Source: Candidatus Algichlamydia australiensis (GTDB lineage Bacteria > Chlamydiota > Chlamydiia > Chlamydiales > JAJFMI01). From it: a DNA stretch of 64,000 nucleotides. Both the position numbers and the translations under genes were made by a program. This document shows, piece after piece, positions 1 through 64,000 of the stretch. The notes beneath the pieces are model-generated. The model made no database searches, was not told the DNA's origin, and saw only the letters and a program-made list of their open reading frames with translations. How positions within the stretch are numbered: position 1 is the stretch's first letter; each line of letters begins with the position of its first letter. The stretch lies in contig JAXCHI010000004.1 in NCBI GenBank assembly GCA_033977065.1, positions 433,236 to 497,235 on the forward strand. Direction: 5' to 3'.

Positions 1-2
1 AT

Positions 3-659
3 GTCAAAGGAGATTTAGAGACGCACGACCCCATTTGCAGGCATTTAGCAAAAAATTCAGGGGTTGTGATTGTTGCTCTGCAGTATCGTCTAGCACCTGA
101 ATCGACTTTTCCTGCTCCCATTGAAGATGCTCTTACTTTAATCAGCTGGATTGAGCAACAGCAAAAGCAGCTACAGATCGATCCTTCACAACTTTGCGTT
201 GCTGGAGATAGTGCTGGCGGCAATCTAGCTGCACTACTTACTCATAAGTTGAAAAATCGTTTTAAATTACAAGCTCTGATCTATCCGCAGCTCGACTTCT
301 CTTTTAGCCTGGAGTCACATAAGAAATTTGCTAAGGGCTTTTTGCTTGAAGAAGAGTCTTTAGTCTGGGCGCGAAGCCTTTATGTCCCTAAGGGGATAGA
401 TTATCAAGATCCTGAACTCTCGCCACTTTTTGCTAGTGATTTCGGCGGACTACCCCCAACCTTTCTTTTGACAGCTGAGTATGATCCTCTGCGCGACGAG
501 GGTGAGCTCTACGCGAAGAAATTGATAGAGGCCGGAGTTCCGGTCACCTCTCATCGTTTCGAAAGCATGACGCACGGTTTTGTCGGTTTAAGTCTACTTT
601 TAGAGCCAGCAGAGCAAGCTTTGCTTGATGTGGCAAAAGCAATCCGCGAGGCAGTGTGA
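3..659 (+). CDS. Alpha/beta hydrolase, HSL/acetyl-esterase family (5' partial)
   Basis: YRLAPE, GDSAGG, DPLRDEG and HGF motifs; frame open to the window edge upstream of the called start at 66. Confidence 0.9.
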   Translation, partial: VKGDLETHDPICRHLAKNSGVVIVALQYRLAPESTFPAPIEDALTLISWIEQQQKQLQIDPSQLCVAGDSAGGNLAALLTHKLKNRFKLQALIYPQLDFSFSLESHKKFAKGFLLEEESLVWARSLYVPKGIDYQDPELSPLFASDFGGLPPTFLLTAEYDPLRDEGELYAKKLIEAGVPVTSHRFESMTHGFVGLSLLLEPAEQALLDVAKAIREAV

Positions 660-1132
660 AAAAATTCCTTTTTCTCTTTCTGGCCCTCCCTCTTTTTTCT
701 GATCATCCCAAACTCTTGATGATGGGAGCTGGGGTCTTTGATGTAGACCGGAAACACCCCTTGTTCCAATATCAACTAGAATATCGATCTGATTATGAAA
801 TTTTCCTTTCAGACCCTCTCTTTATTCGTCCACTTGTAGGATTTATGGGGACAACTAAGGGAGCTCTTTACCTCTATACAGGTATCGCTTTCGACGTTTT
901 TTTAGGCAAGAGTCTTGTCTTTACTCCTAGCTTTGCTCCAGGCCTCTACTACGACGGGGGAGGGAAGAGCTTGGGGTTTCCTTTGGAGTACCGCTCTACC
1001 GTAGAGCTCGCCTATCGTACTGAAACAGAAGCGCGCATAGGTTTTCAATTCTATCATATTTCAAATGGCAGTGTAGGTAGGAAAAACCCTGGTACTGAAT
1101 CTCTTGTATTTTTTCTTGCTTTTCCTCTTTAA
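656..1132 (+). CDS. Lipid A 3-O-deacylase PagL-like / acyloxyacyl hydrolase beta-barrel
   Basis: Signal peptide; C-terminal HISNG...NPG motif typical of PagL. Confidence 0.75.
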   Translation: MKKFLFLFLALPLFSDHPKLLMMGAGVFDVDRKHPLFQYQLEYRSDYEIFLSDPLFIRPLVGFMGTTKGALYLYTGIAFDVFLGKSLVFTPSFAPGLYYDGGGKSLGFPLEYRSTVELAYRTETEARIGFQFYHISNGSVGRKNPGTESLVFFLAFPL

Positions 1133-1173
1133 AATAATAATCGATTCTATTATAAAATTAAGTTGTAAGAATT

Positions 1174-2157
1174 TTGATTTTTAATAAAATGATTGAGCGA
1201 AAATACAAATTAAATCCTTTTCCCCTCTTTCGTGGTTGCCATGAACAGACAATTTTCGGTTCTATGCTCAATTTTCACCCTGAACCGAAATCTCGCAGTC
1301 TCTATGTCCCTTTTGATGATGGAGATACGATGGTATTGAAAGTATCTACGCCCAAAGGGTGGAAGCGAGGAGGTCCAATTGTGATGATGGTGCACGGCTT
1401 AGCAGGCTCTGATCGCTCTGTCTATCTGATTCGCATGACCCGTAAGCTGATGGCAAGAGGGATTAAGACTGTTCGAGTGAATCTTCGCGGTTGTGGAAGC
1501 GGAAGGGGGCTCTCACGCTACATGTTTCCCCATTTTAGCGATAAAGATCTATGCCGTGCTGCCCAAGCTGTAAAAGCTAGTTCACCTGACTCTACTTTGC
1601 AGCTGGTTGGATTTTCTCTTGGGGGCAACTACGCCTTAAAAGCAGCAGGTAAAAGTTCGCGTAGAGGCGAAAAACTCTTTGATCAAGTGATCGCTGTAAG
1701 TCCCCCAGTCTATGTTGAAACGAGTTCCTCTCTTCTGGGTAGGCCAGAAAATCGCATTTATGAGCGCTACTTTACCAAACTTTTGCGTGATGAGGCTCTC
1801 AGACGCATTAAAAGCATGAAACTAACTGATGCCTCCTACATCCCTGAAAATTTGTCGATACGTCAATTTGATGATTTTTTCACCGCGCCACACTTAGGAC
1901 TTAGCTCTGCTGAGGAGTATTACGCTCGATCGAGCTCAAAGAAATATCTTTGTCACGTCAAAATGCCCGTTAAAATCCTTTACTCGCTAGATGACCCCAT
2001 TATTGATGCATCAGCTCTTGATGACCTTACCCTTCCCGATCATGTTGAGATTCACAAGACAAACAAGGGGGGGCACATGGGATTCTTAGGCACACCTTTT
2101 TCGAATCGGGGGTTTCGTTGGATGGATTCGATGCTCCTTGACTGGCTCTCATTGTAA
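1174..2157 (+). CDS. YheT-family alpha/beta hydrolase
   Basis: HxQT, HGLAGS, GFSLGG, DDP and GGHMGF motifs. Confidence 0.85.
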   Translation: MIFNKMIERKYKLNPFPLFRGCHEQTIFGSMLNFHPEPKSRSLYVPFDDGDTMVLKVSTPKGWKRGGPIVMMVHGLAGSDRSVYLIRMTRKLMARGIKTVRVNLRGCGSGRGLSRYMFPHFSDKDLCRAAQAVKASSPDSTLQLVGFSLGGNYALKAAGKSSRRGEKLFDQVIAVSPPVYVETSSSLLGRPENRIYERYFTKLLRDEALRRIKSMKLTDASYIPENLSIRQFDDFFTAPHLGLSSAEEYYARSSSKKYLCHVKMPVKILYSLDDPIIDASALDDLTLPDHVEIHKTNKGGHMGFLGTPFSNRGFRWMDSMLLDWLSL

Positions 2158-2205
2158 CAGATTATCTTCTGATACAGAGTAATAGTCTCTGTTGAGGAAT
2201 TTTCT

Positions 2206-3180
2206 TTAACTGGGATGAACCTCGGTAAAATGCAAAAGTGCTAGAGAGGTCAACCTTTGTCTTACTGCGGGAATGATGTCATCTGTAAAACTCGTACCAC
2301 TGCAACTTTCAAAGCAGAACAGCATTAGATTCTTCTTTGTTTGCTCCCAAAAAAGCTCTTTCATACGTGCTTGCTCAGGAATCACACAGTCAATCTCATG
2401 GTAAAGAATCAATATTTTCACTCCACGTTCAGCCAATTTCTTCATTGGGGTAGCTGCATCTAAACTCCCTTTAACCGAAGAATCAGCCCGATCTGCTACC
2501 CAGCCTAAGTTTGGCAAGTAAACAAGAGGCGTTATGGTAAAAGAGTCATGATTGACAACCGTAATATTGGCCCATTTATCCGGATGCTTTTCAAGATACT
2601 TTTGAGTAGCGCAAGCCGCCACTCCGCCACCTAAAGCAATCCCCCAATTGATTACCTCTTTAAATCCAAGATCAAACGCATGAGAAAGAGCTCCCACTCC
2701 ATCAACAACAATAGACTGATAAGTAGCACTTGTTTTCAAGCTCGTAGAGTCATCCCTGGCCGAAACATCATAATTAAGCCCTGACCCAGCATAGTCGTAG
2801 AGAAGAACCGGGCACTCAGCAACCTCTGCTACTCGAGCTGCCGTCCAGTGCCCATTGTCATTAAATTGTTGTGCAATCGTAAAATCGCATCTGGTGTTGA
2901 AAACAACGCATTTTGACTTATTCAATCGATCCCAGCTATCTGGGTAGAGAAGATAACCAGTCAAATCACGGGAATTACTAATCTTAATTTTGCATTCTTC
3001 AAGCTGACTTCTCCAGTCCTCCTGAACTCGACTCATCAGCAGGCAACTTTCTTTAGCGCTCGATTCTAATTTGATAGCCTCAGAAGGAGTTAGCATCTCC
3101 CAGCTACCAGTAGGGGTAACACCAAGAGAATACCACGTATTTCTCAAAAAATCTCCTATTCCAGTAGTAGCACTAGCCAT
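2206..3180 (-). CDS. Alpha/beta-hydrolase-fold protein, possibly catalytically dead
   Basis: YDYAGSG and WGIALGG (Ala at the nucleophile position); start moved to the ATG of MASATT at 3180. Confidence 0.55.
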   Translation of the reverse strand: MASATTGIGDFLRNTWYSLGVTPTGSWEMLTPSEAIKLESSAKESCLLMSRVQEDWRSQLEECKIKISNSRDLTGYLLYPDSWDRLNKSKCVVFNTRCDFTIAQQFNDNGHWTAARVAEVAECPVLLYDYAGSGLNYDVSARDDSTSLKTSATYQSIVVDGVGALSHAFDLGFKEVINWGIALGGGVAACATQKYLEKHPDKWANITVVNHDSFTITPLVYLPNLGWVADRADSSVKGSLDAATPMKKLAERGVKILILYHEIDCVIPEQARMKELFWEQTKKNLMLFCFESCSGTSFTDDIIPAVRQRLTSLALLHFTEVHPS

Positions 3181-3348
3181 ATCGCACTCCGATTCAATGT
3201 TTAGAATATTAATCAACCAAAAGAAAAAAGACAATTGAAAAGCCCAATTTGGAAAGTCATTCTCGAGTAAGTTTAATAACCCGAAAAACACTTGCAGTTC
3301 CCCTCAAAATGATTGATCGATTACGGGGCTTTTTAATTTAGAATACTA

Positions 3349-3371
3349 GATAGTGTCGTCAAAAGGCTATA
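3349..3371. repeat. Solo terminal fragment of family-B hairpin element
   Basis: GATAGTGTCGTCAAAAGGCTATA matches a family-B end, preceded by TA; contains the stop of the lipase gene. Confidence 0.8.
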
Positions 3372-4365
3372 GAAATAGTTTTTTTACAATTGGATAGCAG
3401 AGGCGCGAAGTGCTGCGATGAATAATTGTATAATGATCGCGAAAATAGCAGCGATTCTCTTTGCGATTATGGACCCCTGCTTTCTGCATGTGCGGTTTTG
3501 CAAAGAGCAAATTGGTGTGAGCTGTGATAGGTGGAGGGAGTTTGCGCTCTTTTAAGATAGTTGTAGGTCCAAAAAGACGACCAAATTTTGAGACGAGATC
3601 CCCTAGACAAGCAAATGATTGTGAGGCGGGAGGGCTCTGCATTTGCTCATATTTGTGAAGTAGATCAGAAGAGACCCCAGGTGAGTGAAAGAGATACGAG
3701 GGACTAGTTTTACTAAAATATTCTGCGTCAAGGATAAGGGCGAAACTTGCGAGGGCTCCACCTAAGCTATATCCCATTGTCCGAGCGGGCTTTTTCTGCT
3801 TTTTAAGCCAATTTGTGATCTCTTCGCGCGCTCCGTTGTAAAGATCGTGACCAGGACCTTTCGGATCAAGATCAGCAACAATTGAAGCGCGACCGCTACG
3901 GATAAAAGGGGAAAATTGTGTTCCACGAAAGAGGAGAATAGGAGCTTCAGTTTCGCTTAAAAGCCCAAAGGCTGGAATATGTTGCCAGAGATCAAAGACT
4001 CGATCTATACGGTATTGGTGCATCTCTTTTTGAAATGGAACTTCAATCTCTACCCCTTCGTTCAAGTTGCGGTAAGCAAAAACTTTAGTTAGAATTTCAG
4101 CTACAGCGTGGTCGGGGGCATCCTTCATTTTGTGCAAAAGCGACTGAATAGGAGTAATATCGCTTTTTGACTTTGTTACTTTCCCAATTAACGGCTGTTT
4201 TGTAGAGAAGTAGTGGTATTTTTTTGCAAAATCAACAAGATCTTGGGAAGGTTCTGCGATCGGAATAAATTTCTCTTTTGGCTCTAGAAAAAAACCTTTT
4301 GGTGGCAAAAACAGAGCAAGAAAGTGCTCCCAGAATCGGATAAATACATTGCCAATATAACTCAT
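3367..4365 (-). CDS. Class 3 lipase-like hydrolase
   Basis: LLFRGT, GYSLGG, FHSPG, GDLVSKFG motifs. Confidence 0.7.
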   Translation of the reverse strand: MSYIGNVFIRFWEHFLALFLPPKGFFLEPKEKFIPIAEPSQDLVDFAKKYHYFSTKQPLIGKVTKSKSDITPIQSLLHKMKDAPDHAVAEILTKVFAYRNLNEGVEIEVPFQKEMHQYRIDRVFDLWQHIPAFGLLSETEAPILLFRGTQFSPFIRSGRASIVADLDPKGPGHDLYNGAREEITNWLKKQKKPARTMGYSLGGALASFALILDAEYFSKTSPSYLFHSPGVSSDLLHKYEQMQSPPASQSFACLGDLVSKFGRLFGPTTILKERKLPPPITAHTNLLFAKPHMQKAGVHNRKENRCYFRDHYTIIHRSTSRLCYPIVKKLFL

Positions 4366-5333
4366 TAGAATACCAAATTTGTAGAGAGTACGTATGAAAT
4401 AAATTCCATACTATTTTTTGTTGCTCCTGTGAACCAAACTCCTCCAATTACTCCAAACCAATCATTAAAATTGTACTCTAAGGCTGGGGCATAGCTCCAC
4501 TGTACGGATTTTCCACTTCCTAAGCTAGCTGGAATTCCAACCCGGTTGATTTTACCATTTCCATGCGCTGCTGTTCTTCCCACAATATCGATCCCCCTTC
4601 TACCAGAAAAGGTTGTTTTACTAGCATAAATGGCTTGAATATCAAGAGCCCAGACCCAATTTCGCGTCATTGAGTACTCAAAAGCTAAAATTCCTGAAAA
4701 AGTGTTTCCAGGGTGTACTTTTCCATCGGTTCCAAAACCACCGCCGTATGTATTGAAATCATGGACAGTAACAGGGGAAGGGATTGTGTAGCGCAAAAAG
4801 AGCCTTGGCCTTAGCCACTGAACACCTTTGATATGAAAAAGTTTTTGAAAATTAAAGCTTACGGCTGTTTCAAAGGAGCCAGATCCTGTAGCGTCAGCCC
4901 CCAATTTATTGGGGTTGAGCCTTTCAAATTGTCCGGTTGGAAAAGTCTCTCCTAATGTAATTCGCAGATCTGGTTCCCACCCATCTAAATTATCTTCCAT
5001 GGCCTGAAAACCTAAAATTACAGAAAAATCAGAAAGACCAGATCCTATCTGATCTTCTTTGAAGGTAAAAAAAGCCTGTGTTTCAAATTTTAGATCGATG
5101 TGTGAAGTGATGCCGCGAGTGATTTGAACAAACGGATCAATAACCCAAGACTCTTCTGGGCTGTAATTATTGGTAACAAATAAATAGGGTTGGTAGTTGG
5201 TTTTCCCCGGAGCAACTGTGTGTCCAGCTGGAGCTAAAATGGGGCCAGTAAACCACGGCCTTTCAAATTCCTGACAGAATAGCCCTGTAGAAAATATTAG
5301 AAAAAAAAGAATACCCTTCACAAACAAAATCAT
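4365..5333 (-). CDS. Exported, probable outer-membrane beta-barrel protein
   Basis: Signal peptide from ATG 5333, amphipathic strands, FPTG..LG...GSG motif, terminal Phe. Confidence 0.55.
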   Translation of the reverse strand: MILFVKGILFFLIFSTGLFCQEFERPWFTGPILAPAGHTVAPGKTNYQPYLFVTNNYSPEESWVIDPFVQITRGITSHIDLKFETQAFFTFKEDQIGSGLSDFSVILGFQAMEDNLDGWEPDLRITLGETFPTGQFERLNPNKLGADATGSGSFETAVSFNFQKLFHIKGVQWLRPRLFLRYTIPSPVTVHDFNTYGGGFGTDGKVHPGNTFSGILAFEYSMTRNWVWALDIQAIYASKTTFSGRRGIDIVGRTAAHGNGKINRVGIPASLGSGKSVQWSYAPALEYNFNDWFGVIGGVWFTGATKNSMEFISYVLSTNLVF

Positions 5334-5360
5334 AAGAAAAAAAACTCTAAAGTCAATATA

Positions 5361-5750
5361 ATGGTGCTTATGAAGATTACAGAAGAAGTAGAGAGTCAAG
5401 TTAGTCCTCAAAAAGTATGGAGTACATGGCGTGCAAGTAATTATTGGGATCTTGATAAGTCTTCCTTTACACAAGGACAAAAAGGTCGTGTAGTGAGTGG
5501 GAAAAAGCGCGGGCCTGCTTTTGTAGTCTCTGCAATTGAAGAGGGAGAGTCATTTACTCTTTCCTGGAAAGCTCCGATGGTTAAATTTGATATGCGTCAC
5601 GAGGTTTTTCCTACTGCGACTGGTTCAAAACTTGTCTATACTATGACACTACGCGGATTGATGGCTTATCCTATGCGTTTTTTACTCGGAAGGAAGATCA
5701 AACGAACTCTTCGAGAAACGCTCCAAGCATTTGTAAAACATGTGGAATAA
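5361..5750 (+). CDS. SRPBCC / polyketide cyclase-like protein
   Basis: SPQKVW start, size, C-terminal 'L..F...VE' helix. Confidence 0.6.
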   Translation: MVLMKITEEVESQVSPQKVWSTWRASNYWDLDKSSFTQGQKGRVVSGKKRGPAFVVSAIEEGESFTLSWKAPMVKFDMRHEVFPTATGSKLVYTMTLRGLMAYPMRFLLGRKIKRTLRETLQAFVKHVE

Positions 5751-5778
5751 ATCCTAATACTAATCTAAAATCACTAGT

Positions 5779-6630
5779 ATGAGCAGATATTTAGATCCAA
5801 CAAATGATGTAGCGTTTAAAAAACTCTTTGGAGCAAAGGAACATGAACCTCTCCTAATTAGCTTTTTAAATGCAATCCTCGATTTAAAAGAAAAACGCTC
5901 AATTAAGCAAATTGAGCTTCTTCCTCAAGAACAAGCGCCTCAAGTAATGGGGGGGAAGACAAGCATACTCGACGTTAAGTGTACAGATCAGAGGGGAGTG
6001 CAATATGTTGTTGAAATGCAAAATAAAAAAATCCCTGCCTTCATCAAGCGCAGCCAGTATTATGCTGCGCATACATATGTTTCACAACCACTTAAAGGTG
6101 TTAGTCATCTAGAACTTAAGCCCGTGATTTTACTGGCAATCGCAAATCATAATTTGTTTCCAAATAAAGATTCCGTAGTGAGTTATCATAAAACTTTGGA
6201 CATGAAAACTTATGAGAATGATCTAGAGGATATTTCTTATGTTTTTGTGGAGCTTCCAAAGTTCAAAAGAGAAGAGGGAGAACTCAAAACGGTTCAGGAT
6301 AAATGGATCTATTTTTTCAAAAATTGGAGTGCAACCAATCACGTTCCTTCTGATGTACAAGAGTCTGAGATTTTAGAGGCATATAACGCAATGGAGCAGT
6401 TCAATTGGACTGCACTTGAAAAAGAGGCCTATTTAAAAGCTAATATAGCGCTAACAGAAGAGTTTGCTGTGAAGAAAGAGCAGTACGAAAAAGGGCTCAA
6501 AGAAGGACGTGAAAAGGGACGCCGGGAAGCGAAGCTGAACATGGCAAAAGACATGCTGACACTTGGCCTTCTTAAAGAGCAAATTCAAAAAATTACGAAT
6601 TTGACAAGTGAAGATCTTGCTGATCTATGA
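5779..6630 (+). CDS. Rpn-family PD-(D/E)xK nuclease / putative transposase
   Basis: DPTNDVAFKKLFG, LDVK, VEMQ, ELPKF, EG-repeat tail. Confidence 0.9.
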   Translation: MSRYLDPTNDVAFKKLFGAKEHEPLLISFLNAILDLKEKRSIKQIELLPQEQAPQVMGGKTSILDVKCTDQRGVQYVVEMQNKKIPAFIKRSQYYAAHTYVSQPLKGVSHLELKPVILLAIANHNLFPNKDSVVSYHKTLDMKTYENDLEDISYVFVELPKFKREEGELKTVQDKWIYFFKNWSATNHVPSDVQESEILEAYNAMEQFNWTALEKEAYLKANIALTEEFAVKKEQYEKGLKEGREKGRREAKLNMAKDMLTLGLLKEQIQKITNLTSEDLADL

Positions 6631-7340
6631 AACTCTTTTTTTGTCTGCTTCTTTTCTCTGCAGGGCTACTTGCAAACGATATTGTTGTTACTGTTCATGG
6701 GTATGCGCGTACTCATAAATCGATGCACAAAATGGGTCGTGCTCTTCAAAAAAATGGTTACAATTTATACCATTTTGATTACCTCTCACGGAGCCAATCA
6801 ATAGAGGAGAGTACAGAAGATTTCGTTACATTCTTGAGAGAGATATCAAAACAGCATCCCGATTCGCAAATCAACTTTGTTACCCATTCACTTGGAGGGA
6901 TTCTTCTACGAGCTGCTGTAAACGATCCGAACTGTCCCAAAATAGCAAAGCAAGGCAGTGCCATTCTACTAGGGCCTCCAAACAGGGGAAGCCGGCTTGC
7001 GAAACGTATAGCATTGATTTTAAAATTAATGGGAAGGGGAGCAGGGAATGATCTCGCTAAAAATCGTGATTTTTCCTACTTAGGTGACTTTCCTGAGTCG
7101 ATGAAAGTGACTATTATAGCGGGAACTTTTGGTTGCAATCCCTTGATTCCATTTCCAAATGATGGCAAAGTAGCTCTTAGTGAAACGCTTTTAGATACAC
7201 CACATAAATTTTTTGAAGTAAGCGCTTGTCATAGCATGATGATGAGCAATTCTAAAGTGATTACGACTATATTGGAGGAATTAAATGCGCAAAATTATTC
7301 TAGGAACACTGCTATTCTGGGGAACCCTTCAAGCGGGTGA
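6627..7340 (+). CDS. Secreted lipase/esterase
   Basis: Signal peptide, VHG, THSLGG, GPPNRGS, NDGKV. Confidence 0.85.
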   Translation: MKLFFCLLLFSAGLLANDIVVTVHGYARTHKSMHKMGRALQKNGYNLYHFDYLSRSQSIEESTEDFVTFLREISKQHPDSQINFVTHSLGGILLRAAVNDPNCPKIAKQGSAILLGPPNRGSRLAKRIALILKLMGRGAGNDLAKNRDFSYLGDFPESMKVTIIAGTFGCNPLIPFPNDGKVALSETLLDTPHKFFEVSACHSMMMSNSKVITTILEELNAQNYSRNTAILGNPSSG

Positions 7341-7695
7341 ATACTGGGGCTACCACCTTATTTTAGATTGCAAAGCTTGTGATATTGAAGCGATCACAGA
7401 TCGTGAAACAATCACTTCTTTTGTAAAGACACTTGTCGAAGAGATTGATATGAAAGCGTATGGTGAGCCGCAACTAGAGCATTTTGCGACTCACGATCCT
7501 GACGCTGCTGGCTACTCTCTTGTCCAACTTATTGAAACAAGTGCCATTACCGGGCACTTTGTTGATAAAAACGGGGATGCGTATATTGATATTTTTTCTT
7601 GCAAGCCCTTTGATCAAGCCCATGCAAAAAAAATTGTGGAGCGATTCCTCACCCCACAAAATATCAAGTCGCAGTTTTTAAAACGTCAGGCCTAA
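7285..7695 (+). CDS. S-adenosylmethionine decarboxylase-family proenzyme with N-terminal signal-like peptide
   Basis: WGYHLILD, LIETS-ITGH cleavage region, YIDIFSCKPFD. Confidence 0.8.
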   Translation: MRKIILGTLLFWGTLQAGEYWGYHLILDCKACDIEAITDRETITSFVKTLVEEIDMKAYGEPQLEHFATHDPDAAGYSLVQLIETSAITGHFVDKNGDAYIDIFSCKPFDQAHAKKIVERFLTPQNIKSQFLKRQA

Positions 7696-9105
7696 CTCAT
7701 CTAGACGATCCAAAATTCCCGAATCTTTGGCGTATTGAACCATCTCTTCGCTAGCAATTCCTAGGTTCATCATGCGTACAGAAAAGAGCTCTTGCTCTAT
7801 AGCATTAGGATAGCGTTGAATTCCGCCTGTCTTCTCAATCGCTAAAGGAAGAGGGGATACAGAACACTCTGGGCGCGGATGTACAAAATAGACAATGGAG
7901 TAGCGGTCTTTATTTTCCCCTTTTTCAACAACGCGGTGCACAGCGCTTCTGTAATGACCATTGGTCAAATTTTGCAGCATGTCCCCACAATTTACAATAT
8001 AAGAGCCGCTTGGAACGATTACATCAATCCATTTACCGTTCTTCTCTTGAACTTGTAAACCCGCACCTTTTGAGCTGGGTAAAATCGTAAAAAGATCGAT
8101 ATCAGTGTGCTCTCCTGCCCAAATTCCTCCTTCGGGAGTCCCTTTTGGGTAGTAATTAAGCCTTAAGATTATATTCGCATCTTGAATTTTTTCTAGAAGG
8201 AGATCGGGAGAGATCTCCAAAGATTCAGAAATCATGGTTGTAATCAGTTTTGCCTGGTGACCTAAATTATCGTAGAGGGGATCAAAGCGCTCTTTGAATG
8301 AAGGGTCTAGAGGCCAAATGTTTTCGATTTCAAACTTATCTGGACCGATATGGTAAAACTCCTTAAAATCTTTCTCTTTACGTCTTCTAGTACTCTGTAA
8401 CAGAAAATTTTAGTATTATTTTTACGTCAAAGCCTTCGCATAAAAATGGATCCCAAACGTGAAAAGTAAAGCGATTGTATGTGATTGAAAAAGCTGTCTA
8501 GACCTTGCAAAGTTTTCTGCAAAACAAAAAAAACAGCCGCGCAAGCGACGTGAAAGGGGCCCCTCCCGAAACAAAGTGGAGGGTGGGGAATGAACGCGCG
8601 ATGCGCTCGATGGCTTCAGATTGGCTTTGAAAAATTGCGGTGCAGGAGGAAGAAGTAGTGCTTTGCACGGTTTTCCGACGAAACGCAATTTGGCATGCCA
8701 AGGTGAAGCTCAAAGGGCAGCGGGGATTTGCCCGACTGTCTCTATTGGCTGTTTTTTTAAATTAAACACTAAGATTTTCTGTTACAGAGTACTAGCTGTT
8801 TCACTTGGAACAAACCCTCGACGACCACTTAACTGGGGATCGTAAAGCGATAACTTTTCTGCCATGGGAAGAGAAAAAAGGTCAAAGCTTGCGCGATATC
8901 CTTTATCCAAAATTTCCTTTTCTATATCTGTGTTGATAAGAGCAAAAAAACCAATCTCATGAAAAGCTTCCGATAGCTGTTCTAAAAAGAGTTCGCGATT
9001 TTCATAGTAGTCGTTCATATCGAGCACAGGTATTGTGCTCTCAAATGCAAATATACTTGTTGCTAAACCAAATATTACCAATATTTTTCTCATTCTCTCC
9101 TCCAT
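7678..9105 (-). pseudogene. 2OG-Fe(II) oxygenase (IPNS-like) interrupted by an A-long element
   Basis: IPVLDM..GFF N-terminus, HTD, VHRV, RYS; removing 405 bp gives a continuous 340-aa frame (..SETA|RRRKEKDFKEFYHIG..). Confidence 0.9.
8387..8795 (+). mobile_element. Family A-long miniature inverted-repeat element (409 bp including both CTAG)
   Basis: Terminal IR CTAGTACTCTGTAACAGAAAAT; near-identical copies at 20256, 46550, 54551. Confidence 0.95.
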
Positions 9106-9165
9106 TTAGAGTTTTTGAGAGTATAGTGAATTGCACGAATATAGATAAATACGTAATTTAAATTT

Positions 9166-10074
9166 ATGCAGTGGTTATTTGGGAGAGTTTTAATGAGTAC
9201 GATGGCAATTACTATGCCAATACAAGTGGAAAATGCCCTAAAAGAGATAGATCCAGGTTCTTTGCATGCAACTTTAATTCATAGAGAGAAATATGAGGAG
9301 AGTGACAGCGTCGGCCCCAGAGATTTTGAAGATATAGTATTAAACACAACAGCAGGAAAAGCGCGCATCACGATTAGCTATCCGAAGCAAATTCCAGAGG
9401 GAGGGCTTCCCTGTATTTTTGTCATCGGGGGGTTAGAAACAGGACGCAAAAGTCTTAACCTAGTTCCCGATCACGGTTCCTATATTTTGATCTCTTACGA
9501 GTATCCCTCTGTGATTAAAAAAATCAAAAAACCTTATGGAATTTTCTATTTACCGCGCATTCGTCGAGCTGTTTTAGATGTAGCAGGACAAGTAAACAAC
9601 TCTTTAAAGTGGTTACAAACACAAAATTTTTGTAAAAATCAACCTCCAGCCATGATTGGCGTGAGCTTTGGCAGTGTCTTTCTTCCTTCAATCATGCATT
9701 TAGGTGAGCAGTATGCTATGCAATATGGTCCTGCCGTATTTGGTTACGGAGGAGCTGGGATCAAGTGCCTCTTTTATGCAAACCTTCCCGGTCCTAACTT
9801 TTGGAAAGAGGGGATCTCGCGTTTTTTAGCTCGTATTTTTCACCCCATTGAACCCGCGCTCCATCTGCCCTACATTAATGGAAGTTTTCTCCTTGTTAAT
9901 GGAACAGAAGATAAACAGATACCGGAACCTTGCGTGAAAAAGCTTCAGGAGCTTTGTCCCGATCCGAAAAAAATTATTGAGCTTAAACGCGGACACCTCC
10001 AACCAGACAACCCTGTTCTTATCGGAGAGCTTGTGGATATCAGCCGACAGTGGCTAGAAAACCAGGGAGTATAA
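9166..10074 (+). CDS. Alpha/beta hydrolase-fold protein
   Basis: GVSFG elbow, NGTEDKQIP, terminal GH. Confidence 0.65.
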   Translation: MQWLFGRVLMSTMAITMPIQVENALKEIDPGSLHATLIHREKYEESDSVGPRDFEDIVLNTTAGKARITISYPKQIPEGGLPCIFVIGGLETGRKSLNLVPDHGSYILISYEYPSVIKKIKKPYGIFYLPRIRRAVLDVAGQVNNSLKWLQTQNFCKNQPPAMIGVSFGSVFLPSIMHLGEQYAMQYGPAVFGYGGAGIKCLFYANLPGPNFWKEGISRFLARIFHPIEPALHLPYINGSFLLVNGTEDKQIPEPCVKKLQELCPDPKKIIELKRGHLQPDNPVLIGELVDISRQWLENQGV

Positions 10075-10075
10075 A

Positions 10076-10546
10076 ATGGATATTTATCTAATGCGGCACG
10101 GTGCACAAATGGCTAAAGAGCTCGATCCCAGTGAACCTCTATCCGAGCAAGGCAAAAAACAGATTGCTTTTACGGCAAGCGTATTAAAAAAAGAGGGAAT
10201 TCTCCTTGATGGCCTTGCTGCAAGCCCCAAAATGCGTGCTAAACAGAGTGCTGAAATTCTTGCGAACACAGTCGACTACTCAATCGATCAAATTATTGAA
10301 GATGCAAGACTTAAACCATTAACGCCAGTAGAAGAAGCTCTTGAATTGCTTGCAACCCTTGGCAATCGCATCCTTATTGTCGGACACCTACCTTTATTGC
10401 AAAACATCGCCTCATTTCTTTTGACGACAGGAGCAATGATCAATTTAAACTTTCAATGTGGCAGTTGCGCAAAAATTTCGATTGATCACATCAATAACCG
10501 CAATGGCAGCTTAATCTATCTCTTCTCAAGTGATGTTTTCAACTAA
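10076..10546 (+). CDS. sixA: Phosphohistidine phosphatase SixA
   Basis: YLMRHG, LSEQG, SPKMRAKQSA, LIVGHLP. Confidence 0.85.
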   Translation: MDIYLMRHGAQMAKELDPSEPLSEQGKKQIAFTASVLKKEGILLDGLAASPKMRAKQSAEILANTVDYSIDQIIEDARLKPLTPVEEALELLATLGNRILIVGHLPLLQNIASFLLTTGAMINLNFQCGSCAKISIDHINNRNGSLIYLFSSDVFN

Positions 10547-10924
10547 TTGAAAAACATTCTTATCATCATCAAGAAATGTTGCCATTTTGACCTGTCCGGG
10601 CACTTCCATTGTCTCTCCAACGAAGTTCACACCCTTCTTTTCTAGATTATTGCGCACTTCATCAAGATTATTTACAGAAAGAGAGATGATCGCATTTTGT
10701 CCTGGTTTTGTAGGAGCGCCTGACGGATCTTGATCGTTAAGACCTTCTTGTTTTGGGTTGGCGACTCCAATGCGAGAGCCACCCTCAATACCCTCAAGCT
10801 CCATCCATCCCCATTCTGGTTGTTCATCGACAACCTTCATACCAAGCAACTCAACAAAGAGTTTTTTGGTCTTCTGCATATTAGATACATTGATCCATGC
10901 AAGCTCAGATTTTTTTACTACCAT
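10526..10924 (-). CDS. VOC/glyoxalase family protein
   Basis: F..LLG, V.NLD, F.D.D.N pattern; 132 aa. Confidence 0.85.
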   Translation of the reverse strand: MVVKKSELAWINVSNMQKTKKLFVELLGMKVVDEQPEWGWMELEGIEGGSRIGVANPKQEGLNDQDPSGAPTKPGQNAIISLSVNNLDEVRNNLEKKGVNFVGETMEVPGQVKMATFLDDDKNVFQLVENIT

Positions 10925-12119
10925 TTTTTACCCTTAATGGAACGATTTCTAAAAGATTTCGATCAAAGCGAATACCAAGCCGATTTCGGGCTAAATTTCC
11001 TTTAGCCTGACAAGTATTATTTGGATCTGCATGTCTTATAAAAGAGTTGTAATCATCTTCAGGGATGGTCATTCCATTGAAGTGTTTTTCAAATGAAATC
11101 CTTACGCTCTCAAATGTTAATTCGCAATCTTCTTGCTGAAATGCAATAATGGCTGCTTCATGGTCCAGATCCTTGCTAACGGGGTAGTGAAAAGTCACTA
11201 AGAATTCGGCTAAATCTTCTAAATTTTTAAAGGGTAGTACGCAAGCCTCTTTTCTATTTAATGAATTTAGTGCTCCGTGGGAGTCAAAGAGGTAATAGCA
11301 GCCACTCTTTCGAACAATAGCGAATGAGCTGCAATGAAAGGTTGCCATCACTCCTAAATTGTCTACGTTCAGCCAGTGGGTCAAAAAATTTGTACACTCT
11401 TGAATTGGAGTATCATCCAGACTAGCATTAGTTGGCGCAATGTCATATCTAGTCTTAGCTCCTGGAATTTCTTCCAGTGAAGTACTAGTATTGTAATAAT
11501 TTGTTACATCTTCTGCAAAGTAGATGGGGTCTGAAATATTTGCTGCTCTCTTATCTTCAGAAGCTTTTTTTAGCAGATCGTCAATCCACTCTTTGGTAAT
11601 AGTTGGCTGGCCTGTTAGCATCTTTTCAATAAACCGATAGGCGCAAAATCTGCAAGGATTTTTGGTGATTTCTTGAATAGTGGGGTGGAATTGGTTCATC
11701 GAGCCTAAAACTATGTCTGACTGCCGATCTATGTAACGCTGCACTCTCGCCAGAACTTTTTCCAACTTAGTCGTTAAATCTGATCTTTGCAGTTCTTTTG
11801 TTCGAGCTAGTACAGACTGAATGTGTTCTAAATTATTCTCACCACTAGCAAAAATCTCATCCACTTCAGCACGAAGCGCATCTCCAGTTAAAATACACCT
11901 TGGGGGTTGCGGGATTCGGCTGCGAGCAAGCATAAGAAGCATAAGAGATACGGCTACTGTCGTACTGGCTACAACAATCTCATTTTTTGTAAAGTTATGA
12001 GTAGGAACGTCTCGTAAAAGTTTTGAAGCAACCTCTTGTACTTCGGTTAAAGTGGGAGATAAAAGAGAAAGTTCAGGCGCTCGCCACGCATTTGCTACAA
12101 CTCCAATTGCCTCAGCCAT
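10905..12119 (-). CDS. Putative viral-tegument-like (peptidase C76/VTD) deubiquitinase with N-terminal TM segment
   Basis: GSMNQ..NPC and YYLFDSHG motifs; paralog at 18632. Confidence 0.65.
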   Translation of the reverse strand: MAEAIGVVANAWRAPELSLLSPTLTEVQEVASKLLRDVPTHNFTKNEIVVASTTVAVSLMLLMLARSRIPQPPRCILTGDALRAEVDEIFASGENNLEHIQSVLARTKELQRSDLTTKLEKVLARVQRYIDRQSDIVLGSMNQFHPTIQEITKNPCRFCAYRFIEKMLTGQPTITKEWIDDLLKKASEDKRAANISDPIYFAEDVTNYYNTSTSLEEIPGAKTRYDIAPTNASLDDTPIQECTNFLTHWLNVDNLGVMATFHCSSFAIVRKSGCYYLFDSHGALNSLNRKEACVLPFKNLEDLAEFLVTFHYPVSKDLDHEAAIIAFQQEDCELTFESVRISFEKHFNGMTIPEDDYNSFIRHADPNNTCQAKGNLARNRLGIRFDRNLLEIVPLRVKNGSKKI

Positions 12120-12295
12120 ACATCCCTCCCGTTTACTTCTGCATCTATAATAACATAATTACTTGAATTATCCAAGGGGTCAAATAATTTGTTTATGTTT
12201 GGCTCGGGGTAATTAAAGGCGATACTGTGGTTAGCAAAGAGCGCAATACACACCCTCTCTGTAATTAAGTTGGATATCTTTGATATAGAGAATTT

Positions 12296-12377
<82 letters not shown>

Positions 12378-12484
12378 AGGAGATGAATTACATCCAAATA
12401 TATACGGCTTAGGACTTTTCCACAAGTAGTAAGCAAATATTTGAATTTGATGTTTTAAGGATTTTATGGTAGAATCTCTCCCTT

Positions 12485-13570
12485 ATGAGCGCAATGCTAT
12501 CGAGGTGGAAGCGATATGGCTTCCCTCTAGAGATCTATTACACGCACCCCGATTTTGCAAAATTTCTTCTTGCAACTCCCCTTGGTTCACAAATACGTGT
12601 GACAGGTGACCCTATTTGCGTTGAAAGGGGAGTACCGAAAATTTTAGTCGAGGGAGAGTGGCATTCATTTGAAGAAATTTCTCAGCGTTTTTGCGTACGA
12701 AGCTGTAAGCGTTACCGTCAAAAGTTCATCTACGATAGAGAGACAAATAGTGTCTTTACTTACCTTGGTGGAGGAAAAGGACTTGTCGAGCATCACCCTT
12801 ACAAATCACACCTTGCCCTGAAAACAGTCTCAGAAGAGGAGTATGTTAAGGCTCGTAGTTTAGCCAAAAAATTTAATGGCTGTGATGAAGAGGCTATTTT
12901 GCAAATTGTTTCTACAAATGCTCCTGGTAAACATCGCTACTTCAGCGCAAGGCACATCTATCTGCGTTTTATTGATGCCGGGCGAAATCTCTATTCCATG
13001 GGTTTTGGTTACGATGATCCAATTCGTATTCCCCTAAAATCGGGACGAGGTCTTTTGCGCTCTCCTGATTTTTGGGAGTACAAGAGAGCTAAAGCACGTA
13101 CAGTCACAAATATTCCTCTTTCTAAAAGTGGAGTTCGCCGTTTAATCCATTTTGCAGAGCAGTGTCAAAAAAGCGAATCCTACGCCTTCCATATCTTGCA
13201 TCACAACTGCGCCGCTTTTGTGAGTGCGGCAGTCAAATTTGCGACGGGACTCAATATCCCGACCAGAGTTCGCTTGAGAGATTTTTTAAGTAAGTTAGTG
13301 CCAAGATGGGTGCGCATTCCAGGGAAAATCTTTTTAGGTTTTTTTGGTGCAATTTGCACCTCTTTTATCGCTTTTGGAAGTCTGCTTTTAGGCGAGGGAT
13401 CGGGTCGCGGTGGAAGAAAATTTGGCTCTTTGAAGAAAAGAGAACTTTTTGCTTCTCCTGTATTTAACCTTGACTATTGGTTTGATTTTTCAACACTTAG
13501 CTGGCATGATCCTCTTGTTGCAACACAGTGGCAACTTAAACAGCCTTCAACGCAAGTGTTAGCGCAATAA
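12485..13570 (+). CDS. Hypothetical protein
   Basis: 361-aa ORF directly upstream of trmB; H and NC residues (RHIYLR, HHNCA) could form a papain-like dyad, unconfirmed. Confidence 0.6.
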   Translation: MSAMLSRWKRYGFPLEIYYTHPDFAKFLLATPLGSQIRVTGDPICVERGVPKILVEGEWHSFEEISQRFCVRSCKRYRQKFIYDRETNSVFTYLGGGKGLVEHHPYKSHLALKTVSEEEYVKARSLAKKFNGCDEEAILQIVSTNAPGKHRYFSARHIYLRFIDAGRNLYSMGFGYDDPIRIPLKSGRGLLRSPDFWEYKRAKARTVTNIPLSKSGVRRLIHFAEQCQKSESYAFHILHHNCAAFVSAAVKFATGLNIPTRVRLRDFLSKLVPRWVRIPGKIFLGFFGAICTSFIAFGSLLLGEGSGRGGRKFGSLKKRELFASPVFNLDYWFDFSTLSWHDPLVATQWQLKQPSTQVLAQ

Positions 13571-13572
13571 CT

Positions 13573-14247
13573 ATGAAACCAAACGAATTTCTTTATCCAT
13601 TTAATTGGGAAGAGCGTCGCCCTCACCTTGATGGCAAATTGCTCTTTGTTCCAGAGTATTATGATCAACATGAATCTTTTGGGCCTCTTGATTTAAACAC
13701 TATTTTTGGAAATAAAAATCCTGTTTATATTGAGTATTGCAGCGGCAATGGTCAGTGGATTATTGGGCGTGCCTTAGAAAATCCAAACGTAAACTGGATC
13801 GCTGTTGAGAAGCAGTTTGGCCGAGCTAAACAGATTTTTAAAAAAGCAAAATCTAACAATTTGCAAAATCTATTTATCGTTACAGGAGAAGCGCTTACCT
13901 TTACACGTTACTACCTCCGCGATAACATAGCTGAAAAAAGTTTTGTAAACTTTCCCGATCCATGGCCAAAAGATCGTCACGCCAAGCATCGTCTTATCAC
14001 TCCCTCTTTTGCAAAAGAGTTAACGCGAATTTTGAATCCTAAAGGAATTTCGCTCTTTGTAACAGATCACCCCCTCTATGCGGAGCAGATGGTTGCCGTA
14101 ATGCAGGGAGAAGAAAAGTTTAGCGCATGCCATCCCGCTCCCTATTTTGTGATCGATCGCAAAGGTTATGGCGCCTCATTTTTTAAAGACCTCTGGAACG
14201 ATCTAGGGCGTACAATTCACTATATTGAGTACTCTAATGGATGTTGA
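13573..14247 (+). CDS. trmB: tRNA (guanine-N7)-methyltransferase
   Basis: EYCSGNG, NFPDPWPKDRHAKHRL. Confidence 0.95.
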   Translation: MKPNEFLYPFNWEERRPHLDGKLLFVPEYYDQHESFGPLDLNTIFGNKNPVYIEYCSGNGQWIIGRALENPNVNWIAVEKQFGRAKQIFKKAKSNNLQNLFIVTGEALTFTRYYLRDNIAEKSFVNFPDPWPKDRHAKHRLITPSFAKELTRILNPKGISLFVTDHPLYAEQMVAVMQGEEKFSACHPAPYFVIDRKGYGASFFKDLWNDLGRTIHYIEYSNGC

Positions 14248-15100
14248 AACATTTCGTTATACGCTAGAAGATCAGCTTTTTGTTCCCAAAATTGCAGAGA
14301 GTCTGGACGCTTTTGATCCCGCTCTTGGCTACAATGGTGCGATTGTAGAGCTTAAAGCCGATCTCAGCTCTGACTTAAATTGGGAGCTGCCCGAATTTGA
14401 TGGATACATTCTTTGGAAATTGCATTTTCAAATTTCTGAGCTTAATTTACAAGACTCCCTTGCCATCAATTCATACAAGAGAGCTTTAGAGCATTTTTGT
14501 GAAACTGTGTTGCCAAAATTTGAAAAAAGTATTGGGGTTATTCTCTACTCCGGATCAGCTCGTGTGTGGGAAAAAATTGTTTTTACCGAAGATCTAAAAG
14601 AGGAGATAGGCGATGAGCCAATTGAGCTCTTTTCATTAACGCTTTTTTCAGAATTTTTGCACACACTGGGAGCTCTATTACCGGAAGGGATTCCTCCATT
14701 TGCCCTTTTTGATTGTAAGGGAGTAGAGCATCCTCTTGCACTATTCAATAAAGAGCGTTTTCCCCATGTTGAGCTAGGGTTAAAAGATGTAGCATTTCCT
14801 ATTTTTGGGTTGCGTTGGCAAAGCGGAGAAGCGATTGGGGGATATATTGGGGCGGGTGAAATTCCAGAAACTGCTCCTTCTGATACTAAAATTGGGGTTG
14901 TTGTTCCTGAAGGCCCTTGTAACTTTCTTGAAATTGAAGAAAAAATTCTAAAGATTCAAGAAAAATATCGATTGATTTTTGAGTCAACAATTACAACAAG
15001 TTGGGATGAGCTTGCAGAGCTTAAATGCTTCAACTTATCTGAGATGGGAAAAAGAATGGTAGAAGGGTTTGTCGCTGCTGGAGGAAGAACTTCGGGGTAG
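14225..15100 (+). CDS. Hypothetical protein
   Basis: 291-aa ORF overlapping the trmB end; GF.AAGG C-terminus; stop overlaps the tRNA-Pro 3' end. Confidence 0.7.
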   Translation: MSTLMDVETFRYTLEDQLFVPKIAESLDAFDPALGYNGAIVELKADLSSDLNWELPEFDGYILWKLHFQISELNLQDSLAINSYKRALEHFCETVLPKFEKSIGVILYSGSARVWEKIVFTEDLKEEIGDEPIELFSLTLFSEFLHTLGALLPEGIPPFALFDCKGVEHPLALFNKERFPHVELGLKDVAFPIFGLRWQSGEAIGGYIGAGEIPETAPSDTKIGVVVPEGPCNFLEIEEKILKIQEKYRLIFESTITTSWDELAELKCFNLSEMGKRMVEGFVAAGGRTSG

Positions 15101-15166
15101 AGGGATTTGAACCCCCGACCTTCTGGTCCCAAACCAGACGCGCTAGCCAAGCTGCGCTATACCCCG
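15092..15166 (-). tRNA. tRNA-Pro(TGG)
   Basis: CGGGGTA acceptor stem, TCTGG-TTTGGGA-CCAGA anticodon arm, GGTTCAAATCC. Confidence 0.97.
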
Positions 15167-15238
15167 AGTAAGATAGAGTATATCTTTACAACTCATTTTC
15201 TTTCAATTATAAAGAGGGAAAATTTTAGAGAAATATCT

Positions 15239-16813
15239 ATGCGTGAACTTAGCTCCTTTGAAACTATCAAAAAACTTTCTGAAAACCCCTTTGATTTAAC
15301 AGAAAAAGGCGCATTAAACTCTAAGCGATTTGAGGAATTTCAAGCATCAAGTGCGGGTTTGAAGTTACTCTACCCAACAGAGCGTGTTGACCGAAAAACT
15401 ATGGAGGCACTTTTTGCTTTAGCGGAGGAGACCAAAGCTGTTGATCAATTAGAGCAGATGCAAAAGGGAGCTATTCTCAATAAAATTGAGGGGTATGAGA
15501 GCGAGGAGCGCATGGTTCTTCACACCGCAATGCGCGATCTTTTTGGCAATTCACCCAAAATGGAAGAGGCAACAAAGGGAGCCTACGCTGAACTTGAAAA
15601 GTTAAAAGCCTTTTTGAGCGAAGTAGATAGCGGAGAAAATTTTACAGACATTGTGCAAGTAGGAATTGGAGGATCAGATCTCGGCCCGCGCGCAATTTAT
15701 ATGGCGTTAGAGAGTTTTAAGCGCCCAAATCGTCGCGTCCACTTTGTCTCAAATGTTGATCCTGATGACGCAGTTGCAGTACTTAAAAAATTAAACTTAG
15801 CAAAAACTCTTGTCGTTGTGGTCTCAAAGTCAGGGACAACACTTGAGACGCGCACCAATGAAAATTTCTTTCGCAATCGCTACATGGATATGGGACTTGA
15901 TCCCAAAGAACATATTGTAGCGGTAACAGGAAAGGGGAGTCCGATGGATGATCCTGAGCGTTATAAAGAGAGTTTTTACATGTGGGACTACATTGGAGGG
16001 CGCTATTCAGTCACTTCGATGGTAGGAGCTGTAACGATCGCTTTTGCAATTGGAATGGAGAAGTTTTTAGAATTTCTGCGTGGAGCTTCAGCAATGGATC
16101 AAACAGCACTTGAACGTGATCCTAAAAAAAATCTCCCTCTTATTGCTGCCCTTTTAGGGATTTGGAATCGTAATTTTTTAGACTATCCCACACTTGCTAT
16201 TATTCCCTATTCACAAGCAATGATTCGCTTTACAGCTCACCTTCAGCAGTTAGATATGGAGTCCAACGGCAAACGCGTTGATCGTCAAGGAAAGCCTGTT
16301 GATGTCAATTCAGGGCCTGTTATCTGGGGCGAGCCAGGAACCAATGGTCAGCACTCTTTCTATCAGCTCATCCACCAGGGCACAACAATTGTTCCTGTTG
16401 GGTTTATCGGATTTCGAGACTCACAGTATGAAGCGGATCTTGAGGTTGAAGGAACACTTAGCCAAGACAAACTTCTTTCAAATCTCTTTGCGCAATCTCT
16501 TGGGCTTGCTACAGGGCAACATAGCGATAATCCAAACAAAACTTTTCCAGGAAACCGCCCCAATCATATTCTTATGGCCAAGCAGTGCGACCCCTACACT
16601 CTTGGCGCAATTCTTGCCTACTTTGAACACAAAGTCGCTTTCCAAGGATTTATTTGGAATATTAACTCATTTGATCAAGAGGGCGTGCAACTCGGAAAAG
16701 TGCTAGCAAATCAGTTCATTGAGCTCTTTGCAAAGCGTCGGAAAAAAGAGACCATCGATTCTAAAGAGTTTCCATTAGGTCAGGCTTACTTGCGCGAGCT
16801 CGATACACTTTGA
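15239..16813 (+). CDS. pgi: Glucose-6-phosphate isomerase
   Basis: GIGGSDLGP, SKSGTT, GGRYS, QQLDMESNGK, FDQEGVQLGK; start reset to ATG 15239. Confidence 0.97.
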   Translation: MRELSSFETIKKLSENPFDLTEKGALNSKRFEEFQASSAGLKLLYPTERVDRKTMEALFALAEETKAVDQLEQMQKGAILNKIEGYESEERMVLHTAMRDLFGNSPKMEEATKGAYAELEKLKAFLSEVDSGENFTDIVQVGIGGSDLGPRAIYMALESFKRPNRRVHFVSNVDPDDAVAVLKKLNLAKTLVVVVSKSGTTLETRTNENFFRNRYMDMGLDPKEHIVAVTGKGSPMDDPERYKESFYMWDYIGGRYSVTSMVGAVTIAFAIGMEKFLEFLRGASAMDQTALERDPKKNLPLIAALLGIWNRNFLDYPTLAIIPYSQAMIRFTAHLQQLDMESNGKRVDRQGKPVDVNSGPVIWGEPGTNGQHSFYQLIHQGTTIVPVGFIGFRDSQYEADLEVEGTLSQDKLLSNLFAQSLGLATGQHSDNPNKTFPGNRPNHILMAKQCDPYTLGAILAYFEHKVAFQGFIWNINSFDQEGVQLGKVLANQFIELFAKRRKKETIDSKEFPLGQAYLRELDTL

Positions 16814-17791
16814 ATCTATAGCTATTTTTTCAGGGACTGTGAGAAAAACCTGGTTTAAAGTCTGAATTTCTTCTAGTAGCGCTTCTTTTCGTATTTGATC
16901 TAAATGCACACCAAAATCATCGATCCCAAAAATTGCTCCACTTTTGACCTCAGCTAGCTTTAAAGCAGCGACAATAGAGCGTTTCTGTCCCTCACTTGCA
17001 AATCCTTTTGCCTCTTTTTTTGAGAGCTGAATCGAGAAATCATCGCGATGAGGGCCATAAAGCGTTGTTTTGGCCTCCAACTCTTTTTTACGGCTCTTAG
17101 CATATCCCTCTTTAGCAATTGCAGGGTGGTAGCGCAAACTCAGCTCTTCTGAATCGGGCGCAAGGCGTCTAAGGAATCCTTCTGCCTGAGTCTCGATCGC
17201 CTGAAGAGCTTTTTCTCGCTCACCTGTAAGAAATCCTGCAGCAACAGCCATCGGTCCCTCAAAAGCCTCTACACCACGAGTTTGTCCCATTTTTAGTAAG
17301 GCATTCCTCTGTTTTAGAGCACGCGAGTAGCGAGCGAGGTGATAGAGATAGAGAGGCTGTTGCTGAGCGAGGTAGAGATTTAAAAAACGTCTACGGTAAC
17401 TCGGGCTGCCTGTAATTAATTCACTATCACCAGGAGTTAAAACTGTAGAAGGCAAAAGCCCTAAAAGAGAGGAAAAATTGTGGTAAGTAGTCGCATTGTG
17501 GATAACCTTGCGCTTGCTGCCATCATAGCTAACTTGCAGAGAGCTTGTAACACCATTTTCTAAGAATTCTGCCTCTAAGAAAAAAGAGCTCTCTCCATGC
17601 CGTATCAACTCATGAAGGTGGGGTGTACGAAATGAGCGGCCTGTACTTAAAAAGTGAATTGCTTCTAGCAAGCTTGTTTTGCCAATTGCATTGGGGCCGA
17701 TAATTAAGTTGATTTTCGAATCAAAGGCCGCTTCAAAGGAAGAAAAGTTTCTGAAATTATGAAGTCTTATTCTTTTGATCATCGCACTCAT
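16775..17791 (-). CDS. recF: DNA replication/repair protein RecF
   Basis: NFRN, GPNAIGKT, GRSFR, GPHRDD, SEGQKR. Confidence 0.95.
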   Translation of the reverse strand: MSAMIKRIRLHNFRNFSSFEAAFDSKINLIIGPNAIGKTSLLEAIHFLSTGRSFRTPHLHELIRHGESSFFLEAEFLENGVTSSLQVSYDGSKRKVIHNATTYHNFSSLLGLLPSTVLTPGDSELITGSPSYRRRFLNLYLAQQQPLYLYHLARYSRALKQRNALLKMGQTRGVEAFEGPMAVAAGFLTGEREKALQAIETQAEGFLRRLAPDSEELSLRYHPAIAKEGYAKSRKKELEAKTTLYGPHRDDFSIQLSKKEAKGFASEGQKRSIVAALKLAEVKSGAIFGIDDFGVHLDQIRKEALLEEIQTLNQVFLTVPEKIAIDSKCIELAQVSLT

Positions 17792-17811
17792 GATGATACA
17801 ACAGCCTCTAA

Positions 17812-17879
17812 TTTAACATAAAAGCTCTCGCGATTGGGCTATCGCAAGAGCTCTGACATAAAAATAATGCTAAATTTTT
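17812..17879. repeat. Degenerate family-A mini remnant
   Basis: AAAGCTCTCGCGATTGGGCTATCGCAAG and AAAAATAATGCTAAA match A-short segments; supplies the stop of the ORF ending 17870. Confidence 0.75.
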
Positions 17880-18310
17880 AAATAAGCTTCCTCAGCAGCG
17901 ATGCGAAGGGCTGTGAGTTTACTTAATGAAATCTCGCTTGGGTTTGCCGCTTCTTCATTAAGCAAGTAGGCCGCAACTTTTGCTTTTCCTTGTGATACTG
18001 CTATTTTGTAAGAAGTTTGAACAGCTTCACCTCTTTTGGAGGTGGGTACTTCGCTAAATTCCTTTTTTAAGGTACTTAGGTCACCACTTCTTATAGCTTT
18101 TCTCAAAACCCTATCGATATTTTTTTGAGTGTGGGAAGAGGATGCTTTTTTTGCTATTCGGCGAACCGGAGGATGTATGTTTTTTGGCTGCAATGCCGAT
18201 TTTTTCATCTCTTCCACACGAGGAGTGGTGGGCTGATAGCTATTCTGTTGTATTTCTCCAAAAGCTTCTCTAAGTTCTGGATTCCCTATAAAGTTAGTTA
18301 TGTGTATCAA
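17870..18310 (-). CDS. Hypothetical protein (possible degenerate ankyrin-like helices)
   Basis: 146-aa ORF; L.KAI..GD and A...G...V..YLL patterns. Confidence 0.5.
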   Translation of the reverse strand: MIHITNFIGNPELREAFGEIQQNSYQPTTPRVEEMKKSALQPKNIHPPVRRIAKKASSSHTQKNIDRVLRKAIRSGDLSTLKKEFSEVPTSKRGEAVQTSYKIAVSQGKAKVAAYLLNEEAANPSEISLSKLTALRIAAEEAYLKI

Positions 18311-18631
18311 AATTTCACCTTTTTATATTAATTCGAATTAATATTATAACATATAAATAAATAAAAAGAAATATTTGCTTTAATAAAAATAAGAAAAAAT
18401 TTAAAAATAAAAAGATAAGGATTCGCTTAGTATTTAATAATCAGGTGTTTACGCTCTTCTTTTTCTGGAGAGATCTTTTTTGCGAATCGTTAGGTTGAAA
18501 TTTCAGAAATGTTTAACAAACTCTCCTTTGCAAAGATTTTTTTAAAAAAATCATTAAACATAAAAATAATTTTATATTTTGGTGTTTTTTTCATAATTTT
18601 GTAAAATACTTGCATAATTTACGAGGTCGGT

Positions 18632-19928
18632 ATGCCAGGCAGAATTGGAGAGTTTGTAAGCGGGTTCAATCCTGTAGGCTCTAGCTCCACATTTGTATCA
18701 AGTGATAAAATACGAATGGTATCAGAAAATATTTTTAACTATCTTAACATGGAGACAAGAAGCGTTACAAAAAGAGAATTAGTTTTCCTTGGAGTTATTT
18801 GTGCGCTATCTATCTCTATAATTGTTCTGGTAAACAAAAAGCTCGGTACGCATCCAACTAATCCAGAGAAGAGAGAAGATCCTCCTAAGATAAGCTCATC
18901 ACCTAAGAAAAATAAGAAGAAGCCAACGGACCCCAAGATGAAGGAAAATCTTCCTGTAAAAGCTGATGCACCCTCTAAAGCGAAAGAGCTCTCTCCTCAA
19001 GCTTCCATAAAAATTTTGAGCGAAGAAGAAATAAAACAGAGCCTCTTAGCTGATCAAGCTAGCTCGACTGCCAAGCTACAACACCGATTAGAGCGAGAAA
19101 ATTTCTTGGAAAGCTGGTCTAAAAACATCACATTTGCCCCCATTAATCAAGGCGCAGAAGCAATTTATTCAATTTGTGGAAACCCTTGCATGGCTTGTTC
19201 GATAACATTTTTGGAAAAAATCCCTTATATAAGTGAAAAAGATCTAACACCAGATTGGCTTGTGACTATCCTAAATATTGGGGCAATCCGAAAGGCTGAA
19301 TCTGGACATGGGGCTAACCTTATTTTTTTCGAGGATATTCCAAACACATCTTTACAAAGAGAAGTTGAAGACTCTAAGTATCTTCCTTTTGAAAAAGATC
19401 TTGCTTATGACAATATTTGTATTTACTTTCTTCCGAAAATTGCCTACCAAAATAAGTTGATGGGTTGGTTATCTGATGATAATACTCTTGCATTGCTCAC
19501 GCATTGTGGAAAAACTTTCGCCGTTGCAAGGGTAAATTGGAATGAAAAAACTAAGTGGCTTGTTTTTGATTCACACGGGATGACTCAGAAGAAAGTTAAA
19601 AATAATGGAGCGTTTGTTGCAAAATTTGATAAAGTAGGCGATCTTGCACTATTTCTTTCGGGGTTTCATTATCCTAAAAAAGATTCTGATTATGAAGATC
19701 AAATTCGTCAATTTTCCCAGGAAAAAACCGAGCAAGATTACCAGTCAATTAAAGAGAGTTTCAAAAAATACTTCCCTCATATTGCATTAACAGAAGAGCA
19801 TTACAGAGCGTTTTTTTCTGATTTAGTAGAGTATCCCGAGAGGCAAAAAAGACGCGCTTGCAAGAGATCGCTTAGGAGCACTGGGTCCTGCAAACTCGCT
19901 AGAAATCATTCCAGTAAAGTTTAAATAG
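18632..19928 (+). CDS. Second putative VTD/C76 deubiquitinase with a frameshift near the C-terminus
   Basis: APINQG..GNPC, WLVFDSHG, TM segment; +1 frame after the A6 run at 19845-19850 matches the paralog tail and stops at 19928. Confidence 0.65.
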
Positions 19929-19973
19929 ATATTCTTGCTCTCTATGTATTTCTTACTAGAGAGGGGAGGGCTA

Positions 19974-20091
19974 AATAGCGTCGTCAAAAGCATACAACCA
20001 TCTTATTTTTCATGTTTGGGCTTCATTTGAGCACAAAAATAAGCTGCAAACATGAAAAATAATCTGATTATAGCCTTTTGACGACACTATC
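19974..20091 (+). mobile_element. Family-B hairpin element, internally rearranged and shortened
   Basis: ATAGCGTCGTCAAAAG...CTTTTGACGACACTATC, TA on both sides. Confidence 0.9.
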
Positions 20092-20259
20092 TAGTACTCT
20101 GTAACAGAAAATTTTAGCATTATTTTTACGTCAAAGCCTCGGGATTGAACTATCGAAAATCACCTCGTATTTGATTAATACTAGGTGACTTGCGATAGCC
20201 CAATCGCGAGAGCTTTCACGTTAAAAAGAATAGCAAAAATTTTTGTTACAGAGTACTAG
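20091..20259 (+). mobile_element. Family A-short hairpin element (169 bp including both CTAG)
   Basis: Same terminal IR as A-long; imperfect palindrome centred on GTATT-TGATT-AATAC. Confidence 0.95.
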
Positions 20260-20664
20260 TACTCTGTAACAGAAAATTTTAGCATTATTTTTACGTCAAA
20301 GCCTTCGCATAAAAATGGATCCCAAACGTAAAAACAGGGTGATCAAAAGGATTTAACGACACTGTTTAGAACATGCAAAGTTTTCTGCAAAACAAAAAAA
20401 ACAGCCGCGCAAGCGACGTGAAAGGGGCCCTACCCAAAACGAAGTGGAGGGTGGGGAATGAACGCGCGATGCGCTCGATGGCTTCAGATTGGCTTTGAAA
20501 AATTGCGGTGCAGGAGGAAGAAGTAGTGCTTTGCACGGTTTTCCGACGAAACGCAATTTGGCATGCCAAGATGAAGCTCAAAGGGCAGCGGGGATTTGCC
20601 CGACTGTCTCTATTGGCTGTTTTTTTTAAATTAAACACTAAGATTTTCTGTTACGAAGTACTAG
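20256..20664 (+). mobile_element. Family A-long element (variant)
   Basis: 409 bp; matches 8387-8795 except a divergent 45-nt window and a few substitutions. Confidence 0.95.
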
Positions 20665-20829
20665 TACTCTGTAACAGAAAATTTTGCTATTCTTTTTAAC
20701 GTGAAAGCTCTCGCGATTGGGCTATCGCAAGTCACCTAGTATTAATCAAATACGAGGTGATTTTCGATAGTTCAATCCCGAGGCTTTGACGTAAAAATAA
20801 TGCTAAAATTTTCTGTTACAGAGTACTAG
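20661..20829 (-). mobile_element. Family A-short element, inverted
   Basis: Near reverse complement of 20091-20259; terminal CTAG includes the kinase stop. Confidence 0.95.
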
Positions 20830-22058
20830 AAAGATGCAGATGAGTTCTGAAATTGGTCGCGAACTCCATCAAAATATGGATGCTCTAGTGCTTGTTTTAG
20901 ACCAATGCGATCCTCTTCTGAATAAGCGGTTAGCTTCTCAAAAAGATCTTGTGCATTTTTGTCTTTAATCGGTGTGAATTCAGGGGTTTGGCTAGGACCG
21001 ATTTTTTTGTTACACATTTCACTGCTTAATAATAACAGATCAAAGTCATCTGAGGCTGGATATGAGAAATAACCCGTTAATAAACTATAGAGAATCTGCC
21101 CAATGGAAAAAATATCTCTTTTTGAGCTGTATTCGGAATTAGTATTAAAGATTAATTTAGGCGGCATATAAAGCTTTGTACCAACAAAAGATCTTCTTTT
21201 TTTATTTTTTTCTATTTTACCTGAGGCTCCAAAATCAATAATTTTGATATCTCCATTTGGTAAAAGCAGAACATTATCCAACTTCAAATCGCAATGCATC
21301 ACTCCCTTTTCATGCATAGCAATAGTGGCTAAAATGATCTGATAAACAATTTTAGGTACAGACTCTTTTGAGATGAGTCCTTCTGCTAGTGAATTCATTA
21401 AATCTTTAGTTTCTGAATGGTATTCGGAAAGGGCGCCTAATAACTCGAAAGTATTCTTTCCAAGCAAAGAGGGATCTTCATAAAATTTTTCAATTTTCTC
21501 TGCATCAATAACACAAACGTTACCATTTTGATCTCTTGCGATGGCAATATACGCTTTATTTACATAATTGCCATATTGCAATAGCGAATTCCACTCCCTC
21601 TCAATTCGCTTTTTACTCAGTTTATAAGAGCTTGTATTTCGCTCACTTACTAAGTCTTTATAGGCGTAATACTTAACGCCATTTTCTGTATTGTAACTAC
21701 ATTTTAAGACATTAGATTCACCACCATCACCTAACTTTTCGTATGTCTGAAAGCGAGAAAAGAACTCTTTTAGATTGCGATGAGTATAGATGGAAAACGG
21801 AGGTCTAGAGGAGTAGCGAATTCCTAAAAATTCATTAAACTGAAAAAGACTGTTACTAAGTCGATTTACTCTTGCCTGCGGGCCTTTTTTACAAAGTTTT
21901 TCTGCGTTTATTCTAATTTGTAGTGCTTCTTTTGGCGATTCTCTTAAAAAATCAAGTACGCTTCGATCGCTAAATATATCTTGAAGCGTTTCTGTCTCTA
22001 AGATTTTTCCATCGTGAATTGCAGCTAATTGAATAAATGGATTTACTTGATTTATCAT
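20826..22058 (-). CDS. Hanks-type Ser/Thr protein kinase, candidate effector
   Basis: LGDGGES, YAYK, HCDLKLDN, DFG, DIFSIG, HPYF; APE motif reads PPK. Confidence 0.9.
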   Translation of the reverse strand: MINQVNPFIQLAAIHDGKILETETLQDIFSDRSVLDFLRESPKEALQIRINAEKLCKKGPQARVNRLSNSLFQFNEFLGIRYSSRPPFSIYTHRNLKEFFSRFQTYEKLGDGGESNVLKCSYNTENGVKYYAYKDLVSERNTSSYKLSKKRIEREWNSLLQYGNYVNKAYIAIARDQNGNVCVIDAEKIEKFYEDPSLLGKNTFELLGALSEYHSETKDLMNSLAEGLISKESVPKIVYQIILATIAMHEKGVMHCDLKLDNVLLLPNGDIKIIDFGASGKIEKNKKRRSFVGTKLYMPPKLIFNTNSEYSSKRDIFSIGQILYSLLTGYFSYPASDDFDLLLLSSEMCNKKIGPSQTPEFTPIKDKNAQDLFEKLTAYSEEDRIGLKQALEHPYFDGVRDQFQNSSASF

Positions 22059-22084
22059 AAATTAGTTTGGTTTATGGACTTAAA

Positions 22085-22197
22085 TAGCAATTTGTAACAG
22101 AAAATTTTGCTACTCTTTTTAGCGTCAAAGCTCTCGCGCTTGTGCTATCACAAGAGTTTTGACGTAAAAAACTAAAATTTTTTGTTACAAAGCACTA
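22085..22197. mobile_element. Degenerate family-A mini element
   Basis: TA-GCAATTTGTAACAGAAAATTTT...TTTTTGTTACAAAGCAC-TA with shortened hairpin core. Confidence 0.8.
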
Positions 22198-22315
22198 AGG
22201 AGGTCTATAGCTTTGGTTTTTGTTATGAGTTGGATAATCATGTTTAGTGATTTGTATAAGATTAACATCCTATGAAAAATTCTTAAAGTTGTCGAGTGGG
22301 AATTTTTAAATAGAG

Positions 22316-22702
22316 CTATTCTTCAAGGTTCTCTTCAAAAATTTTAAGAAACTGATCTTCAAATTGGTGGCCATAGCGATGAAAGTCTTCCATAAGATGG
22401 GAGAGGTCGGAGTTTTCAGGCTCTTGGTGCTTAAGACTAAGGGCTGCATCAAAGAGAGTAAGATTAGAAGCGAAAGGAGCCCCCCAGGGTGTCGAGATGA
22501 AGTGGTGAATGAGCTCGCCATCCTCTTCATTGTAGGATGAGTCGCTTTCAAGGGTCATAATGTCGTTTGCGAGAGTTCCTAAGAATTCGGGATCATGTGC
22601 AAGCTCCTCATGAGCTGCGAGATTCTCCCAATCTTCTCGAACTTTTTTTAAATCTTCTTTAAGTTTTTGATTAGTAGTGGTTTTCTTTTTTTTCTTCGAC
22701 AT
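22316..22702 (-). CDS. Hypothetical acidic protein with basic N-terminus
   Basis: 128-aa ORF downstream of adk. Confidence 0.6.
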   Translation of the reverse strand: MSKKKKKTTTNQKLKEDLKKVREDWENLAAHEELAHDPEFLGTLANDIMTLESDSSYNEEDGELIHHFISTPWGAPFASNLTLFDAALSLKHQEPENSDLSHLMEDFHRYGHQFEDQFLKIFEENLEE

Positions 22703-22738
22703 TCTAATTAACCCTCAAAACTAATTTTATAGGATTAA

Positions 22739-23407
22739 TTAATTATTTGAAGAGATTAATTTTACTAAATTTGTAAATACTTCCTCTTTAGAGGTTTCGC
22801 ATGACAAAGTTTGTAATTGTCCCAACTTTTTGAAAAATTCTAAAAGGGGGATTGTCAGTTCTTGGTAGACATTAAGGCGGTTAAGGGCGACCTCTTCTGA
22901 ATCATCTTCCCTAGTGTAGAGCTCACTCCCGCAGATATCGCAAACTCCTTCAATTTGAGGCGGAGCGAAGCTCTTATGGTAGGAGGTGCCACAATTCTTG
23001 CAAAGAATTCGACCCAAAATTCGCTTTAAGAGGGTCTCTTTTGAGACATCAAAGTAGATGGCGCGAATTTCGGCATCATTGCCAAGGCGCTTTTGTAGAA
23101 TCTCGCCCTGAGAGAGCGTGCGCGGAAAGCCATCTAGAATAAATCCGTGAGAACAATCGGGCTCGCTCACTCTTTCAAATAAAATATCTACAACAAGGGA
23201 GTCAGGGCCGAGTTCTCCTCGATCTATATACTCTTTTGCTTTCAGTCCGAGTGGTGTGCCCTGTTTAATATTTTCTCTGAGAATATCGCCTGTTGAGATG
23301 TGAGGGATTTTGAATTTTTTCTTTATTAGAGCTGCTTGGGAACCCTTCCCACAGCCAGGCGCTCCAAGTAAAATTAGAATTTGTTTTTTAGTGATTACAG
23401 AGGTCAT
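22739..23407 (-). CDS. adk: Adenylate kinase
   Basis: GAPGCGKG, HISTGD, LDGFPR, zinc lid CxxC...CxxC. Confidence 0.97.
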   Translation of the reverse strand: MTSVITKKQILILLGAPGCGKGSQAALIKKKFKIPHISTGDILRENIKQGTPLGLKAKEYIDRGELGPDSLVVDILFERVSEPDCSHGFILDGFPRTLSQGEILQKRLGNDAEIRAIYFDVSKETLLKRILGRILCKNCGTSYHKSFAPPQIEGVCDICGSELYTREDDSEEVALNRLNVYQELTIPLLEFFKKLGQLQTLSCETSKEEVFTNLVKLISSNN

Positions 23408-24363
23408 AATCGACTAATTTTAAAGGAAAAAACGGGAGAAGTCAAATTTCGACTTCGGCTGCTCCACTCTGTAAAAGTTGTAGTAAAATTATCACTGTTC
23501 TCTCTTACATATGTATAGAATTGTTTTAAAAAAATGGCGCGGTTGAGTTGGTGTTGGTACTTCCATTTTGATGGGCTACAGATGTTTATTAGGTTGATTC
23601 CACCAAGATGCTGTTGCCGTGTAATAATTTCTTCAAAAGAGACGTTATTTGCGTTTTTCATCATGTCATAGAGACAGAGAAAGGTCGTCGCACGCCCGAC
23701 ACCTGATGAGCAGTGAAAGTGCAGGTGGCTCTTTTCTGGGAGGCCTTTTGTAAATGCAATAAAGCGATCGACCATCTCGTTGGATGGACGGATATGATCT
23801 GTAACAGGAATTCGAAAATAGCCGAGATTCAGTTCATGGCAGAGCTGCTCTTCACTGCAAACATAGTGAATGGCTGTTGGCAGCTTGAGCATAGTAATGT
23901 AATTTTTTCCTGTATCTTTTTCTAATATTTTGTGGAGATTGAGTTTTTTTTGTAATCGAGTGCTGCTAAGGCGCTATTGTTCATCGCGTATAACATCGTG
24001 AATACTTAACCCCTGATTGATCCAATTTTTCGCTACGTACCAGCTTACGGCGTAATTGTTAATAAAACCGTGAGACTCTTGGCGCAGGTCGATAATGACT
24101 AGGTGCTCGTTAGAAAACTCTGTTTTGATTGCGCGCAGCTCTTCAATCGAGAATTGAGAACTTGCCGAAGCGTGCATCTCGCTTAAGCCCTCATTTGAAA
24201 TCGCAGATAGGCTCGGGTCAAAAAAAGAGAGAGGTGCTACATTGCGAAATCGGTTAGGAAGAGTAGATGAAGTCGTTAAAGAGTTAATAATTAGTAGCGG
24301 TTCAGCTGGGAAGAGAGGAAGAGAAAAAACAATAGATAACACCAAAAGCGCTAATTTACCCAT
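23404..24363 (-). pseudogene. PTP-like phytase split by one in-frame TAG
   Basis: Signal peptide, DLRQESHG, VTDH, HCSSGVGR; both ORFs share a frame with 27 open codons between them. Confidence 0.85.
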
Positions 24364-24387
24364 AGTTTGGACACTACTTAGGAAATC

Positions 24388-24804
24388 TTATTTTTGCAAG
24401 CGCTTCTCAGGCACCACAAAGAGGGCGAGGATATAAACAATAATTGCAGGGAAAAATCCCGTAAAAATTCCAATGACTACTGTTGCTAAACGAATGATGT
24501 TGGCATCGATCCCAAAATACTCTGCAAAACCTGCGCAAACGCCCCCGATCATCCGATTTTTCTTTGAGCGGTAGAGCTTTTTACATTTGGGGGCAACATA
24601 GGCTTTTGGGCCTTCAGGAATCAACCACCAAGCGAGTAGATAGAGCAGGAGCATAATTCCAAAGGTAGGAAAGAGCAAAATAAGAAAGGCGATGCGAACA
24701 AGTGTGGGATCAATTTTTAAGTAGTGACCAAGCCCACCACAAACTCCCGCAATTTTACGATCCCAACGACAACGAAAAAGCTTCATACTCCTAGAATATC
24801 CCAT
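24388..24804 (-). CDS. PspC domain protein (two PspC domains)
   Basis: Two LxR...IxGVCxG...D...R repeats. Confidence 0.9.
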   Translation of the reverse strand: MGYSRSMKLFRCRWDRKIAGVCGGLGHYLKIDPTLVRIAFLILLFPTFGIMLLLYLLAWWLIPEGPKAYVAPKCKKLYRSKKNRMIGGVCAGFAEYFGIDANIIRLATVVIGIFTGFFPAIIVYILALFVVPEKRLQK

Positions 24805-25604
24805 GGAATGGGAGAAGTAAAGAAGATCTCTTTGCCTTTTCTAGGATGAAAAAACCTAAGGCGTTCAGCATGAAGCGCTAACCGTTTTAAAGGGTTGCAT
24901 ATCGATCCATATTTACGATCGCCTACGATAGGGTGTCCCTTTTCGCTTAAGTGAACGCGAATTTGATTTTTGCGTCCTGTTTCAAGTTTTACACGAAGGT
25001 AACTCAAATTTTTGCTCTCTTTGAGTACTTCATAGTGCGTAATGGCAAGTTTTCCATTTTTACCACTGCGAACAAAAAAATTCGTGTCTTCACTTAAGTA
25101 ACTTTTGATTTTACCCTTTTTTTCTTTCAGGTGCCCTTCTACAACAGCGTAGTAAATTCTCTCTGGTGCATGAGCAGCGAACTGCTCTTTTAGCTCCTCT
25201 TTTGTCTTCTCATTGCAAGCAAAGACAAGAATTCCGGAGGTATCGCGATCGAGGCGGTGAACGGGGAAAATGCGTCGAGTAGGGTAGTGACGCTTTAAAA
25301 TCGAGTGGACACTTGGATTCAATCCTTTTGTATCATCAACAGAGAGAAGACCTATCGGTTTGTCGACAACAACAAGATCTTGATCAGAAAAAAGAATTTT
25401 TAAATTATGGTCGAGGTAGGTTGCGCGGGGGAGTAGATCAATTTTTTCCTTTTTATCAACTGGAGTAGAGGGGTTTTTTACTATATGCCCTGCAACAACT
25501 ACGCGTCCAGCTTGAATCATCGAGCGGAGTGTACTTTTTGAGCTGTCTGGAAACTCTTTTTCTAAGGCTACTAGTATATTCATATGTAACATTATAATTG
25601 ACAA
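24783..25604 (-). CDS. RluA-family pseudouridine synthase
   Basis: HRLDRDTSG, TGRKNQIRVH, GDRKYG, LHA. Confidence 0.93.
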   Translation of the reverse strand: MSIIMLHMNILVALEKEFPDSSKSTLRSMIQAGRVVVAGHIVKNPSTPVDKKEKIDLLPRATYLDHNLKILFSDQDLVVVDKPIGLLSVDDTKGLNPSVHSILKRHYPTRRIFPVHRLDRDTSGILVFACNEKTKEELKEQFAAHAPERIYYAVVEGHLKEKKGKIKSYLSEDTNFFVRSGKNGKLAITHYEVLKESKNLSYLRVKLETGRKNQIRVHLSEKGHPIVGDRKYGSICNPLKRLALHAERLRFFHPRKGKEIFFTSPIPWDILGV

Positions 25605-25626
25605 ATCATTAAAATTCCATTAAATT
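25598..25626 (+). promoter_or_regulatory. Sigma70/66-type promoter (copy 1)
   Basis: TTGACA-17 nt-TAAATT. Confidence 0.6.
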
Positions 25627-25662
25627 CCAATAAACATTAAATAAATTTCTTTATTTATTCTC

Positions 25663-26019
25663 GTGCTCTCCTTTGCTTTATTGGGAGAAGAATATGCATT
25701 TAAAGGGAAACACTTCATTGCTAGCTATTACGGGTGTAAACTAAAACCTCTGTGCGATCTTGAAAGGCTCAAAAAAACATTATTAGAAGCGTCAAATGAA
25801 TCAGGTGCTTCTGTCTTGAATCATATTGATCATCAATTTGAACCGAATGGATTAACCATGGTGATACTCCTTTCTGAAAGTCACGCCTCAATCCACACCT
25901 ATCCAGAGCATAGAGCTTGTTTTATCGGTCTTTTTACCTTTTGGGATAAGTATTCAGCGGATTGATTTGATCAGCATTTGCAAAGATATTTCAAGCCTGA
26001 AGATGTTAATAAAAGCTAA
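25663..26019 (+). pseudogene. speH: Decayed S-adenosylmethionine decarboxylase (SpeH-type)
   Basis: GKHF, LSESHASIHTYPE; DxFTCG eroded to GLFTFW; in-frame TGA at 25963-25965 followed by plausible coding sequence (FDQHLQRYFKP). Confidence 0.75.
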
Positions 26020-26113
26020 CTGAGCGATTATGAAAACTCAAGGTCTTTCTTATAGATCAAAGTGAATCGTAAAAAAAATCGACCGAATTTTTATTCGGAG
26101 GTACTTTCTAAAA

Positions 26114-26142
26114 TTGACAAATCGCTAAAATTCCATTAAATT
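26114..26142 (+). promoter_or_regulatory. Sigma70/66-type promoter (copy 2)
   Basis: TTGACA-17 nt-TAAATT; 30/32 identical to the copy at 25596. Confidence 0.6.
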
Positions 26143-26173
26143 CTCTTTTTTAGATTTTAAGTGGGATTATATC

Positions 26174-27895
26174 ATGTCTACAATTGGCTTCACACCTCAA
26201 CAAGTTGTCGACCAAAATTTTTACGGTACATGTCCTAAAGTCGATATTTTTGATCTTGCCAAACGTCTTGATTTTTTTGCGTACTTCTCTTTTTCTAACT
26301 TTAGTCAAGAGGAAGTCAATGAAAAATCAGTACGGGGGCTAACTCCTTTACATGTTGCGGTAATTACAGAAAATTTTCCAGCTGTTGGGGAACTCCTGAA
26401 AAGAGGTGCTGACCCTACAGCCCAAGATAATGAGGGGTGGACCCCAAAACACCATGCAGCACTAATTGAAGATTCAGCTATTCTTAATCTACTTCTTCCC
26501 AAAGGGGGAAATGAGGTCAAAAATAAAAATGGGGGCACGTGGAAAGATTTAAGAGAGCTTGCTTTTCCCGAAAATCAAGAGCCACCAGAAGATCAGAACG
26601 TTTTTTACTATGAGTTAGAAGGGAGAGTTGTACCGGGGACAGCAAAAAAATTTCAAGAGCTTACAGGGGCTAAGTTTGCTCACCAAATGCTTGCGAATCC
26701 TGGCTTTTTTAACCATCAGTGGAGGCAGGTGAAGGAAGAGCACTCTCTTTCAAATTTATGCCTAAAAATTCATGACAGAACCCACCCGGTGGTACTTGAA
26801 AAGTATAAAAAATTTATGCAAAAACCTCCAAACCTCTACTTAAAAAAAACCCGTGCAGGATATGGGGTTTTTGCAAACGAAGAGATTCCTTCTGGATCCA
26901 TCGCTCTTACTTATTTTGGGAGAGCTCTGATCGAGGAAAATAGTTCTGATTATCGGATGGACCTATGCGATGGAAAGGAAGAAGGTAATTTAGGTACAAG
27001 AGTCAATGATGGTCAACCAAATGTCACGCCTTTATTTTTAAAAAATTTCGCAGGTTTACCTAGTCTTCGTCTCTTTTACACAATAAAAAAAATCTTTCCT
27101 GGTGAGCAACTACTTTTTAGTTACGGTGAAGGTCACACAGTTAAATATGAAAGGTACATCAATATTGCGGGAATAAAAGCAGCGATTAAAGAGTACAGGG
27201 ACGAATCTTTAAAGGAAAAAATTTCTCTCTATAAAAAATTTTATGACGAGAGGAATGAAATTGAGCTTCAAGGACAGATGGCGACTCTTGACTACCTTTT
27301 TTCATCTCCATTATTGCAACTAAAACTTCTTCTTAAGGGGGTTCTAACAATCAATGTTTTAAAGAGTGCAGAAAAAGAAATAAAGTGTATCAGCTACGAG
27401 GATGCTGTTAGGCTTTCTTCAAGTATTGCAAAAAATGTTTCGAAGGCTTGTGCTATGGCTCCTGACCCACAAGCTGCAAAGAGCTCTTTCACTTCTTTTT
27501 TTGAAGATCTTTCAGTAGAACTGCCGCAAAACTTTGCGCTTGGATGCTTTGACAAGATTGTTAGGAATCATTTAAAGATACTAAATATTCCTGGAATCCC
27601 TTTTAATCAAATGTGTTTCAGTAAAATGATGTTGCGCAGTTTTTGTGAAGAGGTTATTCACGATTTCATAAGAGAAAAATTCACTCCGAAGGAAGAAGAA
27701 AAGTTAATCTCTTCCGAATACGCCTTAAGAAGAGCTGCTTTTCAAGGAGACCTTTATTCAGTCACTTTTTTAATTGAGAAAGGGCATGTAGAAAACCCGT
27801 ATTCTAAAGATCCTAAATCTGGAAAAACTGCTCTTGATTTAGCAATAAAGAAGGGACATACAAAGATTATAGAGTACTTGAGGGGGGGGGGGTAA
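26174..27895 (+). CDS. Ankyrin-SET-ankyrin protein, candidate lysine methyltransferase effector
   Basis: GLTPLHVA, GWTPKHHA, GKTALDLA ankyrin repeats; GYGVFA, RVNDGQPN, GEQLLFSYG SET motifs. Confidence 0.85.
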   Translation: MSTIGFTPQQVVDQNFYGTCPKVDIFDLAKRLDFFAYFSFSNFSQEEVNEKSVRGLTPLHVAVITENFPAVGELLKRGADPTAQDNEGWTPKHHAALIEDSAILNLLLPKGGNEVKNKNGGTWKDLRELAFPENQEPPEDQNVFYYELEGRVVPGTAKKFQELTGAKFAHQMLANPGFFNHQWRQVKEEHSLSNLCLKIHDRTHPVVLEKYKKFMQKPPNLYLKKTRAGYGVFANEEIPSGSIALTYFGRALIEENSSDYRMDLCDGKEEGNLGTRVNDGQPNVTPLFLKNFAGLPSLRLFYTIKKIFPGEQLLFSYGEGHTVKYERYINIAGIKAAIKEYRDESLKEKISLYKKFYDERNEIELQGQMATLDYLFSSPLLQLKLLLKGVLTINVLKSAEKEIKCISYEDAVRLSSSIAKNVSKACAMAPDPQAAKSSFTSFFEDLSVELPQNFALGCFDKIVRNHLKILNIPGIPFNQMCFSKMMLRSFCEEVIHDFIREKFTPKEEEKLISSEYALRRAAFQGDLYSVTFLIEKGHVENPYSKDPKSGKTALDLAIKKGHTKIIEYLRGGG

Positions 27896-28063
27896 GAAAT
27901 GACAGGAGAGCTTAGAGAGTGTCTCCAAATTAAAATTGAGTCGATCTTTTGATTCTTATGAGCCGCCTTGCATGCGCACACTTGGAAATCTTACCTTCTT
28001 GTATGAAAAGCTTTGGTTGCAGATTAAATTTTTTTTTGCAAATCTGCAGAAAAAGGTTTATCT

Positions 28064-28528
28064 ATGGCAAAGCGGATTAAATTTGTGACATCTCTTTCAA
28101 ACTTAGGTTATGTAGTAGGATGTATTATTCTCTACCTCATAGCCCTACTGATCATTACAAGTTCATGCGTCACAATTTTCCAAGATGTCTTTTCTCCTGA
28201 ATTTAGTGTTTACACAATCCTTGATGAAGTGGGACTTATTGTTTTCTCAATTGCGGTAATTGATGTAGGCAAATATTTAATGTTGGAAGAAGTGATCTCA
28301 CGTTCAAGAGAGAAAAACGATCCTAGTGAAATGCGGCGTACGCTGACAAAACTTGCTGTAATTATTGCAACAGCTCTCTCTTTGGAGGGGCTAGTTCTTA
28401 CGATTGAAGTGGCAAAAACCAATATTCAAAATATTTTTTATCCAGTTGCAGTGCTCTTAACCGCAACACTTTTTATTGTAGGGCTAGGGGTCTATCAGAA
28501 ACTGAATGCTAGTTCAGAGAGGGAGTGA
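28064..28528 (+). CDS. Four-TM membrane protein (PsiE-like)
   Basis: Four hydrophobic segments; EE...RRTLTK motif. Confidence 0.6.
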   Translation: MAKRIKFVTSLSNLGYVVGCIILYLIALLIITSSCVTIFQDVFSPEFSVYTILDEVGLIVFSIAVIDVGKYLMLEEVISRSREKNDPSEMRRTLTKLAVIIATALSLEGLVLTIEVAKTNIQNIFYPVAVLLTATLFIVGLGVYQKLNASSERE

Positions 28529-29531
28529 TCTCTTCTTCTACTTCTGCAAGAGCAGCACTAATTTGATCGGTATCGGTATTAAAGGAATTGATAAACGCAG
28601 AGATTTTCTCCTGCATATGATCTCGCTTTGCAATCGGATAACTCACCTCTATTTTGTAGAGAATGCGATCGCGTACAAGCAAGCGTCCTTTGATCTCGCG
28701 ATCACCAGCTTGGTGCATTGTGAAGTTTAAGCCAGAGAGGTTTTGGTATTTAACAGTTTTTTTTGAAACAATTTCTGTATGAGGGAGGTGCGCGGCAATC
28801 GCTTTAATCGCTCCCTTTAAAAGAAGACCATTTCCCCATTGTAGCCAGCTATTAGGCAATTTAGAATAGCTTACCGAGTAAGTAAAATCCCCCTCTTCGT
28901 GGATGTACTCAGAGTAATCAAGAGGTTTTTTACCAGGAATCGGAAGAGGTCTCTGTGAAAATTTAGGATTTTTAGGGAAATCAACAGCGAATGAACCATC
29001 AGTATGAGTCAAATGGTACCAATCTTTATTGCCTCCGAACATGGACATGACTGTTTTGGGATTTTCAAAAAGCTGCTCTTCAAAGAGCCAACCAGTAAAG
29101 CAAGTCATCAACAGAACTGTGCCAATAACAACTCTTCGGCTCTTTGGAATGATTTGAATTTCATGGATACGATCAAATTGACTCTCTGATTTTTTTGCGA
29201 GAAAAAGGATGGGGTAGAGCAGGTTAACAGGAGAGAAGATTTTGATTCCTAAAAGGAGCGAGCGCTTTAGTGCAGTTTTCCACGAGAGCCTTTTTCCTTC
29301 TTTATTTGCGACTTCTACTCCAAAAAGCTTATATCCAAGCGTAGCCCCAAATGCTTTAAGCATAACTGCTTCTACAGGAATAAAGAAGAGAGGAAGAAGC
29401 AGAGAAAAGAGGATGGCACCAAATGCGCTTAAAGGAATTCCTATTACTTTAAAGAAAAAAGTAACTGTAAAGTAAAAAATAAAATAATCTAAGGTACGGC
29501 CGGCTAAGCGGGATAGTGCTTTAATTTTCAT
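28509..29531 (-). CDS. RDD family membrane protein with soluble C-terminal domain
   Basis: R...R..D, GATLGYKLFG, D..H motifs. Confidence 0.8.
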   Translation of the reverse strand: MKIKALSRLAGRTLDYFIFYFTVTFFFKVIGIPLSAFGAILFSLLLPLFFIPVEAVMLKAFGATLGYKLFGVEVANKEGKRLSWKTALKRSLLLGIKIFSPVNLLYPILFLAKKSESQFDRIHEIQIIPKSRRVVIGTVLLMTCFTGWLFEEQLFENPKTVMSMFGGNKDWYHLTHTDGSFAVDFPKNPKFSQRPLPIPGKKPLDYSEYIHEEGDFTYSVSYSKLPNSWLQWGNGLLLKGAIKAIAAHLPHTEIVSKKTVKYQNLSGLNFTMHQAGDREIKGRLLVRDRILYKIEVSYPIAKRDHMQEKISAFINSFNTDTDQISAALAEVEEEITPSLN

Positions 29532-29576
29532 GCGAATTAGTATAACTTAATTTTCTTTATTATTCAAATAAAACTA

Positions 29577-30641
29577 TTATTTTACACAAGGCTTAATTAT
29601 AGCACCGCCGAGACAGCGGGCTCCATCGTAGAAAACGATAGATTGACCAGGAGTAACAGCTCTTTGAGGTTTTTCAAATTTTGCAATAAGTTGCTCTCCG
29701 CTAGAGTCTAAAGTACAGGGAGAATCTTCCTGGCGGTAGCGGATTTTTGCCGTGCAGCTAAACGGGAAGTTGGGGGCTGTGCCAGCGATCCAAAAAGCGT
29801 CACTTGCGACTACTTTGCTTTGGAAGAGGGCAGGATGATTTTCACCTTGTACGAGATAGACAGTATTCTCTTCGTGCGCCTTATCGGCAACAAACCAAGC
29901 CTCTCCGGGTCCGCCGATGCCTAACCCTTTGCGCTGGCCAATTGTGTAGAGATGTGATCCTTCGTGCTGACCTAAAACTTTTCCTTCTAAAGTTTTAAAT
30001 GGTCCCGGCTTTGGTTTGAGGTACTGAGAGAGAAAGGGGCGAAATGCGCGTTTGCCAATGAAGCAGATACCGGTGCTATCTTTTTTCGCATGGGTGTAGA
30101 GATTATGCTCCCTAGCAATTTTACGTACCTCAGGCTTTGGGAGGTGGCCAATAGGAAAGAGAGTGTCTCCTAATTTTTCATGGGAGACAGCGTGTAAAAA
30201 GTAGGATTGGTCTTTGTTGGGGTCAAACCCTTTTAAAAGAGTGGTTCTGCCATCTGTTTCCCCAATTTGACAATAGTGACCCGTAGCCAGTTTATCAGCT
30301 CCCAGACGTTTTGCCTTTTCTAGAAGATGGGAAAATTTAATTTGGCGATTGCAGAGAATATCTGGGTTAGGAGTGACTCCTTTGGCAAAGCCATCAAGGC
30401 ACTCAGAAAAGACTTCATCCCAGTACTCTTTTGTAAAATTTACTGTATAGTAGGGAATGCCAATCTGTTCACAGACGCGTGCCATATCGGCGTAATCTGC
30501 CTCTGCTGGGCAATCTTCGCCCTCTTCCCAGTTGCGCATGAAGAGACCAAAAACCTCATATCCCTGCTCTTTTAAGAGCAAAGCGCTAACTGAGGAGTCA
30601 ACCCCACCAGACATTCCAACTGCTACTATTGGTTTTTTCAT
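29577..30641 (-). CDS. mnmA: tRNA 2-thiouridylase MnmA
   Basis: GMSGGVDS, NPDILCN, ATGHY, KDQSYFL, TPGQ. Confidence 0.97.
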   Translation of the reverse strand: MKKPIVAVGMSGGVDSSVSALLLKEQGYEVFGLFMRNWEEGEDCPAEADYADMARVCEQIGIPYYTVNFTKEYWDEVFSECLDGFAKGVTPNPDILCNRQIKFSHLLEKAKRLGADKLATGHYCQIGETDGRTTLLKGFDPNKDQSYFLHAVSHEKLGDTLFPIGHLPKPEVRKIAREHNLYTHAKKDSTGICFIGKRAFRPFLSQYLKPKPGPFKTLEGKVLGQHEGSHLYTIGQRKGLGIGGPGEAWFVADKAHEENTVYLVQGENHPALFQSKVVASDAFWIAGTAPNFPFSCTAKIRYRQEDSPCTLDSSGEQLIAKFEKPQRAVTPGQSIVFYDGARCLGGAIIKPCVK

Positions 30642-30700
30642 TCCAATATTTTACACGTGATACTCTTTCCAAACAAACAGTAAAATATTATTTTAATTTT

Positions 30701-33133
30701 ATGGCTCCATTCGTCTCTTGCTACCGCCTTCAGCTCAATCCCTACTTTCCATTTCGAAAGGCGCAGCACTACTTGCCCTACTTTGGGGCTCTTGGCGTCG
30801 ATGCTCTCTATCTAAGTCCCATCATGCGCCCGATGCCAGGTAGCATGCACGGGTATGATATCTGCTCGCCTCATGAGATCAATCCCGATCTTGGCACAGA
30901 AGAGGAATTTCGCAATTTTGCCACCGAATGCAAAAAACGCAACATCAAACTTTTGCTTGATGTTGTAGCCAACCACATGTCTGCCAGCTCCTACAACCCG
31001 TGGTGGCAAGATGTTTTAGAAAAAGGTCCTGACTCTCCGTTTGCCAATTATTTTGATATTAATTTTTCGCCCTTGCGAAAAGATTTGCAAAACAGAATTC
31101 TTCTTCCTATTTTGCGAAGCTCATTTGAAGAGGCTTTAGAAAAAGATATCGGGTTGCGCTATCGCGATGGCTGTTTTTTTATCACCGTCTACGAGTATGA
31201 ATTTCCCATGCACCTAAGCTGTTATCAGCAATTTTTGCCTTGCGAATTTACAACAAAAGGTGATCTCAATCGCCTCGTACTACGCAAGCCTGATCTCTAT
31301 GAACACATCGTGAACGCTCTCGCTTCTGCTGATAAGGAAGAAATTCTTTCCAAACAGGCCTATCTTTTGGCCATTTGGCAAGAGGGTCCGCAAGACATTA
31401 ACTACCGGCGTTTTTTTGATATTAACGAGCTCGCTGCTGTTAAAGTTGAGCGCGCTGCCGTCTTTGATGACATACATAAAAAGCTTTTGGGATACCTCGA
31501 TGAGGGAGTTGGGGCGGGGCTACGCATTGATCACCCCGATGGATTTTACGATCCCAAAGCCTACTTTAAAAAATTAGAAAAGTATTTTGTTGTCATAGAA
31601 AAAATCCTAGAAGAGGGGGAGGCACTTCCTAAAGAGTGGCCGGTTAACGGGACAGTTGGATATGAATTTTTAAACGACCTTAACCATCTTTTTATTGATT
31701 GTGAAAATCGGGAGATTTTCGAAAAAATCTATCAGAAATTCACTGGAGAGAAAAAAAATCCCAAGGAGATGTTAATTGAGGCCAAACGCGAGTTTGCTCT
31801 GCTCTACATGACAAGTGAAGTAGACACTTTTGCTGCTCGTTTGGAGGGTGATACTACTCAAATCAAAAAAGAGCTTGTTGAGTTAATTGCCCGCTTTCCC
31901 TGTTATCGCACCTATGTTGATGAGGTGTGGCGTGATGAAGATCGCAAAACATTTGAGAAAATTTTTTCGGAAATCGATGCTCCGCTCTTGCAAAAGATTT
32001 TGCTTAACCCAGAAAATAGCGAGCATGTGCGTCGTCTGCAGCAATTGACACCTCCTATTGTTGCAAAAGGGCTTGAAGATACATTTTGTTATCGCTACTT
32101 TCGCTTCATCTCTGCCAACGAAGTAGGTGGGAATCCCACTCGCTTCGGTTTATCAAAAGAAGAATTTCATGTGCGCAATCAAAAACGCTCTATACAAGGG
32201 CTGCTCACTAGCTCTACTCACGATACAAAGCGCTCAGAAGATGTACGTTACCGTCTTGATGTCTTATCCGAAATGCCAAAAGTTTGGGAAAGAAAGGTTA
32301 CAGAGTGGTCTAAAATCAACCAGCAATATAAAAGTGTTCTTGGTCCTGAGCCTAATCTAGAATACTTTATTTACCAGACGCTTGTTGGCGCTTGGCCTCA
32401 CGGCGAAATGGACGATCCAGAAGTTTTTCTCACTCGCATGAGGAACTACTTTTACAAAGCGATTCGTGAAGCCAAAATTCACACCAACTGGATCAATCAC
32501 AACGATAATTATGAGAATGCGATTACCAATTTCCTTATTCACATTTTGGACCAAAAAAAGAATGGGCGTTTTTTTAAGAGCTTTATCCCATTTATAGAGA
32601 TGATCCGGCCACTTGGTCAGCTAAATAGCCTTTCAGCGCTTGCTATCAAAATTGCGAGTCCGGGCATTATGGAGACCTATCAAGGCTTAGAATTTTGGGA
32701 CGATAGTCTGGTTGATCCCGACAACCGCCGCTTAGTGGATTTTTCGATACGCCAAGAGACCTTGCAGAATCATCCGCCTCAAAAAATGCATATGCTTCGC
32801 TGTGGGCTTCATTTGCGAAAAGCAGCACCTAAACTTTTTACAGAGGGAGAGTATATCCCCATTGCTATCAGAGGTCCCCTTGAAAAGCACCTCATCGCCT
32901 TTAAGCGAAAATACCAAGAGAAGGAGCTAGTCTGCATTGCAGCCCGTTTTTTCCATGCTCTCGGTAAACCTCCTGTTGGCGCAACTTGGGAAGAAAATTT
33001 CTTGCAATTAGATTCCCCACTTGCGGGAAAAGAGCTATTTACTGGTAAAAGGAAAGAAGGAACCCAAATTCAAACCCTGCTTGCTGAGAACTCAGTAGCA
33101 CTGATCCCAAATTTTGAGGTAAAAATCGCGTGA
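30701..33133 (+). CDS. treY: Malto-oligosyltrehalose synthase
   Basis: YRLQ, GSMHGYD, NYRRFFDI, GLRIDHPDG, EKIL, STHDTKRSED, LVDPDNRR. Confidence 0.95.
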   Translation: MAPFVSCYRLQLNPYFPFRKAQHYLPYFGALGVDALYLSPIMRPMPGSMHGYDICSPHEINPDLGTEEEFRNFATECKKRNIKLLLDVVANHMSASSYNPWWQDVLEKGPDSPFANYFDINFSPLRKDLQNRILLPILRSSFEEALEKDIGLRYRDGCFFITVYEYEFPMHLSCYQQFLPCEFTTKGDLNRLVLRKPDLYEHIVNALASADKEEILSKQAYLLAIWQEGPQDINYRRFFDINELAAVKVERAAVFDDIHKKLLGYLDEGVGAGLRIDHPDGFYDPKAYFKKLEKYFVVIEKILEEGEALPKEWPVNGTVGYEFLNDLNHLFIDCENREIFEKIYQKFTGEKKNPKEMLIEAKREFALLYMTSEVDTFAARLEGDTTQIKKELVELIARFPCYRTYVDEVWRDEDRKTFEKIFSEIDAPLLQKILLNPENSEHVRRLQQLTPPIVAKGLEDTFCYRYFRFISANEVGGNPTRFGLSKEEFHVRNQKRSIQGLLTSSTHDTKRSEDVRYRLDVLSEMPKVWERKVTEWSKINQQYKSVLGPEPNLEYFIYQTLVGAWPHGEMDDPEVFLTRMRNYFYKAIREAKIHTNWINHNDNYENAITNFLIHILDQKKNGRFFKSFIPFIEMIRPLGQLNSLSALAIKIASPGIMETYQGLEFWDDSLVDPDNRRLVDFSIRQETLQNHPPQKMHMLRCGLHLRKAAPKLFTEGEYIPIAIRGPLEKHLIAFKRKYQEKELVCIAARFFHALGKPPVGATWEENFLQLDSPLAGKELFTGKRKEGTQIQTLLAENSVALIPNFEVKIA

Positions 33134-33786
33134 AAGAAGTGACGATTAAAACAAAAGAGAGTTCTATTAAGGCCTTTTTTTCAAACCCGCCTCTTTCGCG
33201 TGGTTTAGTTATTTTCATTCACGGTAAAGGGGAGTCGCGCTTTTCTGAACGTGAACAGTTTATGGCGCGCACTCTAGAAAAGGGGGGGATCGGCTACCTT
33301 CTCTTTGATCTTCTTTCTGATGAGGAAGAGCGAGAAGATATGGAAACAGAAAAATACTCCAAAAACCTTCCATTTCTTACAGAGCGTGTTCTTGCTGCTA
33401 CTCGGTGGGTGAAAGAGCAAGAAGAGCTCAAAAGTTTGCCGCTTGGATATTGCGGGATTGGATCGGGATCAGCTGCAGCCCTTTGTGCTACGGCGATCGA
33501 GCCCTCTATTAAAGCTCTTGTTCTTCGAGGTGCGAGCAGCGAGCCTACTGAAAGCGTTCTTGAAAATATTCACTGCCCAACTCTTTTGCTTGTTGGAGGT
33601 AGAGATGATCAAAACCGCCCCCTTAATGAAAAAATATTTGAAATCCTCACTTGTAAAAAGGATTTAAAGCTCATCGGAGGGGTAGCAGGCAAGTTTGAAG
33701 AGATGGGGGCGATCGAGATTGTCTCTCTTCGCGCGTATAACTGGTTTGTTGTCCACTTTGGTATTCCGGGATTAGGGAGGGACTGA
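33130..33786 (+). CDS. Dienelactone-hydrolase-like protein with degenerate active site
   Basis: FIHG..SRFS.R, FDLL, PTLLLVGG.D; the usual GxSxG and GAxHLFEE read GIGSG and GVAGKFEE. Confidence 0.7.
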   Translation: MKEVTIKTKESSIKAFFSNPPLSRGLVIFIHGKGESRFSEREQFMARTLEKGGIGYLLFDLLSDEEEREDMETEKYSKNLPFLTERVLAATRWVKEQEELKSLPLGYCGIGSGSAAALCATAIEPSIKALVLRGASSEPTESVLENIHCPTLLLVGGRDDQNRPLNEKIFEILTCKKDLKLIGGVAGKFEEMGAIEIVSLRAYNWFVVHFGIPGLGRD

Positions 33787-33939
33787 ACAACTCAGACTTT
33801 TCGATTAAATTAAAAAAACACTTACCTTTTTCCTTAACTCTTTTTCATGTAAAATAAAAACAAATAAATTCTAAATGGATATAATTTTTATTTATATAAA
33901 TTGTAATGTCTATTTAGCTTCTGTGAGGTTTAAGTAATT

Positions 33940-34266
33940 ATGATAAACTCAACATTACAATTTGCGAATCAATATAGATACTTCATTGGTGGTTCTGCTT
34001 TTGCAGGCACTCTTTTTGGAATTAAGCTGGGATTAAAATCTGCTGAAGGGAAGCTCGCTGCTGGGAAAGAGGTTTTTGAAAAATTCTCTCATATTAAAGA
34101 AATTTCTTATCAAAAACATGTTGCCGATAAATCAGGAATTTTGGGCCATAAAACTAAGATCAAGCTTACAGAAGTAGCTCAATGGTCTGCTGGGGCTACA
34201 GCAGCTGGGGCTGTTGTAGGGGTTGTAGTCTCTTTAGCGACCCATGCTTTTAAAAATTACAAATAA
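33940..34266 (+). CDS. Small hypothetical protein with hydrophobic segments
   Basis: 108-aa ORF with RBS-like GAGG in AT-rich context. Confidence 0.6.
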   Translation: MINSTLQFANQYRYFIGGSAFAGTLFGIKLGLKSAEGKLAAGKEVFEKFSHIKEISYQKHVADKSGILGHKTKIKLTEVAQWSAGATAAGAVVGVVVSLATHAFKNYK

Positions 34267-34350
34267 TAATTATAATATTTTTTGTCTTTTATTTTATTAA
34301 CAATCATTGTATAATTAGTGTATTATTAATTTAACCTTATAGGTAGAACA

Positions 34351-34728
34351 ATGATTACGGAGTTTAGTTGGACAGAAGTTGCAAGAGGGATTGTAACAGA
34401 CAAGTTTAATACAGCAAAAGAAGCTGTAATGAACAACAAAGGAAGAGTAGCAGCAGCTGCAGTAGCAGTACCATCTGCAATTTTTGCAACAGTGGTTGGA
34501 GCAAGAGAAGTCAGTTCTTATAGAGCAACAGGCAGCATGACTCCAAAAATGAAAAGAAGTATTCAACTATTGCAAAAAGGTTTTCAAGCAGCAAAGAATG
34601 TGGATCCAACAACAAGAAATGCAGTATTAGCAGGAACAGCCCTGGTTGTAGTCCTACTAGCAGGGGTGATGTTGATCGAAAACCATTTCTCAAAAATAGA
34701 TTTTAGAAATGATATGCCGAGTAAGTAA
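34351..34728 (+). CDS. Small hypothetical protein with two hydrophobic segments
   Basis: 125-aa ORF followed by a terminator. Confidence 0.6.
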   Translation: MITEFSWTEVARGIVTDKFNTAKEAVMNNKGRVAAAAVAVPSAIFATVVGAREVSSYRATGSMTPKMKRSIQLLQKGFQAAKNVDPTTRNAVLAGTALVVVLLAGVMLIENHFSKIDFRNDMPSK

Positions 34729-34816
34729 ATAAGAGTTAAGTCTTCTAACGTTGAGTTAAAGCACGTTGCAGAGACTTATTTAAAATAAATAGTAAACTCT
34801 ATTTATAGAATTTCAG

Positions 34817-34853
34817 AAAAGCCCTTAGATCTTTTGATCTAAAGGCTTTTTTT
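34817..34853 (+). terminator. Intrinsic terminator
   Basis: AAAAGCCCTTAGATC-TTTT-GATCTAAAGGCTTTTTTT. Confidence 0.75.
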
Positions 34854-34861
34854 ATGTTTTA

Positions 34862-35202
34862 GATAGTGTCGTCAAAAGCTCTGTACTGGACAAAAATTTT
34901 GCCAAGAGGAGCAAAGCGAGCCAAAATCAAATCGAAGCAGCAGCGTTTCGAGCGACGAGTCCATAGCCCATAGTGCTATGGACGAGGAGGAGAATCGATT
35001 TGATAAAGGCGCAGCTCTCCCATTGGTGAAATTTTTGTCCAGTACAGAGCGTCAAAAGGCTATAATCAGATTATTTTTCATGTTTGCAGCTTATTTTTAT
35101 GCGGAAATTGAAGCTGAATTTGTAAATTCCGCTTCATTTGAGCACAAAAATGGAGCCCAAACATGAAAAATAAGATGGTTGTATGCTTTTGACGATGCTA
35201 TC
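34862..35202 (-). mobile_element. Family-B element (161 bp) carrying a nested family-C element
   Basis: TA flanks; 341 bp minus the 180-bp insertion equals 161 bp, the same as the other copies. Confidence 0.92.
34879..35049 (+). mobile_element. Family-C hairpin element (171 bp), IS4-like ends
   Basis: Terminal IR CTCTGTACTGGACAAAAATTT; perfect 9-bp direct repeat CGTCAAAAG at 34870-34878 and 35050-35058. Confidence 0.92.
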
Positions 35203-36088
35203 TAGGGATCGTTTTTTTTGTAATGATTGTGATGAGCCCCATAAGTATGAGCGCAAATCCGACGTAGGCGATTGGGCTAAGGATTTCGTTTAGAAAGATC
35301 ACACCGAGGTTAATGCTGATGATGGGGAAGATGAGAGTGCTGAGGGAGAGATAGGTAGCACCCGCTTTTTGCACGAGCTGGTAGTAAAAATAGAAAGCAG
35401 TAGCCGTTCCAATAACAGCGAGTCCAAGGACGCCGAAAATGCTGATGGCAGGAGGTGAGTGGGGCAAAGGAGCGAAAAGGAGCGCAAGTGGCAAGAGAGT
35501 AATTGAGGAGAAGAAGAGTTGCCAAGTAGGGGCCACAAGGCCAGGAACGCGCGTAAGGTGGCGGCGGCCATAGACCATTCCTATGGCGTAGCAGATGGCA
35601 GCGCCGATCATCAAGATGACTCCAAATGTAGAGCCGTATCTTGCTTGCAGGAGACTGGGCAACATGACCAAGACTAGACCGATAAAACCTAAAGAAATTC
35701 CTAAGGTTTTGACCCAGCTAATGCGCTCATCGTGAATGAAGAAGTGCGCAAAGATGGTAACAAAGATAGGAGCAGAGCCATTAATAATCGCAGCTAAGGA
35801 ACTGGAGATGTAAATTTCGGAATAGGCAATAAGAGAGAAGGGGATTGCATTTGCAAAGAGCCCCATAATAAAAAAATGTTTCCAGTAGCCGCGCCACTCC
35901 ATGAGGTTGCGTTTGCGAATCCAAACAATTGGCAGAAGGAAGAGGCAGCCAAGAGTCAGGCGGAGCCAGACAATCATAAAGGGATGAAATCCTTCCAGGG
36001 CAAATTTAATGAACATATAGGAGGGGCCCCAGCAAAAACTGAGCCCAAAAAGTAGGAGTAAATGTTGTACTTCGATGCGTCCTTTCAT
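35198..36088 (-). CDS. EamA/DMT transporter
   Basis: About 10 TM segments, WG...F, two EamA repeats; stop lies in the family-B end. Confidence 0.92.
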   Translation of the reverse strand: MKGRIEVQHLLLLFGLSFCWGPSYMFIKFALEGFHPFMIVWLRLTLGCLFLLPIVWIRKRNLMEWRGYWKHFFIMGLFANAIPFSLIAYSEIYISSSLAAIINGSAPIFVTIFAHFFIHDERISWVKTLGISLGFIGLVLVMLPSLLQARYGSTFGVILMIGAAICYAIGMVYGRRHLTRVPGLVAPTWQLFFSSITLLPLALLFAPLPHSPPAISIFGVLGLAVIGTATAFYFYYQLVQKAGATYLSLSTLIFPIISINLGVIFLNEILSPIAYVGFALILMGLITIITKKTIPR

Positions 36089-36128
36089 ATCTCTAGCGTG
36101 ATAACAGCCCTCATGTTAAAAGAAAACT

Positions 36129-38762
36129 ATGAATCCTGAAGAAAAGCGACTCGCCGAAAATCAAGGCGAAATTCCCCCGTGGCACAAATGGGGTCCCTAT
36201 GTCTCAGAGCGCTCATGGGGCACAGTCCGCGAAGACTATAGCGAAAATGGCGACTCGTGGAACTATCTCTGCCATGATAAGGCGCGCTCCAAAGCGTACA
36301 GATGGGGCGAAGATGGGATCGCCGGCATCTGTGACCGCTATCAGGTCCTGGTTCTCTCGTTTGCCTTTTGGAATGGCAAGGACCCCATTTTAAAAGAACG
36401 CCTTTTTGGTCTCAATACAAATGAAGGAAATCATGGAGAAGATGTAAAGGAAGTCTATTACTATTTGGATTCTACTCCCACGCACTCCTATATGAAATTC
36501 CTTTATAAGTACCCACAAAGTGAGTTTCCCTATAAAAAATTATTAGAAGAAAATCAGAAGCGCGGACTTGAAGAGCTCGAATATGAGCTTGTTGATACGG
36601 GTGCTTTTGATGATGATCGCTATTTTGATATTTTTATTGAGATTGCCAAAGAGAGTGAAGAGGATATTTGCTACCGTATAGAGATCTGCAATCGCGCAAA
36701 TGAAGAGGCGAAGCTGCACTTTTTACCCCAGCTGCTCTTTCGTAATACCTGGAGCTGGCACAAGAAAAAACCGCGGCCCAAAATTGTGTGCGGAAAAGAG
36801 GGGGAGCTTGTTGCTGATGACTCTGCTTGCGATCCGCTACCTCTATTAAATTTTCCCTATAGTATTGGTAAGCGCTTCTTGGCAAGCGATGGAAAAGCTA
36901 CCCCAATTTTCACGCATAATGAGACGCATGAGGAGCTTTTTTCTGGAGGGCAGAGCGCAAGTCCCTATGTTAAAGATGCCTTTCATCGTCACATCATTGA
37001 TGGGGAGGCGTGCATCAACCCTAAAAAAGAGGGGACAAAAGCAGCTCTTCACTATGAAGAGATCTCCATTCCAGCGAAGGGGTCGAAAGTTCTCTACTTT
37101 CGTTTAAGTGATAAAGAAGGTGCTGGAGTTGCCGATGTAGAAAAAATTGTTACGATGCGCAAAAAAGAGGCGGATGAGTATTACGAAAATATCCATCCTC
37201 AAGGCGCTTCTGATGAAGAGAAGAGTATACAGAGGCAAGCCTTAGCTGGCATGTCGATAAGTAAACAAATCTATTTACTTGATGTGAACCGCTGGCTTGT
37301 GGGGGACGATCCTAGTCACCCACCTCCTGATAGCCGGAGATCTATTCGTAATATTCACTGGAGACACCTGATTTCCAAGCGAATTCTTTCGATGCCTGAT
37401 AAGTGGGAATACCCCTGGTTTGCAGCGTGGGATCTCGCCTTTCATACCATAGCTCTTGCCCTTACCGATATGGAATTTGCCAAAGAGCAGCTCTGGCTTC
37501 TGCTCTTTGATCAATTTCAACATCCCAATGGACAGATTCCCGCCTATGAGTGGGAGTTTTCTGAGCTCAACCCCCCTGTTCAAGCGTGGGCTGCCTATAG
37601 ACTCTATAAAATGGAAGAGAAGAGGACGGGAAAGGGCGATCTCTCATTTTTAAAAAAGTGCTATCACAAACTCGTGATCAACTTTGTTTGGTGGGTAAAT
37701 CGCGTTGACCGCCTTGGGAATAACGTCTTTGAAGGGGGCTTTTTAGGTCTCGATAACATTACCGTAATTGACCGTAGCGCAGAAATCCCCGGTGGTGGAC
37801 GAATTGAGCAGTCGGATGGAACGGGCTGGATGGGAATGTTCTGCTTACTTCTTATGCGGATGGCCTTAGAGCTCTCAAAAAATGATTCCGATTATGAAGT
37901 GATGGCAACCAAATTTTTTGAGCACTATGTCTATATTGCAGCTGCGCTTGAAGCGTCTGAGACACGTGAAGTGCAGATTTGGAGTGAAGAAGATGGCTTT
38001 TTCTACGATGTAATGAGCTATCCGGATGGCACACAAAAACGGATAATGGTCCACTCTCTTGTCGGTATCATCCCGCTCTATGCGATGGATTTTCTCTCAA
38101 CAAGTGAGCTTTCCCAGTACAAAGAGTTTTCAAAAAACTTTCACTGGTTTATGAAAAATCGCAGTGATCTTACCTCTCGTTGCGTGACAGAAGTTGAAGT
38201 GAATGGAGAAAAAAAATATCTCCTTGCTCTAACTAAACTCGATAAGATCAAGCGCGTACTCTCTCGTGTTTACGATCCAGAGGAGTTTCGTTCAAATTAT
38301 GGTCTGCGCAGCCTCTCTAAGTACCATGAAAAAAATCCTTATGAGATGTTAGGTAACTCGATTACCTACGAGCCAGGCGAATCAATTGCGCGACTAAAAG
38401 GAGGCAACTCCAACTGGCGTGGTCCTGTCTGGTTTCCCACAAGCTTTCTTCTCATCGATGCATTAAAGATACTTGATGAACTGCTTGGTGATCAGGAAAA
38501 AGTCCCGTGCAAAGAGGGTGAGGTCTCTTTTCATGAGATGGCAGGAACTTTCTCAAGAGGTCTTATCAACCTCTTTCGCCGCAACAAACAGGGTAAACGT
38601 CCGATTTATGGGGATTATGAGCGCTTTCAAAACGATCCACACTTCAAAGATTACCTGCTCTTTTTTGAGCACTATCATGGAGATACTGGCCGCGGTTTGG
38701 GTGCTTCGCACCAGACTGGCTGGAGTGGCCTTGTTGCCACCTTGATCGATGAATGGTGTTAA
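36129..38762 (+). CDS. GH63 / MGH1-like glucosidase
   Basis: WGPYVSER.WGTVREDYS, MPDKWEYPWFAAWD, GASHQTGW. Confidence 0.92.
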   Translation: MNPEEKRLAENQGEIPPWHKWGPYVSERSWGTVREDYSENGDSWNYLCHDKARSKAYRWGEDGIAGICDRYQVLVLSFAFWNGKDPILKERLFGLNTNEGNHGEDVKEVYYYLDSTPTHSYMKFLYKYPQSEFPYKKLLEENQKRGLEELEYELVDTGAFDDDRYFDIFIEIAKESEEDICYRIEICNRANEEAKLHFLPQLLFRNTWSWHKKKPRPKIVCGKEGELVADDSACDPLPLLNFPYSIGKRFLASDGKATPIFTHNETHEELFSGGQSASPYVKDAFHRHIIDGEACINPKKEGTKAALHYEEISIPAKGSKVLYFRLSDKEGAGVADVEKIVTMRKKEADEYYENIHPQGASDEEKSIQRQALAGMSISKQIYLLDVNRWLVGDDPSHPPPDSRRSIRNIHWRHLISKRILSMPDKWEYPWFAAWDLAFHTIALALTDMEFAKEQLWLLLFDQFQHPNGQIPAYEWEFSELNPPVQAWAAYRLYKMEEKRTGKGDLSFLKKCYHKLVINFVWWVNRVDRLGNNVFEGGFLGLDNITVIDRSAEIPGGGRIEQSDGTGWMGMFCLLLMRMALELSKNDSDYEVMATKFFEHYVYIAAALEASETREVQIWSEEDGFFYDVMSYPDGTQKRIMVHSLVGIIPLYAMDFLSTSELSQYKEFSKNFHWFMKNRSDLTSRCVTEVEVNGEKKYLLALTKLDKIKRVLSRVYDPEEFRSNYGLRSLSKYHEKNPYEMLGNSITYEPGESIARLKGGNSNWRGPVWFPTSFLLIDALKILDELLGDQEKVPCKEGEVSFHEMAGTFSRGLINLFRRNKQGKRPIYGDYERFQNDPHFKDYLLFFEHYHGDTGRGLGASHQTGWSGLVATLIDEWC

Positions 38763-38813
38763 AACTTCTTGTGTAATTGAAGAGTTTTTTCTACCCTTGT
38801 TGTCAGAGGTCTT

Positions 38814-39656
38814 ATGGAAAAAGTTTTAGAAAGAAAAACTGTTGGGAGATATCTCGACCCAACAAACGATTTGGCATTTAAGAAAGTCTTCGGAACAGAA
38901 GAGCACAAGCCATCTTTGATTAGCTTTTTAAATGCGGTACTCAGCTTGGATGGTAATAAGAAAATTACGTCTGTAGATTTTCTTCCAAAGGAGCAAATCC
39001 CCATTATCTCTGAAGGGAAATTTTCAGTTCTTGATGTAAAGTGTACAGATGAACTCGGGAATCAATATATTATTGAGATGCAAAGCAGAGCAGTGAAAGA
39101 TTTCACTAAACGCTCCCAGTACTATGCTTCCCATAGCTATGTGAGCCAAGGATTTTCGGGAAAGAGATTTGGAGAGCTAAGACCAGTTGTTTTTTTAGCA
39201 ATTTTAGATCACCTTCTTTTCCCAGAAGATGATCATGTGATTAGTTGTCATCATACACTTGATGTGAAAACAAATTGTCATAGGCTAAAAGACATACGTT
39301 ACTATTTTATTGAATTGCCGAAATTCAATAAAAATGAAAGTGAACTTGAAACGATTCAAGATCAATGGATCTACTATTTCAAGAATTGGAACTGTGTTCG
39401 CGAAATACCTCCTTCTATTCATGATGAAGCTTTAATCGAAGCGTACCGTACTATAGAGAAATTTAACTGGACAGTTGCGGAAATGGATGAATATGTCAAA
39501 TCAAATTTGGCACGGGCAACTTACGAATATGAATTAGAAGAAGTTCGAATTAGGGAAAGGTTGGCAATTGCAAGGAAATTATTGAAGCTGGGTACGGCTA
39601 TAAAAGATATAATGGATGCGACCGGCCTTTCTGAAGTGCAAATCAAGGAACTCTAA
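38814..39656 (+). CDS. Rpn-family PD-(D/E)xK nuclease / putative transposase (paralog of 5779)
   Basis: DPTNDLAFKKVFG, LDVK, IEMQ, ELPKF. Confidence 0.9.
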   Translation: MEKVLERKTVGRYLDPTNDLAFKKVFGTEEHKPSLISFLNAVLSLDGNKKITSVDFLPKEQIPIISEGKFSVLDVKCTDELGNQYIIEMQSRAVKDFTKRSQYYASHSYVSQGFSGKRFGELRPVVFLAILDHLLFPEDDHVISCHHTLDVKTNCHRLKDIRYYFIELPKFNKNESELETIQDQWIYYFKNWNCVREIPPSIHDEALIEAYRTIEKFNWTVAEMDEYVKSNLARATYEYELEEVRIRERLAIARKLLKLGTAIKDIMDATGLSEVQIKEL

Positions 39657-40776
39657 TTTCGCTCAAAATTCCGTGGTGGTCGGAGAGGGCGTGCTTGGAG
39701 TAGCTATCTGGTTGAAATTCTGTGTCGACGAGTATTGTGGAGAGAGTTTTGGCCTCTCCTTTGGCTACAAGAATGTAGTCTAGGTTGAGGGGATTGGAGA
39801 TTTTTTTCCCCATGAATTTTGCGAAGTAGCGATCACCACCCCACGTCTTTTTAGGAAGAGGTAGTGGTTGTTCAAAGTGATTTTTCCAGGAAGAGCGCCC
39901 ATATTCTTCATCATCTAGGTTGAGATCTCCGGTAAGAATGCTGTTTCTGCCCTTATCTTGTGCCATTTTCATTAAAATGTGGTCCATTTGGGCAGCGCGT
40001 GCCTGCACTTCTTCTGGTGTCGGATGCTCAGGCTCTTCAGAGTGTTGCAGGTGTGTGGTGTAGATACGAGTAAAAGTTTGGCCATTACTGGTAAGATCAA
40101 AGGCAAAAAAGCCTTTGTTGGCTCCTTTGGTTCTGCCAACAAGGGTCTGTTCGGGGAAAAGAGTAAATTCTGGATTGCTAATTCTGTATTTACTCGCAAC
40201 AAGTATACCAGAAGAGACTCCAATCGCTTTTGGGCCGATATTGTAGTAGATATGAGCATAGCCATGCCTTTTGAGTTTTTCAGCAAGATGAAAGGCGCAA
40301 GTAGAGTCAAAAGTCTCAAGAATACAATTCACATCTGCATCTTGAACGAGAATTTTATCTGTGATTGCGTCAATGCGCTCTCTCCAAGGTGCTACACCGC
40401 CATCACTAATCGAATAGCCTCCCGCGATCCCGCAGATGTTCCATGTGAGAAGGGAAAACTTACCACTTTGCGGAAGGTTTTTTTCAGCGGGTAAGTTGGA
40501 AATATGGATGTAAGGAGTAGGAAGGAGAGTTTTGGCATAAGAGCGCAAAGCAACTCCTGGTAGGGTTGTGAAGAAGGCGAGGGTAGTATTTGAGATAAGG
40601 GCCAAAGCTAATATACTTTTTTTGAAAAGCAGACCTTTTTCTAAAGTGAAGAGGCGAAAACTCTCGTGAGCCTTGCAGATAGGGTCTGTCAAGCAGGAAG
40701 CGATCTTGAAGAAAAGTAAAGAAAATTTTTCCTTTACATTATCAGGGATAACCTCTTTTAAGAAATAACCTTTCAT
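39643..40776 (-). CDS. Endonuclease/exonuclease/phosphatase family (sphingomyelinase-like) protein
   Basis: TWN, ETF, SSG, NKG, THLQ, GDLN, LDY, SDH. Confidence 0.85.
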   Translation of the reverse strand: MKGYFLKEVIPDNVKEKFSLLFFKIASCLTDPICKAHESFRLFTLEKGLLFKKSILALALISNTTLAFFTTLPGVALRSYAKTLLPTPYIHISNLPAEKNLPQSGKFSLLTWNICGIAGGYSISDGGVAPWRERIDAITDKILVQDADVNCILETFDSTCAFHLAEKLKRHGYAHIYYNIGPKAIGVSSGILVASKYRISNPEFTLFPEQTLVGRTKGANKGFFAFDLTSNGQTFTRIYTTHLQHSEEPEHPTPEEVQARAAQMDHILMKMAQDKGRNSILTGDLNLDDEEYGRSSWKNHFEQPLPLPKKTWGGDRYFAKFMGKKISNPLNLDYILVAKGEAKTLSTILVDTEFQPDSYSKHALSDHHGILSEIRVP

Positions 40777-40810
40777 AAGAAAAAGATTATATCATAAAAA
40801 AGATTAACTA

Positions 40811-41983
40811 TTAAGTGATAAATTTTTCTTGAAACGCTTCTAAGCTCCCTTTAGAATCAGGAGTAATAGAAAAAATAACTTTTTTAAGGCTGTTAAACCT
40901 TAGTGTTTCAAAGCCGCTAGAATAGCATCCTGCAACTGTTTTGGGTGAGTTATTAAATTCCCCGCATCCAAAAGCGCCTGTAATCAGTGTAGTGTATTCA
41001 CGCTCTTCTGCAATTTTTAAATGGTCCCAAATTTTAGTCAGCATTTCATTCAATTCTTCTTTTGTAGCAGGTTCATTTGCTGCAATATGGGAACGATTTA
41101 CAGCTGTAGAGTATAAGATATCAATTTGGAAGGGTTTATCCAGGCGTTTAAAGTTCTTCTCTTCACTATCTTGAAATACAGTTACATTAGGGACAAGAAA
41201 ATGATGATTATAAAGGCAAAAACTGCCTTTTTCTGGATTATCTTGTTTTGTAAATAGATCGCTATCTCTATTTACAGCCTCCTCTAGCATACCTTTTACA
41301 TGATCTGTCCAACCGGCCATTGTGCTACGTCGGCAGATGTCTTCTTCTTGTCCACCGTTTTCATGCAAAAAGCCTCCTCCTGGCTCCTCTGGACTTCCAA
41401 ACATGACAAGAAGAACTCTACTGCCCTCTTTACTAGCCTCTTCTTGAGCTTGAGAGAGACAGTCGTTTTCAGACACAGTTATGTCTTTAAGCTTAGTTCC
41501 ATCAGGGCAGCCAACAACACCTTGGTAAATGACTTCTGTTGCTCGAAAATGGTCGGCACCAGATGGATAGGTTTCATCTCTAGTTAAAGCGAGTGCCTGC
41601 TTTCCTGCTTCAGAGCGCGGCTTTTTTTGTTCGAAAATTACGTCAGGCTCTTCTTGAATTGGGTCAGCTGGTTGGACTTGTAAACCAGAAGTTGTATCTG
41701 GCTCTTTAGATAGCGGCAAATGTGTTTTTTGAGAAATGGAATCCAAAGGGGAATTAGGATCAAAAATCAACTTTGCTGCAACAAGAGTCAAAGAGAGAAC
41801 ATTTAGATAGGTGGATTTGACTCTTAGGTTGAGCAAAGAGATAGTTCCTGGGATCAAGCAGTAAAGTGCTCCTTTACGATTATTGCTGAGGGCTCTTTCT
41901 AGGGCCCAGAGAAGTGACGTTCCTCCAATCGTGCATGTACCGCAGGTTCTCCAAGTTGGGGGAAAATAATTCCTGAGTCTCAT
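40811..41983 (-). CDS. Bacterial-type PARG (TIGR02452/DUF2263-like macrodomain) with N-terminal hydrophobic region
   Basis: PGGGF....GQEEDICRRS and GAFGCGEFNN signatures. Confidence 0.8.
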   Translation of the reverse strand: MRLRNYFPPTWRTCGTCTIGGTSLLWALERALSNNRKGALYCLIPGTISLLNLRVKSTYLNVLSLTLVAAKLIFDPNSPLDSISQKTHLPLSKEPDTTSGLQVQPADPIQEEPDVIFEQKKPRSEAGKQALALTRDETYPSGADHFRATEVIYQGVVGCPDGTKLKDITVSENDCLSQAQEEASKEGSRVLLVMFGSPEEPGGGFLHENGGQEEDICRRSTMAGWTDHVKGMLEEAVNRDSDLFTKQDNPEKGSFCLYNHHFLVPNVTVFQDSEEKNFKRLDKPFQIDILYSTAVNRSHIAANEPATKEELNEMLTKIWDHLKIAEEREYTTLITGAFGCGEFNNSPKTVAGCYSSGFETLRFNSLKKVIFSITPDSKGSLEAFQEKFIT

Positions 41984-42795
41984 TTGAGGACTTCCGTTAA
42001 ATGATTTTTGTATTCGTCGGATAGATAGATATGTCTGTGCGCATATCCTTCGATGGTTGTAAGAGAGGTCTCAAGACGTCCCTTTACAAGGTCAAGCAAT
42101 CTTAGAGAGGAGTCGTAGGCAATCACTTCATCTTCGACTCCATGAAAGATGTGAACGGGGCAGCGCACGCTTTGGATCCAGTGGTTAGTAGGAAAAGGAT
42201 ATTTTAAGATTACTTTTACCAGGGCAGGAGGAATCCACTCTTTTGTGTTGCAGGCAGAATCAAGAAGGCTATAGTAGGGCGATTCGAGAAGAAGCATTTG
42301 GGGATTATGTCTTGCGGCAATGTAGGTGGCGATGCCCGTGCCAAGAGAGCTCCCATAAATAGCGAGGCGCTCTTCACCAAAGCGCTCCTTTGCGTAAGAG
42401 TAGATAAGTTCAGCATCAGAGAGGATAGCTTCGTAAGAGAGTTTCCCGCGACTTTTACCGGAACTGCGGTAGTCCATCATGAGGACATCGTAGCCACGTG
42501 ATGTGAAATCAAGAGTTGTCTCACCCCAGGGAAACTCTAAGTTTCCTCCGCGTCCTTTGTAGTAGACAAGAACGCCTTTTGCATTTTTGGCTGGTGTGTA
42601 GAGCGCGTGCAGCTTGACTCCTTCTTCTGGTGTTAGCGTAATCTCTTCGTAGGGGAATTCAAAAGAAAATTTATGGTCATTCGAAAGAGGAACGGGCTTA
42701 AAGAGTTCACGCTCTTGCGTGAGATAGATGTAGCTAAAAGGGGTGCAGAGGATGAGTGCGAGCAGACTAATTGAGTAGAGTTTCCATCGTTTCAT
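41980..42795 (-). CDS. Membrane-anchored alpha/beta hydrolase (ABHD13/17-like)
   Basis: DYRSSGKSRG, GSSLGTG, FHG.EDEVI, terminal His. Confidence 0.85.
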   Translation of the reverse strand: MKRWKLYSISLLALILCTPFSYIYLTQERELFKPVPLSNDHKFSFEFPYEEITLTPEEGVKLHALYTPAKNAKGVLVYYKGRGGNLEFPWGETTLDFTSRGYDVLMMDYRSSGKSRGKLSYEAILSDAELIYSYAKERFGEERLAIYGSSLGTGIATYIAARHNPQMLLLESPYYSLLDSACNTKEWIPPALVKVILKYPFPTNHWIQSVRCPVHIFHGVEDEVIAYDSSLRLLDLVKGRLETSLTTIEGYAHRHIYLSDEYKNHLTEVLK

Positions 42796-42819
42796 GTACC
42801 CATTTTAAGGCGCGTGAAA

Positions 42820-43713
42820 TCAAATTTCAAGTAGTGTTTCACAGAGGTGGTAAGATTCTGTTTGAACTTGTGCACTCTTTTCTTGCATGTGTACTTTTGC
42901 TCTTCCTGGACGGTCTAAGAAATCTCCCTGCTCTAGAATAAGAGTTTGAGGATTTTTTTGAATCCAGCCACTTTTATGCAAAAAGTGGGCAATGCCTCCA
43001 GGAAGTGCGCCTAGATAGCTCTGCTCTTGAGCACTCAACCACGGCGTCCAAGAGCGGGTATGAGCGTGATGCCCCTTTTCAAAAGTTTCAGGTGTTACAA
43101 AAGAGACAGTAGCTAAATTGTTTTCTCGCAGGTAGGGAAGGGCAAACTGGGCGTCGAGTTGTACCTCTGCAAGGTTTTCTAAATTATTTGTTGGCAAATA
43201 GAGGTGACGCGCCTTTTTTTCAATCATAGGCAGATGCTCAGGGTGAAGCAAATGAGAGGGGAGTCCAAGTCGCAAAGAAATTTGATCGAGGCGCTCGTGA
43301 CTTGGTTCTAATTCGATATTTGCCATTTCGTAGCTAATTTTAGCCTCTTTTTCTCCCTTCATCTCCACATGAAAGGGGTAGAGGTTCTTTCCTGCCTCAA
43401 TTTTAAAGGGATAGCTTTTGCCTTTTTTCACGCCAAAAGCACCAGCTTTTGCAACGCAAGTAAGTGCTGCTAGGGCTGAACTTACGCAAAATTTAATCTC
43501 TTCTCCCTTGTTTGTAAAAAAGCGGAGAGCAAAATCGCCTTTTTTGCCTGGATAGAGGTAAGCGATGTTTGTGGGAGCCACCTCTTTTGCGACCATTTCT
43601 AGTTTCTCATCAGAGAGTCCCTCAGCACCAAAAATGACTGACGCGGGACACCCCTTGAAAGGGGTGGCTGTAAATGTGTCAACTTGATGGATATGAAGTT
43701 TTTTATTTTTCAT
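42820..43713 (-). CDS. PhzF-family protein with degenerate catalytic motifs
   Basis: QVDTFT..PFKG.PA, LRFFT...EI.FC, EQG..LDRPG. Confidence 0.75.
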   Translation of the reverse strand: MKNKKLHIHQVDTFTATPFKGCPASVIFGAEGLSDEKLEMVAKEVAPTNIAYLYPGKKGDFALRFFTNKGEEIKFCVSSALAALTCVAKAGAFGVKKGKSYPFKIEAGKNLYPFHVEMKGEKEAKISYEMANIELEPSHERLDQISLRLGLPSHLLHPEHLPMIEKKARHLYLPTNNLENLAEVQLDAQFALPYLRENNLATVSFVTPETFEKGHHAHTRSWTPWLSAQEQSYLGALPGGIAHFLHKSGWIQKNPQTLILEQGDFLDRPGRAKVHMQEKSAQVQTESYHLCETLLEI

Positions 43714-44413
43714 GAAGCGCTTCTCCGAAAAGTCCTTGAAGAGGAGATAATCTCCCATTGCTATCGAGTCCTTGAATGACTCCCTGGATCATATTTTGCA
43801 GATTTTCAATACTGAAGATTTCATCTAACATTTGCTCAATCACAATATCCATAATCACCGAGCTTGGAATGCCCCCTTCGCTACTCACATTGTTGAGTGA
43901 AATTTTATCGATAGGTTTTAATCTTTTGACTTTTCCAGGCTCATTTGTGTAAGCAAGATCGATGATGATATTGCGCAGGCGCAATTTTTTAATTAAGACG
44001 GTTTTTTTTGTCTCTTCGCTGTTCAAACTGTTGCGTTTGATGTTTCCCATAATTGTTGTCCAGTTGCCGCTGCTACTTCCTTTGCGGTCAAACTCCACAC
44101 CAATGTAGATGTTTTTTGCCTCAACGCGGTCGATGACAATATTGTCATCAAGGTATCGGGAGAGGGGAGCGTCAATCTCCGCTTTTTGGATTCCAAGGGC
44201 TCGAGAAAGAGTGCGACCAGGAGGATTTCCCATCGCAAAGCGGCGAACACTAATTTTGTCTAAAGTTGCTCCAATATCACCAATTGATACCGTTACACCC
44301 GCCTCTTTTGAAAGTTTATTGGTTACCCAGGAAGGGACCATATTCCATGCAAAGAATCCTGCTGCAAAAAGGAGGATCACAATGATGATAAAGAACTTAA
44401 AAAATGTTTTCAT
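43703..44413 (-). CDS. AsmA-like membrane-anchored protein
   Basis: N-terminal TM, GV.VSIG, NP.G, SNW-like motif. Confidence 0.55.
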   Translation of the reverse strand: MKTFFKFFIIIVILLFAAGFFAWNMVPSWVTNKLSKEAGVTVSIGDIGATLDKISVRRFAMGNPPGRTLSRALGIQKAEIDAPLSRYLDDNIVIDRVEAKNIYIGVEFDRKGSSSGNWTTIMGNIKRNSLNSEETKKTVLIKKLRLRNIIIDLAYTNEPGKVKRLKPIDKISLNNVSSEGGIPSSVIMDIVIEQMLDEIFSIENLQNMIQGVIQGLDSNGRLSPLQGLFGEALHEK

Positions 44414-44490
44414 AGCTTGTTATTCTGGATTGTCTATAAAACTTCATTAATTGGGTAGAATTTTTTTTTGAATTCTAGTTTAAAGGGGGT

Positions 44491-46374
44491 ATGAATCGCA
44501 ACCGCATTAACTACCTTTTTTACGCTCTTTTTTTTATTGCCCTCTATGCTTTAACTGCTTTTCACACTCTTTGGGTTCACCATCTCTCTCCAGCAGCGCG
44601 CACCTCTTTTTTAATGGTTGCCTTCATTCAATGCGCTTTAGAAGTACTCGCATTAATTTTGATTGGGAATTTGATTAAGCGCTATCTCCCCAGAGCTTTT
44701 TACTCTATTTTCATCTCACTTGTCTTTCTCTGGCTCTTGTTGCACGTTGCCGATTTTATTGCGATGCGAATGAGCAACTTAAGTTTTTGGTATGCAGTTG
44801 ATACATTTGTCATGCGCGAGCGGTTTTCCAATTTGGTTGAGCTTTTGCACCAGACTGGAATTGCGATCTCTCTTTGGGTTGTTCTGGTTTTAGGAATTTT
44901 GTTGCTCCCACTTTTTGGAGTTTTTCTCTACCGGTTAAGCGATAAAGTTTCTCAGAAATGGCAAGTCGCTTTTTCTCATAAACATCTCTTTTCTATGATG
45001 CTGCTCTTTTCTGGAGGAATGATTCTTTGGGATGTGACACACTGGGGGTTAATTCATGCGGTTGACTACCAACGCTTCGCTAGGGTTTTACCTTGGAAAC
45101 GCACGCTGATCACTCCTAATCGAGAAAATCTTGTTTTTCGCCACACTCTCTTAGGACCTCAAGATGAACAAGAGGGAAAGCTCTTTCTGGCAAATATGAA
45201 GCCAAAACTTGAGCGGAATCCCAATATCTATCTATTCATTGCAGAGAGTTTGCGAGGAGATTTTCTTACCAACCGGGTATCTCCCCATCTCTCAAAATTT
45301 AGAGAGGAGAGTCTCTCCGCAGAGCTTGCGCTGAGTAATGCAAACGCTACACATCCTTCTTGGTTCACGATTTTTCATAGTAAATACCCCTATGAGTGGG
45401 TTGAAATGAAAAATCGCAATTGGGAGACGGGAAGTCTTGGGCTGGCAATGCTGAAAAAAATGGGATATCAAATCCGCCTTTACAGTGCAGCTCAACTCAA
45501 CTACTACCAGATGGATGAGCTCATTTTTGGAAAAGAGAAATATTTAATCGATCATTATGAATTTTTTCCTCACTACCCCCCAAAAGAGGCAGCAGAATCC
45601 GATCAGGAAGTAATGAGCGCTCTTTCACGTGACCTAGAAGATCCGAGCTTGCGCGAAGGAAATCTTTTTATAGTTTTCTTCGATTCGACCCATTTTAATT
45701 ACTCTTGGCCCAAGGAGATGGCGCCCCCTTTTACTCCCTATGCTGAGTCAATCAGCATGCTGACATCGACCATGACAACTTCAGGAGTAGAGGAGATTAA
45801 AAATCGCTACCGCAACTCGATCTACTACATAGATAGCCTCTTTGGAGCATTTACACAAAAGCTCAAAGAGCAGAAGCTTTACAAGGATTCGGTGATTGTG
45901 TTTACTGCCGATCATGGAGAAGAGTTTTTTGAGCGCGGTCACCTCTTCCATGCAACAGAGCTCAACCGTGAGCAGCTCGAGATCCCTCTCTATCTTAAAA
46001 TGGGGCTGTTTAAAGGAAAAGTTCCCATTGCTTCGCATATGAATCTTATGCCAACACTTTTGGACTATGTAACCAGAGGCCAAGAGTACCGAGCGCTTGT
46101 TCAAGGGGACTCTCTTATCCACTCTCATCAGCCTCCCTATGTTATCTCGTTTATGAATAGCTGGAATCGCGATCCCATTGAATTTCAGATTCACAACGGC
46201 CTGCAATCCCTGCACGCCCGTTATCCAGAAGATCTCTACAACTCCAGCTCTGTAGAGATTCTTGAAATTCGCGACCTAAAAGGGGAGAGTCTCTATTACG
46301 GCTCTAAAGAGGAGCAAAAAGCAGCTGCTGAGACCCTCTTCCATCGCGCATTCGAACCTCTCTTTGGTGAGTAA
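44491..46374 (+). CDS. Membrane sulfatase-like hydrolase/transferase (YejM/LtaS-like)
   Basis: Five TM segments then NIYLFIAESLR, H..Y, TADHGEEF. Confidence 0.85.
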   Translation: MNRNRINYLFYALFFIALYALTAFHTLWVHHLSPAARTSFLMVAFIQCALEVLALILIGNLIKRYLPRAFYSIFISLVFLWLLLHVADFIAMRMSNLSFWYAVDTFVMRERFSNLVELLHQTGIAISLWVVLVLGILLLPLFGVFLYRLSDKVSQKWQVAFSHKHLFSMMLLFSGGMILWDVTHWGLIHAVDYQRFARVLPWKRTLITPNRENLVFRHTLLGPQDEQEGKLFLANMKPKLERNPNIYLFIAESLRGDFLTNRVSPHLSKFREESLSAELALSNANATHPSWFTIFHSKYPYEWVEMKNRNWETGSLGLAMLKKMGYQIRLYSAAQLNYYQMDELIFGKEKYLIDHYEFFPHYPPKEAAESDQEVMSALSRDLEDPSLREGNLFIVFFDSTHFNYSWPKEMAPPFTPYAESISMLTSTMTTSGVEEIKNRYRNSIYYIDSLFGAFTQKLKEQKLYKDSVIVFTADHGEEFFERGHLFHATELNREQLEIPLYLKMGLFKGKVPIASHMNLMPTLLDYVTRGQEYRALVQGDSLIHSHQPPYVISFMNSWNRDPIEFQIHNGLQSLHARYPEDLYNSSSVEILEIRDLKGESLYYGSKEEQKAAAETLFHRAFEPLFGE

Positions 46375-46384
46375 ATCCTCTGTA

Positions 46385-46553
46385 CTAGTACTCTGTAACA
46401 GAAATTTTTAGCATTATTTTTACGTCAAAGCCTCGGGATTGAACTATCGAAAATCACCTCGTATTTGATTAATACTAGGTGACTTGCGATAGCCCAATCG
46501 CGAGAGCTTTCACGTTAAAAAGAATAGCAAAAATTTTTGTTACAGAGTACTAG
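46385..46553 (+). mobile_element. Family A-short element
   Basis: 169 bp, CTAG-bounded. Confidence 0.95.
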
Positions 46554-46958
46554 TACTCAGTAACAGAAAATCTTAGTGTTTAATTTAAAAAAACAGCCAA
46601 TAGAGACAGTCGGGCAAATCCCCGCTGCCCTTTGAGCTTCACCTTGGCATGCCAAATTGCGTTTCGTCGGAAAACCGTGCAAAGCACTACTTCTTCCTCC
46701 TGCACCGCAATTTTTCAAAGCCAATCTGAAGCCATCGAGCGCATCGCGCGTTCATTCCCCACCCTCCACTTTGTTTCGGGAGGGGCCCCTTTCACGTCGC
46801 TTGCGCGGCTGTTTTTTTTGTTTTGCAGAAAACTTTGCAAGGTCTAGACAGCTTTTTCAATCACATACAATCGCTTTACTTTTCACGTTTGGGATCCATT
46901 TTTATGCGAAGGCTTTGACGTAAAAATAATGCTAAAAATTTCTGTTACAGAGTACTAG
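46550..46958 (-). mobile_element. Family A-long element, inverted
   Basis: 409 bp, CTAG-bounded. Confidence 0.95.
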
Positions 46959-47034
46959 ACAAAAATTTCCCCAATGGGAGAGCTGCGCCTTTATCAAATC
47001 GATTCTCCTCCTCATCCATAGCACTATGGGCTAT

Positions 47035-47194
47035 GAACCTATCCAACTAAACATGCTTTTGCCTTTTTCCACATTTTTGGCTGGATTTTGAGCTATTTTT
47101 TCAAACAACTTAATTAAGTTGTTTTCAAAAAGATCCCAAAATCCTTCTCAAAACTGAGAAAAAATTTCAAAAGCAGCTTTAGTTGGATAGGTTC
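47035..47194. mobile_element. Family-D hairpin element (160 bp)
   Basis: Terminal IR GAACCTATCCAACTAAA / TTTAGTTGGATAGGTTC; AT duplicated; central palindrome AAACAACTTAATTAAGTTGTTT; absent from the other C copy. Confidence 0.85.
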
Positions 47195-47392
47195 ATGGAC
47201 TCGTCGCTCGAAACTCTGCTGCTTTGATTTGATTTTGGCTCGCTTTTTCTCCTCTTAGCAAAATTTTTGCACAGTACAGATGAGTAAACCATTCAAAATT
47301 AGTTACTTAAATTTTATACTTTAAAATTAATTAATTTAGTGTTAAAATAGTTTTTGCAAACAATAAACAATATAATAAAAAGTAGGTTTAAA

Positions 47393-48010
47393 ATGGCAAG
47401 CATTAAAAAAAGCTCAGCATCACCTTTAGGATCAGCTGCAGCTAATGATTTTTTAGCCTTTGGAAAGAGAGCTAAAGAACTTCAGGCAAGTTTAAAGCAG
47501 ATGCCAACTTCTAGTATAACAACAACTTTTGGGAAAGTATCAGTAAAAGCCGAGGAAAAGAACTCCCTTTTTTCATCTTTTTTAGATGTATCAGGAAAGA
47601 CGGCACTCGTTGCGGCAGCAGCTTTATCTGTCGGTGTTATTGGAGTCCAGCTAACCTCTCTGCTTGTAGCACTGCTACTTGTCGGCTTTTTTATCCGTAA
47701 GCACGGAGTTACAAGTCCAAAAGAAGTAAGTGAAGTCATACAAAATGCGATTCCAAGTGCACCAGAAACACCGGAGTTGCGCTTCTCAAAAAATCTTGAA
47801 GAGCTAGGATTTCTTCGAACATTTGATTTTAAAGCAGATCGTAAAAATGTTTTTAGTGCGGTGGCTCCAAATGGTCTCACCGTTTACAAATACGAGGAGA
47901 ATCCTTTGAAACAGCTCTATTTGATGGAAGTTGTAGGTGCTAAACGGCTATCTACAGCAGAAGCGAATAATGGCCTGAGAAAGAAAAGGCCGAATCCATT
48001 CTTAGCTTAG
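47393..48010 (+). CDS. Inc-like protein with a long hydrophobic segment
   Basis: Ser-rich N-terminus, roughly 30-aa hydrophobic stretch; shares a domain with the next gene. Confidence 0.6.
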   Translation: MASIKKSSASPLGSAAANDFLAFGKRAKELQASLKQMPTSSITTTFGKVSVKAEEKNSLFSSFLDVSGKTALVAAAALSVGVIGVQLTSLLVALLLVGFFIRKHGVTSPKEVSEVIQNAIPSAPETPELRFSKNLEELGFLRTFDFKADRKNVFSAVAPNGLTVYKYEENPLKQLYLMEVVGAKRLSTAEANNGLRKKRPNPFLA

Positions 48011-48066
48011 TTTTAAGAATATATTAAAAATAATAAAGATAATAATAAGATAATAAGAGGTAAAAT

Positions 48067-48792
48067 ATGTTAATTGACCCAAGTCCAAACACGAGCCCAT
48101 TTGATATAGCTCAACTACATGGAAGCCGATCCGTATTTGATTTATATAAAGAAGGCTTTGCTCTTCAGATTGGTCCCCATGAAGACCATCAAAATGTTTT
48201 TTTTCAGGTAACACCTGATAGCCTTATCATGTATAAGCATGAAACGGATCCTATTCAGCAATTATATTTGGAGTCAGTAGGAGCTAGACGCTATTCTGAT
48301 GTTGAAGCAGAAATAGAAGCAAAAGAAGCTGCTGAGGTCTCCCCTAAACTGAGACAAAGAACAACTATCCCTGTTAAATCATTTGAAGATCTTAGTGTAG
48401 AAACTTCAGAAAATACCGGAGCAGTACGTTCTACCTTTAAAGGCATCCTGAAAACGATTTTATTTGCTCCATTACTTTTGGGAATTGGTGTTACCCTTGC
48501 AGTGGTAGTGCCATTTCTCTTAGTCTTCGGGATTCCAACACTCTTAGCTATTAGCCTTGTGGTGAAAGCAGTCTCTTTTATTGCGCAAAGGATCAAAGCT
48601 GAAGGCACAAGAGAGCCCGAGGAGTTATTAGCTCGAGCAAATGATACAGCAGAAGAAGCTCATCTCACTTTTGCTGAGCAAGAACCTGTAGTTGAAGAGG
48701 AAGTTCCAACTCAAGAGGTTCCACCAGAGCCTGCTACTGTAGCAGATACAACGCCTGAGATGATGGATCTGATGATGGATCTGATGTATTAA
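48067..48792 (+). CDS. Inc-like protein with bilobed hydrophobic domain and acidic tail
   Basis: Roughly 45-aa hydrophobic stretch; GAGG RBS. Confidence 0.65.
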   Translation: MLIDPSPNTSPFDIAQLHGSRSVFDLYKEGFALQIGPHEDHQNVFFQVTPDSLIMYKHETDPIQQLYLESVGARRYSDVEAEIEAKEAAEVSPKLRQRTTIPVKSFEDLSVETSENTGAVRSTFKGILKTILFAPLLLGIGVTLAVVVPFLLVFGIPTLLAISLVVKAVSFIAQRIKAEGTREPEELLARANDTAEEAHLTFAEQEPVVEEEVPTQEVPPEPATVADTTPEMMDLMMDLMY

Positions 48793-48816
48793 AGAACGTT
48801 GCAAATACCGAATGTT

Positions 48817-48846
48817 AAAGGGAGGGTGTTTTCACTCTCCCTTTTT
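48817..48846 (+). terminator. Intrinsic terminator
   Basis: AAAGGGAGGGTG-TTTT-CACTCTCCCTTTTT. Confidence 0.8.
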
Positions 48847-48918
48847 ATTATCAAGAACTTACGATTCTATTTATCAATAAATTAATATTATGTTAAAATT
48901 ATTTTTAATATTAATAGG

Positions 48919-49206
48919 TTGATTATGGATGTATTTGAAGCGGCACCCAAATTATTTAACACTGAATCAGAAGCATTTTTTCAGGAAGGAACAAAAAAAA
49001 CTATCCATCTAACTCCTCAACCCACTACTTCTGCAAAAGTAAGTTTAGAGGGAAGAGCTTCTAAAACAAATTATAGCAAGGTAGTCGCCTATATTATTGG
49101 CGCTATTGCTGCTACTCTCCTTTTGCCAGTGACGCTTTCAATTGGAGTTCTTCTTTGTTTTTTCGCAATGCTAAGTATCAAGATAAAAGAGGAGATGATC
49201 GGCTAG
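48919..49206 (+). CDS. Small Inc-like protein
   Basis: SLEGR motif followed by a long hydrophobic hairpin. Confidence 0.55.
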   Translation: MIMDVFEAAPKLFNTESEAFFQEGTKKTIHLTPQPTTSAKVSLEGRASKTNYSKVVAYIIGAIAATLLLPVTLSIGVLLCFFAMLSIKIKEEMIG

Positions 49207-50223
49207 CACAATTGCTGCCATCGCTTCGACAACTGCGGTTGCGCGAATAGCCACACAGGGATCGTGACGAGATTTGAGGGGAAGAACCAAGGTTTGGCTT
49301 TTCCCTTTTTTTGTTACAGTTTTTTGAGCAATGCGAATCGAAGAGGTGGGCTTAAAAGCAACTCGAATAGAAATGGGCGCGCCGCTTGCCACTCCTCCTA
49401 GAGTACCACCCGCGTTGTTGGTAGCAAGGCCGTTTGGAGTAAAAGAGTCATTGTGTTCACTTCCGCGCATTGCAGAGCTTGCAAAACCGCAACCAATTTC
49501 AAAACCTTTGCTTGCAGGAATGGAGAGCATGGCTGTTGCCAAGTCGGCCTCTAATTTGCGGTAGACAGGGCCGCCGAGAGGAAAGGGGATAGGGGAGGTG
49601 ATTAGCTCAATAATGCCACCTGTTGAATCTCCCGCAATTTTTAACTCTTCCAGATAGGCAAGCATCTCTTTTTCTGCTGCGCTATCAAGGCAGAAAATTT
49701 TACTCTCTTTGCGCTCTTGTGTTTTGCCTTTTGCAGGAATGCCTCCTAGCTCAACAAGGTGCGCTGAGAGGGCAATCTCATGGGTTTTTAAAAGCTTTTT
49801 TGCGATGGCTCCTGCAGCAACGCGAGCCGCGGTTTCTCGCGCTGAAGCCCGCCCGCCCCCGCGATAGTCAAAATTGCCATACTTTTTCTCCCAGGTCGCA
49901 TTGGCATGTCCCGGTCTGAGTAGTTCTTTGATTTTTTCGTAAGGCTCTGAGTTTGCATCTCTGTTGGGAATAATAAGAGAGATGGGTGCTCCTGTAGTCT
50001 TTCCTTTAAAGACTCCTGAGTAAATTTCAACCTGATCGGGCTCTTTTCGTGGCGAGGTGTAGGCAGAATAACCTGGCCTTCGCAGGTCAAGCTCTTGCTG
50101 AATCTCTTCGCAAGTAATGGGTAAATTGGAAGGGCAGCCATCAATGACAACACCGATCGCTTTTCCGTGAGACTCTCCCCAGGTTGTGATACGAAAATTG
50201 TGACCGAAGGAGTTAGATGCCAT
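49171..50223 (-). CDS. aroC: Chorismate synthase
   Basis: GESHG, RPGHA, GGGRASARET, FKPTSSI, RHDPC. Confidence 0.97.
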   Translation of the reverse strand: MASNSFGHNFRITTWGESHGKAIGVVIDGCPSNLPITCEEIQQELDLRRPGYSAYTSPRKEPDQVEIYSGVFKGKTTGAPISLIIPNRDANSEPYEKIKELLRPGHANATWEKKYGNFDYRGGGRASARETAARVAAGAIAKKLLKTHEIALSAHLVELGGIPAKGKTQERKESKIFCLDSAAEKEMLAYLEELKIAGDSTGGIIELITSPIPFPLGGPVYRKLEADLATAMLSIPASKGFEIGCGFASSAMRGSEHNDSFTPNGLATNNAGGTLGGVASGAPISIRVAFKPTSSIRIAQKTVTKKGKSQTLVLPLKSRHDPCVAIRATAVVEAMAAIVLADHLLFYLDT

Positions 50224-50638
50224 AATTTATTTCAATATGAGCCGCTTTGCGGCAAATTTCAACTCGTAGCTGATAGTAAGCCTCTTTTGAAGGGGTAAAT
50301 ATTGGTGAATCTACCATTTCAACTCGCTTAAGCCAGCTCTTTTTATCTACATGAATATAGATGATGGTGCCGCGCTGACGCAAGTATTTGCGATTTTCTG
50401 GAAGAAGAAGCGCTCCTCCACCAAGGGCGATGATGCTGCTTTCAACCCTCTTTAATTTTTGTAAGGTAGATTTTTCCAATTCACGAAAATTTTTCTCTCC
50501 CAGCTCAAGATAGAGTTTTTTTGAGTCACCAAACATCTGATCTGTATCAAAAAAAGGCCTCCCAAGTAACTCTGCAAGCTTTTTTCCAAAGGTCGTTTTT
50601 CCCGCTCCTTTAGGACCACATAAAATCAGATTACTCAA
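50213..50638 (-). CDS. aroK: Shikimate kinase
   Basis: GPKGAGKTT, DTD, GE..FR..E, LGGG. Confidence 0.92.
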   Translation of the reverse strand: MSNLILCGPKGAGKTTFGKKLAELLGRPFFDTDQMFGDSKKLYLELGEKNFRELEKSTLQKLKRVESSIIALGGGALLLPENRKYLRQRGTIIYIHVDKKSWLKRVEMVDSPIFTPSKEAYYQLRVEICRKAAHIEINYGI

Positions 50639-51764
50639 GATTTGCCCCTAATTTTTTGAAATCTTCACAAAAAGTGGGATAGGTTTTTTGATGCACAGTA
50701 AACCCTTCAATGGTCGTTTCTCCAGAAGCTCCCATGGCAGCTACAGCTAAGGCCATTGCAATGCGGTGGTCGTGGTGACTCTTGAGATTAGCCCCCTTTA
50801 ATTTTGCAGGTTGGATCAGTAGACCATCCGATTTCTCTTCAATAATGGCCCCCATTTTTCTAAGCTCCTGCGCAATTGCGTGAATGCGATCCGACTCTTT
50901 CTGTCTGCAAATGGCACCATTAAAGAGTCGTGTTGGTTTTTTGGCATAGCAGGCGAGGGTTGCGAGAATGGGAAGTGCGTCGACAAAAGGGCCCACATCA
51001 ATCTCTCCGCCAGAAAATTCTTGGTTCATTTTGACGTAATCAAAGAGTTTTTTATCTCCCTGAGAGTCAGAAAAGTCTAACCCTTCAATTGAAATTTGGG
51101 ACTTCGTAACAATTGACGCAGCGATGGGGAAGGCTGCGGAAGAGAAGTCAGCTGGTACGGTGTAGTTAAATGGTTTGATTGTAGTTGAGCCTGGAAGAAA
51201 AAAGCGCTTGTAGCCCTCTCTTTCATAAGGAATTTCTAGAAAATCAAACCAGCCGAGGGTCACATCGAGCCACTCTCTTTCTTGCGCATCAACGACCTCA
51301 ATCTCAAATGGGCCTTTGCTTATAGCACAGGCAATTAAGAGAGCCGAGACGGGCTGCGAATCTTTTCCACAAATTTTTACTTTTCCTGGGCGAAGCGGTC
51401 CGGAAATTTCTACGCCTGGCAGAGCCGTTCCTCCAAGGCTGTTTACTGCATTTAAGAGAGGTTGAATAGGTCTGCGCTCTTTAATAGATTGATCTCCTGT
51501 GATGCGGACTCTTTTGCTTGTTGTTGCGGCAAGACCTGCGAGAAAACGGTAGACGATTCCAGAATTGCCACTATCAATTAGAGGATGATCTTTTTTTAAT
51601 TCGCAAAGGGCGCGCCGCATGGTCTCGATGTCGGGGGATTCTAGCGCGTTTTTAATAGTGCAGGGGCCACTTGCGAGGGAAGCAAAGAGCAGAGCGCGGT
51701 GCGTATGCGACTTCGATGGAGGAATTTTTATTTTGCCGCTAAGGTAACTCTTTCGAATACGCAT
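50631..51764 (-). CDS. aroA: EPSP synthase
   Basis: PPSKS, GNSG, DFSSA, KESDRI, DHRIAM, KTYP. Confidence 0.93.
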   Translation of the reverse strand: MRIRKSYLSGKIKIPPSKSHTHRALLFASLASGPCTIKNALESPDIETMRRALCELKKDHPLIDSGNSGIVYRFLAGLAATTSKRVRITGDQSIKERRPIQPLLNAVNSLGGTALPGVEISGPLRPGKVKICGKDSQPVSALLIACAISKGPFEIEVVDAQEREWLDVTLGWFDFLEIPYEREGYKRFFLPGSTTIKPFNYTVPADFSSAAFPIAASIVTKSQISIEGLDFSDSQGDKKLFDYVKMNQEFSGGEIDVGPFVDALPILATLACYAKKPTRLFNGAICRQKESDRIHAIAQELRKMGAIIEEKSDGLLIQPAKLKGANLKSHHDHRIAMALAVAAMGASGETTIEGFTVHQKTYPTFCEDFKKLGANLE

Positions 51765-52729
51765 AAATCTTTTTCTTGAATTGGAGTTAGTTCTCGACTC
51801 GCTCTTCCTATTCTTTCAAGCTTTACCATCCCCTTTTTCTTATCTTGCGCAAGTGCGCTCATCCAATCTTTTGTTGGAATCGAAGGGAGGTAAGGGTCGA
51901 AATTCCATTTTTGTAGAATCATTTCAATGCGTGATAGACTTGTCTCATCAAGCCCCGAAAGAAGCGCCTCGGCATAGAGACCTTTTGCGACGGCTTCCCC
52001 GTGCGGCATTCTATAGCCAGAGAGACGCTCTAATGCGTGACCAATTGTATGACCAAAGTTGAGAAGAGTACGCAGACCGAGCTTTTCAAAAGGGTCTTTT
52101 TGACAAATTTCAGATTTAATTTGTGACGCAATACGTAGAGCGTGAGCCAAAGTTTTTTGCTCCTGCCAAAAGAGGGGAGAGTCCTCTAAAAAACGAAAAA
52201 ACTCCTCGCTATAGATCAGAGCAGCTTTTAACACCTCGCTTGCCCCATGATGCCACTCTCTAAGGGGGAGTGTGCTTAAAAATGTGGTATCGGAAAAGAG
52301 ATATTGAGGAGGGTAGATCGTACCGATTAAGTTTTTTCCTGCGGATGTATTCAGACCGTTTTTTCCTCCAATCGAGGCGTCAATCATGGCAAGAAGTGTA
52401 GTGGGAATTAGGGTGAGCGGCACTCCTCTGCGATAGGTAGCCGCCACAAAACCCGCCATATCTGTCACGACTCCACCTCCAAAGCCAATAATGTGTGTCT
52501 TCTTTGAAATGGAACACTGACCTATAGCTTCTACAATCTTGTTGTAGATAGAGAGGTTCTTATTTGACTCACCAGGCGTAAATGCAAAGAGGTGTGTGAG
52601 GTAACCCGACTCAGTAAGATTATGAAGAAGTTTTTCACCCCAAATCTGTTTTACATTCTCATCAGTTATGACAATAAAGTGGGTTTCTTTATGATAGTTT
52701 TCGAAAAACTTTTCTAAAAAAGGCAGCAT
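51728..52729 (-). CDS. aroB: 3-dehydroquinate synthase
   Basis: GGGVVTD, PTTLLAMIDASIGGK, LNFGHTIGHA, HGEAV. Confidence 0.95.
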   Translation of the reverse strand: MLPFLEKFFENYHKETHFIVITDENVKQIWGEKLLHNLTESGYLTHLFAFTPGESNKNLSIYNKIVEAIGQCSISKKTHIIGFGGGVVTDMAGFVAATYRRGVPLTLIPTTLLAMIDASIGGKNGLNTSAGKNLIGTIYPPQYLFSDTTFLSTLPLREWHHGASEVLKAALIYSEEFFRFLEDSPLFWQEQKTLAHALRIASQIKSEICQKDPFEKLGLRTLLNFGHTIGHALERLSGYRMPHGEAVAKGLYAEALLSGLDETSLSRIEMILQKWNFDPYLPSIPTKDWMSALAQDKKKGMVKLERIGRASRELTPIQEKDLCVFERVTLAAK

Positions 52730-53921
52730 GGCAATCGCACTTATTTTGAACGCACACACTCATCGTAGCGCAAAAAAGGCTTTTACAGAAGCGGATTTGT
52801 TGGAGTATCGGTTAGACGAGATAAGAAGACCTAATCTGCCCGAAACCAATGCGATTTTCACTCATCCCTCAAAAGAGGACTTAGCTCTATCTCCCGCCTT
52901 TGTAGATCTTGACTACCAATCTGAAAGCATTTCCTATCTCTCTCCCCATTCAAAACTAATTGCTTCCTACCACAATTACGAGAGCACGCCTGACTTAGAA
53001 AAGCTTTTTAACCAAATGCAGAAGGTACAGGCAGACTTTTATAAAATTGCAACTTTTGCCAACTCCTCTCTCGATGCGCTACGTATGATGCGTTTTCGGA
53101 GAAAACACCCCAATGTGATTGGTATTTGTATGGGAGAAAAAGGACTTGTTACTCGAGTGACAGCCCCAATTTGTGGGCAACATCACACTTATGCAAGCTT
53201 AGAAAAAAATGATTTGGGAATTCCGCTTTTAGAGGAGTTGTTAACCGTTTACAACTACCGCCATCTCAACCCTCAAACAAAAATTTTCGCCTTAATTGGA
53301 GATCCCGTATCGCTTAGTCCATCGCACATTACCCACAATCAAACATTTCTTTCTAGAGGACAAAATGCTCTCTACGTTAAAATCTCGCTAAAAAAAGAGG
53401 AGCTTTCAGAATTTTTCTCTTACAGCAACTTTTTCGACGGTCTTAGCGTCACACACCCTCTCAAAGAAGCGGTACTACCCTTTTTGCAAAAAATAGATCC
53501 TGAGGCGAAATCGATTGGGGCAGTCAACACAATATCCCAAGGGTGTGGCTACAACACTGATGGTAGAGGGGCATGGGATGCAATTGGAAATCCTCCGGGA
53601 AAGAGGGTGGCTATCTTAGGAGAGGGCGGAGCAGCGAGAGCTGCGGCTTTTGAAGCAAAAAAGCGCGGATTTTTGCCTACAATTTACTATCGTACACTTG
53701 ACCTTAAGCCCTACGATATTTTGATTAATGCTACGCCGCTTGGGATGAGGGGGGAGCTAGCACTTCCTAAAGACAAAATTCTTGAAAGAACAACTCTCTT
53801 AGATATGGTGATGGCAGACACACCTCTGATCAAAATTGCAAAAGAAAAAAAATGTCGCGTGATTACGGGCAAAGAGATGTTCCACGCACAAGCAAAACAT
53901 CAATTGAAATTTTTTAAATGA
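52728..53921 (+). CDS. aroDE: Bifunctional 3-dehydroquinate dehydratase / shikimate dehydrogenase
   Basis: EYRLD, SYHNY..TP, MGEKG...R; GDPV..SPS, VT.P.K, GAVNT, NTDG, INATP. Confidence 0.92.
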   Translation: MAIALILNAHTHRSAKKAFTEADLLEYRLDEIRRPNLPETNAIFTHPSKEDLALSPAFVDLDYQSESISYLSPHSKLIASYHNYESTPDLEKLFNQMQKVQADFYKIATFANSSLDALRMMRFRRKHPNVIGICMGEKGLVTRVTAPICGQHHTYASLEKNDLGIPLLEELLTVYNYRHLNPQTKIFALIGDPVSLSPSHITHNQTFLSRGQNALYVKISLKKEELSEFFSYSNFFDGLSVTHPLKEAVLPFLQKIDPEAKSIGAVNTISQGCGYNTDGRGAWDAIGNPPGKRVAILGEGGAARAAAFEAKKRGFLPTIYYRTLDLKPYDILINATPLGMRGELALPKDKILERTTLLDMVMADTPLIKIAKEKKCRVITGKEMFHAQAKHQLKFFK

Positions 53922-54103
53922 CTGTATACATAGCGAACGGGGAGCATCGTCCCGTAGAAATTCAAGAAGAGAGAGTAATTGCTGTAGATGGAGGGTTACA
54001 GTTCTGTTATAGGCTGGGGATTGAGCCAATCGCAGTTGTTGGGGACTTTGACTCTTTAGATAAAGAGTTATTAGAGCAGTATCCGGACGTAGAAAAGGTT
54101 AAG

Positions 54104-54272
54104 CTAGTACTCTGTAACAGAAATTTTTAGCATTATTTTTACGTCAAAGCCTCGGGATTGAACTATCGAAAATCACCTCGTATTTGATTAATACTAGGTG
54201 ACTTGCGATAGCCCAATCGCGAGAGCTTTCACGTTAAAAAGAATAGCAAAATTTTCTGTTACAGAGTACTAG
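54104..54272 (+). mobile_element. Family A-short element inside thiN
   Basis: 169 bp, CTAG-bounded. Confidence 0.95.
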
Positions 54273-54550
54273 ATCGCGCTAAAGATGAGACTGGCCTGGA
54301 AGTTGCAATAAAAAAATATGGTGAAAAAGGAGTTGTTTACGGAGGTCTGGGAGATCGCTTGGATCACACGATCTACAACCTCTTCTTAGCACTTCGTTAT
54401 CCAGGAATACTCCTTTTTGATTTTCATGGCGAGACGATATTTGTAGTAGAGGATAGAGAAGCTTTAGAGTTTTATAACGGATATAAAATTGTCATCGAAA
54501 ACAGCCAAGAAAAATTTCAAAAAATTGTAGATCAGATAGCTAAAACGCCT

Positions 54551-54959
54551 CTAGTACTTCGTAACAGAAAATTTTAGCATTATTTTTACGTCAAAGCCTT
54601 CGCATAAAAATGGATCCCAAACGTGAAAAGTAAAGCGATTGTATGTGATTGAAAAAGCTGTCTAGACCTTGCAAAGTTTTCTGCAAAACAAAAAAAACAG
54701 CCGCGCAAGCGACGTGAAAGGGGCCCCTCCCGAAACAAAGTGGAGGGTGGGGAATGAACGCGCGATGCGCTCGATGGCTTCAGATTGGCTTTGAAAAATT
54801 GCGGTGCAGGAGGAAGAAGTAGTGCTTTGCACGGTTTTCCGACGAAACGCAATTTGGCATGCCAAGGTGAAGCTCAAAGGGCAGCGGGGATTTGCCCGAC
54901 TGTCTCTATTGGCTGTTTTTTTAAATTAAACACTAAGATTTTCTGTTACGAAGTACTAG
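54551..54959 (+). mobile_element. Family A-long element inside thiN
   Basis: 409 bp; both ends carry the TTC variant (CTAGTACTTCGTAAC). Confidence 0.95.
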
Positions 54960-55271
54960 TTACGCCCGAAAATCCGATGATTATTGCTACTAAACGAGGT
55001 CAAACTATCTCTCTATTTCCCATTGGAGGAAAAGCGACTGGTGTGAATACAAAAGGCTTAAAGTGGGAGTTTGGTGAAGAGTATAATGAGATGGATAAAG
55101 ACTTTGTCAGCTTATCAAATATAGCTATTGGAAATCGGGTAGAAATTTCAGTAGAAGCAGGAAAAGTGGCGGTTTTTATTAGCGAGTTAATTGATAAGGA
55201 GATGTTGGCTTTATAAGGAGGGGCGGAGCTGTTCCAACCCTCCCAAAATTCTCCGTTTACAGAGTGCTATT

Positions 55272-55886
55272 CTACTGCTCTACAAAAGGAGCTGTAGCTG
55301 CTTTTACAATGTCGGGATCGACATTGGCAAAGATTGCTTCGATTTTGACCTGAAGAACTTTTTGCGCGCTATGCTTTTGTAGGGCTGGAAGCGCTTCTTT
55401 AGAATGAATAAAGAGGCGACTATTGATTTCTGCAAGAGCTGCTTGCGGATCTTCAAGTTTCTCTTCTACATCGCCCGCTTTGATTTGAACAAGGCGTTCA
55501 AACTCGTTGATTTGTGCAATTTGAGCCGCTTCTAACTGTTTTGAGAAAATTTCCTTCGCTTTTTCAGGGCTGACATTGTGCTTTTTTGCCTGGATGACAA
55601 TGTTTTGCAAGAGCTGCTGCTCGTTATCAATTTCAAGGATAGGCTTACCGCGATTCCACTTGTAAGCAGAGACGTGCTCCATAATATCAATTCTCTCTTT
55701 GATCGTGCCAAGGAGATTTTCGATTGATTGGATGTCTTGGTCAGTAAGAAGGTCTTGGTAGGCAAGCTCTTGTTTAGGAGCCGGCTCTGTAACATTTTGA
55801 TTTGCACTCATTTGTGGGTGGAATGCAAATGGGAGACCGAAGAGCATAATACTAAGTAGGGTACGTTTAAATCCTTTAAATTCCAT
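55272..55886 (-). CDS. Secreted chorismate mutase-like protein (AroQ-gamma)
   Basis: Signal peptide; ER...M..V..YKW....PI......EQ; F..Q.EAA...Q. Confidence 0.75.
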   Translation of the reverse strand: MEFKGFKRTLLSIMLFGLPFAFHPQMSANQNVTEPAPKQELAYQDLLTDQDIQSIENLLGTIKERIDIMEHVSAYKWNRGKPILEIDNEQQLLQNIVIQAKKHNVSPEKAKEIFSKQLEAAQIAQINEFERLVQIKAGDVEEKLEDPQAALAEINSRLFIHSKEALPALQKHSAQKVLQVKIEAIFANVDPDIVKAATAPFVEQ

Positions 55887-55924
55887 TGTTCACCTCGTAA
55901 TTTCGGCTCTATTATAGCAGTTTT

Positions 55925-56362
55925 TTAATTAATTGTGAATGTAAAATTATTTTTTGATTTTAAAGAATTTGCAACTATACAGCTTTTTTGTGCATCTGTG
56001 AGCAGCGCGTGCGCTTTTTCTTCGTCCGTTACACCTGTCAAAGAGAAGTGCAGGTGCACCTCAGTTACAGAGACAACCTTTTCTTCGTTGCGATCAAGAA
56101 AGATTTCTACATTTCCTGAAAGATCAGAAAATGAGAGACCACTCTTCTCTGCAAAAACCTTAAATGTCCCCATAAAACAGGTCATAACGGAGAGTCCGAT
56201 TAAATCTTCCGGGGAATATCCTGCACCTGCACCTCCAAAAGCTTCTGGAACATCACAGGTAAGAGAGGGCTGTCCATGTGCTGTTGCGGTCCAACCACCA
56301 TTCAATTTTGCTTCTGCTTTAAATTTCATCGGATATTCGATCATTGTAAACTCCTTTTCCAC
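55925..56362 (-). CDS. OsmC family protein
   Basis: P..FGG.G...SPEDL, two conserved Cys (TCF, SCIVANS). Confidence 0.88.
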   Translation of the reverse strand: MEKEFTMIEYPMKFKAEAKLNGGWTATAHGQPSLTCDVPEAFGGAGAGYSPEDLIGLSVMTCFMGTFKVFAEKSGLSFSDLSGNVEIFLDRNEEKVVSVTEVHLHFSLTGVTDEEKAHALLTDAQKSCIVANSLKSKNNFTFTIN

Positions 56363-56434
56363 AATATAATTTGCATTGCATCAGAAAGCAACTTTCCGAT
56401 AACCTAGAGTTTATTTTTCAACATTTGAGGGCCT

Positions 56435-57850
56435 ATGTGGCAACAATTCCAACCAAAAAAAGTTTTTCTCTTTATGCTCAGCGTGATTCTGGGCTTAGTT
56501 GTTTGGCTCTTGCCAACACCTGAAGGGGTAACAGACCAAGCGTGGCAGCTTCTTGCCATATTCGTCTTTACCATCGCAGGAATCATTAGTAAACCTCTTC
56601 CAATGGGGGCCATGGCATTTATCGGTTTGATGCTATTGGTTGTGACAGGTACGTTAACATTTGAAGAATCTTTTAGCGGATTTAACAACAATATTGTTTG
56701 GTTAATTGTCTTTGCATTCTTCATTGCACGCGGCTTTATTAAAACAGGGCTTGGCTCTCGACTCGCGTTTCAAATTATGAGATTGCTTGGCAAAAGCACC
56801 CTCGGAATGGGATATGGTCTTGTTGCAACGGATCTGCTTTTAGCCCCTGCGATCCCAAGCTTAACGGCAAGAGCGGGGGGAGTCATTTTTCCAGTTCTTA
56901 CATCCTTAGCAAAAGCGTTTGGATCTGAACCCCACTCTCATCCAAGAAAGCTTGGTTCTTACTTAATGAACACTGCTTTTCAAGGCTCTGTTGTAACTTC
57001 AGCAATGTTTTTGACGTCGATGGCAGGCAATCCTCTTGTCGCTGATTTGGTTGCAGAGGTAGGTGTTACTCTCAATTGGGGTACATGGGCTCTAGCAGCT
57101 TGTGTTCCCGGTATTCTCTCCCTTTTAGTTCTTCCCTACGTGATGTATAAAATTTACCCTCCAGAAGTGAAGCAGACTCCTGATGCAAAAGATTTTGCTT
57201 GTAAGGAACTGAAAGCGATGGGACCGATTGGTTTCCAAGAGTGGGTAATGCTCTTTACTTTTGTCCTTCTTATTACTCTTTGGGTTTTGGGACCTGTCAT
57301 TCAGATGAAAGCAGCAGCAGCCGCTCTTCTTGGTCTCTGCTTACTTCTGCTTACCAAGGTCATCTCATGGGATGATATTATCAAAGAGAAGGGCGCTTGG
57401 AACATTTTAATTTGGTTTGCCACTTTGATCACTATGGCAGGAGCATTAAATAAACTTGGATTGACAAAATGGTTTTCTAGCCTTGTTGTAGGAAACCTTG
57501 CGGGCGTAGACTGGATGGTAGGATTTATCGTTCTTGCTCTTGTCTACTACTATTCTCACTATTTCTTCGCTAGTAATGTTGCCCACATCGGTTCGATGTT
57601 CCCTCCATTCTTAATTTTAAGTGTTGGCCTAGGAACTCCTCCTGCACTTGCAGCGCTCACTCTAGCATTTTTTAGCAGCCTTTTCGGCGGCTTAACGCAC
57701 TACGGTTGTGGTCCAGCCCCGATCTTTTTTGGAGCGGGTTATGTTCCGGTAACTACTTGGTGGCGCAACGGTTTTGTGATGAGCGTGATTTACATTCTTA
57801 TTTGGGGTGTACTTGGTGGTTTCTGGTGGAAGGCTCTTGGACTTTTCTAA
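56435..57850 (+). CDS. DASS family dicarboxylate transporter (2-oxoglutarate/malate translocator-like)
   Basis: KTGLG.R, PS.TARAGG, SAMFLT.MA.NP, HYFFAS..AH, THYG.GPAP. Confidence 0.92.
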   Translation: MWQQFQPKKVFLFMLSVILGLVVWLLPTPEGVTDQAWQLLAIFVFTIAGIISKPLPMGAMAFIGLMLLVVTGTLTFEESFSGFNNNIVWLIVFAFFIARGFIKTGLGSRLAFQIMRLLGKSTLGMGYGLVATDLLLAPAIPSLTARAGGVIFPVLTSLAKAFGSEPHSHPRKLGSYLMNTAFQGSVVTSAMFLTSMAGNPLVADLVAEVGVTLNWGTWALAACVPGILSLLVLPYVMYKIYPPEVKQTPDAKDFACKELKAMGPIGFQEWVMLFTFVLLITLWVLGPVIQMKAAAAALLGLCLLLLTKVISWDDIIKEKGAWNILIWFATLITMAGALNKLGLTKWFSSLVVGNLAGVDWMVGFIVLALVYYYSHYFFASNVAHIGSMFPPFLILSVGLGTPPALAALTLAFFSSLFGGLTHYGCGPAPIFFGAGYVPVTTWWRNGFVMSVIYILIWGVLGGFWWKALGLF

Positions 57851-58454
57851 GTTTTCTAAGGAGCGCAAGCGAATTGAAGCGATCACAAAAGAAGAAATGG
57901 AGAAGAAATTCTCCTTTTCTTTTTTAAATGAGTTGCAATTTTCAAGCCCTAGGATTTTGCGGTGGGTGAATAGCAAATGTGAAAAACGTTTGAGAAGTGA
58001 AAATTATCGCGCACAAAACAGCTGGATGCACTCACTCTACCTTGACGATTTTAAGAAAAAACATCTACCTAAACTCTTTATTAAACATGTCAACCAGCTA
58101 GTTGGTTACGGTCTTTTTGCAGCTGATGATCTTGCTGAGCTCTCCCTAATTGGCGAGTATACGGGTATTGTTCGAAGGCGACGACGATGGAGCGATAGGC
58201 AAAATGCCTATATTTTTGGCTATGTTGTTGGGCCACACGACACGCCATATGTGATTGATGCCAAAGAAAAGGGGAACTTAACAAGATTCATTAATCATAG
58301 TGAAACACCAAACTGCATTTCGCGCTGGATGATTGTAGATGGAGTTTGCCATGTGATCTTCTTTACCAATAAGTTGATCAAGGCGGGCGAGCAGCTAACC
58401 TACAATTACGGTCCTCATTTTTGGAAGAACCGCATGTATCCCCTTGAGTTATAG
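57807..58454 (+). CDS. SET-domain lysine methyltransferase (chlamydial NUE-like); start uncertain
   Basis: GYGLFA, IGEYTG, RFINHS..PN, GEQLTYNYG..FW. Confidence 0.9.
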   Translation: MYLVVSGGRLLDFSKFSKERKRIEAITKEEMEKKFSFSFLNELQFSSPRILRWVNSKCEKRLRSENYRAQNSWMHSLYLDDFKKKHLPKLFIKHVNQLVGYGLFAADDLAELSLIGEYTGIVRRRRRWSDRQNAYIFGYVVGPHDTPYVIDAKEKGNLTRFINHSETPNCISRWMIVDGVCHVIFFTNKLIKAGEQLTYNYGPHFWKNRMYPLEL

Positions 58455-58493
58455 AAATAAATTTAATAACCTCCAAAAGAGAGGAGTAGTCTT

Positions 58494-60428
58494 ATGGGAA
58501 AGAGTGTCGCACACAAACTAATCGAAAGTCATTTACTTTCGGGAAAAATGGAAGTAGGTGAGGAGATTGGCCTGAAAATTGACCAAACTTTAACACAAGA
58601 TGCAACCGGTACAATGGTGATGCTTGAACTTGAGGCGATGGGGCTTGATTGTGCAAAAACAGAGGTCTCTTGCCAATATGTCGATCACAATATTATCCAG
58701 AGTGATTTTAAAAATCCTGATGATCACCTCTTTTTATATAGCGCATGCCAAAAGTTTGGTATTTGGTTTTCGCGTCCAGGGAATGGTGTCTCACACCCTG
58801 TTCACATGGAAAAATTAGGTATTCCTGGGAAAACTCTTCTTGGTTCTGATAGCCATACCTGCGCTGCAGGGAGTCTAGGGATGCTCGCAATTGGAACAGG
58901 GGGGCTAGAGGTAGCCCTTGCCATTGCTGGAGAACCCTTCTATGTAAGCATGCCAAAAATTATGGGCGTGAAGCTCACAGGTGAGATGCCAGATTGGGTT
59001 AGCGCTAAAGATATCATTTTGGAAATGCTTCGCCGCCATGATGTTGCTGGTGGTGTGGGAAAAATTATTGAGTACTACGGTCCTGGAATTGAAAAATTGA
59101 ATGCGATGGAGCGTCATGTGATTGCAAACATGGGCGCTGAGCTTGGAGCGACAACCTCACTCTTTCCCTCAGACCATATGACGAAACATTTTCTTACGCA
59201 AATGGGTCGGGGAGCGGATTGGATAGAGATCAAAGCTGACAGTGATGTTACTTATGATGAGCATGATGAGATCGATCTTTCTAAATTAGAGCCACTTATT
59301 GCATGCCCAAGCAGTCCAGGAAATGTTGTTCCAGTAAAAGAGGTAGCTGGTCGCCCAATTGTGCAGGCAATGATCGGTTCCTCTGCCAATCCTGCCATGC
59401 GTGACTTTGCCGTTTCAGCTATGATGGCAGAAGGAAAGCAGGTACAGCCTCACGTCTCATTCGATATTAACCCCGCATCTCGTATCGGTTTAGAAAATAT
59501 TACGCGCTATGGTCATCTCTCTTCATTAATTAAATCGGGGGCGCGTATCCACCAAGCGGGCTGCAATGGCTGCATTGGAATGGGGCAGGCTCCTGCAACA
59601 GGAAGAATCTCCCTACGAACAGTCCCTCGAAATTTTCCTGGTCGCTCTGGAACAAAAGAGGATCAAGTCTATCTCTGCTCTCCAGAAGTGGCAACAGCCT
59701 CAGCTCTTAAAGGAGAAATTACAGATCCGCGCGATTTAGGTATTCCTTATCCACGCTATACAGAACCAGATGAGCTCGATGTCGTAGAACACCTTACTGA
59801 GCCTCCACCAAAAGGGGAGAAGCATGAGCTGATCATGGGACCTAATATCAAACCTCTTCCTCCATTTTCTACGCTGAGCGACCGCATTGAGGGCCCAACG
59901 CTCTTAAAGATGGGAGACAATATCTCAACAGATGAAATTTCACCGGCAGGAGCTAAAGTTCTTCCTTTCAGAAGTAATATCCCTGAAATTAGCAAGTTTG
60001 CTTTTTCTCAAATTGATGAAGGATTTTATGACCGCGCTATCCCTCATAAAAAGAGCGGGTTTGTCCTGGTTGCTGGAGAAAACTACGGCCAAGGCTCTTC
60101 GCGTGAACACGCTGCGATCTCTCCACGCTTTTTAGGATTGCAGGCAGTGATCGCAAAGGGTTATGCCCGCATTCATCGCAAAAACTTGATTAACTTCGGT
60201 GTGCTGCCGCTTGTTTTTCAAAATCCGGAAGATTACGAGACGATTGACCAAGAAGATGTTTTAGAGATTGTAAATGTGCGTGAGAGTCTAGAGAAGGGGA
60301 CTCCTATACAAGTGCAAAACAAGACAAAAAATACGACGTTTACAGCCCTTCAAAATTTAGCAGAACTTGAGAAGAAATCTGTTCTAGCTGGAGGCTTAAT
60401 TAATATTATTCTTGCGAGGAAAAAATGA
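58494..60428 (+). CDS. Aconitate hydratase (short type)
   Basis: QDATG, DHN, GSDSHT, GCNGCIG, RNFPGR, NYGQGSSREHAA. Confidence 0.92.
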   Translation: MGKSVAHKLIESHLLSGKMEVGEEIGLKIDQTLTQDATGTMVMLELEAMGLDCAKTEVSCQYVDHNIIQSDFKNPDDHLFLYSACQKFGIWFSRPGNGVSHPVHMEKLGIPGKTLLGSDSHTCAAGSLGMLAIGTGGLEVALAIAGEPFYVSMPKIMGVKLTGEMPDWVSAKDIILEMLRRHDVAGGVGKIIEYYGPGIEKLNAMERHVIANMGAELGATTSLFPSDHMTKHFLTQMGRGADWIEIKADSDVTYDEHDEIDLSKLEPLIACPSSPGNVVPVKEVAGRPIVQAMIGSSANPAMRDFAVSAMMAEGKQVQPHVSFDINPASRIGLENITRYGHLSSLIKSGARIHQAGCNGCIGMGQAPATGRISLRTVPRNFPGRSGTKEDQVYLCSPEVATASALKGEITDPRDLGIPYPRYTEPDELDVVEHLTEPPPKGEKHELIMGPNIKPLPPFSTLSDRIEGPTLLKMGDNISTDEISPAGAKVLPFRSNIPEISKFAFSQIDEGFYDRAIPHKKSGFVLVAGENYGQGSSREHAAISPRFLGLQAVIAKGYARIHRKNLINFGVLPLVFQNPEDYETIDQEDVLEIVNVRESLEKGTPIQVQNKTKNTTFTALQNLAELEKKSVLAGGLINIILARKK

Positions 60429-60778
60429 TTCTACTACTTGTCCGCCTTATCATCACAACAGTTGTCGTTGTTTTAGTTGCGCACATCATCCCCGGTCTAG
60501 AAGTAAAAAACCTTACCGACACCATATTTTTTGGTTTGATTTTAGGACTTTTAAATGCTGTAGTACGCCCCATACTTACCTTTCTAACCTTGCCGATTAC
60601 GATTATTACCTTGGGACTTTTCACACTGGTAATCAACGCATTCACATTTTGGCTGGCGAGCGAGATTGCTTACGGTGTACACATCTATACCGTCTGGGGT
60701 GCTGTCATTGGAGGAGGAATTATTTGGCTTACCGGTCTTGTGACGAATCGTTTGATTTGGAAGGTGGACCTTTATTAG
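60425..60778 (+). CDS. YvlD / phage-holin-4-2 family membrane protein
   Basis: LLNAVVRPIL..LTLPI...TLGLF..VINA. Confidence 0.88.
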   Translation: MILLLVRLIITTVVVVLVAHIIPGLEVKNLTDTIFFGLILGLLNAVVRPILTFLTLPITIITLGLFTLVINAFTFWLASEIAYGVHIYTVWGAVIGGGIIWLTGLVTNRLIWKVDLY

Positions 60779-60938
60779 ATAGCGTCGTCAAAAGCATACA
60801 ACCATCTTATTTTTCATGTTTGGGCTCCATTTTTGTGCTCAAATGAAGCGGAATTTACAAATTCAGCTTCAATTTCCGCACAAAAATAAGCTGCAAACAT
60901 GAAAAATAATCTGATTATAGCCTTTTGACGACACTATC
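60778..60938 (+). mobile_element. Family-B hairpin element (161 bp)
   Basis: GATAGCGTCGTCAAAAG...CTTTTGACGACACTATC with TA flanks; overlaps the stops of both convergent genes. Confidence 0.93.
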
Positions 60939-62211
60939 TAGTTTCTTTCAATTCTTCATTCTTTTTGATAGCAGTAAAGTAAGCCAGTGCGATTGACGCA
61001 ATAATTCCATTGATAGAGAGTGCAAGCAAAAAGAGCGCGTTTCGCCTCTTCTGGGCATAGTGCGTATAATTCAAGTAGAGTAGGCAAGTAGAGAGGTTCA
61101 CAGAGAAGACTGCTTTGGATATTGCAATTCTCTCCCAGTTCTTAGCGTTTAGAGAGTAGTAGCTCCCAAAAAAAGAATGTATAACTTCCGAGCCGAGCTT
61201 CCCTCTTGTAAGAGTTTTTTGTGAGAAGACAAACCAAGAGGGGACACCACCTCCGTACTTATTTCCAATCAATAAGATTGCGAAAGTAGTTTTTGAAAAC
61301 GAAAGAATATTTTTTACGGTTTCAATAAAGCTCAATCTAACAAAGGTTGCCTCACAAACTTTTTTACCTTCAGCATAAATTTTTTGCATTTTTGATAGTG
61401 AATTCAAGTCTTTTGTTGCCGCTGCAAGACCATCTCGTCCATCACCTTCAATGAGATCAAGTGCGCTTAATGAGCCTGTAACAGATGCAGTTGAGTACTT
61501 AACAAAAGAGGTGTTGGTAGTCCAAAGATTCTTTGTGGATTTTGCAAAAATCTTTAGTTTGGATTCACAGTAAACTTCCTTCTTCTCTTCTTTATTCTCT
61601 TTCTTGTTCCAAGCATCAATACCATCAAAAAAGAGAATGGCAAGCTTGCAAACATAAAGGAAGTTTCTGGACTTTTCAAATTTAAACACAAACGCAGTAA
61701 CACGGTAGCTTTGGGAGATAAAACGAGTGGCTTGCCCACACATTTTCACGGTCTCATTTTTTTCAAAGCTTTTCCACGCTTTTAAAGCGGCTTTAGTTCC
61801 GCTAAATACGCATTTGGTATTTGAGATGATTTTAAAACCGTAAGAGTCAAGGCTTAAAACATTGATCCCATACATCTCAAATACAGCAATTAGTTTACAT
61901 ACTTTTGCTGCAACTTCTGAGAAGTGGATAGAGATCGTTCTAAATGAGCGGTTAGAATTTCCAAGCTCCACAAAAAGTGCTGTCAACGTTTCAGGTGTTG
62001 TTTGGATAGCGGAGATGTTCTTTAAATCATAAGTGGCACGAACCCAGCCTCCTGAACTTTTGCGGTCTACTAAACTGCTTGCATGCAGGGCATCAGCTCC
62101 AACATCCGCAACCTTTGCAAAAAAAGAGGGGGAGGTGCGCATTTTTTCTTCGAGATTACCTAAGCCTGAAAAAATACTATCTTTGAGTGAAACTTTAGAT
62201 CCATTTGCCAT
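60934..62211 (-). CDS. Hypothetical protein with apparent internal duplication
   Basis: 425-aa ORF; two similar roughly 200-aa halves. Confidence 0.65.
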   Translation of the reverse strand: MANGSKVSLKDSIFSGLGNLEEKMRTSPSFFAKVADVGADALHASSLVDRKSSGGWVRATYDLKNISAIQTTPETLTALFVELGNSNRSFRTISIHFSEVAAKVCKLIAVFEMYGINVLSLDSYGFKIISNTKCVFSGTKAALKAWKSFEKNETVKMCGQATRFISQSYRVTAFVFKFEKSRNFLYVCKLAILFFDGIDAWNKKENKEEKKEVYCESKLKIFAKSTKNLWTTNTSFVKYSTASVTGSLSALDLIEGDGRDGLAAATKDLNSLSKMQKIYAEGKKVCEATFVRLSFIETVKNILSFSKTTFAILLIGNKYGGGVPSWFVFSQKTLTRGKLGSEVIHSFFGSYYSLNAKNWERIAISKAVFSVNLSTCLLYLNYTHYAQKRRNALFLLALSINGIIASIALAYFTAIKKNEELKETR

Positions 62212-62322
62212 ACCGGACAGTATGGCAAGGCCTCCATTTTTTTTAAAGGAAAATTTAAGAATTTCAACTAATACAGATAAATAATACTTTAGTTTTATTT
62301 ATTTAGTTTTTATTAGTTAGTT

Positions 62323-63432
62323 ATGAGGATATTGGTTTTATCCCTTATACTTTTTGCATCTTGTTCAATTCCATCACGCACAACTTTGCGCGGAGCTGGT
62401 GGTCGCAGCTCTTATAATGAGGCGATTCAAAGAACATCACGTGAGCAAATGCTCTTAAACCTCGTTCGCTTGCGCTATTGTGATACCCCCTTTTTTCTTG
62501 ATGTCTCTTCAGTAACCACCTCTTTCTCTTACGGAGCCAAAACTACCCAGAGTTTACCTATCCCTGGGTTTAGTACAACAAACCCCTTTATTCTTGGAGG
62601 GGAGCTCTCGTGGAGCAACACCCCAACAATTCAATATAGCCCTTTAGAAGGGAAGCAATTTGCCGTACAACTTCTCCAACCTATTGATTTGATCATTATT
62701 CAAGGACTTATTTACTCAGGCTGGGATATTGATCGCGTGCTCAAGCTTACTGTTCAGCGGTTAGGAGAGCTTGTGAACGCCCCTAACGCTTCCGGTCCTA
62801 CCCCTATGACTGTTCCACAATATAAAAAATTTTTTAGAGCAGTCGAGCTACTGCGCCACTTTCAGGTTGAAGATGAGTTGCAAGTGGGGGTTTTAATTAA
62901 AAAGAACAAGATGGGTGGTGAGAATGGGACAGAAGAATTTGAATATGATGGCACCGGGTTGCAAATCAGTTTTCCCGATGGCTCACCTGAAGCCGAGGAG
63001 CTCGCAAAGCTATTAGATTCAAATAAGCACCAATGTGGTCGCTACTACGCTGAACTGATGGTTGGTTATTCCCAAGAGCTCCAGTATGGGGTAAACTCTC
63101 GCTCTATTCTTGCGTGTATGTACTACATGAGCCTTGGAATTAAAGTGCCCCCTTGGGATATTACCAACCAATCTGTCATTATTACGAAAACCAAAGAGGG
63201 AAATTTTTTCAATTGGGAAGAGGTGCTGGGAAATCTTTTTCAGATCAAGTGGTGCCAAGATTATCCCGACCATGCCTACGTGGCGATTCAGTATCGCAAC
63301 CATTGGTTTTACATTGACGACTATGACAGCGCATCTAAGCGCACCTTTGTTCTCTTGATGCAGCTCTACTCACTCCAATCAGGAGAGGCGAAAACCGAAG
63401 GTCCTGTCCTGACTATTCCTGTAGGAATCTAG
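62323..63432 (+). CDS. Hypothetical lipoprotein
   Basis: FASC lipobox; YNEAI...EQMLLNLVRLRY; WFYIDD.D..SK. Confidence 0.75.
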   Translation: MRILVLSLILFASCSIPSRTTLRGAGGRSSYNEAIQRTSREQMLLNLVRLRYCDTPFFLDVSSVTTSFSYGAKTTQSLPIPGFSTTNPFILGGELSWSNTPTIQYSPLEGKQFAVQLLQPIDLIIIQGLIYSGWDIDRVLKLTVQRLGELVNAPNASGPTPMTVPQYKKFFRAVELLRHFQVEDELQVGVLIKKNKMGGENGTEEFEYDGTGLQISFPDGSPEAEELAKLLDSNKHQCGRYYAELMVGYSQELQYGVNSRSILACMYYMSLGIKVPPWDITNQSVIITKTKEGNFFNWEEVLGNLFQIKWCQDYPDHAYVAIQYRNHWFYIDDYDSASKRTFVLLMQLYSLQSGEAKTEGPVLTIPVGI

Positions 63433-63446
63433 CACTCTGTAACAGA
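63429..63446. repeat. Solo family-A terminal fragment
   Basis: CTAGCACTCTGTAACAGA on the lipoprotein stop codon. Confidence 0.7.
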
Positions 63447-63452
63447 CTATTA

Positions 63453-63613
63453 GATAGTGTCGTCAAAAGCATACAACCATCTTATTTTTCATGTTTGGGC
63501 TCCATTTTTGTGCTCAAATGAAGCGGAATTTACAAATTCAGCTTCAATTTCCGCACAAAAATAAGCTGCAAACATGAAAAATAATCTGATTATAGCCTTT
63601 TGACGACACTATC
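63453..63613 (+). mobile_element. Family-B hairpin element (161 bp)
   Basis: Perfect terminal IR GATAGTGTCGTCAAAAG with TA flanks. Confidence 0.93.
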
Positions 63614-63622
63614 TAGTATTCC

Positions 63623-64000
63623 CTAGTTGATAGCTGGAATCAACTCGAGATTCATAGAAATTACCTCACTGCGTAACCACTCTAAAATAGAGGTCTCTCC
63701 ATCGGCAAGATAAGTTGTAAGAGCAAAAAGTTTTAAAAAGTGCGCACCGAATCGCCTAGCACCTTCTAAGCAAACATTGAGGTAGCTTTGATGAGGGAGC
63801 GCATTTTTCTCTTCATCACCTTTGGGAAGCATCAGAACGTAGGCTTCCTCTACTTTTGGCAATTTTCCATAAACAGTTTCGACATAGTCAACAACTTGAA
63901 TTTTTTTCCACCCATAGCCCTTCTCTCGCTCGGCTAGACTCTTGAGATCTTCTTTATCCACTTCATAAACTGCCCCTGGAAGCAAATCCTCAAGGTTGTC
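63623..64000 (-). CDS. Gamma-glutamylcyclotransferase-like protein (5' partial)
   Basis: GAVYEV...L..L.ERE.GY and P..SYL..C..GA pattern. Confidence 0.6.
   Translation of the reverse strand, partial: DNLEDLLPGAVYEVDKEDLKSLAEREKGYGWKKIQVVDYVETVYGKLPKVEEAYVLMLPKGDEEKNALPHQSYLNVCLEGARRFGAHFLKLFALTTYLADGETSILEWLRSEVISMNLELIPAIN

Follow-up and report, generated by a model that had tools for sequence, protein, structure and literature searches.

Does a gene that is cut into three pieces by two hairpin-ended inserts, and that is rebuilt when both inserts are exactly removed, represent a freshly dead gene or one whose inserts are taken out again? This question is raised by thiN, the thiamine pyrophosphokinase (TPK) gene of Candidatus Algichlamydia australiensis, which lies in the 64,000-nucleotide stretch of DNA analyzed here (the window, to which coordinates refer unless another contig is named). 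The gene is split by inserts of 165 bp (54108-54272) and 405 bp (54555-54959). The first-pass annotation had considered very recent pseudogenisation the simplest reading, with an intron-like, bypassed or switch-like element as the alternative.

In-silico deletion of both intervals yields 729 nucleotides, comprising 242 codons and the terminal stop without any other stop, just as had been claimed. All pieces indeed share one genomic frame, with ORF starts at 53918, 54359 and 54785 that are congruent modulo 3. The ATG of fragment 1 (53918-54107, plus strand) shares nucleotides with the stop codon of aroD-aroE, the fusion gene upstream (ATGA). The fragment runs up to the CTAG that insert 1 targeted and matches Pfam TPK_catalytic over 53918-54106 (E 2.6e-9; profile positions 8-48). 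Fragment 2 (54273-54554, plus strand), which likewise runs up to the CTAG targeted by insert 2, continues the same profile over 54275-54553 (E 1.6e-5; positions 60-103). Fragment 3 (54960-55216, plus strand) encodes the thiamine-binding domain, recognized as TPK_B1_binding over 54962-55213 (E 3.5e-13), and closes with a TAA stop at 55214-55216.

Both TPK domains are therefore recognizable, but the chain that would normally hold them uninterrupted is cut twice, and a conserved Asp has become Gly. The reported change of KDETD to KDETG is real: the Gly codon in fragment 2 is GGC (54293-54295), and Asp occupies this position in four of five distant homologues (L002, L003, L005 and L006), the fifth (L004) being divergent there. 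Because the first in-frame stop is codon 9 of each insert, the native start yields only a 70-residue stub. A second TPK locus was looked for in the genome, and none was found. Might the three pieces be made separately and then assemble into a working enzyme? A TTG-started ORF (54785-55216) does run from inside insert 2 into the thiamine-binding domain, and another (54359-54577) covers part of fragment 2. However, it is the catalytic domain that the cuts disrupt (Pfam profile positions 48 and 60), no start codon lies close to where the middle piece begins, and the conserved Asp is lost. We know of no precedent, and we give this arrangement almost no credence.

The inserts resemble each other at their ends. 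CTAG bounds insert 1 at 54104-54107 and 54269-54272, and insert 2 at 54551-54554 and 54956-54959. The description of both as hairpin-ended is confirmed by their 38-nucleotide terminal arms, whose complementarity is 87% in insert 1 and 84% in insert 2. Between the two inserts, the left ends share 94% identity over 49 nucleotides and the right ends 77% over 39 nucleotides. Insert 1 (unstranded) is the short form of a MITE family that we call family A. It is a near-perfect palindrome over its full length, is predicted to fold as a single RNA hairpin of -75 kcal/mol, and can be read either as a 163-bp element with a TA duplication or as 161 bp with a CTAG duplication. Insert 2 (likewise unstranded) is the long form, with termini as in the short form; in this copy, both termini show the variant TTCG. 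Internally it is a mosaic, whose parts include a family B-like piece and a 232-nucleotide cargo module. Neither insert has coding capacity, as each of the six frames contains two to eight stops, the first within 13 codons.

The membership of both inserts in a multi-copy family, whose short and long forms have a common terminal inverted repeat, is evident from the rest of the genome. The short form is present in 14 full-length copies (95.9-100% identity), and the long form in at least 10 full-length copies among the matches listed (93-100% identity); copies of family A and its cargo are dispersed across four contigs. The element ends read GTACTCTGTAACAG. The 22-nucleotide terminal repeat has 82 matches in the genome, with flanks of the form cTA...TAg in nearly all, and CTAG stands at both ends in all 14 clean family A loci tested. 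Within the window, a 32-nucleotide end pattern occurs eight times, versus 0.00 expected from shuffles. These elements thus combine the properties that define MITEs: a size below approximately 600 bp with terminal inverted repeats, a target-site duplication, many dispersed near-identical copies, and no capacity to encode protein.

Other copies in the window show how these elements accumulate. A short-long-short chain (20091-20829, unstranded) is joined through common CTAGs and abuts a partial family B copy (19971-20090), and a short-long chain occupies 46385-46958 (unstranded). Another long copy (8387-8795, unstranded) splits a minus-strand 2OG-Fe(II) oxygenase gene (7678-9105) into halves recognized by Pfam as DIOX_N (8797-9105) and 2OG-FeII_Oxy (7678-8388), and a CHMI isomerase gene on contig C7 is also split by these elements. 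In both genes the Pfam halves flank the element, and its exact removal restores the frame. In this genome, three or more MITE families have been active recently, and gene calls are affected through split CDSs and false start codons. The term 'MITE' occurs 0 times in the species paper (PMC11317633). A three-piece NTT pseudogene, reported in the accessible part of that paper (PMC11317633), was considered as a further MITE case and rejected: it is interrupted by point stops, and no MITE maps to its interval (contig C2, 62034-63490).

MITE insertions in genes are selected against. Only eight of 45 loci lie in open frames, compared with about 62% of random sites. Three of 31 family B loci lie in a frame that stays open for 50 codons or more in both directions, versus 62.8% of 3000 random TA sites (P 1e-9). 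Among family A loci, five of 14 do so, versus 61.9% of 2000 random CTAG sites (P 0.04).

Taken together, thiN is very probably a recent pseudogene broken by two family A MITEs. MITE membership, the stops, the depletion from coding sequence and the Asp-to-Gly change all support what the first-pass annotation had put forward as the simplest reading. By this account, thiN would originally have been a normal single-copy TPK gene, the last one of the aroD-aroE operon, into which two non-autonomous cut-and-paste MITEs of one family would have landed, namely the 163-bp hairpin form and a 403-bp form with folded cargo. Each insertion would have duplicated its target, either TA within CTAG or the whole CTAG. 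Such a target-site duplication accounts for the rebuilding of the frame when one repeat and the element are deleted, and the nature of the inserts as MITEs accounts for the hairpin ends, the CTAG pairs and the frame restoration together. A frame restored by exact removal is thus a signature of target-site duplication and not of an intron. Because the 729-nucleotide frame is intact apart from the inserts and the Asp-to-Gly change, the inactivation would be recent. An element sits in each of the only two CTAG sites of the restored gene, which fits a second insertion into an already neutral gene; we infer the order of events in thiN decay.

Why, then, do the borders look as though they were built for removal? 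At both junctions, in-frame CTA codons are matched and the added lengths (165 and 405 nucleotides) are multiples of three, formally like the take-off and landing codons of translational bypass. We read this codon match as a by-product of CTAG duplication. One could propose that the hairpin joins the two CTAGs so that the insert is spliced out of the RNA, or that the ribosome jumps over the insert, leaving the CUA that precedes it and landing on its terminal CUA. The matched codons, the lengths divisible by three and the very stable hairpins would all suit such a scheme, yet these features follow automatically from CTAG duplication by a palindromic MITE. Moreover, an Rfam scan of 53000-56000 with E values up to 1 recovered no ribozyme core of a group I or group II intron and no other family, the sole match being a miRNA-like one that, at 25.5 bits, falls far below the gathering score of 100 and is attributable to chance. 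The gaps of 165 and 405 nucleotides compare poorly with the roughly 50 nucleotides of known bypass gaps; other copies add 406, 481, 570 and 737 nucleotides, lengths that are not all divisible by three; and the scarcity of MITEs in coding DNA argues that such inserts are not harmless to genes. We know of no bacterial mechanism that cuts and religates at such hairpins. Removal at the level of RNA or translation is thus extremely improbable.

Loss from DNA is a separate matter, on which sequencing runs bear directly. Contigs of two DNA runs, X1 and X2, contain occupied junctions only. Those of X1 that pass from unique gene sequence into an element cover 53600-54133, 54243-54590 and 54931-55500, each with 0 other letters, and X2 contributes 53962-54133. 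One contig of 348 nucleotides begins in insert 1, spans fragment 2 and reaches into insert 2. As the elements are high-copy repeats within which short-read contigs break, repeat copies could in principle have been misplaced inside an intact thiN during assembly. However, separate X1 contigs cross the junctions between unique gene and element without a discrepancy, and X2 has the same junction at 53962-54133. Both runs possibly derive from the source sample, such that they are not independent and confirm the reads rather than a second strain. We regard an assembly artefact as highly improbable.

The suggestion that empty-site alleles be sought in DNA reads has so far gone against the alternative, as the Logan contigs of X1 and X2 contain no empty-site junction at either insert despite a word depth in the thousands for X2; this counts only weakly, since such contigs drop rare variants. 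A reversible DNA switch would require that the palindromic inserts be precisely lost, through hairpin-aided slippage between CTAGs or the action of a seamless transposase, so that a subpopulation regains thiN. Exact direct repeats do flank a near-perfect 163-nucleotide palindrome, an arrangement that favours RecA-independent precise excision, and the frame is otherwise intact. Nevertheless, restoring thiN would take two independent excisions and leave the Asp-to-Gly change in place, and the depletion of MITEs from genes is what is expected if insertions are costly rather than harmlessly reversible. Y1/HUH transposases are the type known for seamless excision, and none was found in the genome. 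Such a switch is therefore very unlikely. The same holds for an exact loss of the hairpin MITEs in general, be it from the transcript or, in a minor fraction of the cells, from DNA. If they were lost in this way, thiN and the other split genes would be reversibly silenced, forming a bacterial counterpart of transposon-derived eliminated sequences. With no intron family detected by Rfam in 53000-56000, all frames stopped, coding sequence avoided and empty-site contigs absent from X1 and X2, the proposal of an intron-like, bypassed or switch-like element finds no backing, and removal of the inserts from DNA or RNA has no support.

If thiN is a recent pseudogene, is its loss surprising? A search with fragment 2 detected TPK in only five of 30 relatives, by distant matches of 35-44% identity. 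In a genome of the same family (G002), aroB, aroD-aroE and a chorismate-mutase gene are adjacent with no thiN between them, and G001, a 76%-complete genome of the same genus, gave no match to either thiN or aroD-aroE. No closer, uninterrupted orthologue emerged from a word-indexed protein search, a metagenome scan produced 204 pattern matches of which 0 were confirmed, and a search of solved structures with fragment 2 alone returned TPK entries only at E 0.4-1.6, too weak to be of use. Judged from gene content, thiN is dispensable in this group. Where it is described in the accessible part of the species paper, thiamine biosynthesis is incomplete (PMC11317633). The locus appears to capture gene decay in progress, in which an intracellular symbiont of a coral-associated alga has had its last thiamine-activation step knocked out by mobile elements, and we infer that the symbiont now depends on thiamine pyrophosphate from its host.

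The cargo module of the long MITE merits separate mention. This GC-rich segment of 232 nucleotides (54691-54922, plus strand) is bracketed by AAAAAAACAGCC and GGCTGTTTTTTT (12-nucleotide inverted repeat I6). It is present in 17 full copies in the genome (96.6-100% identity), with relatives in other genera at 73-78% identity, and its predicted fold shows compensatory change in 20 of 46 pairs. By these comparisons, the module is a conserved element with a predicted fold. Sequencing runs X3 and X4 contain approximately 200-240 nucleotides of the cargo module only, without information on thiN.

What enzyme mobilized the family? No cognate transposase was found in the assembly (93% complete), despite copies that are 96-100% identical. 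None of 12 solitary ends adjoins a transposase-like ORF of at least 110 amino acids, and searches of this assembly with the DDE_3, HTH_Tnp_IS630, DDE_Tnp_1_2 and Y1_Tnp profiles gave no match. The Transposase_1 profile likewise gave no match, an uninformative result because its control gave none either. Two candidate parents were rejected: a 1110-bp DDE_Tnp_1 insertion sequence (two copies; the only one of its type with defined ends), whose inverted repeats are unrelated, and an rve match that is a fragment with a stop. The 20-nucleotide element end is absent from public genome and metagenome collections except for three chance matches (L027, L028 and L029). These extend over only 20-23 nucleotides, and the one in L029 is a palindrome in the spacer between unrelated genes. 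A TA duplication and a 4-bp CTAG duplication fit the data equally and are indistinguishable here; the transposase would be either a TA-duplicating enzyme of the IS630/Tc1-mariner type or an IS5-like one acting on CTAG.

Both possibilities have precedents. TA-duplicating bacterial MITEs, such as the Correia elements of Neisseria, derive from IS630/Tc1-mariner-type elements. Family A resembles these in its size (160-400 bp), terminal inverted repeats, lack of coding sequence, near-identical copies, insertion at TA (here always within CTAG), and location in or next to genes. It differs in that its short form is palindromic over the full length, its long form carries a conserved, putatively folded cargo, and this genome, 93% complete, gave no match to DDE_3 or HTH_Tnp_IS630. 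Elements of the IS5 group duplicate CTAG, and CTAG indeed stands on both sides of every intact family A copy. However, the one DDE_Tnp_1 element with defined ends has unrelated inverted repeats, and the genome contains no DDE_Tnp_1_2 match.

Rickettsia palindromic elements are likewise palindromic repeats inside genes of obligate intracellular bacteria, where they lie in frame within protein-coding genes and are translated with the host protein. In contrast, the thiN inserts are closed in the host-gene frame at codon 9 and in every frame within 13 codons, and therefore truncate the gene. Programmed bypass in phage T4 gene 60 and the mobile byp inserts of Magnusiomyces mitochondria, with gaps of approximately 27-55 nucleotides, shares with thiN the matched codons around a non-coding insert and a hairpin in the gap. 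The thiN gaps are far longer, no stop directly follows the take-off codon, and the codon match is explained by target duplication.

A biological parallel is the Cardinium endosymbiont of Oedothorax gibbosus, for which the accessible part of the report describes a burst of an IS982-derived MITE that contributes to pseudogenisation (PMC9769881). Both cases involve a lineage-specific burst in a host-restricted intracellular bacterium that adds to pseudogenisation, whereas the parental insertion sequence described there is intact and none was found here, and the host phylum and element sequence differ (PMC9769881). On the best reading, the inserts in thiN are MITEs, and thiN itself is an ordinary, freshly dead gene.

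The thiamine pyrophosphokinase gene thiN (53918-55216) is one gene in three pieces, which lie in a single genomic frame and are split by inserts of 165 bp (54108-54272) and 405 bp (54555-54959). Pfam recognizes two thiamine pyrophosphokinase (TPK) domains across these pieces, with TPK_catalytic matching 53918-54106 (E 2.6e-9) and 54275-54553 (E 1.6e-5), and TPK_B1_binding matching 54962-55213 (E 3.5e-13). Scripted deletion of both inserts leaves 729 nt, or 242 codons and a stop, with no further stop. The interruption reported in the first-pass annotation is thus borne out in every detail by sequence and Pfam, as is the claim that deletion rebuilds a frame of 242 amino acids. Also present is the KDETG sequence in which a conserved residue was said to be altered. 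Four of five distant homologues (L002, L003, L005 and L006) carry Asp at the Gly position, the fifth (L004) being divergent, and the Asp-to-Gly change falls within the KDxxD motif. No close thiN orthologue turned up in 30 relatives, a protein search or a metagenome scan.

Each insert is bordered on both sides by CTAG and carries terminal arms of 38 nt that are 87% (insert 1) and 84% (insert 2) complementary. A left end of 49 nt (94% identity) and a right end of 39 nt are common to the two inserts, and a 32-nt end pattern occurs eight times in the window versus 0.00 expected. In the source genome, to which all whole-genome counts refer (1.80 Mb, 7 contigs, 93% complete), the short insert is present in 14 full-length copies (95.9-100% identity) and the long insert in at least 10 among the matches listed (93-100% identity), while 82 sites match the 22-nt terminal repeat GTACTCTGTAACAGAAAATTTT with no more than four mismatches, nearly all of them flanked as cTA...TAg. 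The thiN inserts are MITEs, as defined by their small size, lack of coding capacity, inverted ends, duplicated target and numerous near-identical copies. We call this group family A and chose 14 of its loci from 90 merged repeat intervals, taking complete elements with both ends and leaving out truncated or decayed copies; CTAG is present at both ends in all 14. The target duplication can be read either as TA within CTAG or as the whole CTAG, since the data fit both alike.

A second palindromic family (B), 163 bp long, unrelated to family A and ending in TA-GATAGYGTCG, has 31 complete copies in the same genome at approximately 95-100% identity; in the window, the family is represented at 60776-60941, 63451-63616 and 35050-35205. 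Because its flanks vary beyond TA, family B clearly duplicates TA.

Why, then, does exact removal restore an open thiN frame? Where an insertion has duplicated its target, deleting the element together with one repeat recovers the sequence that preceded it, and so the rebuilt TPK frame is the outcome of target duplication and the same applies to any such element. Similarly, a long MITE at 8387-8795 interrupts a minus-strand 2OG-Fe(II) oxygenase gene (7678-9105; DIOX_N at 8797-9105 and 2OG-FeII_Oxy at 7678-8388 by Pfam), where exact removal leaves about 340 codons open. A short MITE (contig C7, 2072-2240) splits a CHMI-family isomerase gene (L013; 1835-2365), and two more long open frames, without Pfam matches, are cut by family A on contigs C2 (at 110118) and C3 (at 601939).

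These considerations bear on the alternative that the paired ends unite the two CTAGs and that the inserts are removed from DNA or RNA, or bypassed, as intron-like or switch-like elements. The matched in-frame CTA codons and the hairpin that joins the CTAGs would be in keeping with this proposal, and both follow from the duplication and the palindrome. Likewise, the lengths of 165 and 405 nt are multiples of three, which is no family rule because other family A copies and chains add 406, 481, 570, 735 and 737 nt. An Rfam search of 53000-56000 with E values up to 1 returns only a miRNA-like match, at 25.5 bits versus a gathering score of 100, and no intron. Neither insert is open in any of the six frames, a stop being reached within 13 codons in every case; read in the frame of thiN, each insert has its stop at codon 9, with VLCNRNF and VLRNRKF as the resulting tails.

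Inserts that did no harm to genes should be as frequent in coding DNA as random sites are, and the observed occupancy is lower. Specifically, an open frame surrounds 3 of 31 family B loci, compared with 62.8% for 3000 random TA sites (binomial P 1e-9), and 5 of 14 family A loci, two of them in thiN, compared with 61.9% for 2000 random CTAG sites (P 0.04). The families together give 8 of 45 loci by a crude rule that demands at least 50 open codons on each side after exact in silico removal. This rule misses the CHMI gene (86 and 42 codons) as well as a gene with a BPL_N domain that is interrupted close to its end (300 and 46 codons), and it counts a family B locus (contig C3, 568866) at which the ORF downstream starts independently, with a signal-like N-terminus, such that the insertion probably lies upstream of that gene rather than within it. 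No core housekeeping gene is found among the nameable genes hit by MITEs.

Contigs assembled from DNA sequencing runs X1 and X2 carry the occupied state, which in X1 extends over 53600-54133, 54243-54590 (from insert 1 through the middle fragment into insert 2) and 54931-55500. The empty-site alleles that the alternative would predict do not appear, in that no contig from either run has a joint skipping either insert, where contigs lose rare variants and both runs may be source data of the window assembly. The occupied junctions rule out an artefact, though not rare excision. Overall, the intron-like, switch-like or bypassed readings find no support, and we consider all their forms together very improbable.

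Family A elements often lie head to tail with a common CTAG. The same short-long-short chain of about 740 bp occurs at three places (contig C4, 389697-390437 and 453326-454064; contig C2, 110118-110858), one of which is window 20091-20829, indicating either that element ends are a preferred target or that the chain moves as a unit. Both terminal repeats of the long thiN insert (54555-54568 and 54946-54959) carry a two-base variant, TTCG in place of TCTG, as do copies at C3 641496, C4 390272 and C4 453875. This paired change suggests that the ends were copied from each other through hairpin-templated repair or conversion, or that a variant lineage spread after the paired change. At C4 23979-24014, two family A terminal repeats face each other and overlap, leaving no interior, and adjoin a family B copy; this may be a minimal remnant or a product of excision or deletion.

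The long MITE also carries a GC-rich cargo unit of 232 nt (54691-54922), bracketed by AAAAAAACAGCC and GGCTGTTTTTTT, with 17 full copies in the genome (96.6-100% identity), including one at 8527-8758. Related units with 73-78% identity form inverted pairs between convergent genes in a genome of the same genus (G001); relatives in other genera of the order, at the same identities, are often inverted pairs between genes, and two genomes from outside the family (G173 and G234) contain the core at 74-76% identity. The relatives listed are L016 (1505-1994), L022, L023 (1104-1616), L018 and L024. The module has no Rfam match. An RNAalifold structure from an eight-sequence alignment has 46 pairs, of which 20 show compensatory changes affecting both partners; pairing holds in 91.7% of cells versus 33-47% with partners slid, and none of 500 shuffles reaches its covariation score. 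These comparisons are biased toward the structure, which was derived from the same small sample, with several sequences being copies from one genome. The module is a conserved folded element picked up by the long MITE, and it may act as a terminator-like element or small RNA.

Although MITE copies share 96-100% identity, neither the 93%-complete assembly nor public collections yielded a transposase whose ends match theirs. DDE_3, HTH_Tnp_IS630, DDE_Tnp_1_2 and Y1_Tnp have no match in this genome; a Transposase_1 search also gave none, but it is uninformative given that its control was silent in every genome. A DDE_Tnp_1 insertion sequence (1110 bp, two copies) was rejected as parent on its different inverted repeats, and an rve match is a broken fragment. 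Around two further DDE_Tnp_1 loci, 3.2-3.4 kb of sequence contain no matching end, and 12 solitary family A ends adjoin no transposase-like ORF. Among species-representative genomes and JGI metagenomes, the 20-nt end is absent except for three chance matches of 20-23 nt. Because the copies are so similar, the mobilizing enzyme either resides in the unassembled 7%, was recently lost, or belongs to an element with unrelated ends.

Several signs point to thiN having been expendable already, one of them the Asp-to-Gly change in the KDxxD motif. The distribution of TPK in the order is patchy, a search with fragment 2 having recovered it from 5 of 30 relatives, and in a genome of the same family (G002) aroB, aroD-aroE (44% identity) and a secreted chorismate-mutase-like gene (E 4e-18) are adjacent with no thiN between them. 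No second TPK locus was found in the source genome. The thiN start codon overlaps the aroD-aroE stop, and insertions would carry no polar cost because thiN closes its transcription unit and is followed by a convergent gene. Restored thiN has exactly two CTAG sites, both occupied, in a genome with 3192 such sites versus a few dozen insertions. A double insertion is expected once the first has removed selection, and local hopping could add to its chance.

The recent pseudogenization proposed in the first-pass annotation therefore agrees with the two MITE insertions and the signs of expendability, and we are highly confident that thiN is a fresh pseudogene made by these insertions. The text of the species paper on Candidatus Algichlamydia australiensis describes an incomplete pathway of thiamine biosynthesis and a further pseudogene, NTT1, and the term MITE occurs nowhere in it (PMC11317633). 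A MITE origin is ruled out for the NTT pseudogene (contig C2, 62034-63490), which has point stops and no MITEs. A pseudogene made by MITEs, such as thiN, is an ordinary event for a host-restricted bacterium.
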